From the IMG/VR virus record IMGVR_UViG_3300047393_000086, positions 12,992 to 76,991 of that record: DNA of 64,000 nt; one strand, given 5' to 3'. Position numbers and translations under genes: made by a program. Below, piece by piece: positions 1 through 64,000 of this stretch (positions are counted from its first letter, which is position 1; every line of letters starts with the position of its first letter). Below the pieces are notes generated by a model. It was given only the letters and a program-made list of their open reading frames with translations. It was not told the origin of the DNA and made no database searches. Source of the DNA: a virus.

Positions 1-76
1 TACCAGCCCCTAATAACACTGCAGTTGTTGATTTCCCACTTCCAGGTAATCCTCTAAGTAATATTAAATTTTTCAT
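1..76 (-). CDS. P-loop nucleotide/polynucleotide kinase (AAA_33-like), N-terminal part only; runs off window
   Basis: Manual translation from ATG at 76: MKNLILLRGLPGSGKSTTAVLLGAG, with Walker A; ATGA overlap with the upstream gene. Confidence 0.7.
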   Translation of the reverse strand, partial: MKNLILLRGLPGSGKSTTAVLLGAG

Positions 77-270
77 TTTTTTAATTTATATAAATTAATT
101 CCTAAAATTAGTACGTTAGTTATAATAACCGGAACTGATTCTAAAATTGAACCATAAGTAATCCATGCAATGCATCCAGCGATATTAACCAATCTTAGCT
201 TTTTAACGTCCGTCATTAAAAAAGAGGAGGATGTTAGGATCATTGCAGCGTATCCAAGTATTTCAATCAT
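73..270 (-). CDS. small membrane protein (YgjV-like)
   Basis: 65 aa, three hydrophobic segments, KKLRLVN..GC motif; class-I promoter upstream. Confidence 0.55.
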   Translation of the reverse strand: MIEILGYAAMILTSSSFLMTDVKKLRLVNIAGCIAWITYGSILESVPVIITNVLILGINLYKLKK

Positions 271-280
271 TTTTGTTTGT

Positions 281-302
281 TTTAATTTGATATGTAAATA
301 TA
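281..302 (-). promoter_or_regulatory. class-I (putative early, host-sigma) promoter TATATTTACATATCAAATTAAA
   Basis: 22-mer identical at 6327-6348, 44389-44410 and 56365-56386; core TATATTTA resembles the Bacteroidota -7 element TAnnTTTG. Confidence 0.65.
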
Positions 303-305
303 AAT

Positions 306-333
306 AAAAAACTCCAGACTAAAAAATCTGGAG
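306..333 (-). terminator. intrinsic terminator
   Basis: CTCCAGA/TCTGGAG stem followed by a T run on the minus strand. Confidence 0.7.
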
Positions 334-351
334 TGTTAAATTTATGTTAAA

Positions 352-567
352 TTATTCAACACTTTCGTGTTTCTTAATTTTATGATGTTTTTTATATTCG
401 TTAATAAAGCTTTCGCCAACTCCAATTTCATCAATGATATACTCATCAGGAATTAGGGGCTTTCGGGCTCGACCATTGATAATTCTATCAGGATTTTGTT
501 CATTTAAAAATACTGTCATGTATTTTGTTTTTGAACGTTCTGATTTTCTATAAACTACAACTACCAT
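352..567 (-). CDS. hypothetical protein
   Basis: 71-aa ORF translationally coupled to the sigma gene. Confidence 0.6.
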   Translation of the reverse strand: MVVVVYRKSERSKTKYMTVFLNEQNPDRIINGRARKPLIPDEYIIDEIGVGESFINEYKKHHKIKKHESVE

Positions 568-1163
568 TATAATACAGATTCTTCGATGATTGCTTTGCCA
601 CGACGAATACGATTTTTAATTGTTTGAAGAGGCAAGTTATGTTTCTCTGCAATTTCTTCGTATTTCATATCATTAATTAAACGGTCTACGATAATACCTT
701 TGTAAGCTTCTTTTAATGAATCGATAGCTTTTAAAGTTCTACCATATTTGTCCATCAATTCATTATCTTCATCGATGAAATCTTGTTCAGTTTTTAATTC
801 GTAATCCTCGAATGCTCCTTGTAATCCAGTTGTGAATTCTCCAGCTTCATTAATTTCTACGCCAAACTCTGATAATTTATCAAGAGATGATTGTTTGTTT
901 CTATTACTAATATGTCCTAATGCATCATTGAAAGCAATACGATATAACCAAGTTGTAATTTGGTATTGTGGATCGTATTGATCGATTTTAGTCCACATTT
1001 TTGTTAATGTATTAATAGCAATATCTTCTGCTAATTCTCTATCTTTGACAATTTTGTTAATATAAGACGTAAGTCCTGGTTTAACTTTGTAGAATAATGC
1101 TGTAAAATCAGCGTCTGAACGCGTTTGTAAAAAGTTTTCTGTTAATTCTCTGTAACTTGCCAT
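567..1163 (-). CDS. ECF-type sigma-70 family RNA polymerase sigma factor
   Basis: Region 2 (AEDIAINTLTKMW...TTWLYRIAFN) and region 4 HTH (MKYEEIAEKHNLPLQTIKNRIRRGK). Confidence 0.9.
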   Translation of the reverse strand: MASYRELTENFLQTRSDADFTALFYKVKPGLTSYINKIVKDRELAEDIAINTLTKMWTKIDQYDPQYQITTWLYRIAFNDALGHISNRNKQSSLDKLSEFGVEINEAGEFTTGLQGAFEDYELKTEQDFIDEDNELMDKYGRTLKAIDSLKEAYKGIIVDRLINDMKYEEIAEKHNLPLQTIKNRIRRGKAIIEESVL

Positions 1164-1195
1164 TTGTGGGGATTTAGTTTGTTTAAATAATTATA

Positions 1196-1265
1196 ATGTA
1201 AATATAACTATAATTTGTGAATAATAAAAATCTTTTTTGTTAATTTTTTGTTAAAGTTATTAACA
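1196..1265 (-). promoter_or_regulatory. class-I promoter plus upstream 28-bp repeat in front of the ECF sigma gene
   Basis: TTATATTTACAT at 1196-1207; 28-mer at 1238-1265 identical to 6162-6189. Confidence 0.6.
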
Positions 1266-1267
1266 TT

Positions 1268-1789
1268 TTACTGGTTAACTTCTTCGAACAATTCAATAAG
1301 CTTTGTTACTTCAACTGGTCTGTATTCCCAATTATCACATGCGCAATTAATTATTCTTGTTTTATGGTCTGTTTTATATTTAGAACTAGGATGTCCTATA
1401 ATAGAATAAGATCCTTTTGATTTTCTTGGCCAATCTGTTAATGGCCAATACGACATTACAACGTTCGCTTCAGGATGCTCTTCAATAGAGTTATATAAAA
1501 AGTCTATATCATCAAATCCTAGGGTCATCGCGACGTCGGCTGTTGCCTTATCATATTCACCACTAATAACTATAATATCTCCGTTAAGGTGCTTGATAAA
1601 TACTTCTGATGTTTCAGGATCCCATGCAAAGTTACCAAGAACATATACAATATCTTCAGGCGAAACTACTGAATTCCAAGCATTAAGAAGTTCTTGGTTC
1701 ATTTCATTTAAAGAATCGAATGGTCTTTTATATGCTTTGATCGCCCCTGGTCTACCAAATTGCTGGTTTGATGTTACAAATACTTTCAT
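1268..1789 (-). CDS. calcineurin-like metallophosphoesterase fold, degenerate active site
   Basis: Scaffold RPF..EMN..L...WN..V...D.VY.LG retained, but metal motifs read TSNQQFGR, LGNF, GEYD, GHPS. Confidence 0.7.
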   Translation of the reverse strand: MKVFVTSNQQFGRPGAIKAYKRPFDSLNEMNQELLNAWNSVVSPEDIVYVLGNFAWDPETSEVFIKHLNGDIIVISGEYDKATADVAMTLGFDDIDFLYNSIEEHPEANVVMSYWPLTDWPRKSKGSYSIIGHPSSKYKTDHKTRIINCACDNWEYRPVEVTKLIELFEEVNQ

Positions 1790-2326
1790 TTATACGATTG
1801 CAAATTTTACATTAAAATTATCCCACAAGTTTTGTAGGAATCTCTGTTCACTAATTGCGGTTGAGCCATTTACTATTTTACCCTCATCTGATGTGTCGAT
1901 AAACATAAAAATAACAAAATCATAAGCAGTTGAATAAATTAAAGATTGTCCGAAACCTTCTCTAAGAGAGGCTCCGCGATCACCTTTTTTAAATTCAATA
2001 GCAATACTCACTCCATCGCTTTCAAGTGTCATATCTGGTCGGTTTGCAGTACCCATGAATTGAATATTTTTCACGGTTGTATTTACATTACCCTCCCATT
2101 TAATCATTGTTCTTGCCTTTTCTTTGGCAAGACCCCTGCTAAAGCCTTTTTTCTCCATAACATACTCTGTTAACTGAGTAAGAAGGTGAGGATAAATAAA
2201 TTGCTTTATTTTATCCTCACTCTGAGACTTATAATCAATTGTTTCGAATATATCACGTGTTGTGATTCCTTCTAGGATAGCTTCTAGCAGATCTAATCTT
2301 TTTTTAGATTTACTTGCTAGTTTCAT
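1790..2326 (-). CDS. putative PD-(D/E)XK nuclease-fold protein
   Basis: RPDMTL...IAIEFKK motif, followed by a GQSLIY helix. Confidence 0.5.
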   Translation of the reverse strand: MKLASKSKKRLDLLEAILEGITTRDIFETIDYKSQSEDKIKQFIYPHLLTQLTEYVMEKKGFSRGLAKEKARTMIKWEGNVNTTVKNIQFMGTANRPDMTLESDGVSIAIEFKKGDRGASLREGFGQSLIYSTAYDFVIFMFIDTSDEGKIVNGSTAISEQRFLQNLWDNFNVKFAIV

Positions 2327-2330
2327 AGTA

Positions 2331-2843
2331 TTATTTTGTTAGTTCTTCAACTTCAACAGTTGGTTTAGAATCTTTTTCAATTGCAAGATCTAATTCTGCC
2401 AATTCAACATGTTTTTGTTGAACAACTTTATTATCGTCTGCAGTTTGTTTTAAGGCCTCTGAGATTTGAGCTCCTACGTTTGTTAATAATCTAGTGAATG
2501 TTCTAGCTGATTCAATACCAGTTCCTGAGATGTTAGTCAATACCGTGTAAAGTGTATTAAGTTGCATAGAATTCAAAAGAATTGCAGAAGTTTTTTCTTC
2601 TGCGTTTGCATTGATTTTTTTCTGATCAGTAATTGAATCATAAAGATTAATCAAGAAAGCAGCATTTTTAATGTTCCACTCATAACTCTTGTCAATTTGT
2701 TTTAAAATTGCATTAATGTTTTGTGTGTTTTCTAAATTTACAGAATATTCTCTAGTTGCTAATTCTGTTTGTGCCTCGTTAACTTCAATTTCTAATTGAG
2801 CACGTAGGTCTTTTAATTGACTTAATGTTTTTGCTTTCGCCAT
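2331..2843 (-). CDS. hypothetical coiled-coil protein
   Basis: 170-aa helical ORF with phage-like codon usage. Confidence 0.6.
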   Translation of the reverse strand: MAKAKTLSQLKDLRAQLEIEVNEAQTELATREYSVNLENTQNINAILKQIDKSYEWNIKNAAFLINLYDSITDQKKINANAEEKTSAILLNSMQLNTLYTVLTNISGTGIESARTFTRLLTNVGAQISEALKQTADDNKVVQQKHVELAELDLAIEKDSKPTVEVEELTK

Positions 2844-2871
2844 TGTTATTTGTTTTAGAGTTTATATATTA

Positions 2872-3351
2872 TTAAAAATTTTCATTAGTTATTTTACAAT
2901 CAAAATCCAAAAAGTTTCTAAATTGTTCATTGTCTGCATTAATTCTTCGATCTGTTTCATCGTTTTTATCAGCTCGAACACCTAAGCGTTCCCTACGGGT
3001 TTCTTCGGCAATGTCTAAGTATATAACAAACAATCTGTTTCGATAATCTGCATGTAAAAGAGTGACTGCCTCAGCATTCAGAATCATTACATCACATCTT
3101 TCAAATTCATCTTTGGTTAATCCATACTTCCAACCATTAAAATCCTGCCATTCTACGAATTCTCCTCTTTCAATTTTAGATTCGAATTCTTCTGGCGTTA
3201 AATAGTAGTAATCTTTTCCATGTACTTCGCCTTCTCTAGGAAGTCTGGTTGTGCATGAAACTCCATAGACCATTCCACGGTCCATCATTCTTTTTCTTAG
3301 GTAATCTTTACCTGTTGCCGCAGCTCCGACAATTGCAATTTTTCCGTTCAT
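2872..3351 (-). CDS. gmk: guanylate kinase-like NMP kinase
   Basis: GAAATGKD P-loop; SCTTRLPREGEVHGKDYYY GMP-binding signature. Confidence 0.85.
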   Translation of the reverse strand: MNGKIAIVGAAATGKDYLRKRMMDRGMVYGVSCTTRLPREGEVHGKDYYYLTPEEFESKIERGEFVEWQDFNGWKYGLTKDEFERCDVMILNAEAVTLLHADYRNRLFVIYLDIAEETRRERLGVRADKNDETDRRINADNEQFRNFLDFDCKITNENF

Positions 3352-4217
3352 TCTGTTATTATATTGTTAATCCAATCGTTTAAGTTATTTATAGGCTTCC
3401 ATTCTAATAAAGTTTCAGTATCTGATGGAAATTCTTCACTTGCAAATCTTTCTCCCATTCGTTCAGGTATTAGGGTATATGCACTATTGAACATATTTGC
3501 TAATTCTATCATTGAAACATTAGTACCAGATCGTAAATGCCATTCATGATTCATTGCTGGATCTTTTTCGGCAGCTTTAATAAGTCCACTTACAATATCA
3601 TCAACATGTGTAAAATCTCTTGTTTGAGTTCCTGGTGAAACTACGCTTAATAATTCTCCGGCACGATATTGTCTTTCAAAGATTCCAACAACTGTCGCGT
3701 AATCGCCCGATGTTATTTGGCCAGGACCATAAACATTAAAGAAATAACATATCTCATAATTTAAACCGTACCAATTGCTATAGTTCTTGATTAGTTCTAC
3801 CATTTTTGATTTCATCCAAGAATATGGGCTCAAATTCTCATCCTTACCGTCATTTCCAAATTTACTTGAACTTGCTGAATAAATAAGTTTTGCATTCCAT
3901 TTTCTACAAAGCTCAAGAATTACAGGTGTTCCTGACAGAATACTACGATGAACGAAATCAATATCTTCAAACGATTTAACAATTCTACTATATTCTCCAA
4001 AATGGAAAACTGTATCGAATTCTCTGTTTCTTAAAATATGGTCGGCTTCCCAAGTATGCCCGTGATAATATTCTACGCCAGAGACATGATTCTCTTCCTT
4101 TCCTGTAAAATAATTATCTAAGCTAACTATTGTAGAATCCGGATGGGATTCTTTAAGTTTTTTAATTAGAGAAGATCCGACAAAACCAGCACCTCCTGTT
4201 ACAAGTATGTTTTTCAT
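3348..4217 (-). CDS. NAD-dependent nucleotide-sugar epimerase/dehydratase
   Basis: TGGAGFVG, YSWMK (YxxxK), FNVYGP, RDFTHVDD; start taken at MKNILV. Confidence 0.85.
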   Translation of the reverse strand: MKNILVTGGAGFVGSSLIKKLKESHPDSTIVSLDNYFTGKEENHVSGVEYYHGHTWEADHILRNREFDTVFHFGEYSRIVKSFEDIDFVHRSILSGTPVILELCRKWNAKLIYSASSSKFGNDGKDENLSPYSWMKSKMVELIKNYSNWYGLNYEICYFFNVYGPGQITSGDYATVVGIFERQYRAGELLSVVSPGTQTRDFTHVDDIVSGLIKAAEKDPAMNHEWHLRSGTNVSMIELANMFNSAYTLIPERMGERFASEEFPSDTETLLEWKPINNLNDWINNIITE

Positions 4218-4222
4218 ATATT

Positions 4223-5029
4223 TTATTTGTTCCATTTAGGGTCGTACCAAAATCTTCGACCACCTTTATCAATTATTGTTGCCATTCCAGTGACTCCATA
4301 ACATTGCATGAATTCTCTCCAGCCCATTTTAACATCTTCAAGAGTTTCAAATTGAAATGGATTTTTCCAATCTTTGAGTTCTCCACCTCCTAATAAATAG
4401 GCTTTGCTTGGAATTTCTCGACATAATGAATATAATTCAGAGTGTTTTGTTAAGGCTTCTCTTGCAGAAATGAATGGATCTACATCAACTCGATATAAAA
4501 TCTCAGCTCTAAGATAATTACCAATACCGTTAAACCATCGTTGATTCATTAAAACCTCGTGAATCGGTTTGTCAAAATCTTTTTTGTGTAAGTTATCTTT
4601 GATATTTCGAACAAAGTCCTGAAATTGCACAGTTGGATCTGGTCCACGATCTTTATTCCAATTGCCCCATTTCCAATTCCCAAATCTACGAACATCAACA
4701 AAATCAAGAGTACCATCTTCAGATACAAATTTTAAATGTGAATGTTTTGAAATTGTTCCAGGAGGGACCCAATTAAAATGACCAGCCATTCCCATACCCA
4801 TCATTAAGTGATGAACCTTTTTATCTGGAGCATTTGTTGGAACTGATGTTATTTCTAATCTTAATTCCTTTCCACGGCTTTCGGCTGAAAGTACAAATGG
4901 GAAATCAATCTCTTCAAAAATATCGGCTCCTTTATGAACTGGATTCTTTTTGATCTTTGTGAAAATTCTGCCATTTCCTTCTTGGTTAATATAATCCGCG
5001 GTAAGTCTTAGTTCTGCTAATTCTGGCAT
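4223..5029 (-). CDS. nei: Fpg/Nei DNA glycosylase/AP lyase, NEIL1-like
   Basis: N-terminal PE, RGKELRL, DVRRFG, H2TH motif NGIGNYLRAEILYR; no 4-Cys zinc finger. Confidence 0.88.
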   Translation of the reverse strand: MPELAELRLTADYINQEGNGRIFTKIKKNPVHKGADIFEEIDFPFVLSAESRGKELRLEITSVPTNAPDKKVHHLMMGMGMAGHFNWVPPGTISKHSHLKFVSEDGTLDFVDVRRFGNWKWGNWNKDRGPDPTVQFQDFVRNIKDNLHKKDFDKPIHEVLMNQRWFNGIGNYLRAEILYRVDVDPFISAREALTKHSELYSLCREIPSKAYLLGGGELKDWKNPFQFETLEDVKMGWREFMQCYGVTGMATIIDKGGRRFWYDPKWNK

Positions 5030-5038
5030 ATTTTGTTT

Positions 5039-5485
5039 TTAAAAATTACCTTCTGCTACTTGAAAACAAGGAACTCCATTATCTCTCCACATTTTAACAA
5101 CCTTGTCTCGATCATCAAAAGCGCAAATAACGTTATGTTCTTTTTTTCTTAAATCATCTAGCCATAATTTTTTTAATTTATCATCTGGTACATAACTACC
5201 ATGACGTCGCATTTTAATCATGTCTGGATAGATTCCGAAAGAAGCCAACCATTCGATAGTTTCATTAACGCTAATATCGTCTCTTCCACTGAAAATTACA
5301 ATACAATATTGTTCAGTTAAAGCCTTTAAGACTTTAATAACTGGATGATTTGGTTCATCTAATTTAATATTTTCAGGTGCAAAGAAAACATCCCAATCCA
5401 TTTTTCCATCTGGTTTGGTTGCTAAAGCGCGTCTTTTATCGATGTTTGCTAAAGTTCCATCAAGATCAAAAATTACAGTCTCCAT
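5039..5485 (-). CDS. HAD phosphatase, T4 PNK 3'-phosphatase-like
   Basis: DLDGTLA, FSGR, MR...D..LK, FDDR...V..WR..G..CFQVA. Confidence 0.8.
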   Translation of the reverse strand: METVIFDLDGTLANIDKRRALATKPDGKMDWDVFFAPENIKLDEPNHPVIKVLKALTEQYCIVIFSGRDDISVNETIEWLASFGIYPDMIKMRRHGSYVPDDKLKKLWLDDLRKKEHNVICAFDDRDKVVKMWRDNGVPCFQVAEGNF

Positions 5486-5703
5486 TACTTTTTGTTATAA
5501 GAAGTTGATGCTTTAAATAAAATTGAGAATAAAAAGTTTAATCCCATTGCTTGCCAAAATCCAATTGAGTGGGTTCCGTCAACTGCGGGAACTAAACATC
5601 CATTCCATAATAATTGTACTGGCCATGCCAATAAGATTGCTGCGAAGATTATCAAGGCGATTCCACCTAAAATCATTCCAATTCCTGTTGCTAATTTTTC
5701 CAT
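5485..5703 (-). CDS. small membrane protein
   Basis: Two hydrophobic helices, LWN...IGFWQA.GL motif. Confidence 0.6.
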   Translation of the reverse strand: MEKLATGIGMILGGIALIIFAAILLAWPVQLLWNGCLVPAVDGTHSIGFWQAMGLNFLFSILFKASTSYNKK

Positions 5704-5708
5704 AATGA

Positions 5709-5858
5709 TTATATTTGTTCTTCTAATTTTGTTTCAATTAATAAATAAGTTCCAACTTCTGATTGTTTTACAATTCCTGTTGAAATAATTGATTTGGCGA
5801 TTTCGATGTTTTGAGCTGCTATTAAGTTTAACGTTTGCTCCATGTAGATTACTTTCAT
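5709..5858 (-). CDS. hypothetical 49-aa protein (below ORF-track cutoff)
   Basis: Manual translation MKVIYMEQTLNLIAAQNIEIAKSIISTGIVKQSEVGTYLLIETKLEEQI; fills the gap between neighbours. Confidence 0.55.
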   Translation of the reverse strand: MKVIYMEQTLNLIAAQNIEIAKSIISTGIVKQSEVGTYLLIETKLEEQI

Positions 5859-5859
5859 A

Positions 5860-6096
5860 TTAATTGATGCTTTCTTCGTAGTTAGTTTTACCGGAACTTT
5901 GTGATGTCATTGTCTCTCCCTTTGACGTAAAATAGTGATAATGACCCTTATCAAAAAATCTATACATTTTTATTCCATCCTTTTTAAATAGGAATTTAAC
6001 TCCATATTGTTCGGTTACAGTTCCTTCTGGTTTTACATTTTCTACACATGATGTTAAAAAAATTGAAATCGTAAGTATTAATAATAATTTTTTCAT
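5860..6096 (-). CDS. small lipoprotein
   Basis: MKK + hydrophobic stretch + LTSC lipobox. Confidence 0.7.
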   Translation of the reverse strand: MKKLLLILTISIFLTSCVENVKPEGTVTEQYGVKFLFKKDGIKMYRFFDKGHYHYFTSKGETMTSQSSGKTNYEESIN

Positions 6097-6183
6097 GATT
6101 TATTTGTTTTAATTTGTATATGTAAATATAAGCAAAATATTTCAAACCGGAAACATTTTTATGTTAATTTTTTGTTAAAGTTA

Positions 6184-6321
6184 TTAACAATCCTCTCCCT
6201 TACCTTTATGCTTGGTTTTCTTGTAATATTTCTTTTTATTTCGGTGAGGAGTTGGTACTTTTAGGGCATCGAACCATTCTTCTAGAGTAAAATTGATCTT
6301 TGTAAGTTTTTTCTTTTCCAT
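6184..6321 (-). CDS. small basic protein, 45 aa
   Basis: Manual translation MEKKKLTKINFTLEEWFDALKVPTPHRNKKKYYKKTKHKGKGEDC; class-I promoter directly upstream. Confidence 0.55.
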   Translation of the reverse strand: MEKKKLTKINFTLEEWFDALKVPTPHRNKKKYYKKTKHKGKGEDC

Positions 6322-6438
6322 TTTGTTTTAATTTGATATGTAAATATAATATATTTTTTTGACGCGGTAAAATGTTTTTTTGACTTTTTTCACTAGGTCG
6401 TTAAATAAATATATTAACCTAAAAATATCTATAGAATC

Positions 6439-6576
6439 ATGGCAAAGAATGCAACTGGTGGTGCTTTTACAGAAACACCAAAAAAGAAAAGAAAAGGAGT
6501 TCACGCTAAAACTAAAACTACAAAGAACAAGGGAGCTGACAACTACAAAAAATCAAACAAAGGCCAGGGTAGATAA
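6439..6576 (+). CDS. small basic protein, 45 aa
   Basis: Manual translation MAKNATGGAFTETPKKKRKGVHAKTKTTKNKGADNYKKSNKGQGR. Confidence 0.6.
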   Translation: MAKNATGGAFTETPKKKRKGVHAKTKTTKNKGADNYKKSNKGQGR

Positions 6577-6586
6577 CCTTGGCTTT

Positions 6587-7189
6587 TTAATTTTTGCTAA
6601 CTAGATATTTTTCGTAAGATCCATCCAATTTTTTATTCGGAAAATAATAAGATTTGAATTTATTACCATTCAAATAAATAATCTTGCTAAATCCTACAGG
6701 TACCATTGCTCCAGTTGTTAACCTGGTTGAACCTACGAAATCAACATAAATCTTAATTGTTACCTTATTATTAATTGCAAGTTCCTTCTCGTATGATTCT
6801 AGCACCTTCCATTGACCACGGTTTAGGTCTCGATGCTGTAACGAACAATTAACATACGAAAATGTTAATTTTAAACTAGAATACTCACAGTTAAAATCTG
6901 CAGCGGGAGCCATGTGACCTTTATCCCAAACATTATACGCATAATCTGCATCATCTGATGTATGAATTCCATTTGGTCTATAGAAATTTAAACCAGTGCG
7001 TTCATAATGTTTCTTTGAGTTCATATTACACGCAACATCATAAGTTATTTCTAAAGGTTGTTCAAAATCCTGAGAATAAACTATTGAATAGACAGAATTA
7101 TTGATTGTAACATTTTTTAAGTTTGGAGAAGTTATTCCAAGAGAAAGAAAGGCTACAATCAATAATAAGGGCAATGAAAATATTTTCAC
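6587..7189 (-). CDS. DNA/RNA non-specific endonuclease (NucA family), signal peptide
   Basis: WDKGHMAPAADF, Q...LNRGQWKVLE; hydrophobic N-terminus. Confidence 0.85.
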   Translation of the reverse strand: MKIFSLPLLLIVAFLSLGITSPNLKNVTINNSVYSIVYSQDFEQPLEITYDVACNMNSKKHYERTGLNFYRPNGIHTSDDADYAYNVWDKGHMAPAADFNCEYSSLKLTFSYVNCSLQHRDLNRGQWKVLESYEKELAINNKVTIKIYVDFVGSTRLTTGAMVPVGFSKIIYLNGNKFKSYYFPNKKLDGSYEKYLVSKN

Positions 7190-7485
7190 TATTTGTATGT
7201 GTAATTTTTGTTTAAATCAGCGGTTGATGTTGATGTAAAAGTTACCGTGTTTGGATTTCCTGTTCCGGTATGCCAATCACAGTATGGTACATTAATCGGC
7301 TGATTCGGGATAAAAGGTTGATACGGCTGAGCAGGATACGATGGTATTCCTGGGCCAATCCATTGATTTTGGTTTGGACTTGGTAACCATTTAGTAACTT
7401 CAGTCTTTAATAAGACAACAGCTTCTTCAGCACTTATTAGTTTTTCGTCTAATAATCTTTGTACTATTGATTCTCTAGTTGGCAT
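7189..7485 (-). CDS. hypothetical proline-rich protein
   Basis: ORF; start taken at MPTRES. Confidence 0.5.
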   Translation of the reverse strand: MPTRESIVQRLLDEKLISAEEAVVLLKTEVTKWLPSPNQNQWIGPGIPSYPAQPYQPFIPNQPINVPYCDWHTGTGNPNTVTFTSTSTADLNKNYTYK

Positions 7486-7732
7486 GATTCTCAAATTTTT
7501 CAAGATAGAATCCAACATCGTTAACTCCTACGAATCTTTCGATTTCAGTTCCATTCTCATCGATTAATAATACTGTTGGAATATTTCGGATTCCATACTG
7601 TTGTGTGATTTCTTGATTTTCATCAACTAAGATTTTTTCAACAGTAATATTTGCCTCAGCAACTAATTCCATTTTTGGCGCTAATTGTTTACAAGGTCCG
7701 CACCATGGTGCGCTAAAATAAAGGTATTTCAT
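7475..7732 (-). CDS. trxA: thioredoxin
   Basis: WCGPC motif, IPT cis-proline loop. Confidence 0.9.
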   Translation of the reverse strand: MKYLYFSAPWCGPCKQLAPKMELVAEANITVEKILVDENQEITQQYGIRNIPTVLLIDENGTEIERFVGVNDVGFYLEKFENHAN

Positions 7733-7748
7733 GATATTAAATTTAGAT

Positions 7749-7776
7749 ATTATATAAAGATGTTTTAAACTGTTTC
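7749..7776 (-). promoter_or_regulatory. class-II (putative middle, ECF-sigma) promoter GAAAC-N17-TATAAT
   Basis: Same motif and spacing at 23727, 32686, 39831, 43458 and further variants. Confidence 0.7.
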
Positions 7777-10458
7777 AACAACATTAACTTTAATCACTCT
7801 ATCAAATCTTTCTTCTAAAGCTTCAATTGCATCAATAAGAGGTTGTAAATCTAGTTTGCCTTCTTTATTAGCATCACCTAACTTATCTGCGCTCTTTTTA
7901 ACACCAACAACCGACTCTTTAACGGCTACCATAGTTGATTGAAGAACATCTCCAGCCTTAGCAGCTTCAGCGCTTTGTTTTGCTGATGCTTTTTCAAGAT
8001 TAGTAATTGTTCCTGTTAATTGTTTAACTGCTTCCATTAATTTTTCAGCTAAAACTGCCATTGCAGATTCTCCTTTATTTTTTGCAAGATCTGTAAGCGC
8101 TTTAAACATGTCTGTTGTTGCTACTATTGCTTTTATATTCATTACCTTACTTGCGTTTGCAATTCCAGTATATGATCCAGCAATACTTCTAAATGCTTTT
8201 GCCTGCGAATTAAAATCATCTACATCAATATTTTCGTGTAGATCGGTAAGCGATGTAAATGCTTTCATTGCCATCGAAGCACCTCCATTAATCATAGCGA
8301 ATCCTTTACCAACATTTATTAATGGTATTGCAAGTTTATTAACATCAGGCGCAATAACAGCCAGACGTTCTAATATTTCAATCGGTGATGGTTGATCTCC
8401 TCCAAAAAGAGAACCAATACCATCAAGAATTCCTCCAATTGCATTACCAATACCGGACGCAATACTTGAACCAGCCATTGCTGCTGTAAAGATTAACCAT
8501 GCTCCTCCTAATGCTGCAATACCAATTGCAAGGCCGATCATATTGTCAACTCCAATTTCATTTTTAAATCGGGCAAATACATCAATCATTCCATTAATTG
8601 GGGCTAATAACATTGCTGTAAATCCTTGAGCCACTGTAATTAATTGAGGCATAACTGGAGCCAATCCAGCAAGAATCCAACCAACTGCTAATATTGTAAT
8701 TGCGGCAACAATAATACCAAGTGCTCCTAATAGAAGAGTAGCTGGTGTTAATGCAGCAACGGCAAGTCCCATTGCAACTATAGCAAGTCCCATAACTCCT
8801 AAAGCTGCTCCAGTGTTAATGGTCCAGTCAAGAGGCGGAGAAATCCATGTCCCTGGTCCTAATGATAGGATCCAACCAACTGCGATAATTGCGAAAGCAG
8901 TAACTGCAACTGCAATAAGCCCTTTAAATAAGTCTCCAATTCCTAAGCTTCCAAGTGTTTTACTTGCAAGATATAAAACTGCTCCAAAAATTACAATAGC
9001 CAAACCAGCTTTAAGAACCCATTCTGGTTCTGGTGCAAAATATGCAATTCCACTAAGTCCTTGGAAAATCCATGCAGTTGCAAGAACTCCAAATGCAACA
9101 ATTGGAATTGCTACAGCCATGAATATCATTTCTTTTAGTGTCATTCCTTTAATAGCTTTAGAAACTATATAAAAAGGAACTGCAAATATTAATAATGAAA
9201 ATCCTGCCTTAAGAACCCATAAAGGATCTGGTGCAAGATATTCAGAAATTGCTGATAATCCTTGGAATATAAAGGCAGTACCTAAAATTCCGATTGCAAG
9301 AATTGGAATTGCAATAGCGCCATATAAAAGCTCTTTTGGATTAACTCCTTTAATTGCCTTCATTATAAAATAGAATCCAACAGCATATAACCCAATTGCA
9401 AATGCAGATTTAAGAACCCATATTGGATCTGGTGCCATAGTTGGATCTACTTGAGGTAGAATTTGAAAAATTGCGGCAACACCCATAATACCAAGTGCCA
9501 TTAATGGAATTGCAATCGCGCCAAAAATAAGTTCTTTGATGCTTGCACCTTTAATTGCCTTCATTATAAAATAGAATCCTATTGAATATAAACCTATTGC
9601 AAATGCAGATTTAAGAACCCACAATGGATCTGGTGCTTGTAAATTACTTCCAGTTGGTAGTAACATAAATGCGTAAGCTGCTCCAACAATACCAAGTGCC
9701 ATTAATGGAATTGCGGCTGCTGCAAATACAAGTTCTTCTTTCTTAAGGTCTTTTGTTGCTTTTAAAATCATAGAATATGCAAATGCTGCCGGAATCATAA
9801 TAACTGCGACTGCTAATGCTAATAATAATTGAACTGGATTAACCATTGGCATTAAGGTAAATATTGCACCACTTAAAACAAGTGAAATTGCAATTGATGC
9901 CATTGCTAGAGTTGTTGCTCCGGCAAGTGAGAACATCGATTTTGGATTGCTCATATCTGCTGAACTATCCCCTTTTCCAATAATGTCTCTAGAATTTCTA
10001 CCGAGAACTTCGGCAATTTTAACAAATGTTGGTGCTATAAGTGCAAAAATACCAGCTACAGCTAACACGGTAAGTAATTGTCCTACTGAAATAACAGGAA
10101 CTAATGTAAATAATGCGGCAGCTCCAACAATTGCTCCAGCAACACCAACGATCATCAGTGCTGTTAAACCAACGTCTTTAGCCGACATTGGAGTAAACAT
10201 TCCTCCTCCAGGACCTCCTTTTGCTCCAGCACCTTTTGCTAGTAACTTATTTTGTTCTCTCATGATACTTCTAATATCAGAAAGAATTCCAGTTTGTTTT
10301 TTAAGCTCGTTTGATGTTTCGTTTCCTGATTTACTACTTGCTCCATTAAGAACAACTTCAGCGATTCTGCTAAGAAGTACTGCAGATGCTTCAGTTGCGT
10401 CTGCTATTTTCTGTAATGGTGTTGTTAATAGGGTAACTTGTTTATTATTACTGGTCAC
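7765..10458 (-). CDS. putative tail tape measure protein with hydrophobic tandem repeats
   Basis: 897 aa Ala/Gly-rich; about 67-aa repeats (APDP.WVLK.AF..); lies after tube and hub/chaperone genes; late promoter upstream. Confidence 0.6.
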   Translation of the reverse strand: MTSNNKQVTLLTTPLQKIADATEASAVLLSRIAEVVLNGASSKSGNETSNELKKQTGILSDIRSIMREQNKLLAKGAGAKGGPGGGMFTPMSAKDVGLTALMIVGVAGAIVGAAALFTLVPVISVGQLLTVLAVAGIFALIAPTFVKIAEVLGRNSRDIIGKGDSSADMSNPKSMFSLAGATTLAMASIAISLVLSGAIFTLMPMVNPVQLLLALAVAVIMIPAAFAYSMILKATKDLKKEELVFAAAAIPLMALGIVGAAYAFMLLPTGSNLQAPDPLWVLKSAFAIGLYSIGFYFIMKAIKGASIKELIFGAIAIPLMALGIMGVAAIFQILPQVDPTMAPDPIWVLKSAFAIGLYAVGFYFIMKAIKGVNPKELLYGAIAIPILAIGILGTAFIFQGLSAISEYLAPDPLWVLKAGFSLLIFAVPFYIVSKAIKGMTLKEMIFMAVAIPIVAFGVLATAWIFQGLSGIAYFAPEPEWVLKAGLAIVIFGAVLYLASKTLGSLGIGDLFKGLIAVAVTAFAIIAVGWILSLGPGTWISPPLDWTINTGAALGVMGLAIVAMGLAVAALTPATLLLGALGIIVAAITILAVGWILAGLAPVMPQLITVAQGFTAMLLAPINGMIDVFARFKNEIGVDNMIGLAIGIAALGGAWLIFTAAMAGSSIASGIGNAIGGILDGIGSLFGGDQPSPIEILERLAVIAPDVNKLAIPLINVGKGFAMINGGASMAMKAFTSLTDLHENIDVDDFNSQAKAFRSIAGSYTGIANASKVMNIKAIVATTDMFKALTDLAKNKGESAMAVLAEKLMEAVKQLTGTITNLEKASAKQSAEAAKAGDVLQSTMVAVKESVVGVKKSADKLGDANKEGKLDLQPLIDAIEALEERFDRVIKVNVVETV

Positions 10459-10500
10459 GCGCGATTCTATTTTTTTAAGATAAACACTTGTTCTCTAGGA

Positions 10501-10509
10501 TTATATATC
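10501..10509 (-). promoter_or_regulatory. class-III (putative late, gp55) promoter GATATATAA
   Basis: Also at 12606, 15267, 25483, 27126, 29142, 33565, 44378, 46618, 57171, 63099, each upstream of a start codon. Confidence 0.7.
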
Positions 10510-10514
10510 CCAAT

Positions 10515-10539
10515 AAAAAAGGGTCCGATTAGGGACCCT
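10515..10539 (-). terminator. intrinsic terminator
   Basis: AGGGTCC/GGACCCT stem followed by a T run. Confidence 0.7.
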
Positions 10540-10543
10540 CTAT

Positions 10544-10819
10544 TTATTTAAGATTTGGCATTTTCATGTTAGGCATTTTCATGCTTGGCATCTTCATACC
10601 ACTCATAGCTCCTGACGTTGCATCATTCTGCCCTTGGTTCTGTTTATTCTCCTCCTTGATATGTTCTATTAAATCCTTAACTAAATAATAGAACTCATAA
10701 TACTCAAGGTTTTCAAGTTCACTTGGTTGAATATGTAATTTAAGATAAATGTGAAATTTAACCTTAAAGAAGTTCGCCAGCGATATCTTGAACAACGAAA
10801 AGAGATTTGATGCCGTCAC
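10544..10819 (-). CDS. tail/baseplate assembly chaperone-like small protein (start uncertain, possibly frameshift-fused)
   Basis: L..FFK..F.....L..QPSELENL.YYE motif; overlaps upstream gene end in the +1 frame; no ATG near the 5' end. Confidence 0.5.
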   Translation of the reverse strand: MTASNLFSLFKISLANFFKVKFHIYLKLHIQPSELENLEYYEFYYLVKDLIEHIKEENKQNQGQNDATSGAMSGMKMPSMKMPNMKMPNLK

Positions 10820-11723
10820 GAAAGGTGATGGGAACTTCCTCCTCCTCGTCCCCTAACTGTACTAGCATATTTGGTTGAACTCCAATTTTCATCTTTTCAG
10901 CCAATGTATACACTAAATTGTATTTTTTGTTTGACCATCCGTTTAATTCAATTTCAAATTCAAAGATAGTTTTATCGCTAAAACCTCTCCAGTCCTTATT
11001 CAAATAAGGAATAATTTGAAGAATTGATTGGTCGACTTTTTGACCTTTTTGTTGCTTTTCTTTAATATAAGCAGTAATCTTTTGCATAACTCCGATAACA
11101 GGTGGAGTCATTTCAATTGTTCCAAAAGATTTCGTTTCAATCATAAATGATTTTCTTTCTGAATCATAATACTTGTCTAATTCAGCTGGAATTTTAAAGT
11201 ATTGAAAGAATTCTTTTTTAATTTCAATTTCATGCTTCTCTCCTTTTTTCGACATGTGATCGATTTTAAGGTTAGATTCTGGCTCTGGAAATGTTAAATC
11301 TCTAATTGATAAAATAATGTAAAATCTGTCCTCTTCAAGAATATCTTTATAAGACAATCTTTTGTTTGCTGAAGTTATTCTAATACATGATTCTAAAATT
11401 TGATTTAATTTTTCATCAATATCTAAAACGTTAGTTTCGTCAATTGTTGAGAAATGTCTAATCTCGGTTACCTTTGCAGATCTGATTGAAATTTCAGTGC
11501 CTTCAGGATAAAACATTCCACCAGATGGTAGTGAAATTGTAGGAATAGTATGGTAGCCTAAATGGAAATCTGCACTTTCTGCTTTTTCTCCAGTAAATCT
11601 TTCCATATTAACCCTTCCTAAATTAACGGGCTCTTCTTGTGTTTCTTGAGATTCGTTAGATTGAACCATATTCTTATATTGGTCTTCTAAGTTGATTTCG
11701 TTTTCGTTACTTTCGTTACTCAT
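10764..11723 (-). CDS. baseplate hub / tail assembly protein (T4 gp26-like)
   Basis: LPSGGMFYP...IRSAKV.E, DRFYIILSIRDLTF; position between tube and tape measure. Confidence 0.55.
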   Translation of the reverse strand: MSNESNENEINLEDQYKNMVQSNESQETQEEPVNLGRVNMERFTGEKAESADFHLGYHTIPTISLPSGGMFYPEGTEISIRSAKVTEIRHFSTIDETNVLDIDEKLNQILESCIRITSANKRLSYKDILEEDRFYIILSIRDLTFPEPESNLKIDHMSKKGEKHEIEIKKEFFQYFKIPAELDKYYDSERKSFMIETKSFGTIEMTPPVIGVMQKITAYIKEKQQKGQKVDQSILQIIPYLNKDWRGFSDKTIFEFEIELNGWSNKKYNLVYTLAEKMKIGVQPNMLVQLGDEEEEVPITFRDGIKSLFVVQDIAGELL

Positions 11724-11726
11724 AAA

Positions 11727-11942
11727 TTATTTGTCTTTAAGTTTTTTAATATCAATTTTTTCGAAAGGCTTGATACTACTTGCCTTTTTTTCGATTTCTT
11801 CTCTAATAACATCTCTAATAAAAGCAGAAATTGAAATAGGTCGTTGACCCGTTTCAATTGCTTCATTTAGGATGATTCGATTAATCAAAGATACCTCGTC
11901 TTCTGACAGAAGAACCTGTAACTTTTTTGTTAATTTATCCAT
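11727..11942 (-). CDS. ribbon-helix-helix DNA-binding protein
   Basis: KKLQVLLSEDE...SISAFIRDVI pattern. Confidence 0.55.
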   Translation of the reverse strand: MDKLTKKLQVLLSEDEVSLINRIILNEAIETGQRPISISAFIRDVIREEIEKKASSIKPFEKIDIKKLKDK

Positions 11943-11980
11943 CTATATATTATATTATCATTATATTATGTTTTTGTTTC

Positions 11981-12015
11981 AAAAAAATGGGGAATAATTA
12001 AAAACTATTCCCCAT
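11981..12015 (-). terminator. intrinsic terminator after the tail tube gene
   Basis: ATGGGGAATA/TATTCCCCAT stem followed by a T run. Confidence 0.75.
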
Positions 12016-12028
12016 GATTATTGAATAA

Positions 12029-12583
12029 TTATGCTAAAACTTCTTTCCAAGCATCACATCTAAAACCTACTTCTAATGCTGCTGCATCCGGAGTTTCGTA
12101 GCTTAATTCATTTGTGAATCCTAAACCTGAAGTTATTTGGCAATCTTCTAAAGTTACAGTTCTATAAATATCTCCAGCTCTGTTGAACTGAACGATAACA
12201 ATAGTACCTACATAATCCTTTTTAAGTCCCATAGCACCTGTGTTTGGATCGTATCTTAAGTTATACCATTGTCTCATTGATTTATAAAGGTAAGCTTGAT
12301 TAGCCTCGTTTAAGTTTAATGAGAAGTTAATTGTTACGTCAACTGATGTATTATCAGGAGTACCTGCATACGATCTAGTTACGAATTTGTATTTTTGTTC
12401 AATAGCACCAACTTCTTTATATAAATCTAATCCTGAGATTGAATTAATATGTTGAAGCATAAGTGGCGCATCCGAAACACCTTGTGGTGGAAGAATTGTA
12501 ACTTCGAACAAGTTACCTTGTACTGGTTCGAAGTTTCTACCTTTTCTAGACGTTTGGTCTTGATTATAATGTGGTAAAGCCAT
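12029..12583 (-). CDS. gp19: tail tube protein (T4 gp19-like)
   Basis: Follows sheath; NLFEVTI, W.NL.YDP.TG..G.K.DY, FRCD.W. Confidence 0.8.
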   Translation of the reverse strand: MALPHYNQDQTSRKGRNFEPVQGNLFEVTILPPQGVSDAPLMLQHINSISGLDLYKEVGAIEQKYKFVTRSYAGTPDNTSVDVTINFSLNLNEANQAYLYKSMRQWYNLRYDPNTGAMGLKKDYVGTIVIVQFNRAGDIYRTVTLEDCQITSGLGFTNELSYETPDAAALEVGFRCDAWKEVLA

Positions 12584-12617
12584 GTTTTATTAATGTTTTA
12601 TTTTTTTATATATCTAA

Positions 12618-15239
12618 TTAACCTAAGTTACCTGATTGAATTTCTCCAGTATTTAGGATTGTTGTTCTATGAACTACGATTTCTAAACCTTTAACTGGTT
12701 CAACATAAGTATCGATAATACCCATATTGTTATCGATAACTTCGTTAGTATTGTTAGATTGATCCATTACGTTTTTAAATTCGTAAACTCCACCGTCTTG
12801 TTTAACACCTTCTAAGAATGAATCTGCTAAAGTTTTAATTTCAAGTCTAGTTTGAACATTGTTAAATTCAAATACGTAATCTTTAAGAATATCTGCCATA
12901 CCGTCTTGGATATAAATAAGGGCTTCTCTAACGTGAGCTGAAGAAAGCGCAGATTTAATAGATTGCTGTGCAGTTTTGTTTCCTAAGATTGTTAATCCAG
13001 TTCCTCTTTGGAATACAATTGGATTGATTCCGAATGGTTCTAGAACGTCTCTATCATTTTTATCAAATGCATATTCAGTTCCTTTAACGTTTGTACCAGA
13101 TACAACACCACGTCTTGGACCAGCAACGATTGACCAAGGTAAAGCGCTAGTGTATTTGTCCATGTAATTGTTTGAAACATACGCAGCTGCTGGAACAATA
13201 ATATCTTTTCCATTGTCGCTTACGATTAAACCAGGTCCGTAGTAGAACGCATAGTTTGCTCCTTCAGCGATACTTGGTAAAGAGTAAACTTTTGTAGGGT
13301 TTTTATCTTGATTACCTCCGGTTGCAATATACGCGGTGTTAAATACTCCTTCTGAATCAGTAAATGATGGATCAAATGATTTTTTAAAATCTTCAATAGT
13401 AGGTGCATTTAAAATAGCAGATGCATTTTGTCTGTCTTTTGCTAATTGAGAAAGATTACGTTTGTTATTTAAACCGTTTGTGTCGAACGAAGTAAATGTA
13501 TCAACAATATATCTAAAATCGATCATATCTTTATCTACTAATGCATCATATAAACCGATACCACCTGAAAGAACAGATAAATATTGGCTAATAGTTTTAA
13601 CAGTAATCTCAGCTTTTGGTAAAACAAAAGTTTTGTAATGATCAGATGCATTTTCAAAAGATTTAATAATTCTATCAGAATAGTCTGGCGTAATGTCTGT
13701 AAATACTTCGAAAATAGTTTTCAAATTATTATTTGGATCAATTTTCTTAGAAATTCTACTAACTCTTGCAAGTCTACCAGATGTTGCTGAATCTACATAA
13801 TCTCCAGGTACAATTGGGAATGCGAATGCAGGATTAAGATTTGAAATAGCTGATGTTAAATAAGATACTGTAAAACTAGTACTTCCATTTAAACCTGCTG
13901 TTAAAACTCCATTATAGTTATCTCCAAATGTATATGGAGTTACTCTACTATTTGAAACATGTAAGAATTCTAATTCTCCTGTAGTTCCAGATAGAGAAGA
14001 GTATGATGTGCTAATGTTTGCATTACATTCGATAGTAATTGTTCCTAATGCCGGTGAAAGACCAACTGCTGGTGTAGTTTCTGCCCACGGTAAAGTGTTT
14101 GTAATTAATGTATATTCATTAGCAACTGCAGATAATAAAGAATCTTCTCCTTCAACCGCCTTAAGTGCTTCAACTTCAGTAATATTATCAATTACCAAAG
14201 TATCTCCATTAACTGTGATTGTTTCATCTCCGGTTAATTGGATTGGGTGGTGTACGTGTACTTCTTGACCAACTACATGTGATAACAATTCGAAATCTTG
14301 TGTTTCATCTGCAATGTGACCAATAAAATCAACTTTAGTTCCGTTTTCGTCAAGTACTGCATCTTCATCAACAGCACAGAATAAACCAGTTCTTCTAGCT
14401 TCAGTGTTAACGATTGATTCAATATATAAGTTTCTACCTTCAAGATCTTTGAATCCTGGTAAAATAGATCCAGTGTATTGTGCGATTAAGCTAACTTGTC
14501 TTAAGTTTGCAAATTCGTTTAATTTAGATTTAATTAATCCAGCTGATGTAAAGTATGCTGAGTAAATTGGATCATTTGCCATTGTAGCAGCATCAAATTC
14601 TCCTTTAAATACAAATACGTCAATCATGAAATCTGACATTCTGTCAAATTCGTTTAAGTATTCAGGAACATTACCTTCACCGTACCATTCTCTTGCAGTT
14701 AAATCAAATTCTTTAACTGAAGCAGCTTGTCTTACGATAACTGTAATTGAATCTTGTTTGATGTTTACGAAATTTAAGATGTTGTTATCACCATTTCCAA
14801 TTTCTGCTAAAGTTGCAGAATCTGAAGGTGTCATAAATTTATCATTGTCGAAAAATTTATCATAATCACCGCTACCAGATACTGAAGTATTACCATCAAT
14901 AGAACCATTAGTTGAAATCGATTGGTAATATGTAATATCGTCTCCTGTCTCGAATTTCGCCAAGTTCAATGCTAAGATTGGACCTCTTGAAAGAGCTTCG
15001 ACACAAGATCTGTGGAAAAACATTCCCTTTTTTTCTAATCCTTTATCAATTGAACCAAAAACATTATCGAATGTTTCCTGTGAATCAATTAAAACTGGAG
15101 TGTTGTAAGGTCCTTTTCTAGAGTGACCTACTACTAATCTAAGAGTCTCAACGTTAATGTTCGCTGTTTGAGATTTGTCAAACTCAAGTCTATAAACTCC
15201 TGAGCTCTTAAAATTTAATAATTGCGGACTTAGTGCCAT
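12618..15239 (-). CDS. gp18: tail sheath protein
   Basis: SSGVY..EFD N-terminus; PWSIVAGPRRG, INPI, GNKT, YVEPVK.LE.I C-terminal sheath motifs. Confidence 0.9.
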   Translation of the reverse strand: MALSPQLLNFKSSGVYRLEFDKSQTANINVETLRLVVGHSRKGPYNTPVLIDSQETFDNVFGSIDKGLEKKGMFFHRSCVEALSRGPILALNLAKFETGDDITYYQSISTNGSIDGNTSVSGSGDYDKFFDNDKFMTPSDSATLAEIGNGDNNILNFVNIKQDSITVIVRQAASVKEFDLTAREWYGEGNVPEYLNEFDRMSDFMIDVFVFKGEFDAATMANDPIYSAYFTSAGLIKSKLNEFANLRQVSLIAQYTGSILPGFKDLEGRNLYIESIVNTEARRTGLFCAVDEDAVLDENGTKVDFIGHIADETQDFELLSHVVGQEVHVHHPIQLTGDETITVNGDTLVIDNITEVEALKAVEGEDSLLSAVANEYTLITNTLPWAETTPAVGLSPALGTITIECNANISTSYSSLSGTTGELEFLHVSNSRVTPYTFGDNYNGVLTAGLNGSTSFTVSYLTSAISNLNPAFAFPIVPGDYVDSATSGRLARVSRISKKIDPNNNLKTIFEVFTDITPDYSDRIIKSFENASDHYKTFVLPKAEITVKTISQYLSVLSGGIGLYDALVDKDMIDFRYIVDTFTSFDTNGLNNKRNLSQLAKDRQNASAILNAPTIEDFKKSFDPSFTDSEGVFNTAYIATGGNQDKNPTKVYSLPSIAEGANYAFYYGPGLIVSDNGKDIIVPAAAYVSNNYMDKYTSALPWSIVAGPRRGVVSGTNVKGTEYAFDKNDRDVLEPFGINPIVFQRGTGLTILGNKTAQQSIKSALSSAHVREALIYIQDGMADILKDYVFEFNNVQTRLEIKTLADSFLEGVKQDGGVYEFKNVMDQSNNTNEVIDNNMGIIDTYVEPVKGLEIVVHRTTILNTGEIQSGNLG

Positions 15240-15292
15240 AATTTTAAGTGTATTTTTTTTCTTTTATTATATATCCTTTTTTTGGATGGAGA

Positions 15293-17125
15293 TTACAATA
15301 AATCGTAAATATCGTATTGCATATCACCTTGAACATCATTGTCTTTATAAAGAATTTTCTCCATAAGATCATGTTTTTCTGGTTCAATAACATCCAACAA
15401 TTCTTCGACATAATCTGCGTAATCTGTTGTTCCAAAAAATTCAGTTGCAGTAATACAGGTCATGATAGTATCATCATTTCCCATTTGAGCTGCATAACTT
15501 CCGTTTTTAACGGTTCCAAAAAGACTGGCTTCCTGTACTGTTGTTATATCATTTATTTTAATTCTGTTTGTTTCAATCAATTTTTTAAAGTTTTGACAGA
15601 AAATTGCCTTATTATCTGACTTAAGTCTAAGTCCAGCCTTTGGAACTTTTGAGTCATGTCTATGTTTAAATCTAAGTACCATTTCGTCCTCAAAATCATT
15701 TCTACCTGGGAAAACTGTTGAAAGATATTGTAGCAAAATACTTCCATAAGTATTGAACTCAATAACCATTTTAACGTTTTCTGAGTTAAAAACATCAATT
15801 GCTAAAGTATATAATATTTTTGCAAAATCTTCAATTGGATGTTCATTACTTCTAAAAACAGCAACTTGATTAATCATAAAGAAATCGTACATTGCACCTG
15901 GTGTAATGAAATTTTCGATATGTTTATCCTCCATTGGTTCAACCTCAAACACGTTAATCACCGAGTAATCACCGCCGTTTCCTTCTGCAATATCTACAGA
16001 AAATAAATAGTATCTGTCAGATTCTGCAGCCGCTTCAATGTCAAAGTCTGGATCAAATGATAAGAATCCTTCGGTATCGATATGGATATTTTCAAAATCT
16101 TCCAAATCGTGCCAAATAAATTTCTTTGCATTTTTACGGATACTTTTCATTGTACCTGGACTTAGCAATAAACTCGATGAACTTGTAAATTCATTTCCAT
16201 ATTGTCTATTAAATGCATCTTCTGATCCAAGGTTTCCAAGTTCTCTTTGGTACCATGCATCATCTCGATCTGGATGTTGCCACCAATCGATTCTGGTCGC
16301 TTTATATTCGTTTTTCCCCTGTTCAGCATCGGCAAAGATTTCATAGAACTTATTAAATCCATTTGGTGTAGAAGTAATATTGATTCTTGAAATTTTAGAT
16401 GCAGAAAGTGTAGGATAAACGTTTTCATAAAATGAATCCACGATTGTTGGGTGAACGTGCGCAAACTCATCAAGATATAAATTATGAATCGTAAAACCAA
16501 TACCGGATTTTGCAGTTGTTGACTGTCCAACCAAACGACAACCATTATCGGATCTAACGTTCATAACGTCATATTTGATAATTCCCGGTTTCATAAAGAA
16601 TGGTAAGTTTTCAATAACTACCTTTGCTTTGTCAATAATCTCCTTTGTTGATTCAGATTTATTCGCTAATAATAATGTGGTTTTGTCATAATTAAATGTC
16701 AAGTACCATGCATTAAAAATGGAGGCGGTTACGGTTTTACCCATCTGTCTGGATGCCAATACAATATTAAATCTATTATGTTGGAAATCTCTTAATAAGT
16801 CCTTTTGATATTCTCTAAGTTTTACTTTTTGAACCCCATTATCAGTCATTACAACTGCATAGGTTTCAGCAAAATATACAATATCATTTGCACACTTTGC
16901 AAGTTCTGCAATTTCAGCATCTGTATATTCAAATACAATATTACCCTTTCTTAGAAATTGTTTACCTTCATAAAATGGAAGACTCACTTGTGGTCTATAA
17001 CCTTTATCAAGAGCAACTACTAGGTCATTAACTATTTTTGTCGACCATATTAGTTTCTGAGAATCTGCATTTGCATCTTCAGCTGGAATCCATTTATTGT
17101 CTCCTACGTAATTATCATTTGCCAT
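15293..17125 (-). CDS. gp17: terminase large subunit
   Basis: LREYQ, SRQMGKT, LYLDEFAH, TSTPNG, VDIAEG.GGDYS, NDD. Confidence 0.95.
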   Translation of the reverse strand: MANDNYVGDNKWIPAEDANADSQKLIWSTKIVNDLVVALDKGYRPQVSLPFYEGKQFLRKGNIVFEYTDAEIAELAKCANDIVYFAETYAVVMTDNGVQKVKLREYQKDLLRDFQHNRFNIVLASRQMGKTVTASIFNAWYLTFNYDKTTLLLANKSESTKEIIDKAKVVIENLPFFMKPGIIKYDVMNVRSDNGCRLVGQSTTAKSGIGFTIHNLYLDEFAHVHPTIVDSFYENVYPTLSASKISRINITSTPNGFNKFYEIFADAEQGKNEYKATRIDWWQHPDRDDAWYQRELGNLGSEDAFNRQYGNEFTSSSSLLLSPGTMKSIRKNAKKFIWHDLEDFENIHIDTEGFLSFDPDFDIEAAAESDRYYLFSVDIAEGNGGDYSVINVFEVEPMEDKHIENFITPGAMYDFFMINQVAVFRSNEHPIEDFAKILYTLAIDVFNSENVKMVIEFNTYGSILLQYLSTVFPGRNDFEDEMVLRFKHRHDSKVPKAGLRLKSDNKAIFCQNFKKLIETNRIKINDITTVQEASLFGTVKNGSYAAQMGNDDTIMTCITATEFFGTTDYADYVEELLDVIEPEKHDLMEKILYKDNDVQGDMQYDIYDLL

Positions 17126-17126
17126 A

Positions 17127-17774
17127 TTATTCTGTAATTTCTACGTCCTCGATTTCACTTTCGTTATCATCAATACCGGCTCTAATCATTCTCATTAAGT
17201 CCTTTGAACCTCTTTGAATGTTTCCGGAAGATGAATCTCCACCTGAAGATTCGATTTCTCTAATATCATCTTTTTTACGGTAGATTTCAATATCTTTTGC
17301 AATTCTTTTGGTACTTTCTTCAGTTGCCATTAGATACATTGTTTGAGATTTAATTATATCTAGCATTGATTTTTGAAGAGTTGCAAGAACTTCAAACATT
17401 CTTGGTGCAACTTCTCCATCTTCAATTGCTTCTAACAGGGTTGTTAGTGCTCTTTCACCGGCTTGTAATTGATAAACTAATGAACTCATTGTCATTTCGT
17501 CCATCTTCTTTTTAGCCTGGATATATTCGTCCTTTTCAATAATGTCAGCATCAAGATAAAATTTCATTAGGGCTGAAATTGTTTTCTTTGCTTTTTTAGT
17601 TGAACTTTCTTTAAGTTCACTAAAAGACATATATGTTTCTGGTCTTTTTGCCGGAAGTTTTGGATCTGTTTCAATAACATCTGAAATCTCAGCGGAACTA
17701 TCTCCACCGATCAATTCATCAAGATCCCTTCTAATATCTTCAGCTTGGTCTTTTATACTTTTATTTTCTGACAT
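17127..17774 (-). CDS. putative terminase small subunit
   Basis: Directly upstream of terL; PRMFEVLATL helix as in gp16-like proteins. Confidence 0.6.
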   Translation of the reverse strand: MSENKSIKDQAEDIRRDLDELIGGDSSAEISDVIETDPKLPAKRPETYMSFSELKESSTKKAKKTISALMKFYLDADIIEKDEYIQAKKKMDEMTMSSLVYQLQAGERALTTLLEAIEDGEVAPRMFEVLATLQKSMLDIIKSQTMYLMATEESTKRIAKDIEIYRKKDDIREIESSGGDSSSGNIQRGSKDLMRMIRAGIDDNESEIEDVEITE

Positions 17775-17809
17775 AATTTGTGTTTTGTTAGATAGTATAT
17801 GTATCAATA

Positions 17810-19774
17810 TTATCTGGCATTGGCAAACTTCTGGAATCCTAGAGATGGTATTGCATTATCAATAACTTGAGCCAATTGATTGTCTCTAACAACATATTGA
17901 TTTAATACATTTGAATGTTGTTCATATTCGATTGGTTTATTAAATACTCTAATGTTAGTCATGAACATATCATTTCCTCTTAATCCAAAATTGGTGTTGT
18001 TGTTCCATGTTAACGGAGTTGTCATTGGTCTAGTTTCAACAAATTCTTCAATTAAATTATTTGAAGACATTTGAGGTGTTATAATTTGACCAGGTGTATT
18101 TACATTAAAGTTACTATTAGGATCTAAACTATAAATTGAAACTCCTAATTGAGTAAATGTATTATTAACATTGACAACATAAGCGTACCATTTATTCGAA
18201 TTGAATGTTATTCCATGTGTGAAATTTTCAGCTACTCCATTTACTTTAAATATAAATGATGTATTAGTCAAGGCAAGTTTAAAACCTGTTATTGCAGTAC
18301 TATCTCCAAATAAAAAGTATTCGTTTGTTGATGTTGTACTAAATTGAGGAGAGAACCAACCTGTAAAAGCGGCATCTTTTCCAAGCTCAAGCTTTGATGG
18401 CGCTTCATAAAATAAAGCATTTTCATCTAATGGGAATGTAGACAAATCATAATAATTTTTACTAACAACAGTCCATCTATTTTTAAGATCGTAATCCTTG
18501 ATTTTAAGTTTTCTATTAACAAATTCTCTGATACCATCTCGATATGTTGTGATAACTGATTGGAATTGTTCTTGTTTTAAATTTTTAGAATATTCTTCCT
18601 GAATCTTTTCTCCAAATATTTCATCGATTCCAGTTACTAACGCATCAGTTGCTGCATCAAATTGACCTTTAATAACATCAGTTCTATCTTGATATTTAAC
18701 CAATTTAACTCTCCAATAAGAATGGGATCTATTAAATTCATCTGCTAATGAAACTGAACTTATCTCATACATTCTATTAATAATTGGAATAAACATATAG
18801 TCCTTATTTCTAGGATATTTTCCAGCACCAAAATGTGTTTCAAATTCCTCTGCTGTTATATGAACTTCAAAATCTTCAAGTTCAATTCCAAATATATCAT
18901 AAGTGTTTGCTTCAGTCGGGAATTCATTATCAGGAACCAATATCTTTATTGTTTGATTATCTACAACATTGTGTAGAGAATATTCCATAAGAATCACATC
19001 AGTTGTTCTCAGATCTGGTTCTGTTTTAAAATAATTAACCTCATGTCCGAATATGTCATTAACAATGTTCGTTAATTGTTTGTATATTTTAATTGATTTT
19101 GTTAGGGCGTATGGATTAAATTGATTTCCTGTTCCGCATGAAACTTGAATATTTGCGCAACCATTCATTGCAAATGGATCTGTGCATTCAACACAAAAGT
19201 TTGGACATGATTCTATAATACCATCAACAGTTTCGATAGTATAAGTTATTGACAATAATGATATTGAAGTTCCGGGAATAATTCCAGCAACTTCATTTTT
19301 TACATCAATCCATACTGGCTTGCTTGTGTCAAATGTAAGTGCTAATAAATCTCCAAATGATTCATTATGATTCAATGGACTAAATTCAGAATATAAGTAA
19401 CCGTCCTGCGACCATCTATATTCATATTCAAAAAAATTATCTTCGTTTGCTGGACGATAGTATTGAAGGCCATTACCAGTTACTGTTAAAGTTTCTTCGA
19501 CTACAAGTTCCAATGGGGAAATAATAGATTCAATTGTATATTCTATGTTTCCGATAATAATAATATCGCCTATTTCGAAAATTTGTGTAAACTGCGTTCC
19601 GGAACCTATGATTACATTTTCTCCAGCAACCACGCTGATTGTTCCAGTCATAAAAGGGGTTTTAAGTCCTACTAGAATTTCCCAGTCAATAATTTTTAAA
19701 GTATTTGTGTATGGCGCTTGTAGAGATGCTATGAAAAAATCACCATATGCACTTGCAGTATATCCTGTTACCAT
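17810..19774 (-). CDS. neck/head-closure protein (gp14-like core) with added beta-rich domains
   Basis: IFGHEVNY, FGIELED, P...D..FIP..NRMYEI core; C-terminal LamG-like segment (NKWYAYVV, NIRVFNK). Confidence 0.55.
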   Translation of the reverse strand: MVTGYTASAYGDFFIASLQAPYTNTLKIIDWEILVGLKTPFMTGTISVVAGENVIIGSGTQFTQIFEIGDIIIIGNIEYTIESIISPLELVVEETLTVTGNGLQYYRPANEDNFFEYEYRWSQDGYLYSEFSPLNHNESFGDLLALTFDTSKPVWIDVKNEVAGIIPGTSISLLSITYTIETVDGIIESCPNFCVECTDPFAMNGCANIQVSCGTGNQFNPYALTKSIKIYKQLTNIVNDIFGHEVNYFKTEPDLRTTDVILMEYSLHNVVDNQTIKILVPDNEFPTEANTYDIFGIELEDFEVHITAEEFETHFGAGKYPRNKDYMFIPIINRMYEISSVSLADEFNRSHSYWRVKLVKYQDRTDVIKGQFDAATDALVTGIDEIFGEKIQEEYSKNLKQEQFQSVITTYRDGIREFVNRKLKIKDYDLKNRWTVVSKNYYDLSTFPLDENALFYEAPSKLELGKDAAFTGWFSPQFSTTSTNEYFLFGDSTAITGFKLALTNTSFIFKVNGVAENFTHGITFNSNKWYAYVVNVNNTFTQLGVSIYSLDPNSNFNVNTPGQIITPQMSSNNLIEEFVETRPMTTPLTWNNNTNFGLRGNDMFMTNIRVFNKPIEYEQHSNVLNQYVVRDNQLAQVIDNAIPSLGFQKFANAR

Positions 19775-20181
19775 TATTGTTCCATTTTTTTATTAACATC
19801 ATCTTGTGGTGTATAAACTTCGCCAGCAATCCATGATGCTACAAATCCTGTTAATGAAACAAAGTATAATGCAAGTTCTCCAATATTTGCCTTAAACCAA
19901 ATTGCTCCGGCTCCAGCTATAGCCCAAATTATAACTACAACATAAATCATAACCTCTCTTCTCGAGTTTGGTCCTTTTTTAAAGATTGCAGTTTTTTCGC
20001 TTGGACGTTTTGCTTCAGCCCAAATATATGTTGCAGCGTATGCTGTAAGGGATCCAAAGTAGATTGCAAGATCTGCAAAACTAGCGGTTTTATAGGCTCC
20101 TAAAAGTCCCATAATTACCCATAAAGAAACTATAATGTAGACTAGTCCCTCTCTCTTTCCAAAATTACTAAAAAATTTCAT
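19774..20181 (-). CDS. four-TM membrane protein with internal duplication
   Basis: Two similar halves RE..Y..V..W...G....LA.YF.SLT....I..E. Confidence 0.65.
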   Translation of the reverse strand: MKFFSNFGKREGLVYIIVSLWVIMGLLGAYKTASFADLAIYFGSLTAYAATYIWAEAKRPSEKTAIFKKGPNSRREVMIYVVVIIWAIAGAGAIWFKANIGELALYFVSLTGFVASWIAGEVYTPQDDVNKKMEQ

Positions 20182-20220
20182 TGATAACAGTATTTTTATA
20201 CTGTATATATTCTTGAAATT

Positions 20221-20865
20221 CTAGTAGTCTGTGATTAATAGGATTAATGAGTTCTCAACTTCCATTTTCTGTTCTAATATGTCGAGAATATCGAGAACAA
20301 TTCCAGCATTGTGGTCATCTTCTCCATGTGATTCAACGTACATATCAATCTTTTCAGAAAGTTCACTTGCAAAAACTCTATTATAAGGTTTTTCTGGATA
20401 GAGAATTCCTAACTCTTCAAGAATTTTATTAACGTGAGGTAACTCTTCTTCGTCATATAAGTCAAATAATCGTAGGGTTGCTGTGATTACTTTAAAACTA
20501 AATTGAAGTATTTTCTTACCCTCAATTTCAATCATTCGACTATAAGTTTTATCTTTATTTAAGTTGAATTTAACGTACTGTAGATTTTCCATTTCTAAGC
20601 ACATTTGATACAAAAAGAAAACTGAATTAATTTCTTTATGAACAACGTCAGAACCTAACGTTTTAATTTTGTTAATTGTTGAAAGATAATTAGTTTCAAG
20701 AATTGATTTTAACTGACTCGAAGATGTCATAATAGAATCTTCAGATACCTGAATAAAATCAGCTTGATTATGAATTTGCGTCCATAATTTATTATCGATG
20801 TAGTTATATTTGTATAGTGTAACGTCTACTGCGGTTGGCATTAGACTTAAATCGAATTGCTCCAT
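20221..20865 (-). CDS. hypothetical protein
   Basis: 214-aa ORF. Confidence 0.6.
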   Translation of the reverse strand: MEQFDLSLMPTAVDVTLYKYNYIDNKLWTQIHNQADFIQVSEDSIMTSSSQLKSILETNYLSTINKIKTLGSDVVHKEINSVFFLYQMCLEMENLQYVKFNLNKDKTYSRMIEIEGKKILQFSFKVITATLRLFDLYDEEELPHVNKILEELGILYPEKPYNRVFASELSEKIDMYVESHGEDDHNAGIVLDILDILEQKMEVENSLILLITDY

Positions 20866-20876
20866 AAATTTACATA

Positions 20877-21305
20877 TTAGTAAACTTGCATAGAATCTTC
20901 TAACTTTTGTAAAGTTAAATATAAGTCTTCTTTAGCAAATTTTTCAAGTTCTTTAAATTCTCTCTTGCCTATTTCATTTCTTTCCATAAAAAATGAGATA
21001 GCCTCTTCTGATGGTATATATTTGCTTTTTGAAGTTACTTCTTTTTCGGGTTTTTTAGTTTTTGTATAGATCCAACCTGGAACACTTTTAAATCGTGCAG
21101 CAACAAGCGACCAACTATCAATAACGGCGATTGGATTGATTCCATTCTTATTAAAGAATTGGGCATTTGAAGGATATTGAATCGCAAAGAAGCGATTAAT
21201 CATAAAATGATGTCGCTTCTTATTATGATTCGTGATTTTTTTATAATCGTTCGGCTTAGTGAACATTATTTTAATAAAATCAAACAGTTTTGTTTCGTCT
21301 AACAT
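20877..21305 (-). CDS. putative clamp loader small subunit (gp62-like)
   Basis: FMINRFFA motif, size, proximity to gp44. Confidence 0.4.
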   Translation of the reverse strand: MLDETKLFDFIKIMFTKPNDYKKITNHNKKRHHFMINRFFAIQYPSNAQFFNKNGINPIAVIDSWSLVAARFKSVPGWIYTKTKKPEKEVTSKSKYIPSEEAISFFMERNEIGKREFKELEKFAKEDLYLTLQKLEDSMQVY

Positions 21306-21453
21306 GTGATATGGCTTTTTCGAATACTTCGAGTCTATTGTTATGAGTTATATGCGTTTCTTCAATTTTGTTTACTTCAGTCATGAGCTCATCAAAAATA
21401 CCCTCTTCATGTGCTTCAATCAATAATTCAATTAAAATATCCTCGTTTGTCAT
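21280..21453 (-). CDS. hypothetical 57-aa protein (below ORF-track cutoff)
   Basis: Manual translation MTNEDILIELLIEAHEEGIFDELM...RRNKTV. Confidence 0.5.
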   Translation of the reverse strand: MTNEDILIELLIEAHEEGIFDELMTEVNKIEETHITHNNRLEVFEKAISHVRRNKTV

Positions 21454-21454
21454 T

Positions 21455-22687
21455 TTAAAATAATGTATTTAATTGTTTGGTTTCTGGTAATTTATTAACA
21501 TCATCAAGTTTTAAGGTTGCAAATGGATCGAATCCTTTTGGAGCACCTTTACCGACAGATGTAGTAGAACTCCATTCAGTTCCTTCTAATATCTTTTCCA
21601 TCTGAGTCAATCCAGACAACTGCGGCTCAACACTGAAGTCTCTATCAATTTCATTATAGATACTTTTTAATATTCCCTCAGGTATTGTGTTATAGTGTAG
21701 GAGCATTAAGTCTAAGTTCTGATTGAAACGAACGCGAATTTCTTCGATAGTTGATTTGCCAACAACCTCATGAATTAAAGAAACTATAGTGTCAACTTGA
21801 TTCGATGAAAAGAAATGGTCAATATGGAAATTACCTTCAGTTTCTCTGTATTTTTCAAGAATTTGAAGAGCCTGTTTTTCAGTGATTGAGTAGTTTCTAA
21901 TAGAACCTGAACTTGTACGTTTAGTCCATGTAACAACTGACTGAATATTATCGCTTTTGTCACCTTGTAAAATCTTTGAGAAGATAAAATCATCACAATT
22001 GATTTCTTCGATTTTGACAGTATTTTTAATAACCCATGATTGGAAATCTTCTTTAAGCTTGTCATTCATAACTTCATTAGAAGACATGTTAAATAACATA
22101 TCGTCATTACTCATTGATGATGTTCCACCATTTTCTAATAATTCTTGGAATCCTTCAAATGCTAATAATTTTCTTTGAGAATTATAGTACCAAAGGGTAT
22201 ATGCATCCGTTGCTTTATTATAGTCAACTAATTGAATTAAATCACGGTCACCAGTCCAAACAATACAATTTTTACCTTCATTGTTTAATTGAGTCGACCA
22301 TCCGAACAAGATATCGTCAGCTTCAGCGCCTGGCACTTTATGGATAATTACTCCACGTTTTGCTAGAATATCTTGGAATTCTGTATAAGTATTAAATACA
22401 TTTTCCCAGTTAACTGAATTATCAGATACTCTAGTACCTTTATATTCGGCAGCAGGGAATAGATCCTTACGCCATGATTTTGAATCTACAGCAACTACGA
22501 TTTGGTCAACAAATGGAGTTAACTTTCTAACTTCTGATGCAAAGTCAATACATAACTTTCGCATAAATTGTTCTTGACCATCACGATCTCCTAACAATTG
22601 TTCTTTTTTAGGACGAGGTAACACGAATAATCTACTGTGGACAAAGTAGTTACCATCGATAATCAAGGTATGTTTTCCTAATTTCAT
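21455..22687 (-). CDS. rnh: 5'-3' exonuclease / T4 RNase H-like
   Basis: IIDGN, SWRK....EYKGTR, EADD, TGDRDLIQL, GDKSDNI; start MKLGKH. Confidence 0.88.
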   Translation of the reverse strand: MKLGKHTLIIDGNYFVHSRLFVLPRPKKEQLLGDRDGQEQFMRKLCIDFASEVRKLTPFVDQIVVAVDSKSWRKDLFPAAEYKGTRVSDNSVNWENVFNTYTEFQDILAKRGVIIHKVPGAEADDILFGWSTQLNNEGKNCIVWTGDRDLIQLVDYNKATDAYTLWYYNSQRKLLAFEGFQELLENGGTSSMSNDDMLFNMSSNEVMNDKLKEDFQSWVIKNTVKIEEINCDDFIFSKILQGDKSDNIQSVVTWTKRTSSGSIRNYSITEKQALQILEKYRETEGNFHIDHFFSSNQVDTIVSLIHEVVGKSTIEEIRVRFNQNLDLMLLHYNTIPEGILKSIYNEIDRDFSVEPQLSGLTQMEKILEGTEWSSTTSVGKGAPKGFDPFATLKLDDVNKLPETKQLNTLF

Positions 22688-22754
22688 AGTTCTATAATTT
22701 ATTTGTAAATATAAACAAAAGTTTTGACGCGGTAAAACTTTTATCAATTTATTT

Positions 22755-23705
22755 TTAGTTTCTTACAATTTCTTGTATTTTGTACACACATGATAGAAGT
22801 GTAATAACTGGATCTATCACTAATGTTCTTTGAGCTTGATGCTCGGCAACACAAATAGCAATTTGTGGAATATGTCTAACGCTTTGAGCCCTTTCGGTTT
22901 GAATATACTCAATAAATTCTTCGCCAAGAGTTTGAAGTACATCATCAACTCGATTTCCGTATTCTCCAACAATATGTTTATAGTTTTTGATTGGATCCAT
23001 TTCGTTAAAAATTAGATCAAATACATCTTTATAAACAGAGTTAAATTTCTTAACATCCTCTGTCGTGATATTTGTTGTTCCTTGCGTTTTATAACCTTGT
23101 AGCTTATTTAATGTACTACGAAGATCTGGAAAGTTACGACGAACGAATTCAACCAATGCTGGTTTTTCAATTGTCATTTCCTCTTTTCCACAGATTTCAT
23201 AAACACGTTTAATGTATTTCTTTGTCAATTCAGATTCTTCTGCTTTATCAAAGTCAAAATTAATCACTTCAAATCTGGAAAGAATTGGATCTGGAATTTT
23301 ATTCACGTAATTACATGTTGCAATAAAACGAGAATTCGATGCAAATTGTTCCATTGTAGCACGAAGTGCTTTAAAAAATTGATCAGAAACTCCATCAACC
23401 TCATCTAAGATAACTACTTTGAATTTTCCTTGGTCATCTAAAATTGACATAGTTGAACAGAAATCTGTAATTCTTGTTCTAATTACATCAACTGAAGTAT
23501 CAGTTGAAGCATTGATATAAATATATGGAAGACCAAACTGTTGAACAATTGCTTTTGCTGTTGAAGTTTTTCCTGTACCAGGACTTCCAGCCAATAACAT
23601 GTTTTGTGATAATCCATCTTTGAATTTTGACATTACTCTTTCTGGTAAAATCAAATCCTCTAAATTTTTTGGACGGTACTTTTCTGTAAATAGCGCGTGA
23701 ATCAT
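22755..23705 (-). CDS. gp44: clamp loader large subunit (RFC/gp44)
   Basis: EKYRP, GSPGTGKT, LDEVD, SRF, FPDLR. Confidence 0.92.
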   Translation of the reverse strand: MIHALFTEKYRPKNLEDLILPERVMSKFKDGLSQNMLLAGSPGTGKTSTAKAIVQQFGLPYIYINASTDTSVDVIRTRITDFCSTMSILDDQGKFKVVILDEVDGVSDQFFKALRATMEQFASNSRFIATCNYVNKIPDPILSRFEVINFDFDKAEESELTKKYIKRVYEICGKEEMTIEKPALVEFVRRNFPDLRSTLNKLQGYKTQGTTNITTEDVKKFNSVYKDVFDLIFNEMDPIKNYKHIVGEYGNRVDDVLQTLGEEFIEYIQTERAQSVRHIPQIAICVAEHQAQRTLVIDPVITLLSCVYKIQEIVRN

Positions 23706-23767
23706 ATATTGCTTGTTTTTATACATATTATATAGGCAATATTAAATATGTTTCAGATAAATATCTT

Positions 23768-24271
23768 ATGGCATACAACAATAAATATCCTAAGATTCGA
23801 AGAACAGGTGGACCGTATCCACGCAATAGATACGGCGTTTGTTATGAGGGTCTTTCAAGACAACAACGTAGATTATTGTTGGAAAATCCACTAATCAAGG
23901 AGAGGGCTCAAGATGATCAGTTTCTACATATCATTTTTGAAGTTTGTAAGTTTAAACACCAATCACATAAAGACAAATATTTTTATGATTGGTCGACTGG
24001 ATGTTTTATGAAGATTGAGGAACTTGAAGAGAGTTATGATACCATTGATTGGAAATGTGCTTTATCTGGAGAACCTATTCGTTCTAATATAAATAACTTT
24101 GATGCTGAAAACTTCGTGCATCCTGATTATCACGATACTCTTGGTGGTAAAACAGTAGACGGTAGAATTATTAAATCATCAGTTGCCTTCCAAAAACACG
24201 TAAAAAAACTCCTATTGAATCAACAACAGGAGTTCTTAAAACTTGCCAAAAAGAATTCTAAATTACATTAA
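23768..24271 (+). CDS. hypothetical protein on the opposite strand
   Basis: 167-aa ORF filling an otherwise empty gap, with ATG start. Confidence 0.65.
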   Translation: MAYNNKYPKIRRTGGPYPRNRYGVCYEGLSRQQRRLLLENPLIKERAQDDQFLHIIFEVCKFKHQSHKDKYFYDWSTGCFMKIEELEESYDTIDWKCALSGEPIRSNINNFDAENFVHPDYHDTLGGKTVDGRIIKSSVAFQKHVKKLLLNQQQEFLKLAKKNSKLH

Positions 24272-25453
24272 TCTAGAGAATCTTTCTTTAACACTTAAGT
24301 TTTGATATTTTGATTCATTCAAAGTATTTAAATATTCTGCCTTTTTAATCAACTCGTTATATTTTGAGTGTAATGCAGTTCCTTCAGAAACTTGCCAATC
24401 AAATTTAGATTCAATTTCAGTAGCTAATTCATTTAATCTAACTGCTTTAGCTCTAATAACTAAAGATTCTTGTGGGGCTGATTTTTGCTTTAATGTTTCT
24501 AATTTTTTCTTCATTCCAGCAATTGCACCTTTAAGTATATTAATACCTTCTTTATTTTTATCTGGAGATTTTTCAGCATCTGCTAATTCACCTTCTTTAG
24601 TTGCGATTTCGTCTTGCAATTTTTTTATGTTTGGATCAACTTTTGTATCATCAGTAGCTTCGGTATCATCAGTAGCTTCGGTATCGTCAGTTGATTCAGA
24701 GTCGTTCTTTTTAGAAGCTGTTGTATCATCAGTTGATTCCTCGTCTTCGGTTTTTCCAGCTTTTTTATCTTTAGCTGCCTGAGCGTCAGCATCTAATTTA
24801 GCTTGAGCTGCTTTGTCGTCTTCTGCTTTTTTCTTTGCTTCTTTTTTATCATCTTCAGAAGGTTCAAGTTCTTTAATTGCTTCTTGATCTTCTTTATATT
24901 TTTGCTGAAGTTCAGCCATTTTTTCCTTATAAGTAGCTAATTTTTCAGGATCGTCTTCTAATCCTGAGGCTCTTTTAATAGATGCAATTTGTCCAGCAAT
25001 TTTTTCGTTATGAATTGCTTTACCTACAAGGTCTCCTTTTGAACTAAATTTAGCGTCAACCATTTTTTGAAGTTCAGCTGCTTGTTCTTTTGCTTGTTTT
25101 GCTTTTGCTGTAATTTTAGCTTTTTGCTGTGCGTCTGGTGCATCTGTTGCTGCTGCTTCCATATCAGTTACATTTAACTTGATTTTGTTAACTTTAGCTT
25201 GTGCCTTTCTGGCCTTTGGCATCCACCATAACCATTGCATTACAGTGCTTGGTGTAGCTGCATCTGCTTCATTAACTTCGTTAAAATCTTCGCCTTCTAA
25301 TTCTTCCGTTAATTCTTTAGCAAGGGTTTCTAAAGAAGTTATAATAGTATCTACGTCATTAGAAATTGTTGGTGTTTCCGTAACAGTTGCTGTTGCTAAT
25401 TCACCTTCCATAATCATAGTATACCACGATTCAAATGTTTTTGTTGTTTTCAT
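24263..25453 (-). CDS. putative prohead core/internal protein, charged coiled-coil
   Basis: Late promoter; N-terminal MKTTKTFESW motif; TDDTEA repeats; directly downstream of the capsid gene. Confidence 0.5.
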   Translation of the reverse strand: MKTTKTFESWYTMIMEGELATATVTETPTISNDVDTIITSLETLAKELTEELEGEDFNEVNEADAATPSTVMQWLWWMPKARKAQAKVNKIKLNVTDMEAAATDAPDAQQKAKITAKAKQAKEQAAELQKMVDAKFSSKGDLVGKAIHNEKIAGQIASIKRASGLEDDPEKLATYKEKMAELQQKYKEDQEAIKELEPSEDDKKEAKKKAEDDKAAQAKLDADAQAAKDKKAGKTEDEESTDDTTASKKNDSESTDDTEATDDTEATDDTKVDPNIKKLQDEIATKEGELADAEKSPDKNKEGINILKGAIAGMKKKLETLKQKSAPQESLVIRAKAVRLNELATEIESKFDWQVSEGTALHSKYNELIKKAEYLNTLNESKYQNLSVKERFSRLM

Positions 25454-25493
25454 GTTTTTAATATATTTTTATTACTAATAGATTATATATCAC

Positions 25494-25525
25494 AAAAAAA
25501 GGGAACCGATTTCTCGATTCCCTTT
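25494..25525 (-). terminator. intrinsic terminator after the capsid gene
   Basis: AAAGGGAATCG/CGGTTCCCTTT stem followed by a T run. Confidence 0.7.
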
Positions 25526-25559
25526 GGGTATTTATAGAATGTTAGTTCTAATCTAAATA

Positions 25560-27014
25560 TTAAGCTAAAGTTAATAAGTTAGTTCCTCCATCAATAGTTA
25601 TGTTAAATTTAACATATTGAGTTTCTGGGTGGAATCCAGCATCAACTAATGCGAATCTAGATTTAACAGCAACTTTAGGAGCCATAGTTCCTTCAGCGAT
25701 TGTTTGTACTGATTCAGCCATTAAGTAAGGCATAAATACAATACCAGGTCCGTTTCCGTCTCCTTTTCTACCAACTGCGATTGAATAATCATCCCAAGCC
25801 ATTGTAGGGTCAGTGTAAACGTTAACTCCAGCTACAGATCCTAATGGGTAGATAGCTCCAGCAGCTTGTGCGAAAGTGTTTGCCATTGGGTTTGCAACGA
25901 AACCAGCGATTGATTGTAAAACTGTAGCAGTTTGTGGTCCACATACTGCGAAGTTACCAGCTCCTCTTCTACCTCTGTTAGCAATTAAGTTAGCAGCAGC
26001 TAAAATTTGAGAAAGGATTCTTCTGTGTAATGATGGTAAAGTTTCACCACCAACTAAAGATCCAGCAGCAGGTAATTCTAAGTCAAAACCATTAGCTCCG
26101 AATGCTTTAGTTACGTTAGTAGCACCTAAAGTTCTGATTCTTCCTAAGATGTATTGGTTAATACCTTGAGTTAATTCATTAGTTAAAACAGCTTCAACTT
26201 GAGCAACAGCGTCAACTCCGAATTGTTTTAAATCTTGAACTTGTTCTCTTGTTACAGCAGCAGCAACTTGGAAAGTTTCAGCTGAAACTGATTTAGAGAA
26301 TAAAGATAATCCCATGATTTTGTCTGGAGTTTGTTCACCAGCTTCTCTTGAGAATGGAGAACCATTTTCGTCAGCAGCTACAAATCCTTTAACGTGATCT
26401 TCTAAAGCTTTTACTAATTCTACTTTTGGAGCAGCACCAGTAGTATCTAATACTGCGATTGCAGCAGATACAGAACCAGAGTTAGCACCAACTTCAGTAA
26501 CTTTATAAATATCTAAACCATCGATTCTTGAAGTACCTACAAATGTAAATAAGTAGTTATCTTGAGTTTCACCGTTGATTTCAGCTTTATCACCGTCAGT
26601 TTTAATGTAAGTTGGAGAAGTAGAACCAGCTACTTTACCACCTTCGTAAACGAAGTCTAAGTAAGATAATAATCCCATTGGACCAGCCATAGGAACTACA
26701 GGTACTAAATCTAAACCGATAGTTTGAGCAGCAACTTGCATTGCTAATGGTAATAATGAAGGAGCTTTATCTCCAGAACCGTTAACAGTAGAAACTCCAC
26801 CAGCACCGATAGTACCTGGTAAAACTGTAGCGCCCATACCAAAGATGTTACCAGCAGCACCTAAAGTCATTGTAGATGCATCTTCGTATAATTTGTGGTT
26901 ATGACAGTATTCTGACATCCAAGCTAATTTGCTTGCGTCGTTGATACCTGTCGCAGATTCGATAATCGGAGACCACGTTGCTCTGATTTCTGATTCATTG
27001 ATTAAATTTGCCAT
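25560..27014 (-). CDS. gp23: major capsid protein
   Basis: DLVPVVPMAGPMG, EQVQDLK..G.DA..E..L.NE....IN, RG.GNF, PY, KSRFAL. Confidence 0.93.
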   Translation of the reverse strand: MANLINESEIRATWSPIIESATGINDASKLAWMSEYCHNHKLYEDASTMTLGAAGNIFGMGATVLPGTIGAGGVSTVNGSGDKAPSLLPLAMQVAAQTIGLDLVPVVPMAGPMGLLSYLDFVYEGGKVAGSTSPTYIKTDGDKAEINGETQDNYLFTFVGTSRIDGLDIYKVTEVGANSGSVSAAIAVLDTTGAAPKVELVKALEDHVKGFVAADENGSPFSREAGEQTPDKIMGLSLFSKSVSAETFQVAAAVTREQVQDLKQFGVDAVAQVEAVLTNELTQGINQYILGRIRTLGATNVTKAFGANGFDLELPAAGSLVGGETLPSLHRRILSQILAAANLIANRGRRGAGNFAVCGPQTATVLQSIAGFVANPMANTFAQAAGAIYPLGSVAGVNVYTDPTMAWDDYSIAVGRKGDGNGPGIVFMPYLMAESVQTIAEGTMAPKVAVKSRFALVDAGFHPETQYVKFNITIDGGTNLLTLA

Positions 27015-27185
27015 TTTGTTTATTTTATTTTTTTAATGGTTTTATTGTTTCGTATTTTACGAGTTTTCGATATAATTTCAGTTTTTTGCTTCTTAACTGA
27101 GCATCGAATATGTTTTAATAGTATTATATATCTTTATTATTTAGTTGAAAAATTTGATTTTTTCAAAAAAACACAAAAATAATGA

Positions 27186-29117
27186 TTATTTTCTAAATCT
27201 TTTTGCAATTTCTGCACCAATTTCAGAAGCGTCATAACCTAAAGTATTAACTTCTTCAACAGCTGCTTCATTTACCATAGCGATTTTTTCCATTACTGGT
27301 GCAGTTTCTCTAAGGTCTCTAGTTTGCCAGAAGTTTGCAACTTGGTAAGAAGTTTCTAATCTGTGCATTTTTGATTGTGCAATGATTTGATTTTTCTTAG
27401 CTTCAGACAATTTAGTCCAAGTTTCATGATATTCACTTGGCATCATTGAAATAACTGCAAGTGTAGTTTCATTTGCAGGTACAGCTCCCATTAATGAGTT
27501 AGCCCATAATCCTAAGATTTGTCCTTCAGTTAAGTAACCTTTTCCTTCAACTGCATTGATTACTTTAGATTTTTCTTCAGATGTTAAAGCGTTAAATTCA
27601 TTTACTTTCTCTTCAGAGATAAATTTAATAAATGATGGTCCTTCGTTTTTCTTGGCGTTAACTTTTTCAACCAATGCTTCTAATTTAGAAGAGATTGAAT
27701 TTTTGTAAGCTTCCATAGCATCAACGTCTTTACCAGCAGCATCGCCTTCTCCAGCAAGTTCTAAATCTTTTGCTTTATCTTCAACTTCTTCAGCATCGTA
27801 TTTTTTACCATCAGCATCAATAACGTCTGGAGAAACGTCTTTAGTTTCATCTTTAATATCTTCAGCTGGTAATCCTGCATCTGTTCCGTCGTTTGCTTCT
27901 TTGATTTCTTCACCAGCAGCATCGCCTTCTCCAGCAAGTTCTAAATCTTTTGCTTTATCTTCAACTTCTTCAGCATCGTATTTTTTACCATCTGCGTCGA
28001 TTACGTCTGGAGAAACGTCTTTAGTTTCATCTTTAATATCTTCAGCTGGAATTCCTGCTTCGTCTTCTAATAATAGGTTAGAGTTAACAGTTTCAGCAAC
28101 GTACTCTGCATATTCAGTTACTTTCTCTAAGTTCTCTCTTAAATATTCAGTATATTTAATTAAGTTCTCGTAAGAAGTAGAACCTTCATTATAAGATTCA
28201 GCTAAATAGTTAGTGTAATTTTTGATAGCATCAACGCTTTCTGCGATATGCTCAGAATATTGAATACCTTGATCCAATTTCTCTGCAAGACTTTCTGTGT
28301 AAGAAATACCTTGGTCCGCTTTTTCAGCGATGTGTTCTGAATATGCGATTGATTCGTCTAATTTCTTAGCTAAATAATCAGTATACTCTTTTAATGTTTC
28401 TAATTGAGAACTAGTTGACTCTGATTCTGTTAAAGAATTCATACCTTCTTTAATAGATTTGATTTCTTCAGAAAGATATTTAGAGTATTTATTAAAATCC
28501 TCAACCGTAATAAATTTAGACTCTGCCATTTTTGTTTCGTTTATATTTTCGATTGTTTGTTTTTCATCTGTATTATTTATCTCGTAAATAAATAAGTCGT
28601 TTCCTTCATTAACAAATCCATAAGATTCATTAACTCTTTTTAATTCAGCGTTCTCAAACCCAGGGTCTGCTACTAAATCATAAGTAAATAATTGTTTGAT
28701 TTTTACAGTTCCATTAGATTCAACTGCACCAGCTGCTCTACTTGAAATTTGTAAAGGAACTCCAGCATCAACAAGAGCTTTTGCTTGTCTTCCAGCATCA
28801 GTATCTAATAATCTGATACGTCCTTTAACTTGTTTGGTTGCTGTGTCGTAAGTAAGTTCTTCAATGATGTGTGAAACATTTTTTAAAGAAACGTCAAAAG
28901 TTTGTGGGTGATCTAATTCACCTAAAAGCTTTGATGATTTGATTTTTGCTTGTAGAGCTTCAATCTGTGGTAAGTACTCAGACTCAGTATAGATTCGGTT
29001 ATTACGATTTTTCTTATCGATTTCTCCAAAGATACCTTCTAGAACATAGGTTCCACCTTCTTGTTTAAACTCTAACTCTGTAGATGATCTTTCTAGGATC
29101 AGTAAGTTTTTAGTCAT
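27186..29117 (-). CDS. gp21: prohead protease (gp21) fused to scaffold/core (gp22-like) region
   Basis: NRNNRIY, GELDHP, VSH, ISSRAAG, DLVADPG, followed by a long acidic coiled-coil. Confidence 0.85.
   Translation of the reverse strand: MTKNLLILERSSTELEFKQEGGTYVLEGIFGEIDKKNRNNRIYTESEYLPQIEALQAKIKSSKLLGELDHPQTFDVSLKNVSHIIEELTYDTATKQVKGRIRLLDTDAGRQAKALVDAGVPLQISSRAAGAVESNGTVKIKQLFTYDLVADPGFENAELKRVNESYGFVNEGNDLFIYEINNTDEKQTIENINETKMAESKFITVEDFNKYSKYLSEEIKSIKEGMNSLTESESTSSQLETLKEYTDYLAKKLDESIAYSEHIAEKADQGISYTESLAEKLDQGIQYSEHIAESVDAIKNYTNYLAESYNEGSTSYENLIKYTEYLRENLEKVTEYAEYVAETVNSNLLLEDEAGIPAEDIKDETKDVSPDVIDADGKKYDAEEVEDKAKDLELAGEGDAAGEEIKEANDGTDAGLPAEDIKDETKDVSPDVIDADGKKYDAEEVEDKAKDLELAGEGDAAGKDVDAMEAYKNSISSKLEALVEKVNAKKNEGPSFIKFISEEKVNEFNALTSEEKSKVINAVEGKGYLTEGQILGLWANSLMGAVPANETTLAVISMMPSEYHETWTKLSEAKKNQIIAQSKMHRLETSYQVANFWQTRDLRETAPVMEKIAMVNEAAVEEVNTLGYDASEIGAEIAKRFRK
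27732..28049. repeat. 138-bp direct repeat (period 180) in the scaffold domain
   Basis: 27732-27869 vs 27912-28049, both encoding PAEDIKDETKDVSPDVIDADGKKYDAEEVEDKAKDLELAGEGDAAG. Confidence 0.9.
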
Positions 29118-29186
29118 AATTATTATTTTATTATATTTCTATTATATATCCAGTTAATTTTATTGGATTTTTAAAATTTTTAAAGA

Positions 29187-29528
29187 TTATACACCAGCTA
29201 ATGGATCTTCCTCTTCTCCACCTTCAGCTTCTTTTTCAGCCTCTTTTTCTTTTTCGGCTTTCTCTTCTCTATAATCGTTAAAAAATTTAACTATAGTAAA
29301 CATATCCTCTTCAGTAAAGGCAGTGTTTCCATATACTTCGTAGAAATATTCTTTAAATTCTTTTTCACTCTTACATGACATGATAGCACCTAAAATTTCA
29401 GTTGATTTAATTTCTTTTCCTGAGTCAAGAGTAACATCATCAACTATTACTTTAGAATCTTCACCTGCTTCGATCGCGTCTTCTTTAAGTGAACCTGTGA
29501 ATTCCTCAAATGTTTTAATTATTCCCAT
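29187..29528 (-). CDS. small acidic prohead core protein (gp67/68 position)
   Basis: Between portal and protease; MGIIKTFEEF motif. Confidence 0.55.
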   Translation of the reverse strand: MGIIKTFEEFTGSLKEDAIEAGEDSKVIVDDVTLDSGKEIKSTEILGAIMSCKSEKEFKEYFYEVYGNTAFTEEDMFTIVKFFNDYREEKAEKEKEAEKEAEGGEEEDPLAGV

Positions 29529-29551
29529 TTTATTTTTTTATTTTTATTTAA

Positions 29552-31156
29552 TTACATTCCTCCCATCATTGCCATTGGATCTTCAGGCTCTGGTTTTTCA
29601 GCTTCTTTTGCCGCATTTCTTGCTTTATAAGCTTCGTTTGCCGCTTTATCATCTGGAGATAATTTAAGGTATCTATCAACTAAGAATTCCATATCGAAGT
29701 ATGGTGATTCTTCCATAGTTAAAGGATCAGTCTTAACCAATGAATCTTTCATAGTTCCAATAAAATCAAGTCTTTTGCTCATAATTTCCATTTGCTTTAA
29801 TTCAGCAAACATATTTTCTTCATTAAATCTTAATGCAATTTGGGTTCTAAAACCTGCATCTTCTTTAAATTCAGGAAATTTAAGACACATTTGTAACCAT
29901 AAAGGTTTAATCAATATCTCTTGAAATGAGCTACGTAAACGATTAATAAACTTAGCAAATTTAATTTCATCTCTAATCATTCCATCAGCTTCCATTGCAA
30001 AATCTCCGCCTCCATCTTCATACATAAATCTAGAGTATGGAATTTTTGAAACTGCTTTAAGTTTATCTGAAAAATATTTTAATGATTCTGTGTCGCTTAA
30101 TTCTGGACCATCTCCACCAAGAGTTTCAATCTCTGGTTGTTCTCCGTCCTTACTAGGTAACCAATATTCTTTATTGAATTGTAACATTGGTTTTCCGTTC
30201 GTTGTAAGAGAAGCACTGTCCCAATCAAAATCAACAACCTCTTTATAGTTACTCATTAATTGAGAAAGCGATTGTTTTGCTCTTGTTTTAGATTTACCTC
30301 CAACTGGAATAATAAATTTCATTCTATAAGAAGAGTTGGTAACAGCCCAAATAACTCTGGTATGCTCCATAATTCTCATTAAATTAAATGAACGGATTAA
30401 TCTTTCAAGGTAAGAAACCCTTGACGCTGTAGTAATTGAACTATATGAAATGTATACAATTTGAGAATCGTATAATTTTCTTTCTTTTAATGGATCATCT
30501 TTAAACTGAATCCATACTTTTTTACCATCTTCATGGTTATATCCTGGTACTAACGTAATTGGATCAATTTCCTTAAAACCAATAACTTCTGTCATCTCTG
30601 GATTATAAATAATCTCGAATGATAAATAACCATCAATTAACCATTTTCTAAAGAAATACCATGCAGATTGGTCCATGTTAAAACCAAAATACTGGTAAAT
30701 ATCTCTATATGCTTTATTTAGATATTTTTGAACTTCATCAGAAACTTCCATTCCGATAATTTCTGGATTGGCTATAAAGTTTTTATTATCGAATACGATT
30801 GATTCATCACATAAAATATCTAAGATGTCTTCGATCTCATCATGCTGTGAAAACGCTCTAAGTTCATCTCTTTTACCTTTATAATTTTGGTCAAAGAATG
30901 GAATATTTTTACGCATTGTAGTATCAGCCATTGAAAGAGCTGCAAATGCGCCATACATATCATCATTGTCCAGTCCTAATGGATTCATTTGGCCGTAACC
31001 AATTGCATCTTCTACTGGACCAATTGCTTGAGATTGTCTAAGTACCAAATCATCATAATACATACCAAAAGAAGATAGCTTCTTTAGTGTATCACTTAAG
31101 ACAAAAGGTTTTTTTCCAGTACTCAATGGACCATTTCTTTGTACAAATCCTGCCAT
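29552..31156 (-). CDS. gp20: portal protein
   Basis: FRKWLIDG, YLERL, YWLP, EIETLGG, KIPYSR, RDEIKFAKFI.RLR. Confidence 0.93.
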   Translation of the reverse strand: MAGFVQRNGPLSTGKKPFVLSDTLKKLSSFGMYYDDLVLRQSQAIGPVEDAIGYGQMNPLGLDNDDMYGAFAALSMADTTMRKNIPFFDQNYKGKRDELRAFSQHDEIEDILDILCDESIVFDNKNFIANPEIIGMEVSDEVQKYLNKAYRDIYQYFGFNMDQSAWYFFRKWLIDGYLSFEIIYNPEMTEVIGFKEIDPITLVPGYNHEDGKKVWIQFKDDPLKERKLYDSQIVYISYSSITTASRVSYLERLIRSFNLMRIMEHTRVIWAVTNSSYRMKFIIPVGGKSKTRAKQSLSQLMSNYKEVVDFDWDSASLTTNGKPMLQFNKEYWLPSKDGEQPEIETLGGDGPELSDTESLKYFSDKLKAVSKIPYSRFMYEDGGGDFAMEADGMIRDEIKFAKFINRLRSSFQEILIKPLWLQMCLKFPEFKEDAGFRTQIALRFNEENMFAELKQMEIMSKRLDFIGTMKDSLVKTDPLTMEESPYFDMEFLVDRYLKLSPDDKAANEAYKARNAAKEAEKPEPEDPMAMMGGM

Positions 31157-31178
31157 TATATTATTATATTAATTTTAG

Positions 31179-31814
31179 TTATATATTCTTTTTTAAATAG
31201 TCGTTAAACATCAATCGTATTTTCATTACGTTTGTGTTATGAAAGTCCATAAAGTCGCATATTGCAATTTCTGGCCATTTTGAATAACTTACGACTGCTT
31301 GTCGTTTTTTTCTAATAGGTATATATTGCCTTAATGCAAAATCATAACCTTCTTTCTCAAGATATTTTTTCATACCTGAATATGTTAATTTGAGTGGTTT
31401 TTCTGTTTTTGCATTAGTTTTACTAGGTGCAGAAGTACCAAGAAGCTCGTCGATTATGCTTGTTTCTGTTTTATCAACTTTAATATGCATCCTTGTATGT
31501 AAATCATCCAAAAACTTTTCTTTGAATTTAACGGGCAATAGGTTTAAATTAACACCAAAATCATTACCTCCAACCTCTTCAATTGCCAATACAACTGGAT
31601 TTTTATCAAACCACGGAAGTTCTTTAGCATACTTTGGAGTATACTCAAAAACATATATCTTTCCTGGTTGAAATCTACTTCTTGTTGAAATTGCCTCATT
31701 TACACTTTTTGATTTGATTCCTTCTTCGAACCATTCCATACAAGCTTTAGAGGCTTTTGCTTTACCTCCAAATTCTTTAGTCAATTCAGCTATTCTTTCT
31801 TTAATGTAACCCAT
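31179..31814 (-). CDS. gp2: DNA end protector protein (gp2-like)
   Basis: PGKIYVFEY.PK...LPWFDKNPVV, GVNL..LP. Confidence 0.7.
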   Translation of the reverse strand: MGYIKERIAELTKEFGGKAKASKACMEWFEEGIKSKSVNEAISTRSRFQPGKIYVFEYTPKYAKELPWFDKNPVVLAIEEVGGNDFGVNLNLLPVKFKEKFLDDLHTRMHIKVDKTETSIIDELLGTSAPSKTNAKTEKPLKLTYSGMKKYLEKEGYDFALRQYIPIRKKRQAVVSYSKWPEIAICDFMDFHNTNVMKIRLMFNDYLKKNI

Positions 31815-32289
31815 TTTTAATAGTGTCTTCTGTTAGAACTATAAATTTCCAACATCTACTTGCAGCGTATTCTTTGGCTGCATTATATTTATCCATATTT
31901 TTAACATACTGCTCGGCAAGAAACTTATAAGATTCTAAAGCTTTTTTAGACATCTTGGTCGGTGGTTGTGGTTTTTGAATTTGCGCTTTTGGTTTTATTT
32001 CTGCCAAAAACTCTTCAGTTGAACTGTCTTGCTTTAATATTTTAAAATAAAAATCAGGATGGTATGTTCTTTGTTTGTTACCCTGTCTTGACCAATATTT
32101 AATCTCTACAGGCTCACTAGACCACACTAAAACCTTGTCATTAATATCACACCAAATCATAAACTTGTATTCCCATGAACTCCTATAAATAATAGGTGTT
32201 GGCCCTGCATACTTTTGAGGGTTTTTCGGATTAAAATAACCTTGATTGAATCCTGAGTTTTTGGTTGGTTTGAGATTTTTTATTGACAT
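31801..32289 (-). CDS. gp4: head completion nuclease (gp4, TnsA-like)
   Basis: P.NP.KY.G...IIYRSSWE..FM.WCD, WSSE, Y.PDF, EIKP. Confidence 0.85.
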   Translation of the reverse strand: MSIKNLKPTKNSGFNQGYFNPKNPQKYAGPTPIIYRSSWEYKFMIWCDINDKVLVWSSEPVEIKYWSRQGNKQRTYHPDFYFKILKQDSSTEEFLAEIKPKAQIQKPQPPTKMSKKALESYKFLAEQYVKNMDKYNAAKEYAASRCWKFIVLTEDTIKNGLH

Positions 32290-32660
32290 TAAATAGAATA
32301 GATTCCACCATTATCATCTTCACTCGATGCTCTATTCATAGAGATGGTACCTTTGTATTTTTGTGGGTGGATTTTGTTCCAGCCTTTTGCATATCCTCGC
32401 TTTGCAATTTCTGTAAAGTATGCAAATGCATTTGGATATTCTGGTTTAAATCCTCTCCAATATTTTAATAGATCTAATAATGCAAACTGAAGACAATCTT
32501 GTCTATCATCTGGATTTACATAAGACATTCTATTAATTGCCCTTTCTGCTAATAAGATTAACATCTTTTCGGCTGTTGGTGTTAATTTGTCTAGATCCTT
32601 AGATTCGCTTATTGCGTTGTGTAGATCTTTATTGTTTAAATAGTTTTTAGTTTTAGCCAC
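32289..32660 (-). CDS. gp55: late transcription sigma factor (gp55-like)
   Basis: NYLNNKDL, NAFAYFT.I signature; short (123 aa), GTG start. Confidence 0.8.
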   Translation of the reverse strand: MAKTKNYLNNKDLHNAISESKDLDKLTPTAEKMLILLAERAINRMSYVNPDDRQDCLQFALLDLLKYWRGFKPEYPNAFAYFTEIAKRGYAKGWNKIHPQKYKGTISMNRASSEDDNGGIYSI

Positions 32661-32732
32661 TGTATTTTCTTTAAATTTATACTAAATTATATAGACCGTT
32701 ACCTTTTTGTTTCACTACTGTGTATAAACAAC

Positions 32733-32757
32733 AAAAGGGACGCATTGCGACCCTTTT
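32733..32757. terminator. hairpin terminator
   Basis: AAAAGGG...CCCTTTT inverted repeat. Confidence 0.6.
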
Positions 32758-32780
32758 ATTTTAAATATTTATATTAATTG

Positions 32781-33542
32781 TTATGCATTTAATGCAGCAA
32801 TTTTATCTTCCCAAGATTTGATTTCACCGTTGATTAATAATTCAGCTTCTTTAATAGCTACATCATTTCTATCAGCACCTGATAAAACTCCTTTTTGATC
32901 TTTTAAGAAAGCGATCATTGATTCATATGTTGCAATTTTCTCTTCTTTGATTGCTAATTCAGCAGATTCTCCTTCAACCATTTCTTTTAAGAAAGAAAGC
33001 GCAGATTCTCCAGTTTCAGATGTAACATATTCTGAAGCTTCATTTGCATTTGCTGCTTTAAAGAATTTTGCAATTTTGTTAGATTTGTTAAAACGAGCAA
33101 CGTATACTTCTTCGTTTAATTTGAATAAATTTACAGTTGTATTGTTTCCTTCGAAAGTTGCAGCAAAATCAAGAGTAACATAGTTTGCTAATAATGTTGG
33201 AAGAGATTCGAACAATTCAGCAATTGGTTTCTCATTATATCTTACCATACCTGCAGAAACTACATGATTTGTAAATGTATTTCCTTCAATTAATGAAGTA
33301 TTGTGTTGGAATTTACCTTCAGCTAAAGTGTAGATAAATTTACATGGTCCATGGAACCATTTAATAGAATCATTTGAAAATTCAAAAGATTCAAATGCAT
33401 TAATTGCATTAACAAGAGTTGGGTTATTAGTCCCTTCAACTTCTTTAATTTCAGTGTCATTCATTTCGAAAATTCTCCCGTTTACATAAAACTGGAATGA
33501 TTCTTCTAACTTAACGAATGGTGCAAGAATATTAGTTGTCAT
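32781..33542 (-). CDS. hypothetical late (probably virion) protein
   Basis: 253-aa ORF, late promoter at 33565. Confidence 0.6.
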   Translation of the reverse strand: MTTNILAPFVKLEESFQFYVNGRIFEMNDTEIKEVEGTNNPTLVNAINAFESFEFSNDSIKWFHGPCKFIYTLAEGKFQHNTSLIEGNTFTNHVVSAGMVRYNEKPIAELFESLPTLLANYVTLDFAATFEGNNTTVNLFKLNEEVYVARFNKSNKIAKFFKAANANEASEYVTSETGESALSFLKEMVEGESAELAIKEEKIATYESMIAFLKDQKGVLSGADRNDVAIKEAELLINGEIKSWEDKIAALNA

Positions 33543-33584
33543 ATTATTTAATTTTTTTCTTTTATTATATATCTGTTTAATTTA

Positions 33585-34400
33585 TTATCTATTGTCAATA
33601 TCTGTATCGTCGATAATTCTAGCGTCCTCCTGGTTTTTCTGAATTATGTTTGTATTAATTTCAAACATTCTATTTCCAATATGCCTTTCAGTAGTTTCTT
33701 TATTAGTTCCAAAACTTTCATCATTACCCCAATTAAATGCCGGAATAAATGAATTGATTTCGATTGCAAATGTTATTTTATACTGATCTTTGTCTTCAAA
33801 CGTAAATCCTAATGGCCTGTCTTGTGTGTAATCTTCTGGAAATGCATAATAAGATGCGATTCTATAAGTTCCTTCGTTTAAGTGGCCAACTTCAACATTA
33901 AAATAGTTTGACTTATAAAGTCTTTTAATAATTGATTCGGTTATTTTAAAAGAATCTAGTGTTGAAGATACTAGAATTTCAATATCAAATCCTAAAGTTA
34001 TTGGAATCATATCGAATTCAGCAGTGTAACCTTCCATTGCTCCTTCAGAATTCATTTTAGTATAACTACCAACTGTTCTTTTATTAACAAGTTTTGATGA
34101 ATCAATATTAACTGAAGTAAGATTTGCAACCCCTCTTGGAATTGCATCATAATTACCGTCAGCGAATCCTTTATCTGGTGTACAGTTTGGTCCTGAAGCT
34201 GTCGTAAATAAAAATTGGTCTCTTAAGAATTGATCGTCGCCTGTAATTGAATAATAAAAAGGAACATCAACTCTGACTCTTTCATTATTTGAAATTTGTC
34301 TATGAAAATAAACCTTGTTATTAAGATCGGCTAAAAAACCAATTATAAGGTGTCTAATTACACTGTCGTCTCCGTTATACTTCAAGTTATAGGATGCCAT
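33585..34400 (-). CDS. tail sheath stabilizer / tail terminator (gp15-like)
   Basis: IR..I..F...LN, VPFYY, PR, P..LGFD..I, I.E.I. Confidence 0.6.
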   Translation of the reverse strand: MASYNLKYNGDDSVIRHLIIGFLADLNNKVYFHRQISNNERVRVDVPFYYSITGDDQFLRDQFLFTTASGPNCTPDKGFADGNYDAIPRGVANLTSVNIDSSKLVNKRTVGSYTKMNSEGAMEGYTAEFDMIPITLGFDIEILVSSTLDSFKITESIIKRLYKSNYFNVEVGHLNEGTYRIASYYAFPEDYTQDRPLGFTFEDKDQYKITFAIEINSFIPAFNWGNDESFGTNKETTERHIGNRMFEINTNIIQKNQEDARIIDDTDIDNR

Positions 34401-34418
34401 CTTTCAATTTTATTTTTA

Positions 34419-35216
34419 TTATTTATCTATTTTATTTTTACAATTGTCAAAATGCCATTGTTTCATTGCATATAATCCACCAGTCTTTTCACAATGAGGA
34501 CATTTAACTATAGGAGCTTTTCCTGTATTTTTACCTTTCTTAGAATTTGATATTTTAAGTCTGGTTTCATCAGATCTTTTTTTATCTTTCCAATATTTTG
34601 GATTATTATCTCCTATCTTAGACATTGACATTTTTTCCTTTGATTCTTTACTATGTGTTTTACCTTTAAAGACACTAACCATTCCTTTTTTACCATTAGA
34701 AATGTTTTGTATTGATTCTTCAGATCTTTTGCCAGAGGCATTATTATTACCTAATAATGAATTTGAAATTTTGTTTTTTTCATCTTCTGTTCTAACTCTA
34801 TTCCTTGACTGCCATAATAGATTTTCTTTGGCGTTTTGACTTATACCTCTATCCTTACTTGCCTTTCCTATTTTTATTTTCGATGATTCTGTATGCGTTT
34901 TTCCAGTAAAATCAATTCCAGATGAAGTTTGCGTTTGTAAATTATAAAACATTGAATTGTTTCCTACATCATACATTTTATGTAACTCTATTTCATGTTC
35001 TAAAGCATCTATTCTATTATCAAATATTTTTAGAACATCATACTCGAATCTTTCTGGATTGACATGTTGTTCTTTAATAAATTCTTGATTTGAACTGCTC
35101 GAAAAGTATAGAAATCCTATATCATGATGTGGTTCTATCTCTGAAGACCTAACCCCTATATACTTTTTATTAGTTAGCAAATTAGTAATTATGTATGTGT
35201 AATGGTATTTTTTCAT
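34419..35216 (-). mobile_element. free-standing GIY-YIG homing endonuclease with NUMOD3-like repeats
   Basis: YTYIITN...KKYIGVRS; repeated GKTH(S/T)EESK.K(I/M)S; C-terminal CPHC. Confidence 0.85.
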
Positions 35217-35264
35217 ATACTATATATCCATATTATACCTTGTAACTTGCCATTTAGTATATCA

Positions 35265-36938
35265 TTATTCTATAGATTCAATATCAAACTTTGAGAATCC
35301 ATTTTCTCTATAGATTTGCACTTTTTTATCGAATAATTCATGAGGCAATACAGTATGGTTAATGATAAAACAATTTATTTTGCTCTCTTTAATTACTTGA
35401 CTAAGAATTTTAAGAATATTATGGATTCCATCGGCATCAACTGAACTTAATAACTCATCTAAGAACAATAAATTTAATTGTGGAAATCTTAATTTAAGAA
35501 TCTTAATAATTGCAATGATTACGATAAAATCTGCCTTCTTACGCTCTCCTGTTGAGAGTGTTAAAGGATTAATCTCTTCTCCTAAATGATTAATAATACA
35601 ATTGAACTTTTCATCAAAACGAATATGGAAATGTAGGTGCATTGTTTGCGTCATTAAGGCAATATTCGCATTAAGTCCTGGTAAGATAGTTTTGATTGCT
35701 AAATTCTTAACACCATCCTCTCCAAGTACTTCCTCAATCATTTCTAAGAAACCAAAATCAACAGCTTTTGTATCTTTTAGTGTTCCTTTCTCAAGTTCCT
35801 GTTTTTCAAAGTCGCTGATGATTTGTTCTAAATGAGAGAAATCAGCAGTACCCTTAATTGCCTCTTTGATTTTAATCAATTCGGATTTTAAGTTTCTAAT
35901 GTTTGTATTTAATGTCGAAACTTTGTCTTGAACTGCTCTATCTTTAGTTCTTAAATCAATTATGCTTTCTTTAATGTTTGTAACTTCTCCACTAACTTTT
36001 TCTAGACGTTGAGGAATTGATTCAATTTCCTTTTCAAGTTCGCATTTTCTGTCAATATGAAATTCTCCGCTCAGTTCACTTTCGCAAGTTGGACATGTAT
36101 TATTTTCATACAATTCCAATTTCTTTTTTAATTCAGCCAATTTGAATTTTAACTCAGATTCAGCTGATTGTTTTGTTTGTAAATCTGAAGTGAAATTTCC
36201 TAGACTCTGCGATATTTTAGTTTGAGCCTCTTCAAGCTTCTTTTTATTATCGTCATATTTAATTAATGAATCTTTAAGCTCTTGAATTTTTTGCTTGTCT
36301 TTTTCTTGGCTTTCCTCCATTAATTGTTCAAGCTTTTCTTTAACCGAAGCTATATTCTCATTAATTTGAGACAATTCTCTGGTAAAAGAATCAATGTCTC
36401 CTTTAAGAACTCTTCTCTCCTCTTTGATCGCATTTTGCATTTCATTAAGAATAGAGAATCCAAACATTTTATCAATGATCTGTCTTTTATCACTATTACT
36501 CATTGTCAAAAATGATTTAAAATCATTGACTGAAAGAATAATAATGTTTTTGAATACATGGTATGGGATTCCGAAGATTTCCTCTTCTAGATAATCTTGA
36601 ACTGATTTTTTACCAGCTTTATCGAATTCGATTCCATTAAGATATACTTTAAAAATACCAGGTGCCAGACCTCTTTCAATAATAACTTGAGTTGCTTTAC
36701 ATTGTAATTTAATACGTACCCAAAGTTCTTTATTGATTCTATTTGGTAAGTCATTTAACTTAACACCTTCAACTTTACCGTAAAGAGCAAAAACTATCGC
36801 GTTAGCAATAGTTGTTTTACCTTCTCCGTTTTTTCCTAATGTTAAAAATAACTCTGATTTATCTTCATCGAATTCTATCTTTTGAATCTTATTTCCATAA
36901 GAAGCAAAGTTTTTTAATTCTATGCTCTGTATTTTCAT
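35265..36938 (-). CDS. gp46: recombination ATPase (gp46/SbcC)
   Basis: GKNGEGKTT, CPTC zinc hook, LSTGE, LFLDE. Confidence 0.92.
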   Translation of the reverse strand: MKIQSIELKNFASYGNKIQKIEFDEDKSELFLTLGKNGEGKTTIANAIVFALYGKVEGVKLNDLPNRINKELWVRIKLQCKATQVIIERGLAPGIFKVYLNGIEFDKAGKKSVQDYLEEEIFGIPYHVFKNIIILSVNDFKSFLTMSNSDKRQIIDKMFGFSILNEMQNAIKEERRVLKGDIDSFTRELSQINENIASVKEKLEQLMEESQEKDKQKIQELKDSLIKYDDNKKKLEEAQTKISQSLGNFTSDLQTKQSAESELKFKLAELKKKLELYENNTCPTCESELSGEFHIDRKCELEKEIESIPQRLEKVSGEVTNIKESIIDLRTKDRAVQDKVSTLNTNIRNLKSELIKIKEAIKGTADFSHLEQIISDFEKQELEKGTLKDTKAVDFGFLEMIEEVLGEDGVKNLAIKTILPGLNANIALMTQTMHLHFHIRFDEKFNCIINHLGEEINPLTLSTGERKKADFIVIIAIIKILKLRFPQLNLLFLDELLSSVDADGIHNILKILSQVIKESKINCFIINHTVLPHELFDKKVQIYRENGFSKFDIESIE

Positions 36939-36941
36939 ATG

Positions 36942-38054
36942 TTAATCCGTTTGGTTATTATATGCATGAAAGTCATGGAGTTTCTTTAATCTGTCTTTAA
37001 TTTGATTTTTAGTATTTTCATCATGCATTAAACTATCGACATATACATTACATAAATGCAGAATGTTATAGTTTTTGTAAAGGTCTTCAATTTGATCCAT
37101 GTCATATTCGTCCTCTCCTAAAAATGTATCTTGCTCATAAATATTTGGATCGATTTTTCGACTAATCTTTTGTACTTTATTAATTAATCTTGAAAGAGCA
37201 GATGTTGTTGCAATATTTGATGGAACATAAAGGTCAACATAATTATTTCTAATTGCATCTTTAAATTCACCAAGAGGTGTATTATATAGCTGGGTTAGAT
37301 TGAACTTAACAAACTTTGGTGATATTGTGTTCTCAAAGAAAGTTTCCTGCATGTCTTCTAAGTTAACCAGGTCAAACCCTTTGGTATTGTCCATGTCGGA
37401 TCTAGTTAATTCGTATGGAGTACCAACCATTCTAAGTTTACCTCTTCTTTGACGATAATGGATATGTCCAGAATAAACTGCATCAAATCTATCGTATGAA
37501 GATGCTTCAACTCCATGAAAATTATCTACCTTCTTATTTAATTTAATACCTCTAACTTCAGAGTGGCAGAATACAATACTAGATTCTGGATATTCTCCAA
37601 GAGTTTCTAGTTCATGCTCCATGTCTCTTCTCCATGGCATTAGTAGAACTTTTCTACCTCCCCATGTAAATTCCTGAGGATTTTTGTAAATCGCAACATT
37701 TGGAATCCATTTCAAAGCATCGATTGAACTTACTTCATTACTCTTTTTAGCCCAAATATCATGGTTACCACAAATAACATGTGTTGGTAAAATATTACCT
37801 AATCTTTCAAAAAGATCGATTGAATAATGAAGTACTTTGATGTTGACACTTTGTCTGTTATCGAATGCATCTCCAACTTGAACCAATATATCTCCATCTT
37901 CGTAGTTTTCTAATAAGGTTGGAATGAATTGATTGTCGTAGAAATCTTTTTGCATTTCTAGCCATTCCAAAGAACTTGAACGTACTCCTAAGTGCATATC
38001 ACCTAAGATCCAAATTCTTTTAACTGGTTTGTCTAATATTGCTTGTTCGATCAT
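36942..38054 (-). CDS. gp47: recombination nuclease (gp47/SbcD)
   Basis: GDMHLG, GDAFD, GNHD, SGHIH. Confidence 0.92.
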   Translation of the reverse strand: MIEQAILDKPVKRIWILGDMHLGVRSSSLEWLEMQKDFYDNQFIPTLLENYEDGDILVQVGDAFDNRQSVNIKVLHYSIDLFERLGNILPTHVICGNHDIWAKKSNEVSSIDALKWIPNVAIYKNPQEFTWGGRKVLLMPWRRDMEHELETLGEYPESSIVFCHSEVRGIKLNKKVDNFHGVEASSYDRFDAVYSGHIHYRQRRGKLRMVGTPYELTRSDMDNTKGFDLVNLEDMQETFFENTISPKFVKFNLTQLYNTPLGEFKDAIRNNYVDLYVPSNIATTSALSRLINKVQKISRKIDPNIYEQDTFLGEDEYDMDQIEDLYKNYNILHLCNVYVDSLMHDENTKNQIKDRLKKLHDFHAYNNQTD

Positions 38055-38058
38055 AGTG

Positions 38059-38502
38059 TTAGAATAATCTATTTATATTCTTTTTCTTTAGTACGTTTGT
38101 TTTACGGTCAAGAGTTTCAATTAACTCTTCTTTGAATTTGTTTCCAAGTGATTGGTAGAATTTTGTTGGATTAATGTTAAAATAATCACATAATTCTGAA
38201 AACACTTCGATGATTGAATGGTTTGGTCTTAACTCATCTGAAATAAATTCATAGATCTCGTTAATTTCAATCTTTTTTAATTTGGTGGTTTGATTAAACT
38301 CACTAATATCATTAAAGTGTTTGAATCTTGAAGATTCAATTAGTTCATGAATTTTATCAACAATGATTTTACTTTCAATCTTGTCTTCTTCATCACGATT
38401 ATCTGTGTAACTTGGTGCAATTTCAAATGAAAATGTAGGATCCATTTCAAATTCGCTCTCTTCAAATGTATTGTCGAATATTTTATCTCTTTGTGTTCTC
38501 AT
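38059..38502 (-). CDS. hypothetical protein (possible gp33-like late co-activator)
   Basis: C-terminal helical pattern loosely resembling gp33; weak. Confidence 0.35.
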   Translation of the reverse strand: MRTQRDKIFDNTFEESEFEMDPTFSFEIAPSYTDNRDEEDKIESKIIVDKIHELIESSRFKHFNDISEFNQTTKLKKIEINEIYEFISDELRPNHSIIEVFSELCDYFNINPTKFYQSLGNKFKEELIETLDRKTNVLKKKNINRLF

Positions 38503-39815
38503 TATAAATTGTGTATATTTGAATTTGTAACATCGTCGGTTTCAGTAAGTCTCATGTATTGATAGTTAATGTCTAATCGACATTTTACTCCTTTACCTTC
38601 TCCATCTCTAATTTTTAGTACTTTAAGCCAGTATTCGCTACTTGCTCTCATTAAATCATCTTGAATAATTCCAAGCATTAAATCGGCAGTATGTGAAAGT
38701 CCTGCAGATTCTGCAACGTCTCCCATTCCAATGTCGCTTGAATTATAATTGTTACGATTAATTTGGGTTGCTGTAACAATCAACCAACCATTTCTTACTC
38801 CCATCGCTCTTAAATCTTCGGCAATTTGCTTAATTTTAAGGTACATGTTTTCAGAGTTTGGATTTCTGTAGTTTGCTAAGATGTTAATGTAGTCAATTAC
38901 AATACATCCTAACTTTATTTTTCTTTCCTCTTCAATTTGTTTTAAATAGGCTTCAATATCTAATACAGTTGCTTGTGATGTTGGAAATTGTTTTACAAAT
39001 AACTGTCCTGGTGGAGTTAATCCATCACCAACATTTTCAAGCTTTCTTTTAATTAAATCTTTGTTCTTTGCTTTATCTTCATATTCGCTCATTGGAATTG
39101 TCAATAAATTGGCTCCGATTCTTTTAAGAACTTTATGAGCTGCCATTTCCGCGGAAACAAATGCAGTGTTTACACCCATTTTAACAAAGTTTGCAGCATC
39201 ATTTGCTAAATAAATGGACTTACCAATGTTTTGCTCTCCAACATAAACTACTAATGAACCATCTTTGTCATATCCACCAGAAAGTAATCTGTCAAGAAAC
39301 GAATATCCGCTCGAGATTTTTTGTCTACCTTCTTGATAGTGGTCATCTGCATTAAAGAAATCAAGACCTAGATCTGAATTAAATACAATTGAGTTTCTAT
39401 CATTAATTAAAGTTTTAACTTTAGAGATAATTGACTCAACATTATCGGGATTAACATCAGTTGTTTTAATGTACTCGATAGTATCAATCAGGGTGTTGTC
39501 GAATGTTCGCCATTTAATCCAAGCTTCTGCTGTTGATATTAACCACTCATCGTCATATTGAGTCAGATCAGTGTTGTAAACCATCTCGATGATTGAATCT
39601 TCTACCTTGCCTTTAAATTTAGGACTTTGTACTAAGATTTTCATTTGCTCCGACTTTGGAGTTTCATGAAACTTCTCATGGAACTTAGTCGCTAGGAAAT
39701 GCATTGTATCGATTTCTTCTGATGTGTAGAAGCCTTTATGTATTTTCTCTAAGTACTTTGGTTTTGCCAAAGATAATTTAAAGAATATTTTTTCAAAATC
39801 TTGTCCGAATTTCAT
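38502..39815 (-). CDS. gp41: DnaB-like replicative helicase
   Basis: GEQNIGKS, SAEM, IDYINI, ATQINR, ES.GL..TAD. Confidence 0.92.
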   Translation of the reverse strand: MKFGQDFEKIFFKLSLAKPKYLEKIHKGFYTSEEIDTMHFLATKFHEKFHETPKSEQMKILVQSPKFKGKVEDSIIEMVYNTDLTQYDDEWLISTAEAWIKWRTFDNTLIDTIEYIKTTDVNPDNVESIISKVKTLINDRNSIVFNSDLGLDFFNADDHYQEGRQKISSGYSFLDRLLSGGYDKDGSLVVYVGEQNIGKSIYLANDAANFVKMGVNTAFVSAEMAAHKVLKRIGANLLTIPMSEYEDKAKNKDLIKRKLENVGDGLTPPGQLFVKQFPTSQATVLDIEAYLKQIEEERKIKLGCIVIDYINILANYRNPNSENMYLKIKQIAEDLRAMGVRNGWLIVTATQINRNNYNSSDIGMGDVAESAGLSHTADLMLGIIQDDLMRASSEYWLKVLKIRDGEGKGVKCRLDINYQYMRLTETDDVTNSNIHNL

Positions 39816-39858
39816 TTATTTTTGTTTTTAATTATAGAGAAAAAACCTATTAAGTTTC

Positions 39859-40170
39859 CTATTGAAATGGGTTTATCAATATTTTATAGGCTTCTTTGCC
39901 CTCTTCAAAATTCGTTTGCTCTAATAATCCTAATTGAATTGCTTTCTCTAGTCCCTTTTCTGCATTTTCTACCTTACCACATGAATGATAATTCAATAAC
40001 GAATGTTTAGTAAAATTGTTTCTTGGACGGTCTGGTCTTTTAAGACTTTCAACTACATAAATATGAATAATGTCAAAGGGATCCGGAAAGTTTTCCAACT
40101 CTTCTTGGATCCCTAAAACATATTTTATTGGTAGTTTATCTTCGTTTAGTATCGTAAGATTTACTTCCAT
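39859..40170 (-). CDS. hypothetical protein
   Basis: 103-aa ORF between uvsX and helicase. Confidence 0.6.
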   Translation of the reverse strand: MEVNLTILNEDKLPIKYVLGIQEELENFPDPFDIIHIYVVESLKRPDRPRNNFTKHSLLNYHSCGKVENAEKGLEKAIQLGLLEQTNFEEGKEAYKILINPFQ

Positions 40171-40171
40171 A

Positions 40172-41290
40172 TTATTCCATAGTTAAATCTTGGTCTAATA
40201 GTTCTCCAATTTCATTGTCAATACTATCAAGTTCAGTGTTATAATTAAATAGTGGTTTAATATAAGCGTTGATTGTCTCTAAAACCTCTTTTGTAAATAC
40301 TTTCTCTGTAAAGAATTCAGAGTTTGGTACAACCTCATCTAAATGTTTACAAATCCATCCTCTTGCTGTTGCTTTTGGAGTTTTAACACCTTTCTCAATA
40401 GAACCTCTTGTAATTCCACAAATATCCCATGTAGCATATTGTTCTAATCCAACATAAGGGTTCATACCTTTAGTAAAATCTAAATGGAATTTAATTGGAT
40501 GTGGTTTTGCAAAACGATTCTTATCAGGCTTTGCAGTAACGATGATGCCAACCTTTTCAGCACCGTCCTTCAATTGTGCTTTATTTAACATAAGAACTAT
40601 TGAAGCAGCGTATTCAGGTCCTGTACCACCACCAGCAACTTGACGTGAGATAAAATCTTGAGTCTGATACGTGTGGTTAGTAAATAAGAATGGAATCTTT
40701 AAATCAGCTAATGGAGTCATAATAATTCTAAAGATTGACTTTAAAATTTTTGAACGAGTCATATCTGCCTTTTCACTTCCAGTTGCAGCATCTTCAATTT
40801 CTTTTGCAGTTGCAAGGTTACCAGCTGAATCCAAGATAATCATAATCTTTGGAATCTCTCCGCCTTTTCTTTTAACTTCCTGCATTTTTTGAGTAATTGA
40901 AGTAATTGAAGTTCTAAATTCTTGTACTGTATTTACTGGTTGATAATTGACTTTAGTTGTGTCAATACCAAACTTTAACATTTGATCTTTATCGACTGCA
41001 GCTTCTGAATCATAGTAGATTACGTAGTAACCCATATTAATTGCCTCTCGAACTGAATTCAGTGTCAAGAAAGTTTTACCAGTTCCTGAAGGTCCAGCAA
41101 TAGAACAAGATCTATTATTTGGCCATCCACCGAATAGACTTCCAGATAAACATGCGTTTAAATGAAAGTTTCCAGTATGAATCCATTCAGTAACTTCAGA
41201 GAAGTCTGATTTATCCATAACAGATCCTAGTGGATTTAACCCTGCTAATTCTGAGTTTAGGTCGTCAAATGTAAATTTATTTTTTGCCAT
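40172..41290 (-). CDS. uvsX: RecA-like recombinase
   Basis: GPSGTGKT, YDSE, LDSAGNL, DMTR, TNHTY, GGG.G..YAAS. Confidence 0.92.
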   Translation of the reverse strand: MAKNKFTFDDLNSELAGLNPLGSVMDKSDFSEVTEWIHTGNFHLNACLSGSLFGGWPNNRSCSIAGPSGTGKTFLTLNSVREAINMGYYVIYYDSEAAVDKDQMLKFGIDTTKVNYQPVNTVQEFRTSITSITQKMQEVKRKGGEIPKIMIILDSAGNLATAKEIEDAATGSEKADMTRSKILKSIFRIIMTPLADLKIPFLFTNHTYQTQDFISRQVAGGGTGPEYAASIVLMLNKAQLKDGAEKVGIIVTAKPDKNRFAKPHPIKFHLDFTKGMNPYVGLEQYATWDICGITRGSIEKGVKTPKATARGWICKHLDEVVPNSEFFTEKVFTKEVLETINAYIKPLFNYNTELDSIDNEIGELLDQDLTME

Positions 41291-41468
41291 TTTTAAATTT
41301 TTTTGTTTCAAATTGTCTAAGATCCTCAAGTTCCGTTAGTAGTCCTTGAGTTTCATATTGTATTAATGTCATTTGCTTTTGAAGAGTTTCAAGTCTTTCA
41401 TTGATTCTTTTATAGCTTTGAATGAATCTGTTTTGTTCTTCGCTGATGTTTTCGATGTCTATACTCAT
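41277..41468 (-). CDS. hypothetical small coiled-coil protein
   Basis: 63-aa ORF between pol and uvsX. Confidence 0.55.
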   Translation of the reverse strand: MSIDIENISEEQNRFIQSYKRINERLETLQKQMTLIQYETQGLLTELEDLRQFETKKFKNGKK

Positions 41469-41469
41469 A

Positions 41470-42666
41470 TTAAAATAATGATGTTGAATAAATTAAGTTT
41501 CTATTTAACGTGTGTAATCCAACTGCCGTAAGAACCCTGTTCAATGGATCAATTACACTTTTTTCAAATTGCATTTCATAATCAACTTGAGGTGCAATTT
41601 CATAAGGATGTGCTCCTGGTTGGTATGCAAATATTTCGCAAGTTCCATGTTTACAATGGTACAATTTTAATTTTTCACCATTACCAATCATTTTGTATTT
41701 GTTCTTAAACTTAGGATTCTGATTCATTAAGAAATTATAGAATCCTGCAGCTTTAACATTAGGAGGACATTTTAAACCATACTGAAATTCAATAGTGTCA
41801 TCAACAATATACTTTTCAATATTGTTAGTTCTTTTATTAAAACAAATTTCATCAATACTTGCTAATTGAAATTCTTTCTTACATTGTTTCAAATAATCTA
41901 CTAATCTTTTTAATAAAGACGCTGTAGGTTTTTCTGAAAGAATCAATTTAAGAATCTCAGTTAATTGCTTTCTTGCAAGTGCTGGAGTTGAACTTTGAAT
42001 TGTATCAAATCCAATAGTTTTAACCTTCTTTAATGATGGATATCGATCGTCAATTCCGATTTTATCTTCCCATGCAATATTTTGAAGATACTTTTTCTTA
42101 GCTAACCAAATTCCAGAGTATGCAATAGTTTCTAATTCAAACGTAAGGAAATTCTCGGTATTTGTTGCTTCAGCATATTTTTCCATACACTTAAAGATAT
42201 ATTCTTTAAGTCTAAAGTTATAAAGTTTCATAATGAATTGGTCAATTGATAGCTTTTCTTCAAGCCATTCAATAGATTCATACATCTCTTGAAACTGTAC
42301 GTAACATGAATCGGTATCAATATAGATAACTGAAGGTTTTACCAGCTTGTTTTTAATTTCTATATTGAAATATTCATGAACTGCTTTGTCTTTAATCCAA
42401 AACTCCTGAAAATATTTGTTAAGAATCTTTTCAGAATATAGAATCGCAGATTGACCCTGTAATGTGATTGATTCTGCGATATCTATATTAAAAAAGTGAA
42501 ACCATTTGTTTCCAAATGCGCCGTAAATCGAGTTAAGCATTACTTTTACTGCTTGTTCGTATGCGGTATATTTGGCTGACAACATAGAATAATGCTCAAC
42601 CAAGATTTTAATCTCGTCTTTTGTTAGATCGTCTTCTGGTTTTAGTATTAATTCTTCGATTGTCAT
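41470..42666 (-). CDS. gp43: family B DNA polymerase, C-terminal half (split)
   Basis: Motif B KVMLNSIYG, motif C YIDTDS, KKKY. Confidence 0.9.
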   Translation of the reverse strand: MTIEELILKPEDDLTKDEIKILVEHYSMLSAKYTAYEQAVKVMLNSIYGAFGNKWFHFFNIDIAESITLQGQSAILYSEKILNKYFQEFWIKDKAVHEYFNIEIKNKLVKPSVIYIDTDSCYVQFQEMYESIEWLEEKLSIDQFIMKLYNFRLKEYIFKCMEKYAEATNTENFLTFELETIAYSGIWLAKKKYLQNIAWEDKIGIDDRYPSLKKVKTIGFDTIQSSTPALARKQLTEILKLILSEKPTASLLKRLVDYLKQCKKEFQLASIDEICFNKRTNNIEKYIVDDTIEFQYGLKCPPNVKAAGFYNFLMNQNPKFKNKYKMIGNGEKLKLYHCKHGTCEIFAYQPGAHPYEIAPQVDYEMQFEKSVIDPLNRVLTAVGLHTLNRNLIYSTSLF

Positions 42667-42669
42667 AAT

Positions 42670-43425
42670 TTATTCAGCGGTTTGGCAAGTTGCAATTGTT
42701 AATAATGTTTCAGAATCTTTTGAGCGTAATACTACTCTGTTATCCATAACATTTGCTGAATAATCCTCTTTGTCTAAAAGAGCTAAATATTTTTTGAATA
42801 AGGTAACATCCTTACCGTTTTCTCCTTCGAAACCATCAGTAACTAAGTAGTTGTAAGTTTTACCTTTCATTCTTACACCATCTTTATTAGTAGTGATAGT
42901 GAAAGTCTCTTCTTTGTCTAATCCGAATAGGGAACGAACTTTAGAAGTTGCAGTATAATCCATGTCAAATACATAGTTTGCTGCGTCAATATTAAAGATT
43001 GCTTGGATTTGAGAATCTGTTAAATCTTTGTAACCTAATGAAGGCTCGGAACAAGCTAATTTAATTTCTAACTCATTGTTAAAAATACGGAATTCAGTTG
43101 CTACGAAATCTTCATCATTTTCTACGAATTCAATTTCTGCCTGAACATTACCAAACTCAAACTGCTTAAATGCATCAGTTAAACGAGAAGCATCAAAGAA
43201 AGCGATCTTTAATTCTTTAGTTGTACTAATTGCTCCTTCTTCTAATTGGAATACTTGTCCAACTGGAACTCTGTGATGTTTTACTGCATCTCTTTGTGGA
43301 AGATATGCTGAAGCTTGAATTACTCCATCCTTAATTTTAAAGTAAATGAATGTGTCAATTACTTTAAGTCGATTCACAAAACCGATGAAATTGTTTTGGT
43401 CTACTTTGTCAATGCTAATTTTCAT
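42670..43425 (-). CDS. putative sliding clamp (gp45-like)
   Basis: 251 aa, alternating beta/alpha, acidic; next to polymerase; class-II promoter. Confidence 0.55.
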   Translation of the reverse strand: MKISIDKVDQNNFIGFVNRLKVIDTFIYFKIKDGVIQASAYLPQRDAVKHHRVPVGQVFQLEEGAISTTKELKIAFFDASRLTDAFKQFEFGNVQAEIEFVENDEDFVATEFRIFNNELEIKLACSEPSLGYKDLTDSQIQAIFNIDAANYVFDMDYTATSKVRSLFGLDKEETFTITTNKDGVRMKGKTYNYLVTDGFEGENGKDVTLFKKYLALLDKEDYSANVMDNRVVLRSKDSETLLTIATCQTAE

Positions 43426-43489
43426 GTGCTAATATTTATAAATTTAATTATTTAAGTATTATAAGGGGTATTAGCATTTTGTTTCACAT

Positions 43490-43520
43490 AAAAAAACCTG
43501 CTACAAAGTAACAGGTTTTT
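43490..43520 (-). terminator. intrinsic terminator
   Basis: AAAAACCTG/CAGGTTTTT stem. Confidence 0.7.
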
Positions 43521-43571
43521 GTTGAAACTCTTAAGAGTCGGTCCTCCGATTCTATCCTGAGGAGTGGTTCT

Positions 43572-44000
43572 TTATTTACTTCCTACTGATTTATCTTTAA
43601 ATTTTATATATTTTCTAGCGACCATGAATCTAATAAATTCATAGATGTCTTTTGGAGCTTCTGCGGTACCATTAGAATCCGTAACACTAGCGATCCATTT
43701 ACCGTCTTTAAACTGATAAGTCCATGTTGCGCCTCCGAATTTAGTTGTTAATATACCATCTTGTATTGATTTTTCTTTTACTTGAATACCAAGATCTCTT
43801 AATGCCGATGCAGCATTTGTTAGAATTTCGGTAGAATACTCTGATGCATTTGAAATAACAGTTTGGTTATCTTTCCATTCTGCAGAAGCTCCAGTAGATC
43901 CGCTATATCTTCCAATAGATCTTCCATTTCCTGCTGCGGATTGAAGAGCCATGTCATTGGATTCATCAATAAATTGTTCAAATAGTTTAATGTGTTTCAT
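43572..44000 (-). CDS. MKHIKLFE-family putative internal virion protein
   Basis: N-terminus MKHIKLFEQFIDES. Confidence 0.6.
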   Translation of the reverse strand: MKHIKLFEQFIDESNDMALQSAAGNGRSIGRYSGSTGASAEWKDNQTVISNASEYSTEILTNAASALRDLGIQVKEKSIQDGILTTKFGGATWTYQFKDGKWIASVTDSNGTAEAPKDIYEFIRFMVARKYIKFKDKSVGSK

Positions 44001-44018
44001 AATTTTTTTTGCTTTATA

Positions 44019-44354
44019 TTATTTTTCGTTAGCTCTACACCAGTTAAGTGCATCTTTAACAGTTTCTAATTCTTCGTCATATCCGCTTAAATCATAGATT
44101 CCAAGAATAGTTTCGCCATCATCATTTAAGTAGAATGAAAACTCTTCCATTTCTCCTTCGTGTCTATCTGCTTTTGATTCTAATCCATTTGCAAAATGTA
44201 CAATATGTGGAAATTCTTCATCTTTGTCTAATCCCCAAACTACTTTTTCTACGTTTTTAGCTTTAGATAATTCTTTAAATAATTTAACAAGAATTTCTGG
44301 TTTTGGACTAGAAGCTTCTGTTACAAAATCTTCAAATAATTTAATATGTTTCAT
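44019..44354 (-). CDS. MKHIKLFE-family putative internal virion protein
   Basis: N-terminus MKHIKLFEDFVTEA; late promoter at 44378. Confidence 0.6.
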   Translation of the reverse strand: MKHIKLFEDFVTEASSPKPEILVKLFKELSKAKNVEKVVWGLDKDEEFPHIVHFANGLESKADRHEGEMEEFSFYLNDDGETILGIYDLSGYDEELETVKDALNWCRANEK

Positions 44355-44450
44355 AATTTTATTTATTTTTATTATAGTTATATATCTTTTTAATTTGATA
44401 TGTAAATATAATCAATTAAAACGATCTGGTAAAATTTTTTAGATAAATTT

Positions 44451-45500
44451 TTACCTTTTTTGAAATTTGTTTATATTTTGATTAATTATTTCTCCATTTT
44501 CTATATCAATGGATCTATTAATAACTAAATCTTCTTTCCATTTTTTAGGTTTCATGATAGTATCTAAGTATGGAAGTAATGCACTTGAAATTTCACGAGA
44601 TGCTGCATTCCATAAATATGTTGGTGTATGGTCTACTGAATAGTATGAAATTCCTCTTTCTAATTTAATTATCGGTTCTTCAAAAGAGGTCGGAACTGCA
44701 AAAAAGAATCCCATACCACTATCACAGCTAATATCTATTATTGCTGCATTTTTCTTTAAAGAATCTAATTGTTCTTGAGTTTCAATATAATTTAAGGGTG
44801 CATTGACGTTTTGTAAAATACCGTTAAAAATTATATCGGCATTATTTAGGTCTTTACTAAGATCGTCATTTTTAAAAGATTTATAGTATACATCTGGATT
44901 TTTATCAGCAACTAAATGAGATTCTCTTTGAGTGTATACTATAATATTGTTAAATCCACGACCTTGTAGAGCATATATAGCTCCTCTACTTACTGAACCA
45001 TATCCTAAGATTACTACGTTTTTTCTAGGACCATAATGTCCATCCATTCCTTTCAATTCTAAAAAGTGTAGAACTCCAGCGTATCCTGCTAATTCATTGT
45101 TACGATAGAAAATATGAAGTTTTCCATGCTTATTTTCAATATTCATTTCCTCCCATGCCAACAATGTAAGTTTTTTCCTAATAGCAAGATCCGTAATATC
45201 TCGTTGTTGGACTGCATGAGTCCATCCGCATAATATCCCTCCAAATTTCATTTTTTCAAGATCTGTTGCTATTGGTTTTGGAAGTATAATAATATCGCAA
45301 TTATAAAGAGATTCTCTAGACCCTAAGGTACATCCCCAACTTTCTAGGTCAGCGTCAGTGTATCCATAATCCTCTCCATATCCATGTTCGAAGATTAATT
45401 CTTTAAGTAAAGATGGATCTATATTTTTAATATGATCAGGATAGATTGGTAATCTTTTCTCGTTCTCTTTATACGACGTTTTAAATACTCCTGTCTTCAT
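44451..45500 (-). CDS. ceo: N5-(carboxyethyl)ornithine synthase-like (AlaDh/PNT family)
   Basis: KENEKRLPI.P, EHGYG, GW.H.VQ, NNELAGYAGVLH, GYGSVSRGA, IDISCD, VDHTP; start MKTGVF. Confidence 0.8.
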   Translation of the reverse strand: MKTGVFKTSYKENEKRLPIYPDHIKNIDPSLLKELIFEHGYGEDYGYTDADLESWGCTLGSRESLYNCDIIILPKPIATDLEKMKFGGILCGWTHAVQQRDITDLAIRKKLTLLAWEEMNIENKHGKLHIFYRNNELAGYAGVLHFLELKGMDGHYGPRKNVVILGYGSVSRGAIYALQGRGFNNIIVYTQRESHLVADKNPDVYYKSFKNDDLSKDLNNADIIFNGILQNVNAPLNYIETQEQLDSLKKNAAIIDISCDSGMGFFFAVPTSFEEPIIKLERGISYYSVDHTPTYLWNAASREISSALLPYLDTIMKPKKWKEDLVINRSIDIENGEIINQNINKFQKR

Positions 45501-45504
45501 ATTG

Positions 45505-46596
45505 TTACTTAATATTAAAGAAGTATTTATATCCATCTTTTGCCTTAGGATCTGTTAATACAGTATAATCCATTGGCCATTGAGAAGATTCAATTTCTTT
45601 TTTGAATTTTGGATAGTAATTTTGGTGGCCAGGTACTACATATTTTAAATAAATATCCTCTAAGAATTCGTTGTCTAAAGATTCTCCATAAAAATCTTCG
45701 TACATTGCTTTGTAAACCTCACACATTTTAACACTTCCAAGTCCAGTTGCAGATGATGTTTCCATAATCCACATTTTTCCTTTTTTATCTACAACAATAT
45801 CTAACGCCCATAAATCTAGGTCTAAGAACGTTTTAATATCTTTACAGATTGACATTACATTTTCAATAAATTCAGGATCTACTTTGTTTTGGTCTTGATA
45901 AACATAAGTAAAACTGATTTTCTCTTCTGCTGTTTTTGTTTTAATTGAACGATCGTCCTCAATTCTCGGTACTCTTTCATTAATAACAAAAATCTTGTCT
46001 CTACACAACATTACTCTGTATTCTCTTGCAAAATCTATAAATTGACAGAATAAATCAAATTCGTCTTTGCTATCTTCTAATTCTTTGGCGCTATCAAACT
46101 TTTGAATTCCTAGTCCGCTATGTCCATCTTTTATTTTTGCAATTACTGGAAAACCAACATCTCCATTAATAGCCTCTTCTTTTGTAAAAACAGTATTTGG
46201 AAGCCAGTCAAATTTTGATGATGCTTTTGCAAATTTTACTTTGTCTCCTGAAAGTTGAAGCAATTCTCTTTTATTATAAAGATTGTCATTTTTAATTCCT
46301 TTATTTTTTAAAAACATCTCTGCTTCAGGGTGATTTGGTCCTCCAAATCCTCCATAATAAAGAATTGGTACATCAGAAGGTACCGAAACTTTATCATCTT
46401 CGAAATCTTCTTTTGTTGCGTAATTTAAGAATAGGTTACCTTTTGCGGCAATATTGTATTTCTTTTCGCGGCCATTAACATCACCTGAAGTTGCATGAAT
46501 GTCGTTTGACATCATAATCCATGCTACTTTTTTTGCGTATTTGTTTTTAAGATTTTCTTTGTATACGAATTCTTCAAAAAGCTTAATTGGAATCAT
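45505..46596 (-). CDS. ATP-grasp ligase (RimK-like) with capsid-targeting-like N-terminus
   Basis: DKVKF, P.T, FPVIAK...GHSGLGI, QFID..REYRV, ALDIV.....WIMETSS. Confidence 0.75.
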   Translation of the reverse strand: MIPIKLFEEFVYKENLKNKYAKKVAWIMMSNDIHATSGDVNGREKKYNIAAKGNLFLNYATKEDFEDDKVSVPSDVPILYYGGFGGPNHPEAEMFLKNKGIKNDNLYNKRELLQLSGDKVKFAKASSKFDWLPNTVFTKEEAINGDVGFPVIAKIKDGHSGLGIQKFDSAKELEDSKDEFDLFCQFIDFAREYRVMLCRDKIFVINERVPRIEDDRSIKTKTAEEKISFTYVYQDQNKVDPEFIENVMSICKDIKTFLDLDLWALDIVVDKKGKMWIMETSSATGLGSVKMCEVYKAMYEDFYGESLDNEFLEDIYLKYVVPGHQNYYPKFKKEIESSQWPMDYTVLTDPKAKDGYKYFFNIK

Positions 46597-46641
46597 CTAT
46601 AGTGTATTATATTTCTATTATATATCCATCTTTTTAAACAT

Positions 46642-46673
46642 AAAAAAGCAGGGAGTAGCGAATTCCCTGCTTT
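46642..46673 (-). terminator. intrinsic terminator after nrdA
   Basis: AAAGCAGGGA/TCCCTGCTTT stem followed by a T run. Confidence 0.75.
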
Positions 46674-46731
46674 ACTTTCCGTGAACTAGTCCCGGTCCTA
46701 AAATGCAATCGTATTTCAGATTGCCGTATTT

Positions 46732-48357
46732 TTATCCTTCACAGCTTGAACATTCAAGAATGTCTCTTGCAAATGATTGAGCTGAACTTTGACTAAATTG
46801 ATAGTATAAAGTTTTAATCCCTTCTTCGTGAGCATATAGATATAGTGTATTAATATCTTTAGCTGAAACTGAAGGATGTATCATTAAATTTAACGACTGA
46901 GATTGGTCAATAAAATGTTGTCTTTGAGCCGCTTGTAAAACTATTTCTTTTGGACTGATTTCAACAAATGATTTAAAAACTTCTTTTGTTGGAAAATCTA
47001 AATGTTGAACGCTACCGTCTCTTTTTAAGATTCCTTCCCAAACATCTGGTGTATTTAAACCATATTTTTCAAGTTCTTCAATTAAGAAAGGATTTTTATA
47101 GATAGTTTTCGACTTTGCCAAATCTTTAATAAAATAATTAGACTTGATTGGTTCAATTCCCATACTTACCTGTCCTAAAATAAATGAACTACTTTTCGTT
47201 GGAGCAATTGCAATCAATGTTGTGTTTGCATATCCTGGTCGAATTGATCTATACCCTTTCTCATCATGTAACCATTTTGAAGCTTCTTCGCTCTTTTCTT
47301 TTAATGTTGAAAAGATTTCATGATTTAATTGTTTTGCTTGAAGTGAATCAAACGTAATTAATTTAGATTGAAACAACGAATGATAACCTAAAACTCCAAG
47401 TCCTAATGCTCTATGATCGTTTGCAAATCTCCATGCTCTTTTCATACCAGGCATGTTATATGATTTAAGAATGAATTCATCCATAACCGCGTTTAAGAAC
47501 AAAGTGTAAACTTCAATTGCATCAGTTTCTTTAATTTCATCCCAATGCAATAAGTTAATAGAACCTAAACAACATACAAAAGAATTGAATGAATCTGTTG
47601 GTAATTGAATTTCACTACATAAATTACTTGCAGTAATATCAAGTCCTAATTCTTTGTATGGTGAATTGTTATTTGAGTTATCTTTAAACATGATGTAAGG
47701 AAAACCAAACTCGTTACGTCTTTGAATAACTTTAGCCCAAACTTTACGTTTGTCAGCATCTCCAGCTTTCATTTCGTCTAACCAAGCGTCAGTTACTGTA
47801 ACTCCATATTGTAAATTTTGAATTGGATTACCATCAGTTCCAATGTCTAAAAATTCTAAAATATCACTATGTTCGATTGGTAACCATGCAGCGCATGCTC
47901 CTCTTCTTGCTTCTGATTGTTTACATACATCAACGGTGGTATCGTACATTCTGGCATAATGGACTGGTCCGTCTGCTGTTCCTCCTGTTGAGATTTTAGT
48001 TCCTCTTGCTCTAATGTTTCCTAAAAATACTGAAGTACCTCCTCCGTATTTCGACATCATTCCAATTTCTCTAGAACCATTTAAGATACTATCTAAAGTA
48101 TCATCAACATTGCTTCCATAACAACTAACTGGAAGTCCTTTATCTTTTCCATAATTGATCCAAACTGGAGTTGATAAACTATAAAAACCTCTTGTCATAT
48201 AGTCCTCGAACTTTTTTGCAAACCCTTCAATTTTTAATTGTTTTTCTGCAGTGTTTGCTACATCTTTAATTCGCTGTTCTGGAGATTCTTTAATATAACC
48301 TCTAGATAAAAATGTTCTACTGTCTTCATTTAGCCAGTAATTTTTTGTGTATTCCAT
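46732..48357 (-). CDS. nrdA: ribonucleotide reductase class Ia alpha subunit, no ATP cone
   Basis: PVSC, SNLCSEI, APT.SSS, DQSQSLN, KTLYY, C-terminal CxxC. Confidence 0.95.
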   Translation of the reverse strand: MEYTKNYWLNEDSRTFLSRGYIKESPEQRIKDVANTAEKQLKIEGFAKKFEDYMTRGFYSLSTPVWINYGKDKGLPVSCYGSNVDDTLDSILNGSREIGMMSKYGGGTSVFLGNIRARGTKISTGGTADGPVHYARMYDTTVDVCKQSEARRGACAAWLPIEHSDILEFLDIGTDGNPIQNLQYGVTVTDAWLDEMKAGDADKRKVWAKVIQRRNEFGFPYIMFKDNSNNNSPYKELGLDITASNLCSEIQLPTDSFNSFVCCLGSINLLHWDEIKETDAIEVYTLFLNAVMDEFILKSYNMPGMKRAWRFANDHRALGLGVLGYHSLFQSKLITFDSLQAKQLNHEIFSTLKEKSEEASKWLHDEKGYRSIRPGYANTTLIAIAPTKSSSFILGQVSMGIEPIKSNYFIKDLAKSKTIYKNPFLIEELEKYGLNTPDVWEGILKRDGSVQHLDFPTKEVFKSFVEISPKEIVLQAAQRQHFIDQSQSLNLMIHPSVSAKDINTLYLYAHEEGIKTLYYQFSQSSAQSFARDILECSSCEG

Positions 48358-48380
48358 TTAAGTTCGCTATGTTTTTTAAT

Positions 48381-49358
48381 TTAAAATAAGTCGTCTTCGG
48401 TAATTGCCTTAGACTTTTTGTTGTAGTCAATTGATTTTTTATAGAAGAAATCACCCTCTTTTGTTGAAAGAATTTCAACGTCAAACCATAAAGATTTCTC
48501 TACTTCTGTAAAATCAACTTCAAATACTGGTTTCATTCCAATTCTTTGTAAAGAATTATTGAAACGATTTTGAATAAATTGTTTGATTGTTTCTTTTGAT
48601 AGAAAATCAAGTTCTCCCTTTTCGAAAATCCAATCAAGAATTTTAACCTCTGCTAAATATGCTTTTTTGCAAGCAGAATCTATAAGTTGTTCGAATTCCT
48701 CATCAAACCATTCTGGATTTTCTCTCTTAATAATATTGATTAATTCAGAACCAAAGTTTCCGTGGATTTCCTCTTCTTTTGAAGTTGCTTCAACTACATT
48801 TGAAATACCTTTAAATAAGTTTTTCTCTTTGTTGAAAGACATCATAATAAAGAATTGGCTAAATAAACTAACATGCTCAATAAACAATGAAAATAATAAT
48901 ACGGATTTCGTATACATTTTATTGTCCTTACTTCTTGTACCGTCCAAATACTTTGACAAGTATGCAATTCTATCTTTAATTGCTGGAATCTCTACTACAT
49001 GTTGAAATTCGTCTTCTAATCCTAGGATTCTTAATAATTGTGCGTAAGCATCTTTGTGTCTTACTTCAGATTCTGCAAATGTCATACCAACATCTCCAAT
49101 TTCTGTGATAGGCATTCTTTTATAAAGATCTGCCCAAAATGTTTTAACGTTAACTTCAATTTGAGCAATAGCTAACATTGCTCTTTTAATTACTTCACGC
49201 TCAGAATCAGATACTTTAGTCATAAAGTCATCAATATCTGTCGTAAAGTTAAATTCTGTGTGGATCCAGTATGAATGTCGGATCGCATCTTTGTATGCTA
49301 ATAGGGAAGGGTATTCGTATGGTAAAATGTTTACTCTTTTTTCAAAAATGTTATTCAT
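48381..49358 (-). CDS. nrdB: ribonucleotide reductase beta subunit
   Basis: EVRH..AY, EHVSLFSQF, EEEIH, DFF. Confidence 0.95.
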   Translation of the reverse strand: MNNIFEKRVNILPYEYPSLLAYKDAIRHSYWIHTEFNFTTDIDDFMTKVSDSEREVIKRAMLAIAQIEVNVKTFWADLYKRMPITEIGDVGMTFAESEVRHKDAYAQLLRILGLEDEFQHVVEIPAIKDRIAYLSKYLDGTRSKDNKMYTKSVLLFSLFIEHVSLFSQFFIMMSFNKEKNLFKGISNVVEATSKEEEIHGNFGSELINIIKRENPEWFDEEFEQLIDSACKKAYLAEVKILDWIFEKGELDFLSKETIKQFIQNRFNNSLQRIGMKPVFEVDFTEVEKSLWFDVEILSTKEGDFFYKKSIDYNKKSKAITEDDLF

Positions 49359-49387
49359 GATTTGGAATTTCTTTTTTTGTTAGTTAT

Positions 49388-50785
49388 TTATCTAAGTCTT
49401 TTGGCTAGTTCGTCAGCTTTTGTAAAGTATTCATAAGAAGTTTTCTTATAATCTTTACGTTGCGCATATAAGTCACTTAATATCTTTCTAAGGATAGAAT
49501 CTTCGGTCTTATATACTACTCCATTATCACATACAATTACGTTCTTGTCTTTACGTCTTTCATCAATTTCACTTTTATAAATCTTTTCAATGTAAGCATC
49601 GGGTGATATATTAAACTGACGCATAATTGAAGGATATAGTGAAGCAAAGTCAAATGCACTTACTCCTTCATAGAATCCTAAAATTGGTTCTTTTACAAAT
49701 GCTCCAGCATATTGGCCATCTTTTTGGCCATCTGCTTTTTCTTCACTTCCAATTCTCATTCCCTGTTCTGCGAGTTTTCTGGCCATAATAGCTTCAGTAA
49801 CTGCCACTGGAGAACTTGCCTTATAAAGTGGCATGTTTGTAATATTTGCAAGTGTTAGTAGTACTTCCATTGATTTTAATTTCTGATCAATATAATAAAC
49901 TAGCACTGAATCGACTACGTTATAATAAATGTATTTAACAAAATTATCTCGATATAAATCTTGAAGAGATCCTGTAAATTTAATCTTGTTAACATTAAGT
50001 ACTTGACTAGAAACATAATCAAGAGAATTGGATTCTTTTACCTTAACTGAACGATCGTATTTATCATACAATTGCATATAATCCAGAATTCCAATATGTA
50101 ATGGACGACCATCTGTATTATCAACAGATCCTGTCATTCCAACTTCGCTAATATTGATTTGAAGTCTTTTACAACGATTAACAATATATTGCCAGTCATA
50201 GTTAATAAAATTCCATCCAGTCATCATTGGAAACTTAGGTAAGAATTTCATTAAGAATGTATTTACCATGTCATACTCTGATTTGAACTTATGGTACTTA
50301 AATTCCCAATCCATATCAAAATCTTTGAAGTACTCATTAGTATCATCTTGAATCTTTTGAATTTTATCTGAAGCCATATCTTCAAGACCTAAAACGATTG
50401 CTTTACGGTCTGGTGTAATAATTGAGAATGAAAGGATTCTACTTTTAGCCTCTTCAGCTTTTGGAAATCCATCAACAATCTCAGTTTCAATATCGACGAA
50501 ATAAGTTTTCGGCATATTGTAAGCTGTTAGGTCAGCTTTATCTTTCTCAGAAAGGCTATCTAAGAAATATAGGATCGAAAACTTGTTGAATTGTCTTCCA
50601 TATCCTAATTTGACCGAACGGCCGTCCCAGTTTTTATACTCTGGACTGGCCGCTCTGTCTTTGTCATCACAAACATACCAGTTTTGGAACTTGTCCACTG
50701 GATATTGTTTGAATGCTACTTCTCCTTTTTCATTGTAGTATGAAATGATTACATCTTTTTCACGCTGTTCGATGTCTAATATCAT
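49388..50785 (-). CDS. gp43: family B DNA polymerase, N-terminal half (3'-5' exonuclease + motif A)
   Basis: DIET, GWN...YD, YNVVD, DFASLYPSIM...NISP; ends in the fingers helix. Confidence 0.9.
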   Translation of the reverse strand: MILDIEQREKDVIISYYNEKGEVAFKQYPVDKFQNWYVCDDKDRAASPEYKNWDGRSVKLGYGRQFNKFSILYFLDSLSEKDKADLTAYNMPKTYFVDIETEIVDGFPKAEEAKSRILSFSIITPDRKAIVLGLEDMASDKIQKIQDDTNEYFKDFDMDWEFKYHKFKSEYDMVNTFLMKFLPKFPMMTGWNFINYDWQYIVNRCKRLQINISEVGMTGSVDNTDGRPLHIGILDYMQLYDKYDRSVKVKESNSLDYVSSQVLNVNKIKFTGSLQDLYRDNFVKYIYYNVVDSVLVYYIDQKLKSMEVLLTLANITNMPLYKASSPVAVTEAIMARKLAEQGMRIGSEEKADGQKDGQYAGAFVKEPILGFYEGVSAFDFASLYPSIMRQFNISPDAYIEKIYKSEIDERRKDKNVIVCDNGVVYKTEDSILRKILSDLYAQRKDYKKTSYEYFTKADELAKRLR

Positions 50786-51253
50786 TTAATATCCTCTTTT
50801 TTGACGGTTAACATTTTCTTCGGCTTTTGCGAAGTAATAATTGTATGCTGTTTTTGCATCTAATCCGATTGAAGATGCATAGTTTATAAAGAAGTGTAAA
50901 ATATCTACCCATTCCATATAAAGTTCTTTTTTATCATCTTCAGAAAGGTCAGAGATTTTCATTGTTTCAAACTTTGAAAAGTCTTTTTTCCAATATTTCC
51001 ATACTGCATTTCCACTTCCATCTTTAATACCTCCAAGAGCATCTGTCATTTCGTGAATTTCATCAACTACAGCATGCGTGTTAACATGCCAAAAGTTCAT
51101 AATATCTCTAATTGACATCTCTTCGAAATTAAAACCATAAGTTTGCTCTTGCATTTTCTTTTGGTTTTCCATGATGTCAGCTAAATGTGTTGTTGATTGT
51201 TCGTAAAAGTCTTTTACTTCCAAATCTTTGCATTCATTGTCTATATTTGCCAT
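50786..51253 (-). CDS. dimeric dUTPase / dCTP pyrophosphatase-like
   Basis: DEIHEM, WKYWKK, EWVDILHF, K..EN..RQ..GY. Confidence 0.85.
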   Translation of the reverse strand: MANIDNECKDLEVKDFYEQSTTHLADIMENQKKMQEQTYGFNFEEMSIRDIMNFWHVNTHAVVDEIHEMTDALGGIKDGSGNAVWKYWKKDFSKFETMKISDLSEDDKKELYMEWVDILHFFINYASSIGLDAKTAYNYYFAKAEENVNRQKRGY

Positions 51254-51277
51254 ATTTAATTTTTTATAGTTGTTATA

Positions 51278-52327
51278 TTAAAAAAGAGCGTTTTGTTCAA
51301 AATTATTATTAAAAAAATATTCCATTAGATTCTCGTCTACCCTGGCTACTTTTCTTCGGCTAATTAAATGTGGATTGCTTCTCAATCGGTAATAAACTCC
51401 ATACTGGCAAAGGCCAACCTCACATCCATAAGTTTTAAGTTCATCTTGCTCATGCCTAAAAATCTTTTTACCATCAACTACAATATTGTGGGTAGATTCA
51501 TGTAATGGAATTTCTCCAATAAGTTCTTTATAATTTTCTCGGAACCAAATAACTCTATCACCATGTGGTACTGTACAATCTGAACCAAATATTAAATCTA
51601 ATGTAAATCTGGCTCCAGGGCCTGGTACACAATATCTTTCGTCATGGTCTATATTGATTCTTGGATTTACAGAGTTCGATGTTGAACAGTGATATCCGTA
51701 GTAAGACCCTACACCCTCGATTTCTGTTAGTATATTAAACATTTCAGATAAAGAGTTAACCTGGGCCATCCTTCCTGTGATTCCTCGAGGTATAAAGCTA
51801 GCAACCCATAGTAAAATATTAATCTTATGAGCATCTCGCGGTTGGTTTCTTAGTTCTGCGACATAATTATTGGCAGCTCCAAATAAACTAGTACGTAATT
51901 CGGTTGATCCATATATTGGTAGTCCTAAAGAAACAGCATCTTCTAAATTCTTACGAATCTTATTTTCATATTCTCGATCAACTAATAATCTTTCAAAATC
52001 TATTAGCGCTGTTTTTGGATTTGGATCTCTTGTAAGTACTTGGTGAATACCTCGGGCTCCATAGAAGTGAGAGATGATTGTGTTGCATATAATATTATCC
52101 ATCGACATAGGTGCATTGACAATGTTCTCCATGATATATCTCATACGATCATCCAACGTAATTTGTGGATGGAAATATTCAACAGTTTCGCCAAGTGCTT
52201 CATCGCCTCCGCTATCATAACTTTCAAGAACTCCCATATTGTAAAGGGCTCTTTCATTAACTTTATTAAAGAATCTTCCGACGTCTTTAATAATGTCCAT
52301 GTTTGCAATTTCTGCTAAGTTTTCCAT
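51278..52327 (-). CDS. HhH-fold DNA base-modifying protein (aGPT-Pplase / amino acid:DNA transferase-like)
   Basis: L..IEGVGSYYGY, PGPGA...L..IF, CEVGLCQY..Y, matching the G.G.F..Y / GPGA / E..LCE..KY family pattern. Confidence 0.6.
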   Translation of the reverse strand: MENLAEIANMDIIKDVGRFFNKVNERALYNMGVLESYDSGGDEALGETVEYFHPQITLDDRMRYIMENIVNAPMSMDNIICNTIISHFYGARGIHQVLTRDPNPKTALIDFERLLVDREYENKIRKNLEDAVSLGLPIYGSTELRTSLFGAANNYVAELRNQPRDAHKINILLWVASFIPRGITGRMAQVNSLSEMFNILTEIEGVGSYYGYHCSTSNSVNPRINIDHDERYCVPGPGARFTLDLIFGSDCTVPHGDRVIWFRENYKELIGEIPLHESTHNIVVDGKKIFRHEQDELKTYGCEVGLCQYGVYYRLRSNPHLISRRKVARVDENLMEYFFNNNFEQNALF

Positions 52328-52334
52328 TTATGTT

Positions 52335-53012
52335 TTATTTTTTAAACCAGCAATCGTATCCTCCAATATGTTTGAATACTTCAAAACTATTAACTTGATT
52401 TTTTGGGTATAATCCTGTTAATAAGTCAATTGTTGGTTGTGCAAATTGTTTTACTTTACCCATGTGTAATTCTATAAATAGAACGTCAGGATAATATTGG
52501 GCAATATCTTGAATTATGTCATACTCAGCACCTTCAACATCGACTTTGATAATATCTGGCTTGTAAGTTTCTAAAAGTTCTTTGATGTGAATATTTCTAA
52601 CTTCGTCGTATTCATTAAATGAACTTCTTTTAATAATTGAGGTTGAACAATGTGAACCTCCAGAATTTCCTTTATAGATCTTAATAGTTTTATCTTTACA
52701 TCCAGAAACTGCGGCATGCATAATGTTTGCCTTTGGTTCGTTTGCAAAACTATTTTGTAGCTTTTCAAAATTTCTTGTATCACATTCTACTGTGTATACT
52801 GCTGACGCTCCGCCGTCAATTGCAATTTTAGTAAAACCGCCAACATTACCTCCAAGATCTAGGCATACTTTACCAGTATAATCAACATCTTCATGTATAT
52901 AATGACGAAGACAATCTTTAATCATGTCTCTATCAACTCTTTCAGTAGCATCTAAATATTTACAGTATTCTCGTTTTAATTTATTTAATTGCTTTTGTTC
53001 TACTGTCCACAT
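52335..53012 (-). CDS. FkbM-family SAM-dependent methyltransferase
   Basis: LDLGGNVGGF, VEC...N...L..., AAVS, IKVDVEGAEY. Confidence 0.85.
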   Translation of the reverse strand: MWTVEQKQLNKLKREYCKYLDATERVDRDMIKDCLRHYIHEDVDYTGKVCLDLGGNVGGFTKIAIDGGASAVYTVECDTRNFEKLQNSFANEPKANIMHAAVSGCKDKTIKIYKGNSGGSHCSTSIIKRSSFNEYDEVRNIHIKELLETYKPDIIKVDVEGAEYDIIQDIAQYYPDVLFIELHMGKVKQFAQPTIDLLTGLYPKNQVNSFEVFKHIGGYDCWFKK

Positions 53013-53014
53013 AC

Positions 53015-53416
53015 TTATTTTTTTACTAAAGAAGATACAATATTTACTAATTGAATTTGGGGATGATTTTCTTGAATAATTTGGTATTGAATCGGGTCAT
53101 CTTCAAAAAATCTAGTAATGTTAACTCCATTATCTAAAAGATTTCCAATCGTTTTAGCTTTATGATTTCCTGAAAACGTTCTAGCCTCTACTGTATGATT
53201 TCCTCGTTGAGCAAGCGTCATTGGATTAAAGTAAACCTTGCACTTGATTCCGCGTTCTTTTAAGATTGCTTTAATTTCTTCTTGTTCATCGATACATCTC
53301 CCAGTTATAATAACGTCGCTTTCTGATCTTGGTGTAATTCCTATTGAAATTACTCCATCAAAATCATATCCATAAACTTCTCCGTTTGTTTTTTTCTTTT
53401 TAAAAATATTTAACAT
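53015..53416 (-). CDS. minimal HAD-family phosphatase
   Basis: DFDGV (motif I), ITGR (II), K (III), FEDD (IV). Confidence 0.8.
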   Translation of the reverse strand: MLNIFKKKKTNGEVYGYDFDGVISIGITPRSESDVIITGRCIDEQEEIKAILKERGIKCKVYFNPMTLAQRGNHTVEARTFSGNHKAKTIGNLLDNGVNITRFFEDDPIQYQIIQENHPQIQLVNIVSSLVKK

Positions 53417-53433
53417 TCACTGACTTTTTTGAT

Positions 53434-53463
53434 AAAAAAAGAGAGCTCGTAAGCTCTCTTTTT
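53434..53463. terminator. hairpin terminator after ino1
   Basis: AAAAAGAGAGC/GCTCTCTTTTT perfect stem. Confidence 0.7.
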
Positions 53464-53477
53464 CATAAGTTAATTAA

Positions 53478-54671
53478 TTAAAGAGCCTTAGTTGTAGCAA
53501 CTAATTGTTTTCTAGTAGAATCTGTTAAGCGTCTTGCAGCTAATTCAGTACACTCATAAACAGCATCCGAGAACATCATCTGATCTGGTGGAGTTTTTTG
53601 TGTAAACGCTGAAGGACCTCTTAATGCTCCTACAACTCCTAATTCTCTCGCTACTTTTAAGTAACGGATCGCGTCGATTACAACTCCTGCAGAGTTTGGT
53701 GAATCTTGTACGCTTAATTGAGCATCAAAAAGAACTGGCGCTCCTCCAAATCCTTCAAGTTCTAAACGGAAGTTAGCAACTTTGTTATCTCCATAGAATG
53801 AGATATACTCAGAAGGACCTGCATGTAAAAATGAATCTTCAGTTGAGATTCCTCTAATTTCATTTTGTGCACGGATAACATTTTCTTTCGAAATCTTTTT
53901 AGAAGCTAAACGTGATTTATCTTCCATGTTTAAGAAATCGGTGTTACCTCCAACATTTCTTTGGATGTGCGCTTTTACATGGTGACCTCTTTCAAAAGCC
54001 AATTCTTGCAACATTTGAGATAAAATACTTGCTCCAAATTGAGAACGCATATCATCTCCAATTAATGGAATTCCAGCATCAATGAATCTTTGCTCCCATG
54101 CAGGGTCAGATGCAATAAATACAGGAATACAGTTTACGAAAGAAATTCCAGTTTCTAGACAGATTTCAGCCCAAAATTCTGTAGTTTTTTGAGAACCTAC
54201 TGGTAAATAGTTTACCAATACTTCTACTTCATGCTCTTTTAATTTAGCAATGATTTGATCTTTCCACTCTCTTGATTTTCTGCTAGTCCAATCTGTACGA
54301 TTTTTATCAGTTGAGTTTCTTAATTTCTCGTCAACTAAAAATCTGTTTGCTTCTGGATAGTTATCCATCAATGCAGCGTAACCATCGATTACTGGTGCTT
54401 CGTAAACTGGAGCTGTAGAAGTAATAACATCAACGATGTCATACGCGCAGTTTGGTTTTTGTTTTAATGCATATCCAAGAGTTTGATTAACTTTACGTTC
54501 GTCAATCTCGAATCCACATACAAATTCAATATTTTCAGCTTTGTAACCTCCAATATCTGATTTCATCATTCCGGTAATGTTGTTCGTATTTTCTGTGTAG
54601 AACTGAACTCCTTCAACCAATGATTTTGCACAATTTCCTGTGCCAATAATTCCAACTTTAATTTTGTTCAT
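53478..54671 (-). CDS. ino1: myo-inositol-1-phosphate synthase
   Basis: G.GNCAKSLVEG, NYLPVGS, IGDDMRSQFGA, NVGGNTDFLNM, SKKISK, DSPNSAGVVIDAIR. Confidence 0.93.
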   Translation of the reverse strand: MNKIKVGIIGTGNCAKSLVEGVQFYTENTNNITGMMKSDIGGYKAENIEFVCGFEIDERKVNQTLGYALKQKPNCAYDIVDVITSTAPVYEAPVIDGYAALMDNYPEANRFLVDEKLRNSTDKNRTDWTSRKSREWKDQIIAKLKEHEVEVLVNYLPVGSQKTTEFWAEICLETGISFVNCIPVFIASDPAWEQRFIDAGIPLIGDDMRSQFGASILSQMLQELAFERGHHVKAHIQRNVGGNTDFLNMEDKSRLASKKISKENVIRAQNEIRGISTEDSFLHAGPSEYISFYGDNKVANFRLELEGFGGAPVLFDAQLSVQDSPNSAGVVIDAIRYLKVARELGVVGALRGPSAFTQKTPPDQMMFSDAVYECTELAARRLTDSTRKQLVATTKAL

Positions 54672-54724
54672 TTTGTTAAAAATTTAATTTTATATTAATT
54701 TATACTGGGTTTATTTAAAAAGTT

Positions 54725-55774
54725 TCAAAAAAGACTATTAATAGTTTTCTTTAATGTTTTATTTTTTTCGGACGTCTCGAAATCATATTGATAAAACTCT
54801 CTAGATAAGTGAACGGAACCTGGTTTCTCCATATAAGTATCTGCAAAATACTTTGGATCTTCCTCGTACCAATTACTTGGCCATTCGATTACATTCATAT
54901 TATATATAGCCGAGAGATTTACAACCTCTTCATTAAAGATTTGCATCAATTGAGTTCTTTCACGTTGAGAACCAATAAATGGGGTTCCTTTATAAAATCC
55001 AGTCTTTGGGATTCTGCGTTCTTCGAATTCGATTGGAAGTAATTTAACCACTGAAATCTTTTCAATATTAAGAGATTTTAAATGTTCAAAATAATTCTTT
55101 ACAAGTTTCTTAGTTGCATCTACTGGTTTTTCTTGTCGGCAAAGATGATGGCGAATATCGATATTTCCAAAGTAGGTTATCAAATGAGTTGTTCCTTCAG
55201 GTATATAGGATGCCATTCCCTCCTTCATAACTCCAAACAATGTTTTACCATCATTCCTACTAATGTTTCCACCTGGATGATAGACTGAAACTGAGTGTGA
55301 ATCTCCTAGAACAAATGTTCCGGAAGATAATTTTAATTCAATTGTTTGGGTTTCTTTACTCTTTTTTGAAAGTTCATCAACATTAAGAGATGCCCATAAT
55401 GGAGAGCATGCTTTCATTCTACTTTGTGCGAATGCTCCGACATCTGGCATTTCTCTATTTAAACAATAGATTTGTCCTTTAAAATCTAAGAATCTTTTAA
55501 TTCTTTCTGCTGGCTCATCAGTTGCTCCACCGAATAGATTATAAGACCCTTGAAATTCCATTGGAAGTGCTACTAACCAAACGTCGAAAGAATGAATATC
55601 CTCAGACTTAGTAAGTACTTCAACATCTAGACCTAAAGACTTTAATTGATTTGCTAAGAGAAAAGCCCATGCACTTTTATGGCTAGCTTTCTTAGAACTA
55701 TATGTAGTTACTACATCATCAATTGCAATCTTCTTGCCTTGTAACGATTCTAAAACTTCGTAAATGTTAACCAT
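54725..55774 (-). CDS. hypothetical protein with SGNH-like C-terminal domain
   Basis: LGDSHS, FGNID, terminal SVHLS; start taken at MVNIYE. Confidence 0.5.
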   Translation of the reverse strand: MVNIYEVLESLQGKKIAIDDVVTTYSSKKASHKSAWAFLLANQLKSLGLDVEVLTKSEDIHSFDVWLVALPMEFQGSYNLFGGATDEPAERIKRFLDFKGQIYCLNREMPDVGAFAQSRMKACSPLWASLNVDELSKKSKETQTIELKLSSGTFVLGDSHSVSVYHPGGNISRNDGKTLFGVMKEGMASYIPEGTTHLITYFGNIDIRHHLCRQEKPVDATKKLVKNYFEHLKSLNIEKISVVKLLPIEFEERRIPKTGFYKGTPFIGSQRERTQLMQIFNEEVVNLSAIYNMNVIEWPSNWYEEDPKYFADTYMEKPGSVHLSREFYQYDFETSEKNKTLKKTINSLF

Positions 55775-56042
55775 TGTTTTGTTTTTCTTCAATGTAGTTA
55801 TCCAATCCTTGGATGTATGCAACTGCATCTAATAGGTTATCACGCTTGTGATTGTAAGATTCTCTTGAAAATTTAAGTGCAACTAATGCCTTAAACATGT
55901 GTTCTCCGGTAACTTCAATTCCGGTCATACCAGTAAAAATCATTGCAGCTCTGTCCATGCCTTCTGAGAAAGGACCATATTGTCTATCTGCTTCTTCTGA
56001 GCGGTTATTAACTATTCCGCTTGCTTCATCTAAAATGTTCAT
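55767..56042 (-). CDS. DUF6378-like protein (nucleotide-modification-associated small helical domain)
   Basis: ILDEA..IV..R....YG, K.SRE...HKRDNLLD...Y. Confidence 0.7.
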   Translation of the reverse strand: MNILDEASGIVNNRSEEADRQYGPFSEGMDRAAMIFTGMTGIEVTGEHMFKALVALKFSRESYNHKRDNLLDAVAYIQGLDNYIEEKQNNG

Positions 56043-56086
56043 AAAATAAGTTTTAAGTATTATATGTTATATATTGCTTTTGTTTT

Positions 56087-56353
56087 TTATGCACGTAAAT
56101 AATTAGGATCGTCATAACTTCCAACAACTCCTGTTTCCATTTCAAACTGACGCTTTTCATGGTCATATTCAGAATAAACATTGCAGTTTAGCCAACGACC
56201 TTCTCCAATATTGTTTAAATACTTCCAAGCCTCTTCAGCGTCCCATTTTTTACATAACTCATATTCTGCTTGAGTTAAGATTTCAACTGAGTTAATTAAT
56301 CTCATATACTCTCTATATTCTTGTTCTGCTAGGTAATTAGATTCTTCTGACAT
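56087..56353 (-). CDS. hypothetical early protein
   Basis: 88-aa ORF with class-I promoter at 56365. Confidence 0.6.
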   Translation of the reverse strand: MSEESNYLAEQEYREYMRLINSVEILTQAEYELCKKWDAEEAWKYLNNIGEGRWLNCNVYSEYDHEKRQFEMETGVVGSYDDPNYLRA

Positions 56354-56403
56354 GATGTATAAGTTTTAATTTGATATGTAAATATAATCAAAACATTTGA
56401 CAT

Positions 56404-56448
56404 AAAAAAATCCTGGTTAAAAAAGTTATTAACAATTTTACCAGGATT
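56404..56448 (-). terminator. intrinsic terminator closing the ncRNA region
   Basis: AATCCTGGT/ACCAGGATT stem followed by a T run. Confidence 0.65.
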
Positions 56449-56459
56449 CTAATTTAATA

Positions 56460-56718
56460 CGGGATAGTTGTTCGTGATTTTCTTCTCGGCAGAATAACCC
56501 TCTTTATAGTCTTCGGCTTTTACTTTCGCGAGCGTCTACTAAACTTCGACCCATCCTACTTGTAACCTATTGGGGTGGTATGACTTGTGACCCATTTTCT
56601 AGTGTTAGTCTTCACATTGTCTAGGGCTTCAACGTTTTAGAGGGCAAACCATTTTAAAACTCCACTTTTTTCTAGACCTCTGTCATAGTTGTATGTTACT
56701 TTTTGCTGTACCTATCCG
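56460..56718 (-). ncRNA. putative structured RNA 2 (about 260 nt)
   Basis: 5' GGATAG-GT-ACAGCAA; 3' end CTATCC pairs with the 5' arm; internal complementary pairs TATGAC/GTCATA and GTCTAG/CTAGAC; no credible ORF; GC above background. Confidence 0.5.
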
Positions 56719-56719
56719 C

Positions 56720-56779
56720 CAGGTTCCATTCCGTATGCTAGTTAATAATTGCTTGAGTATTGTTTGCTGTAAGGAACCT
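56720..56779 (-). ncRNA. putative structured RNA 1 (about 60 nt)
   Basis: 5' AGGTTCC-TT-ACAGCAA; 3' GGAACCT closes a 7-bp stem; same architecture as RNA 2. Confidence 0.5.
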
Positions 56780-56787
56780 AATTTCTT

Positions 56788-57153
56788 TTATTTAATAATT
56801 ATGAATGAACCTCCTCTAGAAGATGCAGATTCAGTTTTACCATCTGATAAAGTTACTTTAGATACTGCTTCTCCACCTAGTGTTTGAGCAACCTCTTCTG
56901 CAACTTGAGTTAATTCAAAAAATACAATGCTACCTGCAGAATCTGCTAATATTTTATATCCATCTCCTTCAACTACATTTGGTTTTTTAACAATCTTGTT
57001 AATAGTGCTATCAACCTTTTTAGCTGTCATATTAATAATGAAAACATCATTACGGCTTTTATATGCCTTTGGACTTTGTCCATTTTCAATTGGTTCGAAT
57101 GCATTATGATCAGATTCGTTAACAAATTGTTCAAATAATTTAATATGTTTCAT
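56788..57153 (-). CDS. MKHIKLFE-family putative internal virion protein
   Basis: MKHIKLFEQFVNES; late promoter at 57171. Confidence 0.6.
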   Translation of the reverse strand: MKHIKLFEQFVNESDHNAFEPIENGQSPKAYKSRNDVFIINMTAKKVDSTINKIVKKPNVVEGDGYKILADSAGSIVFFELTQVAEEVAQTLGGEAVSKVTLSDGKTESASSRGGSFIIIK

Positions 57154-57179
57154 ATTAATTTTGTTTTCTTTTATATATC

Positions 57180-58607
57180 TTAAACAATTGGAGAGTATCT
57201 CTCACTCATGATTGTTTTATCCATGATTTGCTGTGGAGATTCAATATCTCCTCCAAGTAAGCTTGTCATAATTGCTGGAGAGAATCCTGAAATCAATGCA
57301 GTTCCTTCTGTATCAAATGCAACTGGTACTCCACCATTTCTGGATTGAATGTTCCAATAAACAATTTGAGGCATTTTGTAACCTGAAGACTCATACATGT
57401 CATTAATTACTTGTTGAGCTGTTAGGTTCCATGACGCTTGATTTCTCCAACCACTGGATCTGGTTGCTGCGTTAAACTCCATATCTGATAGGATTAGGAT
57501 TTTATTTGGCATTTCATCTTGAGATAATCCATGCTTAGTGGCCTGATCTAAGATCAGCTTGAAAGTTGCCTCAAGATCTGTAGACATTCCCCAATCGGAG
57601 TTTGACATCTGTGTGTAGCGATCTTTCAATGAACCACTTAATACTTGTAACTGCGGAGTACTTGAGAATGTTATAAATGCATCTTTAAAAGGACCTTCAT
57701 TTCTTTCAGAAATATAAAGACCTAAAGAGATTGCAACATCCATACATGTTACTGATTTACTACCACCTGCTGAGCAGGACATAGAACCTGAAACATCCAC
57801 CACTGGTAAAATCATATCGTTTGCTCCTTCTAAATAATTTGGAAGTGCTTTCCATTGTTCGTTTGCTACGGTTGCATTTCCATAATTTAATGATTTTGTA
57901 ACATCATAAGGATAAACTGCACCTGCATTAATTGTGGCCTCTCCTTTTACAAGAGAAGCAATATAAGCTGAATAACTTTCATATGCATTTTTACCAAAGG
58001 CTTTTTGGTATCTTGCAGAAGCAACTGATGGTAATTTACCGAATTCAATAGAATCCCATTCTTTAGCACACATTTTAGTTTCAACTACATTAGTCAAATT
58101 AACTAAAGTTTTACGGTATTGTTTTGGAGATAAATCCATGAATTTACGTAACTTTTCAGCATTTTGACCCTTACGTGGCATCCATTTTGCACATAAACCA
58201 TTTTCTGCTTTAATAGCATTTTCAATTATAATTAATGCATCATTTTCTAAATAAGTTCCAAAAAGAGATAATAAGTCATCAAAACGACCATACTCTGGAA
58301 TTAAGTGTAAATTTGGTTTTAGGACCAAATCATGATTTTCAGCTAAATAAACTAAAATGTCTTTAAAGACTTGACGCTCTCCGGCTCCACCGCGAACATC
58401 TCTAGCCCAAAAAAGTAGTTTCATAGCACGCTTAGGATCTTCGTTAAATGCTTTTGAAAAGGTTGCGATCAAACGTTGTTTGTCTTGGCCTCTCATTGCT
58501 CCAATATTAAAGAAAAGGTCAACACATGCATTCAATGAAGTTGAATTTGTTGCCATTCCATTTTCTGTTACGATGTCTTCTTGTCTTAATGCGTCTACGA
58601 ATTTCAT
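57180..58607 (-). CDS. DUF2828-type TROVE/Ro-like protein with VWA domain
   Basis: TENG, RDVRGGAGER, YGRFDDL, AKWMPR, MIDAS DVSGSM, ILSDMEF, VYWN. Confidence 0.8.
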   Translation of the reverse strand: MKFVDALRQEDIVTENGMATNSTSLNACVDLFFNIGAMRGQDKQRLIATFSKAFNEDPKRAMKLLFWARDVRGGAGERQVFKDILVYLAENHDLVLKPNLHLIPEYGRFDDLLSLFGTYLENDALIIIENAIKAENGLCAKWMPRKGQNAEKLRKFMDLSPKQYRKTLVNLTNVVETKMCAKEWDSIEFGKLPSVASARYQKAFGKNAYESYSAYIASLVKGEATINAGAVYPYDVTKSLNYGNATVANEQWKALPNYLEGANDMILPVVDVSGSMSCSAGGSKSVTCMDVAISLGLYISERNEGPFKDAFITFSSTPQLQVLSGSLKDRYTQMSNSDWGMSTDLEATFKLILDQATKHGLSQDEMPNKILILSDMEFNAATRSSGWRNQASWNLTAQQVINDMYESSGYKMPQIVYWNIQSRNGGVPVAFDTEGTALISGFSPAIMTSLLGGDIESPQQIMDKTIMSERYSPIV

Positions 58608-58640
58608 TTTGATTATTTTTAAGTTCTTAACTTATACTAA

Positions 58641-58892
58641 TTACTTTGAGTTTGTTTCAAAAAAACTTTGTTTTTTTAAATCTATTTTTAGCCAAAAAAG
58701 TCTTATTACTGATTCTAAATCCTCTTCTATAATGTCATCTTCAAGAGCCGTAATAATAATAAAGTTATCAACCATTTTTTTAGATACTTCTACTTGCTCG
58801 ACATTAATACAAGAATCGATTGTTTTTTCTATTTTATTAATAGCTGATTTTGCCCAATCTTTATAATTTTCTGGTCGAAATATGTAGTTCAT
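58641..58892 (-). CDS. hypothetical protein
   Basis: 83-aa ORF with class-II promoter variant at 58916. Confidence 0.55.
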   Translation of the reverse strand: MNYIFRPENYKDWAKSAINKIEKTIDSCINVEQVEVSKKMVDNFIIITALEDDIIEEDLESVIRLFWLKIDLKKQSFFETNSK

Positions 58893-58950
58893 ATTATGAT
58901 TATTTAAAGTTGAATATTATATAATACTTTCTAAAAAAGTTTATAAACAC

Positions 58951-58978
58951 AAAAAGACCCTGAAAAATCAGGGTCTTT
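58951..58978 (-). terminator. intrinsic terminator
   Basis: AAAGACCCTGA/TCAGGGTCTTT stem. Confidence 0.75.
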
Positions 58979-59019
58979 AAATCCATATTAATGGTATAAT
59001 TCGATGATACTCAAAATTA

Positions 59020-59868
59020 TTAATATTCAAATGGTGGTGTTCCATAGTCAGCATGTTTAACAGCATACCAAGCTCCTTTTGGTCCGTGTATATACCACCA
59101 TCCACGATCAGAGTCTACTAATTGAAATTCTCCCTTTAATTTTACATCTTGGAATTTAGAAAAATGTTTGGTTACAGGTACTCCGTCTGGCCATAATTTT
59201 GTACAAACTTGAGCTTTAAAACTTCTACCGTCAAATTGTCCTAAAAAAACTTTAGCATCATATCCTTCTTGCTGTTCATCGTTTGCAAAAGTATTAACTG
59301 CAGTTTCAACACCTTCATTAATATATTGTTCGAACGTTTTGAATTTTTTACGGTTTGTTAAATAATCCTTACGTTCTTTTTTTCTTTTTAAATGCTCTTC
59401 TTCAGCATCTCCAGCTCCTGATAAAACATCACCAGATCCTGGTTGAGTCGCTGTTGGTAATAATGTAGCTCCAATACCTCCGATATTTGCTGCAGAGATA
59501 CCCTCTTCAAGTTCATGAAAATTATCATTTGCTTGTTTTAAGTATTCGTACGCTGAAGTGATGTGCGCTTGAATCCATCCTGGTAAGTTCTTTTCAACTT
59601 GACCAATTTTTCCTAATAGTTCATCAGCAGCTTTTTTAATTGCTTCTATCTGACCCATTGCCATTCCAACTTCATGGTCTTCTCCTTCTTTAACGTGATC
59701 TGGAAGTCCTTCATGTTCAGTACTTGCAAAATCCTTAAGTTGTTGAAGTGTCATAGAATCTGCAAGATCTTTTACTTCTTGACTCGCATCCTTAGGGTCC
59801 ATATCTCCTTTTTTAAGAGAGTACGCCATACCCATTAATCTTTGTTGTGCTTTACTAGTACTTGGCAT
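59020..59868 (-). CDS. multi-domain putative head protein (DUF3008-like N-terminus)
   Basis: MPSTSKAQQRLMGMA...LKDFAST.HEGLP; internal KFKTFEQYINE. Confidence 0.55.
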   Translation of the reverse strand: MPSTSKAQQRLMGMAYSLKKGDMDPKDASQEVKDLADSMTLQQLKDFASTEHEGLPDHVKEGEDHEVGMAMGQIEAIKKAADELLGKIGQVEKNLPGWIQAHITSAYEYLKQANDNFHELEEGISAANIGGIGATLLPTATQPGSGDVLSGAGDAEEEHLKRKKERKDYLTNRKKFKTFEQYINEGVETAVNTFANDEQQEGYDAKVFLGQFDGRSFKAQVCTKLWPDGVPVTKHFSKFQDVKLKGEFQLVDSDRGWWYIHGPKGAWYAVKHADYGTPPFEY

Positions 59869-59870
59869 AA

Positions 59871-60407
59871 TTATTTTGCGTCTATTTGTATGATTTCAGA
59901 ACCTCTGATTTCAACATTATTTTCTCCAATATTAGAATCAAATGTTCCGTGAATGTCTTCTCCGCCTGGGATTGCATTGTTTTGCATACCTCCTAGTTTT
60001 CTAGAGAATTTTCCTCCATCAACATCATCCATGAAACCAACATTAATTACAAAATCGCCAGGAATTGCAATATATAGAGGGCCGCCATCAGAGTTTAATT
60101 TATTAGCAGTGTCAGGTTCCCATGTTTTATTTAGTCCTTGAACATGCACATAAACTACTTGTTCCATGTCTTTAACCGCTTTTTGAACTTCATCTAAAAT
60201 GATCTTAACACCATCTTTATAGAAATCTCCCCAAGCTCCATTAATTTCTTCTAGGGTATCGGCAGCATCTCCTTCAAATGAAACTCTTTCAATTTCTTTT
60301 TTAAAAGCTTGCATTACTTTACCAATAATACCCTTTGAAGCGTACGGACCAGTCATTCTGTATGCTTTTTCTGTTAAGAATTCTTCGTATAATTTAATAT
60401 GTTTCAT
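59871..60407 (-). CDS. MKHIKL-family putative internal virion protein
   Basis: MKHIKLYEEFLTEK. Confidence 0.6.
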   Translation of the reverse strand: MKHIKLYEEFLTEKAYRMTGPYASKGIIGKVMQAFKKEIERVSFEGDAADTLEEINGAWGDFYKDGVKIILDEVQKAVKDMEQVVYVHVQGLNKTWEPDTANKLNSDGGPLYIAIPGDFVINVGFMDDVDGGKFSRKLGGMQNNAIPGGEDIHGTFDSNIGENNVEIRGSEIIQIDAK

Positions 60408-60411
60408 CGTT

Positions 60412-60735
60412 TTATTTTATTTTCTTGCGAATATATTCGTCGTATACTGATGGCGTATTTGGATTAACAAACATTAAATCTTTTCCATCATAACTCCATA
60501 CTGTTTGTCCGTTTTCTCTACTTTCTTTGGTTGTTGCCCATGCTGAGGTACCATGTCTTTCAACCTCATCTCCGTTAGATTCAGTGTACTTAATCAAATC
60601 CTCAATAGATGATGCATCTACTTTTTTTATTACTCTTTGGAATACTTCTTTACCAGGTGCAAAGACTCCTAAAAATCTATTCTTTTTGCTTTTGTCTTCG
60701 TTTACAAAATCTTCGTATAGTTTTATATGTTTCAT
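60412..60735 (-). CDS. MKHIKL-family putative internal virion protein
   Basis: MKHIKLYEDFVNED. Confidence 0.6.
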   Translation of the reverse strand: MKHIKLYEDFVNEDKSKKNRFLGVFAPGKEVFQRVIKKVDASSIEDLIKYTESNGDEVERHGTSAWATTKESRENGQTVWSYDGKDLMFVNPNTPSVYDEYIRKKIK

Positions 60736-60748
60736 AATTTTTTATTTT

Positions 60749-63076
60749 TTACCAGCCGTAACTTTTAGTTTCGATTTTCTTAGTATAATCACTAATGTTT
60801 TTTGCGTATTTCGTTAATTCACGTTCGTAATAATCAGTGTCATATCCTGCTGCTTTTTCTTTTTCGTCACTAGCAACAGCCTGTACATATCTATTATATT
60901 CATCTAAGATGTTTCTCATTAAATTTGAAGCATCTCCTATTTTAACTTCTTTTCCTCTTGGATCTAATCCAATTAGCATATCGCCATATTTTCCTTTTTC
61001 TCCTTTAGTTAAAGCATCTTTGATTTGATTTGATAATGCATCAATTGCATCTAAAACTACTTGGTCAATTGGCATTGCAGCTGCTTTTTTAGCTAAAATT
61101 GCATTATATCTTGCTTTATTTTCATCTTTAAATGCTCTAGGATCCATTATTGCAGTTGCTCCTTTTCTTGCAGCTTCTCTGTCTGCTTTTAATGAAGATG
61201 TTGAATATCTTGCATCAAGAACTGTTAAGTCTAAACAATATGCTCTATCAGCTAAATCAACTACTTGTTTCAAACTTGAAATACCGGTACCATATTGATC
61301 GTTAGCACTTGATTTATTGATTCCAGCAGAATCATCTCTTTTAGTTTTTACTAAAGTTCTACCAGTTGCTTGTCTACTGTGCTTGCTCCATTCTGTATTC
61401 ATCCATTCGTTAGAACCGTCTGTTATTGCTAATAATGTATTTGCAGGAATTGATTTTGCATTCCATGAGTTTTTACCAGCATATGGATTTTCTTTTTCAT
61501 TTGTTGTAAAGTAAAAATAAACAGCTCTTGCTCTTTTCTCTTTCTTTGCCTGATCTGGTGTCATTTCGAGAATATCAATATCTTGAATTTTGTCAAGTGC
61601 TAATTTCGCCATGTTGTAAAATGCTTGTGGAAGATCTTTTGGCATTGCGTATGCACCTATTAATAAACTTGCAAGTTTTGTAGAAGCAAAAGCCTCGTTT
61701 AATGTACCTTCATTTAATTTATTCTCAACGAATTCTGAGAATGATTCATAAATAAATTTCGTTTTCATATCTTTTGTGTTTTTATTTTCATCTAAGTCTA
61801 TTGCCCAACCATATTCAACGTATGCAATTGCGTCTTCAGGATCAACATCCCATTTAACTGCTGCATCTAATACAATTTTTCTTGTAATTTTTGAATTTGG
61901 ATATTTTGAAATTGCTTTGTCGAAACCGCCAGGAACCCAAATTTTAGGGGCTTTTTCAGTTGCTTCAGCAACCATAACATTTTTTAGAATTGTTTTCCCA
62001 GACTTAGATAAACTAATTCCATCTTCAGATACATTAAAGTGTCGCGCATTTCTTTTTAACCATCTTTTAGAATCTGTTGTCATTTCTTTTAATAAGTTGT
62101 CAAATTCTACTTGAGATATTTTACCATCTTTGATAGCTTCTAATACTTTATTTCTAATTTTTGCTGCTTTACCAACAATAACTGCTGGATGATTTTCAGT
62201 ATATTGTCTTTTGATTGTAACGTTTCTTTCATTAACTACAGATTCTGCAGCCATTCCATAACAATCAGCGAATTCATCGATGTCAAATCCGTAATGATCT
62301 ACTAGATCAACGATTTCGTCAGGGAAATCCATCTCATCATTTCTCATTGATTTTCTAAGACCAGTTACCTTGTCATAGTTTGTATAAACAAAGTCAGCTA
62401 AGTCATAGCATGTCGGTTTATCTCCGGCCATGTCTACTAATTTATCTAAAGGTAATGCTTTAGCTTCAGTTACTACAGATTCTGCAACGTTAGATTCCCA
62501 ATAGTCTTGCAGTTTTTCAAATTCACTACGACCCATATTAGAAATCATATATTCAATAATGTCATTATCGTAATCCTCTGCTTCATCAGCATAACCTCCT
62601 GGTGTATCGATGTAATCTTTACCCATGATTTTTTTAATTGCTGATTCTGGCATACTGTCGATTTCCTCTAAGAAATCTTCAAAGTTTTCAGTGTTTTTAA
62701 AACCTTTAGCTTCATCTAATTCTTCTGAATTTTTATCATATGCATCTAAAAATGATTCATTTGTAAATGCTTTTTTCATGTTTTTAGCAATTGTATCTAC
62801 TGAATCATTTTTCTTACCATATATAGGATTTGAAGGTACCGCCATATTCATAACATTTCCATTTTGATAAATGTTATATGAACCTCCATCAAATTCTTCT
62901 CCGTCAATATCAAGGTCAAATGAATCTTCCTCTAATGTTCTTTTGTTTACAGTAACTTTACTTTTGTCTATTTTAGACATTGCATCGGCAAATTTCTGTG
63001 CAACCTCTAAAGTCTCTTCCTTTGTAAGACCTGCTGGTTTTCCGTATGCTTCATTTAAGAATTGGTTGAAATTCAT
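60749..63076 (-). CDS. large late protein, probable protease-processed polyprotein
   Basis: MNFNQFLNEA; repeated linkers AESVV(T/N)E and LNE; late promoter at 63099. Confidence 0.55.
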   Translation of the reverse strand: MNFNQFLNEAYGKPAGLTKEETLEVAQKFADAMSKIDKSKVTVNKRTLEEDSFDLDIDGEEFDGGSYNIYQNGNVMNMAVPSNPIYGKKNDSVDTIAKNMKKAFTNESFLDAYDKNSEELDEAKGFKNTENFEDFLEEIDSMPESAIKKIMGKDYIDTPGGYADEAEDYDNDIIEYMISNMGRSEFEKLQDYWESNVAESVVTEAKALPLDKLVDMAGDKPTCYDLADFVYTNYDKVTGLRKSMRNDEMDFPDEIVDLVDHYGFDIDEFADCYGMAAESVVNERNVTIKRQYTENHPAVIVGKAAKIRNKVLEAIKDGKISQVEFDNLLKEMTTDSKRWLKRNARHFNVSEDGISLSKSGKTILKNVMVAEATEKAPKIWVPGGFDKAISKYPNSKITRKIVLDAAVKWDVDPEDAIAYVEYGWAIDLDENKNTKDMKTKFIYESFSEFVENKLNEGTLNEAFASTKLASLLIGAYAMPKDLPQAFYNMAKLALDKIQDIDILEMTPDQAKKEKRARAVYFYFTTNEKENPYAGKNSWNAKSIPANTLLAITDGSNEWMNTEWSKHSRQATGRTLVKTKRDDSAGINKSSANDQYGTGISSLKQVVDLADRAYCLDLTVLDARYSTSSLKADREAARKGATAIMDPRAFKDENKARYNAILAKKAAAMPIDQVVLDAIDALSNQIKDALTKGEKGKYGDMLIGLDPRGKEVKIGDASNLMRNILDEYNRYVQAVASDEKEKAAGYDTDYYERELTKYAKNISDYTKKIETKSYGW

Positions 63077-63098
63077 AATTTTTTATTTTATTTATGTT

Positions 63099-64000
63099 TT
63101 ATATATCTTTATTAATAAACTGCTCAAATGTCATGATTTCTGTTGAAACTGATTCAGCAACAACTCCCATTGAATCTTCAATTTTGTATTTTAATTCGTT
63201 GTACATTCCATGAACTGCCTTTGGCGTTAAATTTTGGAATTGCTTTTCATTACCATCTAATAATGCGTTTCTTACAGCAGTTGCTGAAATATCGTCGTCA
63301 GTTCTTGAAATTTCAAAAAGTCCAAAATCAGCTCTTACGTTTAATTGGTCTCTATAAGAATCATTATTAACTTGATAACCATAACTTGCCATTCTATCGC
63401 TTCCAGTTCCCCAAAGTACTGGTTCGTATTTTGGTCTCATTTCATTAAACATAGTATCAATACCGCCAGTTGGAATTACAAATATTTCTTTTAAGAATGG
63501 GTACTGTTTTTTAACATTATTGAACATATCTATTTGAGTGCTCTCGTCATATGGTCTGCTAAATTCATCACCTTTCTTTTTAGTTTTTGCTTTAACTAAA
63601 AATACAACTACTGGGTAGCCATTTTCTTTATGAATTGTTTCCAATACTTTAGCATGTCCTAATGTAAATGGTTGAAATCTTCCAACAAACATATTTACTG
63701 GTTGTTTTCCTTGTTCAACATGATTAACTTTGAGCGCTTCATTTAAGTCAACTGAAGATTTAATTTTATTATGTAACATAAAATTTTGATAATCATAGAT
63801 TGAATTTTCATCAGTTTGTTCTACAAATATCTTTTCATTAATTTTATCGATGATTTCGTTCATACTCTTCATTGTATCTTCATCAATAAGATTGGTTGCC
63901 TTTGTTCTTTTCTTTCTAAAAGAACTTAAAATCATTTTAAAAAGCTCTGCTAAAACATCGTTTGCCACGAATTTTAGGGTCTTTTCATTTTTAATGTATT
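63099..64000 (-). CDS. protein with C-terminal cytidylyltransferase-like (HxGH) nucleotidyltransferase domain; 5' end outside window
   Basis: GRFQPFTLGH, G.DR, ISATAVR; frame is open to the window edge. Confidence 0.75.
   Translation of the reverse strand, partial: YIKNEKTLKFVANDVLAELFKMILSSFRKKRTKATNLIDEDTMKSMNEIIDKINEKIFVEQTDENSIYDYQNFMLHNKIKSSVDLNEALKVNHVEQGKQPVNMFVGRFQPFTLGHAKVLETIHKENGYPVVVFLVKAKTKKKGDEFSRPYDESTQIDMFNNVKKQYPFLKEIFVIPTGGIDTMFNEMRPKYEPVLWGTGSDRMASYGYQVNNDSYRDQLNVRADFGLFEISRTDDDISATAVRNALLDGNEKQFQNLTPKAVHGMYNELKYKIEDSMGVVAESVSTEIMTFEQFINKDI

What the first reader, a model, noticed from the sequence alone, without database searches (positions are those of the whole stretch)
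50786..56042. Candidate inositol-based DNA hypermodification system
Seen: a contiguous same-strand block under class-II promoters, running into the polymerase N-half: DUF6378, SGNH-like protein, Ino1, HAD phosphatase, FkbM methyltransferase, aGPT-Pplase/amino acid:DNA transferase-like HhH protein, dUTPase-like enzyme. Known: Ino1 converts glucose-6-phosphate to inositol phosphate. In 5-hmdU phages, transferases of this family displace pyrophosphate from activated 5-hmdU with N- or O-nucleophiles such as glycine or serine. FkbM enzymes are typically O-methyltransferases. Inference: Ino1 plus HAD supply myo-inositol, the transferase attaches it to a base in DNA, and FkbM (and perhaps the SGNH protein) decorate it, giving a cyclitol-modified base I have not seen described. 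Caveats: no dUMP hydroxymethylase or 5-hmdU DNA kinase is recognisable in this window, and a terminator-like hairpin lies between ino1 and the HAD gene.
Basis: partly seen in the sequence, partly recalled or inferred. Interest (0 to 1): 0.9.

Follow-up and report, generated by a model that had tools for sequence, protein, structure and literature searches.

The report
Phage inositol-linked hydroxymethylcytosine DNA-modification cassette
An uncultured T4-like phage carries a widely conserved gene set that joins a two-gene kit for making the sugar alcohol inositol to enzymes built to work on a flipped-out pyrimidine in DNA, which points to an inositol-bearing DNA base that nobody has yet shown chemically.

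Summary
The gene block is real and strongly conserved. It reads DUF6378, a two-domain SGNH-fold protein, Ino1, a mini-HAD phosphatase, an FkbM methyltransferase, an all-helical HhH protein and a gp56-type dCTPase, next to the polymerase N-half.

- The HhH protein is Pfam HMUDK_hel, not aGPT-Pplase/AADT by sequence. Its fold is closest to the solved transferase PUGT, and it keeps an invariant Glu-x3-Cys.
- The "dUTPase" is a T4 gp56 dCTPase homologue.
- The missing hydroxymethylase exists in relatives. It sits beside the cassette in 17 of 80 loci and always carries the cytosine-type Asp, so the base is probably 5-hmC, not 5-hmdU.
- No kinase is present. The SGNH-like protein takes its place and is fused to the HhH domain in cultured Aeromonas phages. 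One metagenomic protein fuses FkbM, HhH and SGNH.

In IMG/VR, 75 of 80 Ino1-centred viral loci lie within 10 kb of one of three DNA-modification gene sets. My best reading, at about 0.55, is a cyclitol ether on 5-hmC. The chemistry is wholly inferred, and no paper in the library describes it. The scan has already flagged this cassette on at least eight other genomes.

The parts
55767..56042 (-). DUF6378 small protein (91 aa), first gene of the block; role unknown
   Evidence: PF19905 at E 1.1e-8. It heads the cassette in 34 of 80 Ino1-centred loci.
54725..55774 (-). Two-domain protein with an N-terminal Rossmann-like alpha/beta domain and a C-terminal SGNH-fold domain. It is the candidate activator of, or acyl/group-transferase on, the 5-hydroxymethyl group. 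The longest ORF starts at 55828; the probable start is M19 at 55774.
   Evidence: It has no Pfam hit and matches phrog_13881/17781. The AF2 model has pLDDT 92.3. Residues 147-338 match SGNH/GDSL esterases and O-acetyltransferases at Z 10-12.6 and Foldseek probability 1.0. G-D-S159-H, G-N204-I-D206 and S320-V-H322 are invariant. It is fused to the HhH domain in Aeromonas phage 44RR2.8t ORF233c (39% identity, 1e-61) and in P0131.
53478..54671 (-). Ino1-family myo-inositol-phosphate synthase (397 aa)
   Evidence: PF01658 at 81.7 bits. TIGR03450 scores 293 bits, below its 638 cut-off. M. tuberculosis Ino1 (1gr0) matches at E 1.9e-79, against 1.5e-41 for the five-membered-cyclitol-phosphate synthase 6k96.
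53431..53464 (-). Intrinsic-terminator-like hairpin between ino1 and the HAD gene
   Evidence: 13-bp stem at -16.1 kcal/mol, z = -4.13, with a U-run.
53015..53416 (-). Minimal HAD-type phosphatase (133 aa), the fixed partner of Ino1
   Evidence: DxDGV, (T/S)GR, K86 and D106-D107 are invariant in 24 homologues. It lies directly downstream of Ino1 in 67 of 80 loci, and also in Cr30, Moby and RP13. Pfam and PDB profile searches gave no hit. The Atlas neighbours are small viral HAD phosphatases at 0.85-0.88, which is a lead only.
52335..53012 (-). FkbM-family SAM methyltransferase (225 aa), an accessory part of the cassette
   Evidence: PF05050 at 58 bits and TIGR01444 at 64 bits. It is present in 42 of 80 HhH-centred loci. 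It is fused N-terminally to the HhH domain in P0130, P0131 and P0170.
51278..52327 (-). All-helical HhH DNA-glycosylase-like protein (349 aa) of the HMUDK_hel family. It is the candidate base-flipping transferase acting on the activated 5-hydroxymethylpyrimidine.
   Evidence: PF18723 at 50.6 bits, with no AADT or aGPT-Pplase hit. The AF2 model has pLDDT 92.2. The best solved match is PUGT (8z2m) at Z 9.6, then QNG1 at 9.4, then about 20 HhH glycosylases. W174, E303 and C307 are invariant. There is no Walker A motif.
50786..51253 (-). gp56-type all-alpha NTP pyrophosphatase (155 aa), a probable dCTPase/dUTPase that clears the canonical nucleotide
   Evidence: phrog_173. It shares 30-40% identity (E to 3e-17) with gp56 dCTP pyrophosphatases of T4-like phages such as RB51 and RB16.

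Best explanation
This is a post-replicative hypermodification cassette for 5-hydroxymethylcytosine in the phage's own DNA, and the added group is most likely an inositol-type cyclitol.

Proposed steps:
1. The gp56-like enzyme removes dCTP. A gp42-like dCMP hydroxymethylase, encoded elsewhere in this fragmentary genome and adjacent to the cassette in relatives, supplies hm-dCMP. The split B-family polymerase then builds hmC DNA.
2. Ino1 cyclises glucose-6-phosphate to inositol phosphate. The mini-HAD removes the phosphate, either before or after transfer.
3. The HhH protein binds DNA and flips the hmC into a pocket formed by Trp174, Glu303 and Cys307.
4. The SGNH-like partner stands where 5-hmdU phages have a P-loop kinase. 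It converts the 5-CH2OH into an ester leaving group.
5. As in AADT enzymes, Cys attack at C6 expels that group to give an exocyclic methylene. A cyclitol hydroxyl captures it, producing an ether.
6. FkbM, where present, O-methylates the adduct.

Shown here: gene families, folds, fusions and co-occurrence. Inferred: every chemical step, the identity of the base, and the identity of the group attached.
For: Functional unit:
- The SGNH-like and HhH proteins are one 795-aa polypeptide in Aeromonas phage 44RR2.8t.
- FkbM, HhH and SGNH-like form one 981-aa protein, P0131.

DNA-base enzyme:
- The HhH protein has a Pfam HMUDK_hel hit.
- The top 25 structural matches are all HhH base-flipping enzymes, led by PUGT at Z 9.6.
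- Invariant E303-x3-C307 and W174 are collinear with PUGT E243, C247 and W146.
- The matching Cys and Glu are essential in AADTs, whose ViI member makes an ether with a serine hydroxyl (PMC8989533).

Cytosine as the base:
- TS-family genes lie within 10 kb of the cassette in 17 of 80 loci.
- The one in relative G001 matches T4 dCMP hydroxymethylase best.
- All of them have Asp at the T4 D179 position, whereas true thymidylate synthases have Asn.
- The neighbouring gene is a gp56 dCTPase homologue.

Inositol link:
- Ino1 is present in 77 of 80 HhH-centred loci. The three exceptions are cut by a contig end.
- Of 80 Ino1-centred viral loci, 47 carry SGNH/HhH, 23 carry an AADT and 5 carry 7-deazaguanine genes; only 5 carry none.
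- In cultured phages Ino1 plus HAD sit beside an AADT (Cr30), inside FolE-QueC-DpdA-QueE (Moby), or near HMUDK_hel and HMUD2 (RP13).
- The cassette has no nucleotidyltransferase or kinase. This fits inositol acting as a nucleophile rather than as an activated donor (sequence content).
Against: - There are no chemical data on any of these phages.
- The hydroxymethylase is not in the window or its 77-kb contig. It is inferred from relatives.
- The HhH protein shows no sequence-level homology to AADT. QNG1, a nucleotide hydrolase, matches its fold almost as well as PUGT does.
- The Glu-x3-Cys motif also occurs in ordinary HMUDK_hel members. It may therefore mark base binding rather than transfer.
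- The Aeromonas phages have the fused enzyme without Ino1, so the enzymes can work without a phage inositol supply.
- SGNH block V lacks the usual Asp.
- A strong terminator separates ino1 from the HAD gene.
- Ino1 scores below the NCBIfam equivalog cut-off, so its product could be a different cyclitol phosphate.
Confidence: 0.55

Rival explanations
1. The SGNH-like, HhH and FkbM machine modifies hydroxymethylcytosine without inositol, for example by O-acylating or O-methylating it. Ino1 plus HAD are then a separate auxiliary metabolic kit that happens to sit in the same early-gene region.
For: - The fused SGNH-HhH enzyme occurs in Aeromonas phages that have no Ino1.
- SGNH enzymes are esterases or O-acyltransferases.
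- FkbM enzymes are O-methyltransferases and are fused to the HhH domain.
- A terminator splits ino1 from the downstream genes.
Against: - Ino1 and HAD lie between the SGNH-like and HhH genes in nearly every locus (77 of 80).
- The same kit is tied to two other, unrelated DNA-modification gene sets, so 75 of 80 loci are linked in total.
- In the Aeromonas phages a vSGLT-like sugar symporter sits next to the fused enzyme and could import the substrate instead.
Confidence: 0.17
2. The enzymes act on free nucleotides or on RNA rather than on polymerised DNA. The modified nucleotide would be made before replication, or a tRNA base would be the target.
For: The second-best structural match is QNG1/DUF2419, which hydrolyses a free nucleotide (Z 9.4 against 9.6). 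The cassette sits among nucleotide-pool enzymes: the gp56-like protein and RNR.
Against: HMUDK_hel and PUGT work on DNA. About 20 further structural matches are DNA glycosylases. The known hm-pyrimidine hypermodifications are post-replicative (PMC8989533).
Confidence: 0.08
3. The target is 5-hydroxymethyluracil (thymidine hypermodification).
For: The Pfam family is named after the 5-hmdU DNA kinase, and its best structural relative acts on 5-PmdU. T4 gp56-type enzymes also hydrolyse dUTP (established knowledge).
Against: All 17 aligned cassette-linked hydroxymethylases (16 from the loci plus G001) carry the cytosine-type Asp, not the Asn of dUMP-using enzymes. No dUMP hydroxymethylase or 5-HMUDK P-loop kinase was found.
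Confidence: 0.07
4. Ino1 is a host-takeover gene that feeds inositol lipids, mycothiol-like thiols or osmolytes, and has no link to DNA.
For: Ino1 serves these roles in bacteria (established knowledge). The Ps15 authors read it as a bacterial-type acquired gene (PMC9025141).
Against: 75 of 80 viral Ino1 loci lie within 10 kb of DNA-modification genes. No lipid or thiol pathway gene was seen in the cassette.
Confidence: 0.05

Closest known systems
Thymidine hypermodification by 5-HMUDK plus AADT (aGPT-Pplase clade 2): phages ViI, M6, PaMx11 (PUGT gp46), PhiW-14, SP10
   Same: A pyrimidine is hydroxymethylated at nucleotide level. An HhH-type enzyme then flips the base out of duplex DNA. The hydroxymethyl group is turned into a leaving group and displaced through a Cys-dependent exocyclic methylene. 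ViI gp247 even uses a hydroxyl nucleophile and makes an ether. The window's HhH protein is in Pfam HMUDK_hel, has PUGT as its best solved fold match, and keeps Glu-x3-Cys.
   Different: The base is probably cytosine. No P-loop kinase is present, and an SGNH-fold two-domain protein takes its place, as shown by fusions. There is no sequence-level AADT membership. The supply genes make a cyclitol, not an amino acid or polyamine. An FkbM methyltransferase is attached.
T4-type hmC pathway (gp42 dCMP hydroxymethylase, gp56 dCTPase, alpha/beta-glucosyltransferases) and RB69-type arabinosyl-hmC
   Same: There is a gp56 homologue in the cassette. Relatives carry gp42-like enzymes with the cytosine-specific Asp. 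The phage has a T4-like replication module. The hmC would be decorated after replication.
   Different: No glycosyltransferase or NDP-sugar pathway is present. Inositol has no anomeric carbon, so it cannot be transferred as a glycosyl group. This implies that the base is the activated partner, not the sugar.
Mycothiol and phosphatidylinositol pathways (Ino1, then Ins-3-P used as acceptor, then a phosphatase)
   Same: Ino1 is followed by a dedicated phosphatase, and the inositol (phosphate) acts as a nucleophile or acceptor.
   Different: The acceptor chemistry would be on DNA, not on a sugar nucleotide or CDP-diacylglycerol. The phosphatase is a minimal HAD, not an IMPase.

Membership tests
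Myo-inositol-phosphate synthase (Ino1; PF01658, TIGR03450) | Pfam catalytic-domain match above the gathering score | tested here: met
   81.7 bits against 27.
Myo-inositol-phosphate synthase (Ino1; PF01658, TIGR03450) | NCBIfam equivalog score above the curated cut-off | tested here: not met
   293 bits against 638. It is a family member, but equivalence of function is not certified.
Myo-inositol-phosphate synthase (Ino1; PF01658, TIGR03450) | Closer to a true Ino1 than to MIPS-like enzymes with other products | tested here: met
   1gr0 matches at E 1.9e-79, against 1.5e-41 for the five-membered-cyclitol-phosphate synthase 6k96. The N-terminal GxGNCA NAD motif aligns.
HAD phosphatase superfamily | Four signature motifs (DxDx[TV]; S/T; K; [DE]D) | tested here: met
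   D18, D20, G21 and V22; T/S38, G39 and R40; K86; and D106 and D107 are invariant or nearly so in 24 sequences.
HAD phosphatase superfamily | Profile or fold match to known HAD proteins | tested here: inconclusive
   There was no Pfam, NCBIfam or PDB-sequence hit. Atlas neighbours are viral HAD clusters at 0.85-0.88 only.
SGNH/GDSL hydrolase-acyltransferase | SGNH alpha/beta fold | tested here: met
   Residues 147-338 match at Z 10-12.6, rmsd about 3-4 Å, 150-170 residues aligned. Foldseek probability is 1.0.
SGNH/GDSL hydrolase-acyltransferase | Blocks I (GDS), III (GxND) and V (DxxH) with the Ser-Asp-His triad | tested here: inconclusive
   GDS159H and GN204ID206 are invariant. Block V reads S320-V-H322, so the Asp is missing. 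There is no Pfam Lipase_GDSL hit.
HMUDK_hel (PF18723) | Pfam match above the gathering score over most of the model | tested here: met
   50.6 bits against 25, covering profile positions 48-276 of 281. 118 of the 120 listed homologues carry the same precomputed Pfam.
5-hmdU DNA kinase (5-HMUDK) | P-loop kinase domain | tested here: not met
   The 349-aa model is all-helical. There is no Walker A motif in it or in the SGNH-like protein.
Amino acid:DNA transferase (AADT / aGPT-Pplase2, PF18724) | Sequence-profile membership | tested here: not met
   There was no PF18724 hit even at E 10. hhalign against the Cr30 AADT gave probability 0.2. The family profile found no PDB sequence.
Amino acid:DNA transferase (AADT / aGPT-Pplase2, PF18724) | PUGT-like two-bundle HhH fold | tested here: met
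   8z2m is the top match among 48,161 chains at Z 9.6 with 221 residues aligned. Foldseek TM is 0.41-0.47 and not significant. Z lies in the range where helical folds can match by arrangement alone.
Amino acid:DNA transferase (AADT / aGPT-Pplase2, PF18724) | Essential Cys with neighbouring Glu (PUGT E243/C247) | tested here: inconclusive
   E303-x3-C307 is invariant and has the same spacing and relative position. No residue-level structural alignment was available.
T4-type hmC replacement (gp42 plus gp56) | dCMP hydroxymethylase with Asp at the T4 D179 position | tested here: inconclusive
   It is absent from the window and its 77-kb contig. It is present in relative G001 and in 17 cassette loci, always with Asp.
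T4-type hmC replacement (gp42 plus gp56) | gp56 dCTPase homologue | tested here: met
   30-40% identity to annotated gp56 or dCTP pyrophosphatases, E to 3e-17.
FkbM methyltransferase (PF05050, TIGR01444) | Domain match above the cut-offs | tested here: met
   58.2 bits against 22.7, and 63.9 against 37.7.

The most novel reading that the evidence does not exclude
Phage DNA carries a cyclitol ether, 5-(inosityl-O-methyl)cytosine, which is O-methylated in lineages with FkbM. It is made by a new activation route in which an SGNH-fold enzyme esterifies hmC in place of the kinase used by thymidine-modifying phages. An HMUDK_hel-type Cys enzyme then transfers the cyclitol. The Ino1-HAD pair is a portable supply module. 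It has been recruited by three unrelated DNA-modification systems: SGNH/HhH, AADT and 7-deazaguanine. Inositol-decorated bases would therefore be widespread in environmental phages.
Probability: 0.4. Interest if true: 0.92.

Novelty: new variant of a known kind. Interest (0 to 1): 0.82.

Why it matters
If true, it adds a new chemical class, cyclitols, to the known decorations of phage DNA. It also adds a new way of activating hydroxymethylpyrimidines in DNA without a kinase. The system is common: at least 307 HhH-type and at least 457 Ino1 relatives occur in IMG/VR viral contigs. It would therefore bear on restriction and CRISPR evasion in aquatic phages, on sequencing artefacts in viromes, and on enzyme tools for labelling 5-hmC. 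Cultured phages carry parts of it (Aeromonas 44RR2.8t and 31, Caulobacter Cr30, Stenotrophomonas Moby and Ps15, Ralstonia RP13), so the idea can be tested directly by nucleoside mass spectrometry.

Tried and rejected
- Nucleotide search of the block against cultured phages found only a 353-nt match to Cr30 ino1.
- Foldseek of the HhH model against the PDB gave nothing at E <= 0.001.
- The profile of the HhH family against PDB sequences gave no hit.
- hhalign against the Cr30 AADT gave probability 0.2.
- HAD protein: a phmmer search and a family-profile search against PDB sequences gave only chance-level hits.
- The gp56-like protein against PDB sequences gave only chance-level hits.
- PF00303 was not found in the own contig.
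- The Tet_JBP (PF12851) search of five relatives found nothing. Its controls were silent too, so no inference can be drawn.
- A search for close relatives of the triple fusion P0131 in IMG/VR found none.
- The only bacterial hit, Crocinitomix algicola, has the HhH homologue without the cassette.
- The sigma-70 promoter scan gave fewer sites than shuffles, and GTATAAAT is not enriched. The promoter class is therefore left open.
- No Nanopore DNA run was listed for the block.
- The literature search turned up no data on 44RR2.8t DNA bases.
The context of P0131 and a predicted SGNH-HhH complex could therefore not be obtained.
- Considered and dropped: that the 349-aa protein is itself a kinase. 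It has no P-loop and is all-helical.

Full report
**What is there**

The window is part of a 76,991-bp IMG/VR viral contig that CheckV rates at about 27% complete. All genes run on the minus strand. The contig is a myovirus with a T4-like replication module:
- a split B-family polymerase, with the N-half at 49388-50785 and the C-half at 41470-42666
- RNR, a UvsX-like RecA, a gp41-like helicase and gp46/47-like proteins
- portal, prohead protease and tail sheath

| Coordinates | Protein | Evidence |
|---|---|---|
| 55767-56042 | DUF6378 | PF19905 |
| 54725-55828 | unassigned 367-aa ORF | homologues are mostly 349 aa, so the start is probably M19 at 55774 |
| 53478-54671 | Ino1 | PF01658; M. tuberculosis Ino1 at E 1.9e-79, much better than the five-membered-cyclitol synthase |
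| 53015-53416 | 133-aa protein | see HAD paragraph below |
| 52335-53012 | FkbM methyltransferase | PF05050, TIGR01444 |
| 51278-52327 | 349-aa protein | Pfam HMUDK_hel |
| 50786-51253 | 155-aa NTP pyrophosphatase | see below |

The hairpin between ino1 and the next gene is a convincing intrinsic terminator. It has a 13-bp stem at -16.1 kcal/mol and z = -4.1. The promoter class could not be checked.

**The individual proteins**

- **133-aa protein.** It has no database hit. An alignment of 24 diverse homologues shows the four HAD motifs as invariant: DxDGV, T/S-G-R, K and DD.
- **349-aa "SGNH-like" protein.** It folds with pLDDT 92 into an N-terminal alpha/beta domain plus a C-terminal domain. 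The C-terminal domain matches GDSL esterases and peptidoglycan O-acetyltransferases at Z 10-12.6. GDS159H, GN204ID and S320-V-H322 are invariant. The usual block-V Asp is absent.
- **51278-52327.** By sequence it belongs to HMUDK_hel (50.6 bits), not to AADT or aGPT-Pplase. Its model (pLDDT 92) is all-helical and has no P-loop. Among 48,161 solved chains the best match is PUGT, the 5-PmdU glycinyltransferase of phage PaMx11 (Z 9.6). Next come QNG1 (9.4) and about twenty HhH DNA glycosylases. The family's invariant residues include W174 and E303-x3-C307. In PUGT, W146 and C247 clamp the flipped base and E243 holds the metal. In AADTs the corresponding Cys and Glu are essential for a mechanism that passes through an exocyclic methylene. 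The equivalence rests on identical spacing and collinear position, not on a residue-level superposition. The same motif also occurs in ordinary HMUDK_hel proteins.
- **155-aa enzyme.** It is a homologue of T4-type gp56 dCTPase, not a trimeric dUTPase.

**Evidence that the genes work together**

In cultured Aeromonas phages (44RR2.8t, 31 and relatives) a single 795-aa protein combines the SGNH-like part (39% identity, 1e-61) and the HhH part (2e-22). One metagenomic protein of 981 aa, P0131, fuses FkbM, HhH and SGNH-like in that order. P0130 and P0170 fuse FkbM to the HhH domain.

In 80 IMG/VR loci found with the HhH family, down to 44% identity, the gene counts are:

| Gene | Loci with it (of 80) |
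|---|---|
| Ino1 | 77 (the other three are cut by a contig end) |
| HAD gene | 76 |
| SGNH-like gene | 73 |
| FkbM | 42 |

**Which base**

The window and its contig hold no thymidylate-synthase-family gene. A 139-kb relative, whose HhH protein is 87% identical, does have one. Its best solved matches are T4 dCMP hydroxymethylase and MilA, not thymidylate synthases. The same gene lies within 10 kb of the cassette in 17 of the 80 loci. All aligned copies, like the 44RR2.8t gp42 homologue, carry Asp at the position of T4 D179. The canonical thymidylate synthases of Cr30 and 44RR2.8t carry Asn there. From established work on T4 gp42, that residue sets cytosine against uracil preference. Together with the gp56 homologue, this points to 5-hmC rather than 5-hmdU.

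**Is inositol part of it**

The link rests on association only, but the association is strong and runs in both directions. I sampled 80 viral loci around Ino1, ranked by likeness to Cr30 Ino1. The HAD gene follows Ino1 in 67 of them, with a median gap of 4 nt. The neighbouring DNA-modification genes sort the loci as follows, and the classes do not overlap:

| Neighbouring gene set | Loci (of 80) |
|---|---|
| SGNH-like and/or HhH genes | 47 |
| AADT (PF18724-type) just upstream | 23 |
| FolE/QueC/QueE/DpdA 7-deazaguanine genes | 5 |
| none of these | 5 |

In cultured phages the kit sits in similar company:
- In Caulobacter phage Cr30 it lies next to an AADT (E 1.3e-52) and a weak TET-associated-glycosyltransferase-like gene.
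- In Stenotrophomonas phage Moby it lies between FolE and QueC-DpdA-QueE.
- In Ralstonia phage RP13 it lies near a standalone HMUDK_hel protein (E 3e-47) and an HMUD2 kinase-like protein.

An Ino1 tree shows about 14 changes of context, against about 33 for shuffled labels. The kit has therefore moved between systems, though relatedness inflates this contrast. The Aeromonas phages lack Ino1. There a vSGLT-like sodium/sugar symporter sits beside the fused enzyme. This is compatible with import of the substrate, or equally with no need for inositol.

**Mechanism proposed**

Inositol has no anomeric carbon, and the cassette has no nucleotidyltransferase. The cyclitol can therefore only be the nucleophile, and the base must be the activated partner. 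In thymidine-modifying phages a P-loop kinase fused to, or partnered with, an HMUDK_hel domain makes the leaving group, and an AADT displaces it. ViI gp247 does this with a serine hydroxyl and forms an ether. Here the SGNH-like protein occupies the kinase's place in the fusions. I therefore read it as the activator, esterifying the 5-CH2OH. I read the HhH protein as the base-flipping, Cys-dependent transferase, with FkbM decorating the product. All of this is inference, and I put it at about 0.55. That the block is some DNA hydroxymethylpyrimidine-modification system I put at about 0.85.

**Rivals**

- A modification without inositol, with Ino1-HAD unrelated (0.17).
- Action on free nucleotides or RNA, because QNG1 matches nearly as well as PUGT (0.08).
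- 5-hmU as the target (0.07).
- Ino1 as a host-metabolism gene (0.05).

**Novelty and earlier work**

Full-text searches for inositol together with phage hypermodification, hydroxymethylcytosine or DNA modification found no paper describing such a base. The Ps15 paper only lists Ino1 as a bacterial-type gene. The scan itself has flagged the same cassette on at least eight other genomes, with similar readings. Before opening those notes I had already found the cytosine-type Asp in the G001 hydroxymethylase, the 44RR2.8t fusion and the Cr30 AADT context. The three-context pattern I checked afterwards with my own counts.

**Limits**

- There is no chemistry.
- The hydroxymethylase is inferred from relatives.
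- The HAD fold is supported by motifs only.
- The N-domain of the SGNH-like protein was not examined alone.

Noticed in passing
window 41470-42666 and 49388-50785: The B-family DNA polymerase is split into separate N- and C-half genes about 6.7 kb apart. RNR subunits, an ATP-grasp gene and an AlaDh/PNT-like gene lie between them.
   Followed up: partly
window 44451-46596: Two adjacent genes sit between RNR and the polymerase C-half. One is a weak ATP-grasp (R2K / D-Ala-D-Ala-ligase-like) protein. The other is an alanine-dehydrogenase/PNT-fold oxidoreductase. They could form a small amino-acid-modifying pathway.
   Followed up: no
window 56354-58607: A 475-aa protein of phrog_850 ('RNA-binding protein') is followed by a non-coding stretch of about 430 nt before the cassette.
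   Followed up: no
window 60749-63076: A 775-aa ORF has no PHROG family at E <= 1e-5.
   Followed up: no
L002:3277-4800 (Aeromonas phage 44RR2.8t ORF234c): A phage-encoded sodium/sugar symporter closest to Vibrio vSGLT (349 bits) lies directly upstream of the fused SGNH-HhH gene. These phages lack Ino1.
   Followed up: partly
L001 (Caulobacter phage Cr30) and L037: Cr30 has an AADT and an Ino1-HAD kit. Its only thymidylate-synthase-family gene is a canonical one (373 bits, Asn type). What supplies a hydroxymethylpyrimidine there is unexplained.
   Followed up: partly
L189:9950-11029 (Crocinitomix algicola contig17): A bacterial genome (GC 33.6%) encodes a standalone homologue of the HhH protein at 52% identity. 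NCBI names it 'nucleotide kinase domain-containing protein'. No Ino1, HAD or HMase homologue lies within 10 kb (blastp); the hmmsearch for the SGNH-like protein returned no parsed rows, but neither did the one for the HhH gene itself, so that step did not work.
   Followed up: partly
L041:9631-10221 (Ralstonia phage RP13 ORF132): An Acb1-family anti-CBASS protein (PF23474, E 8.7e-15) sits between the Ino1-HAD kit and the HMUD2-like gene.
   Followed up: no
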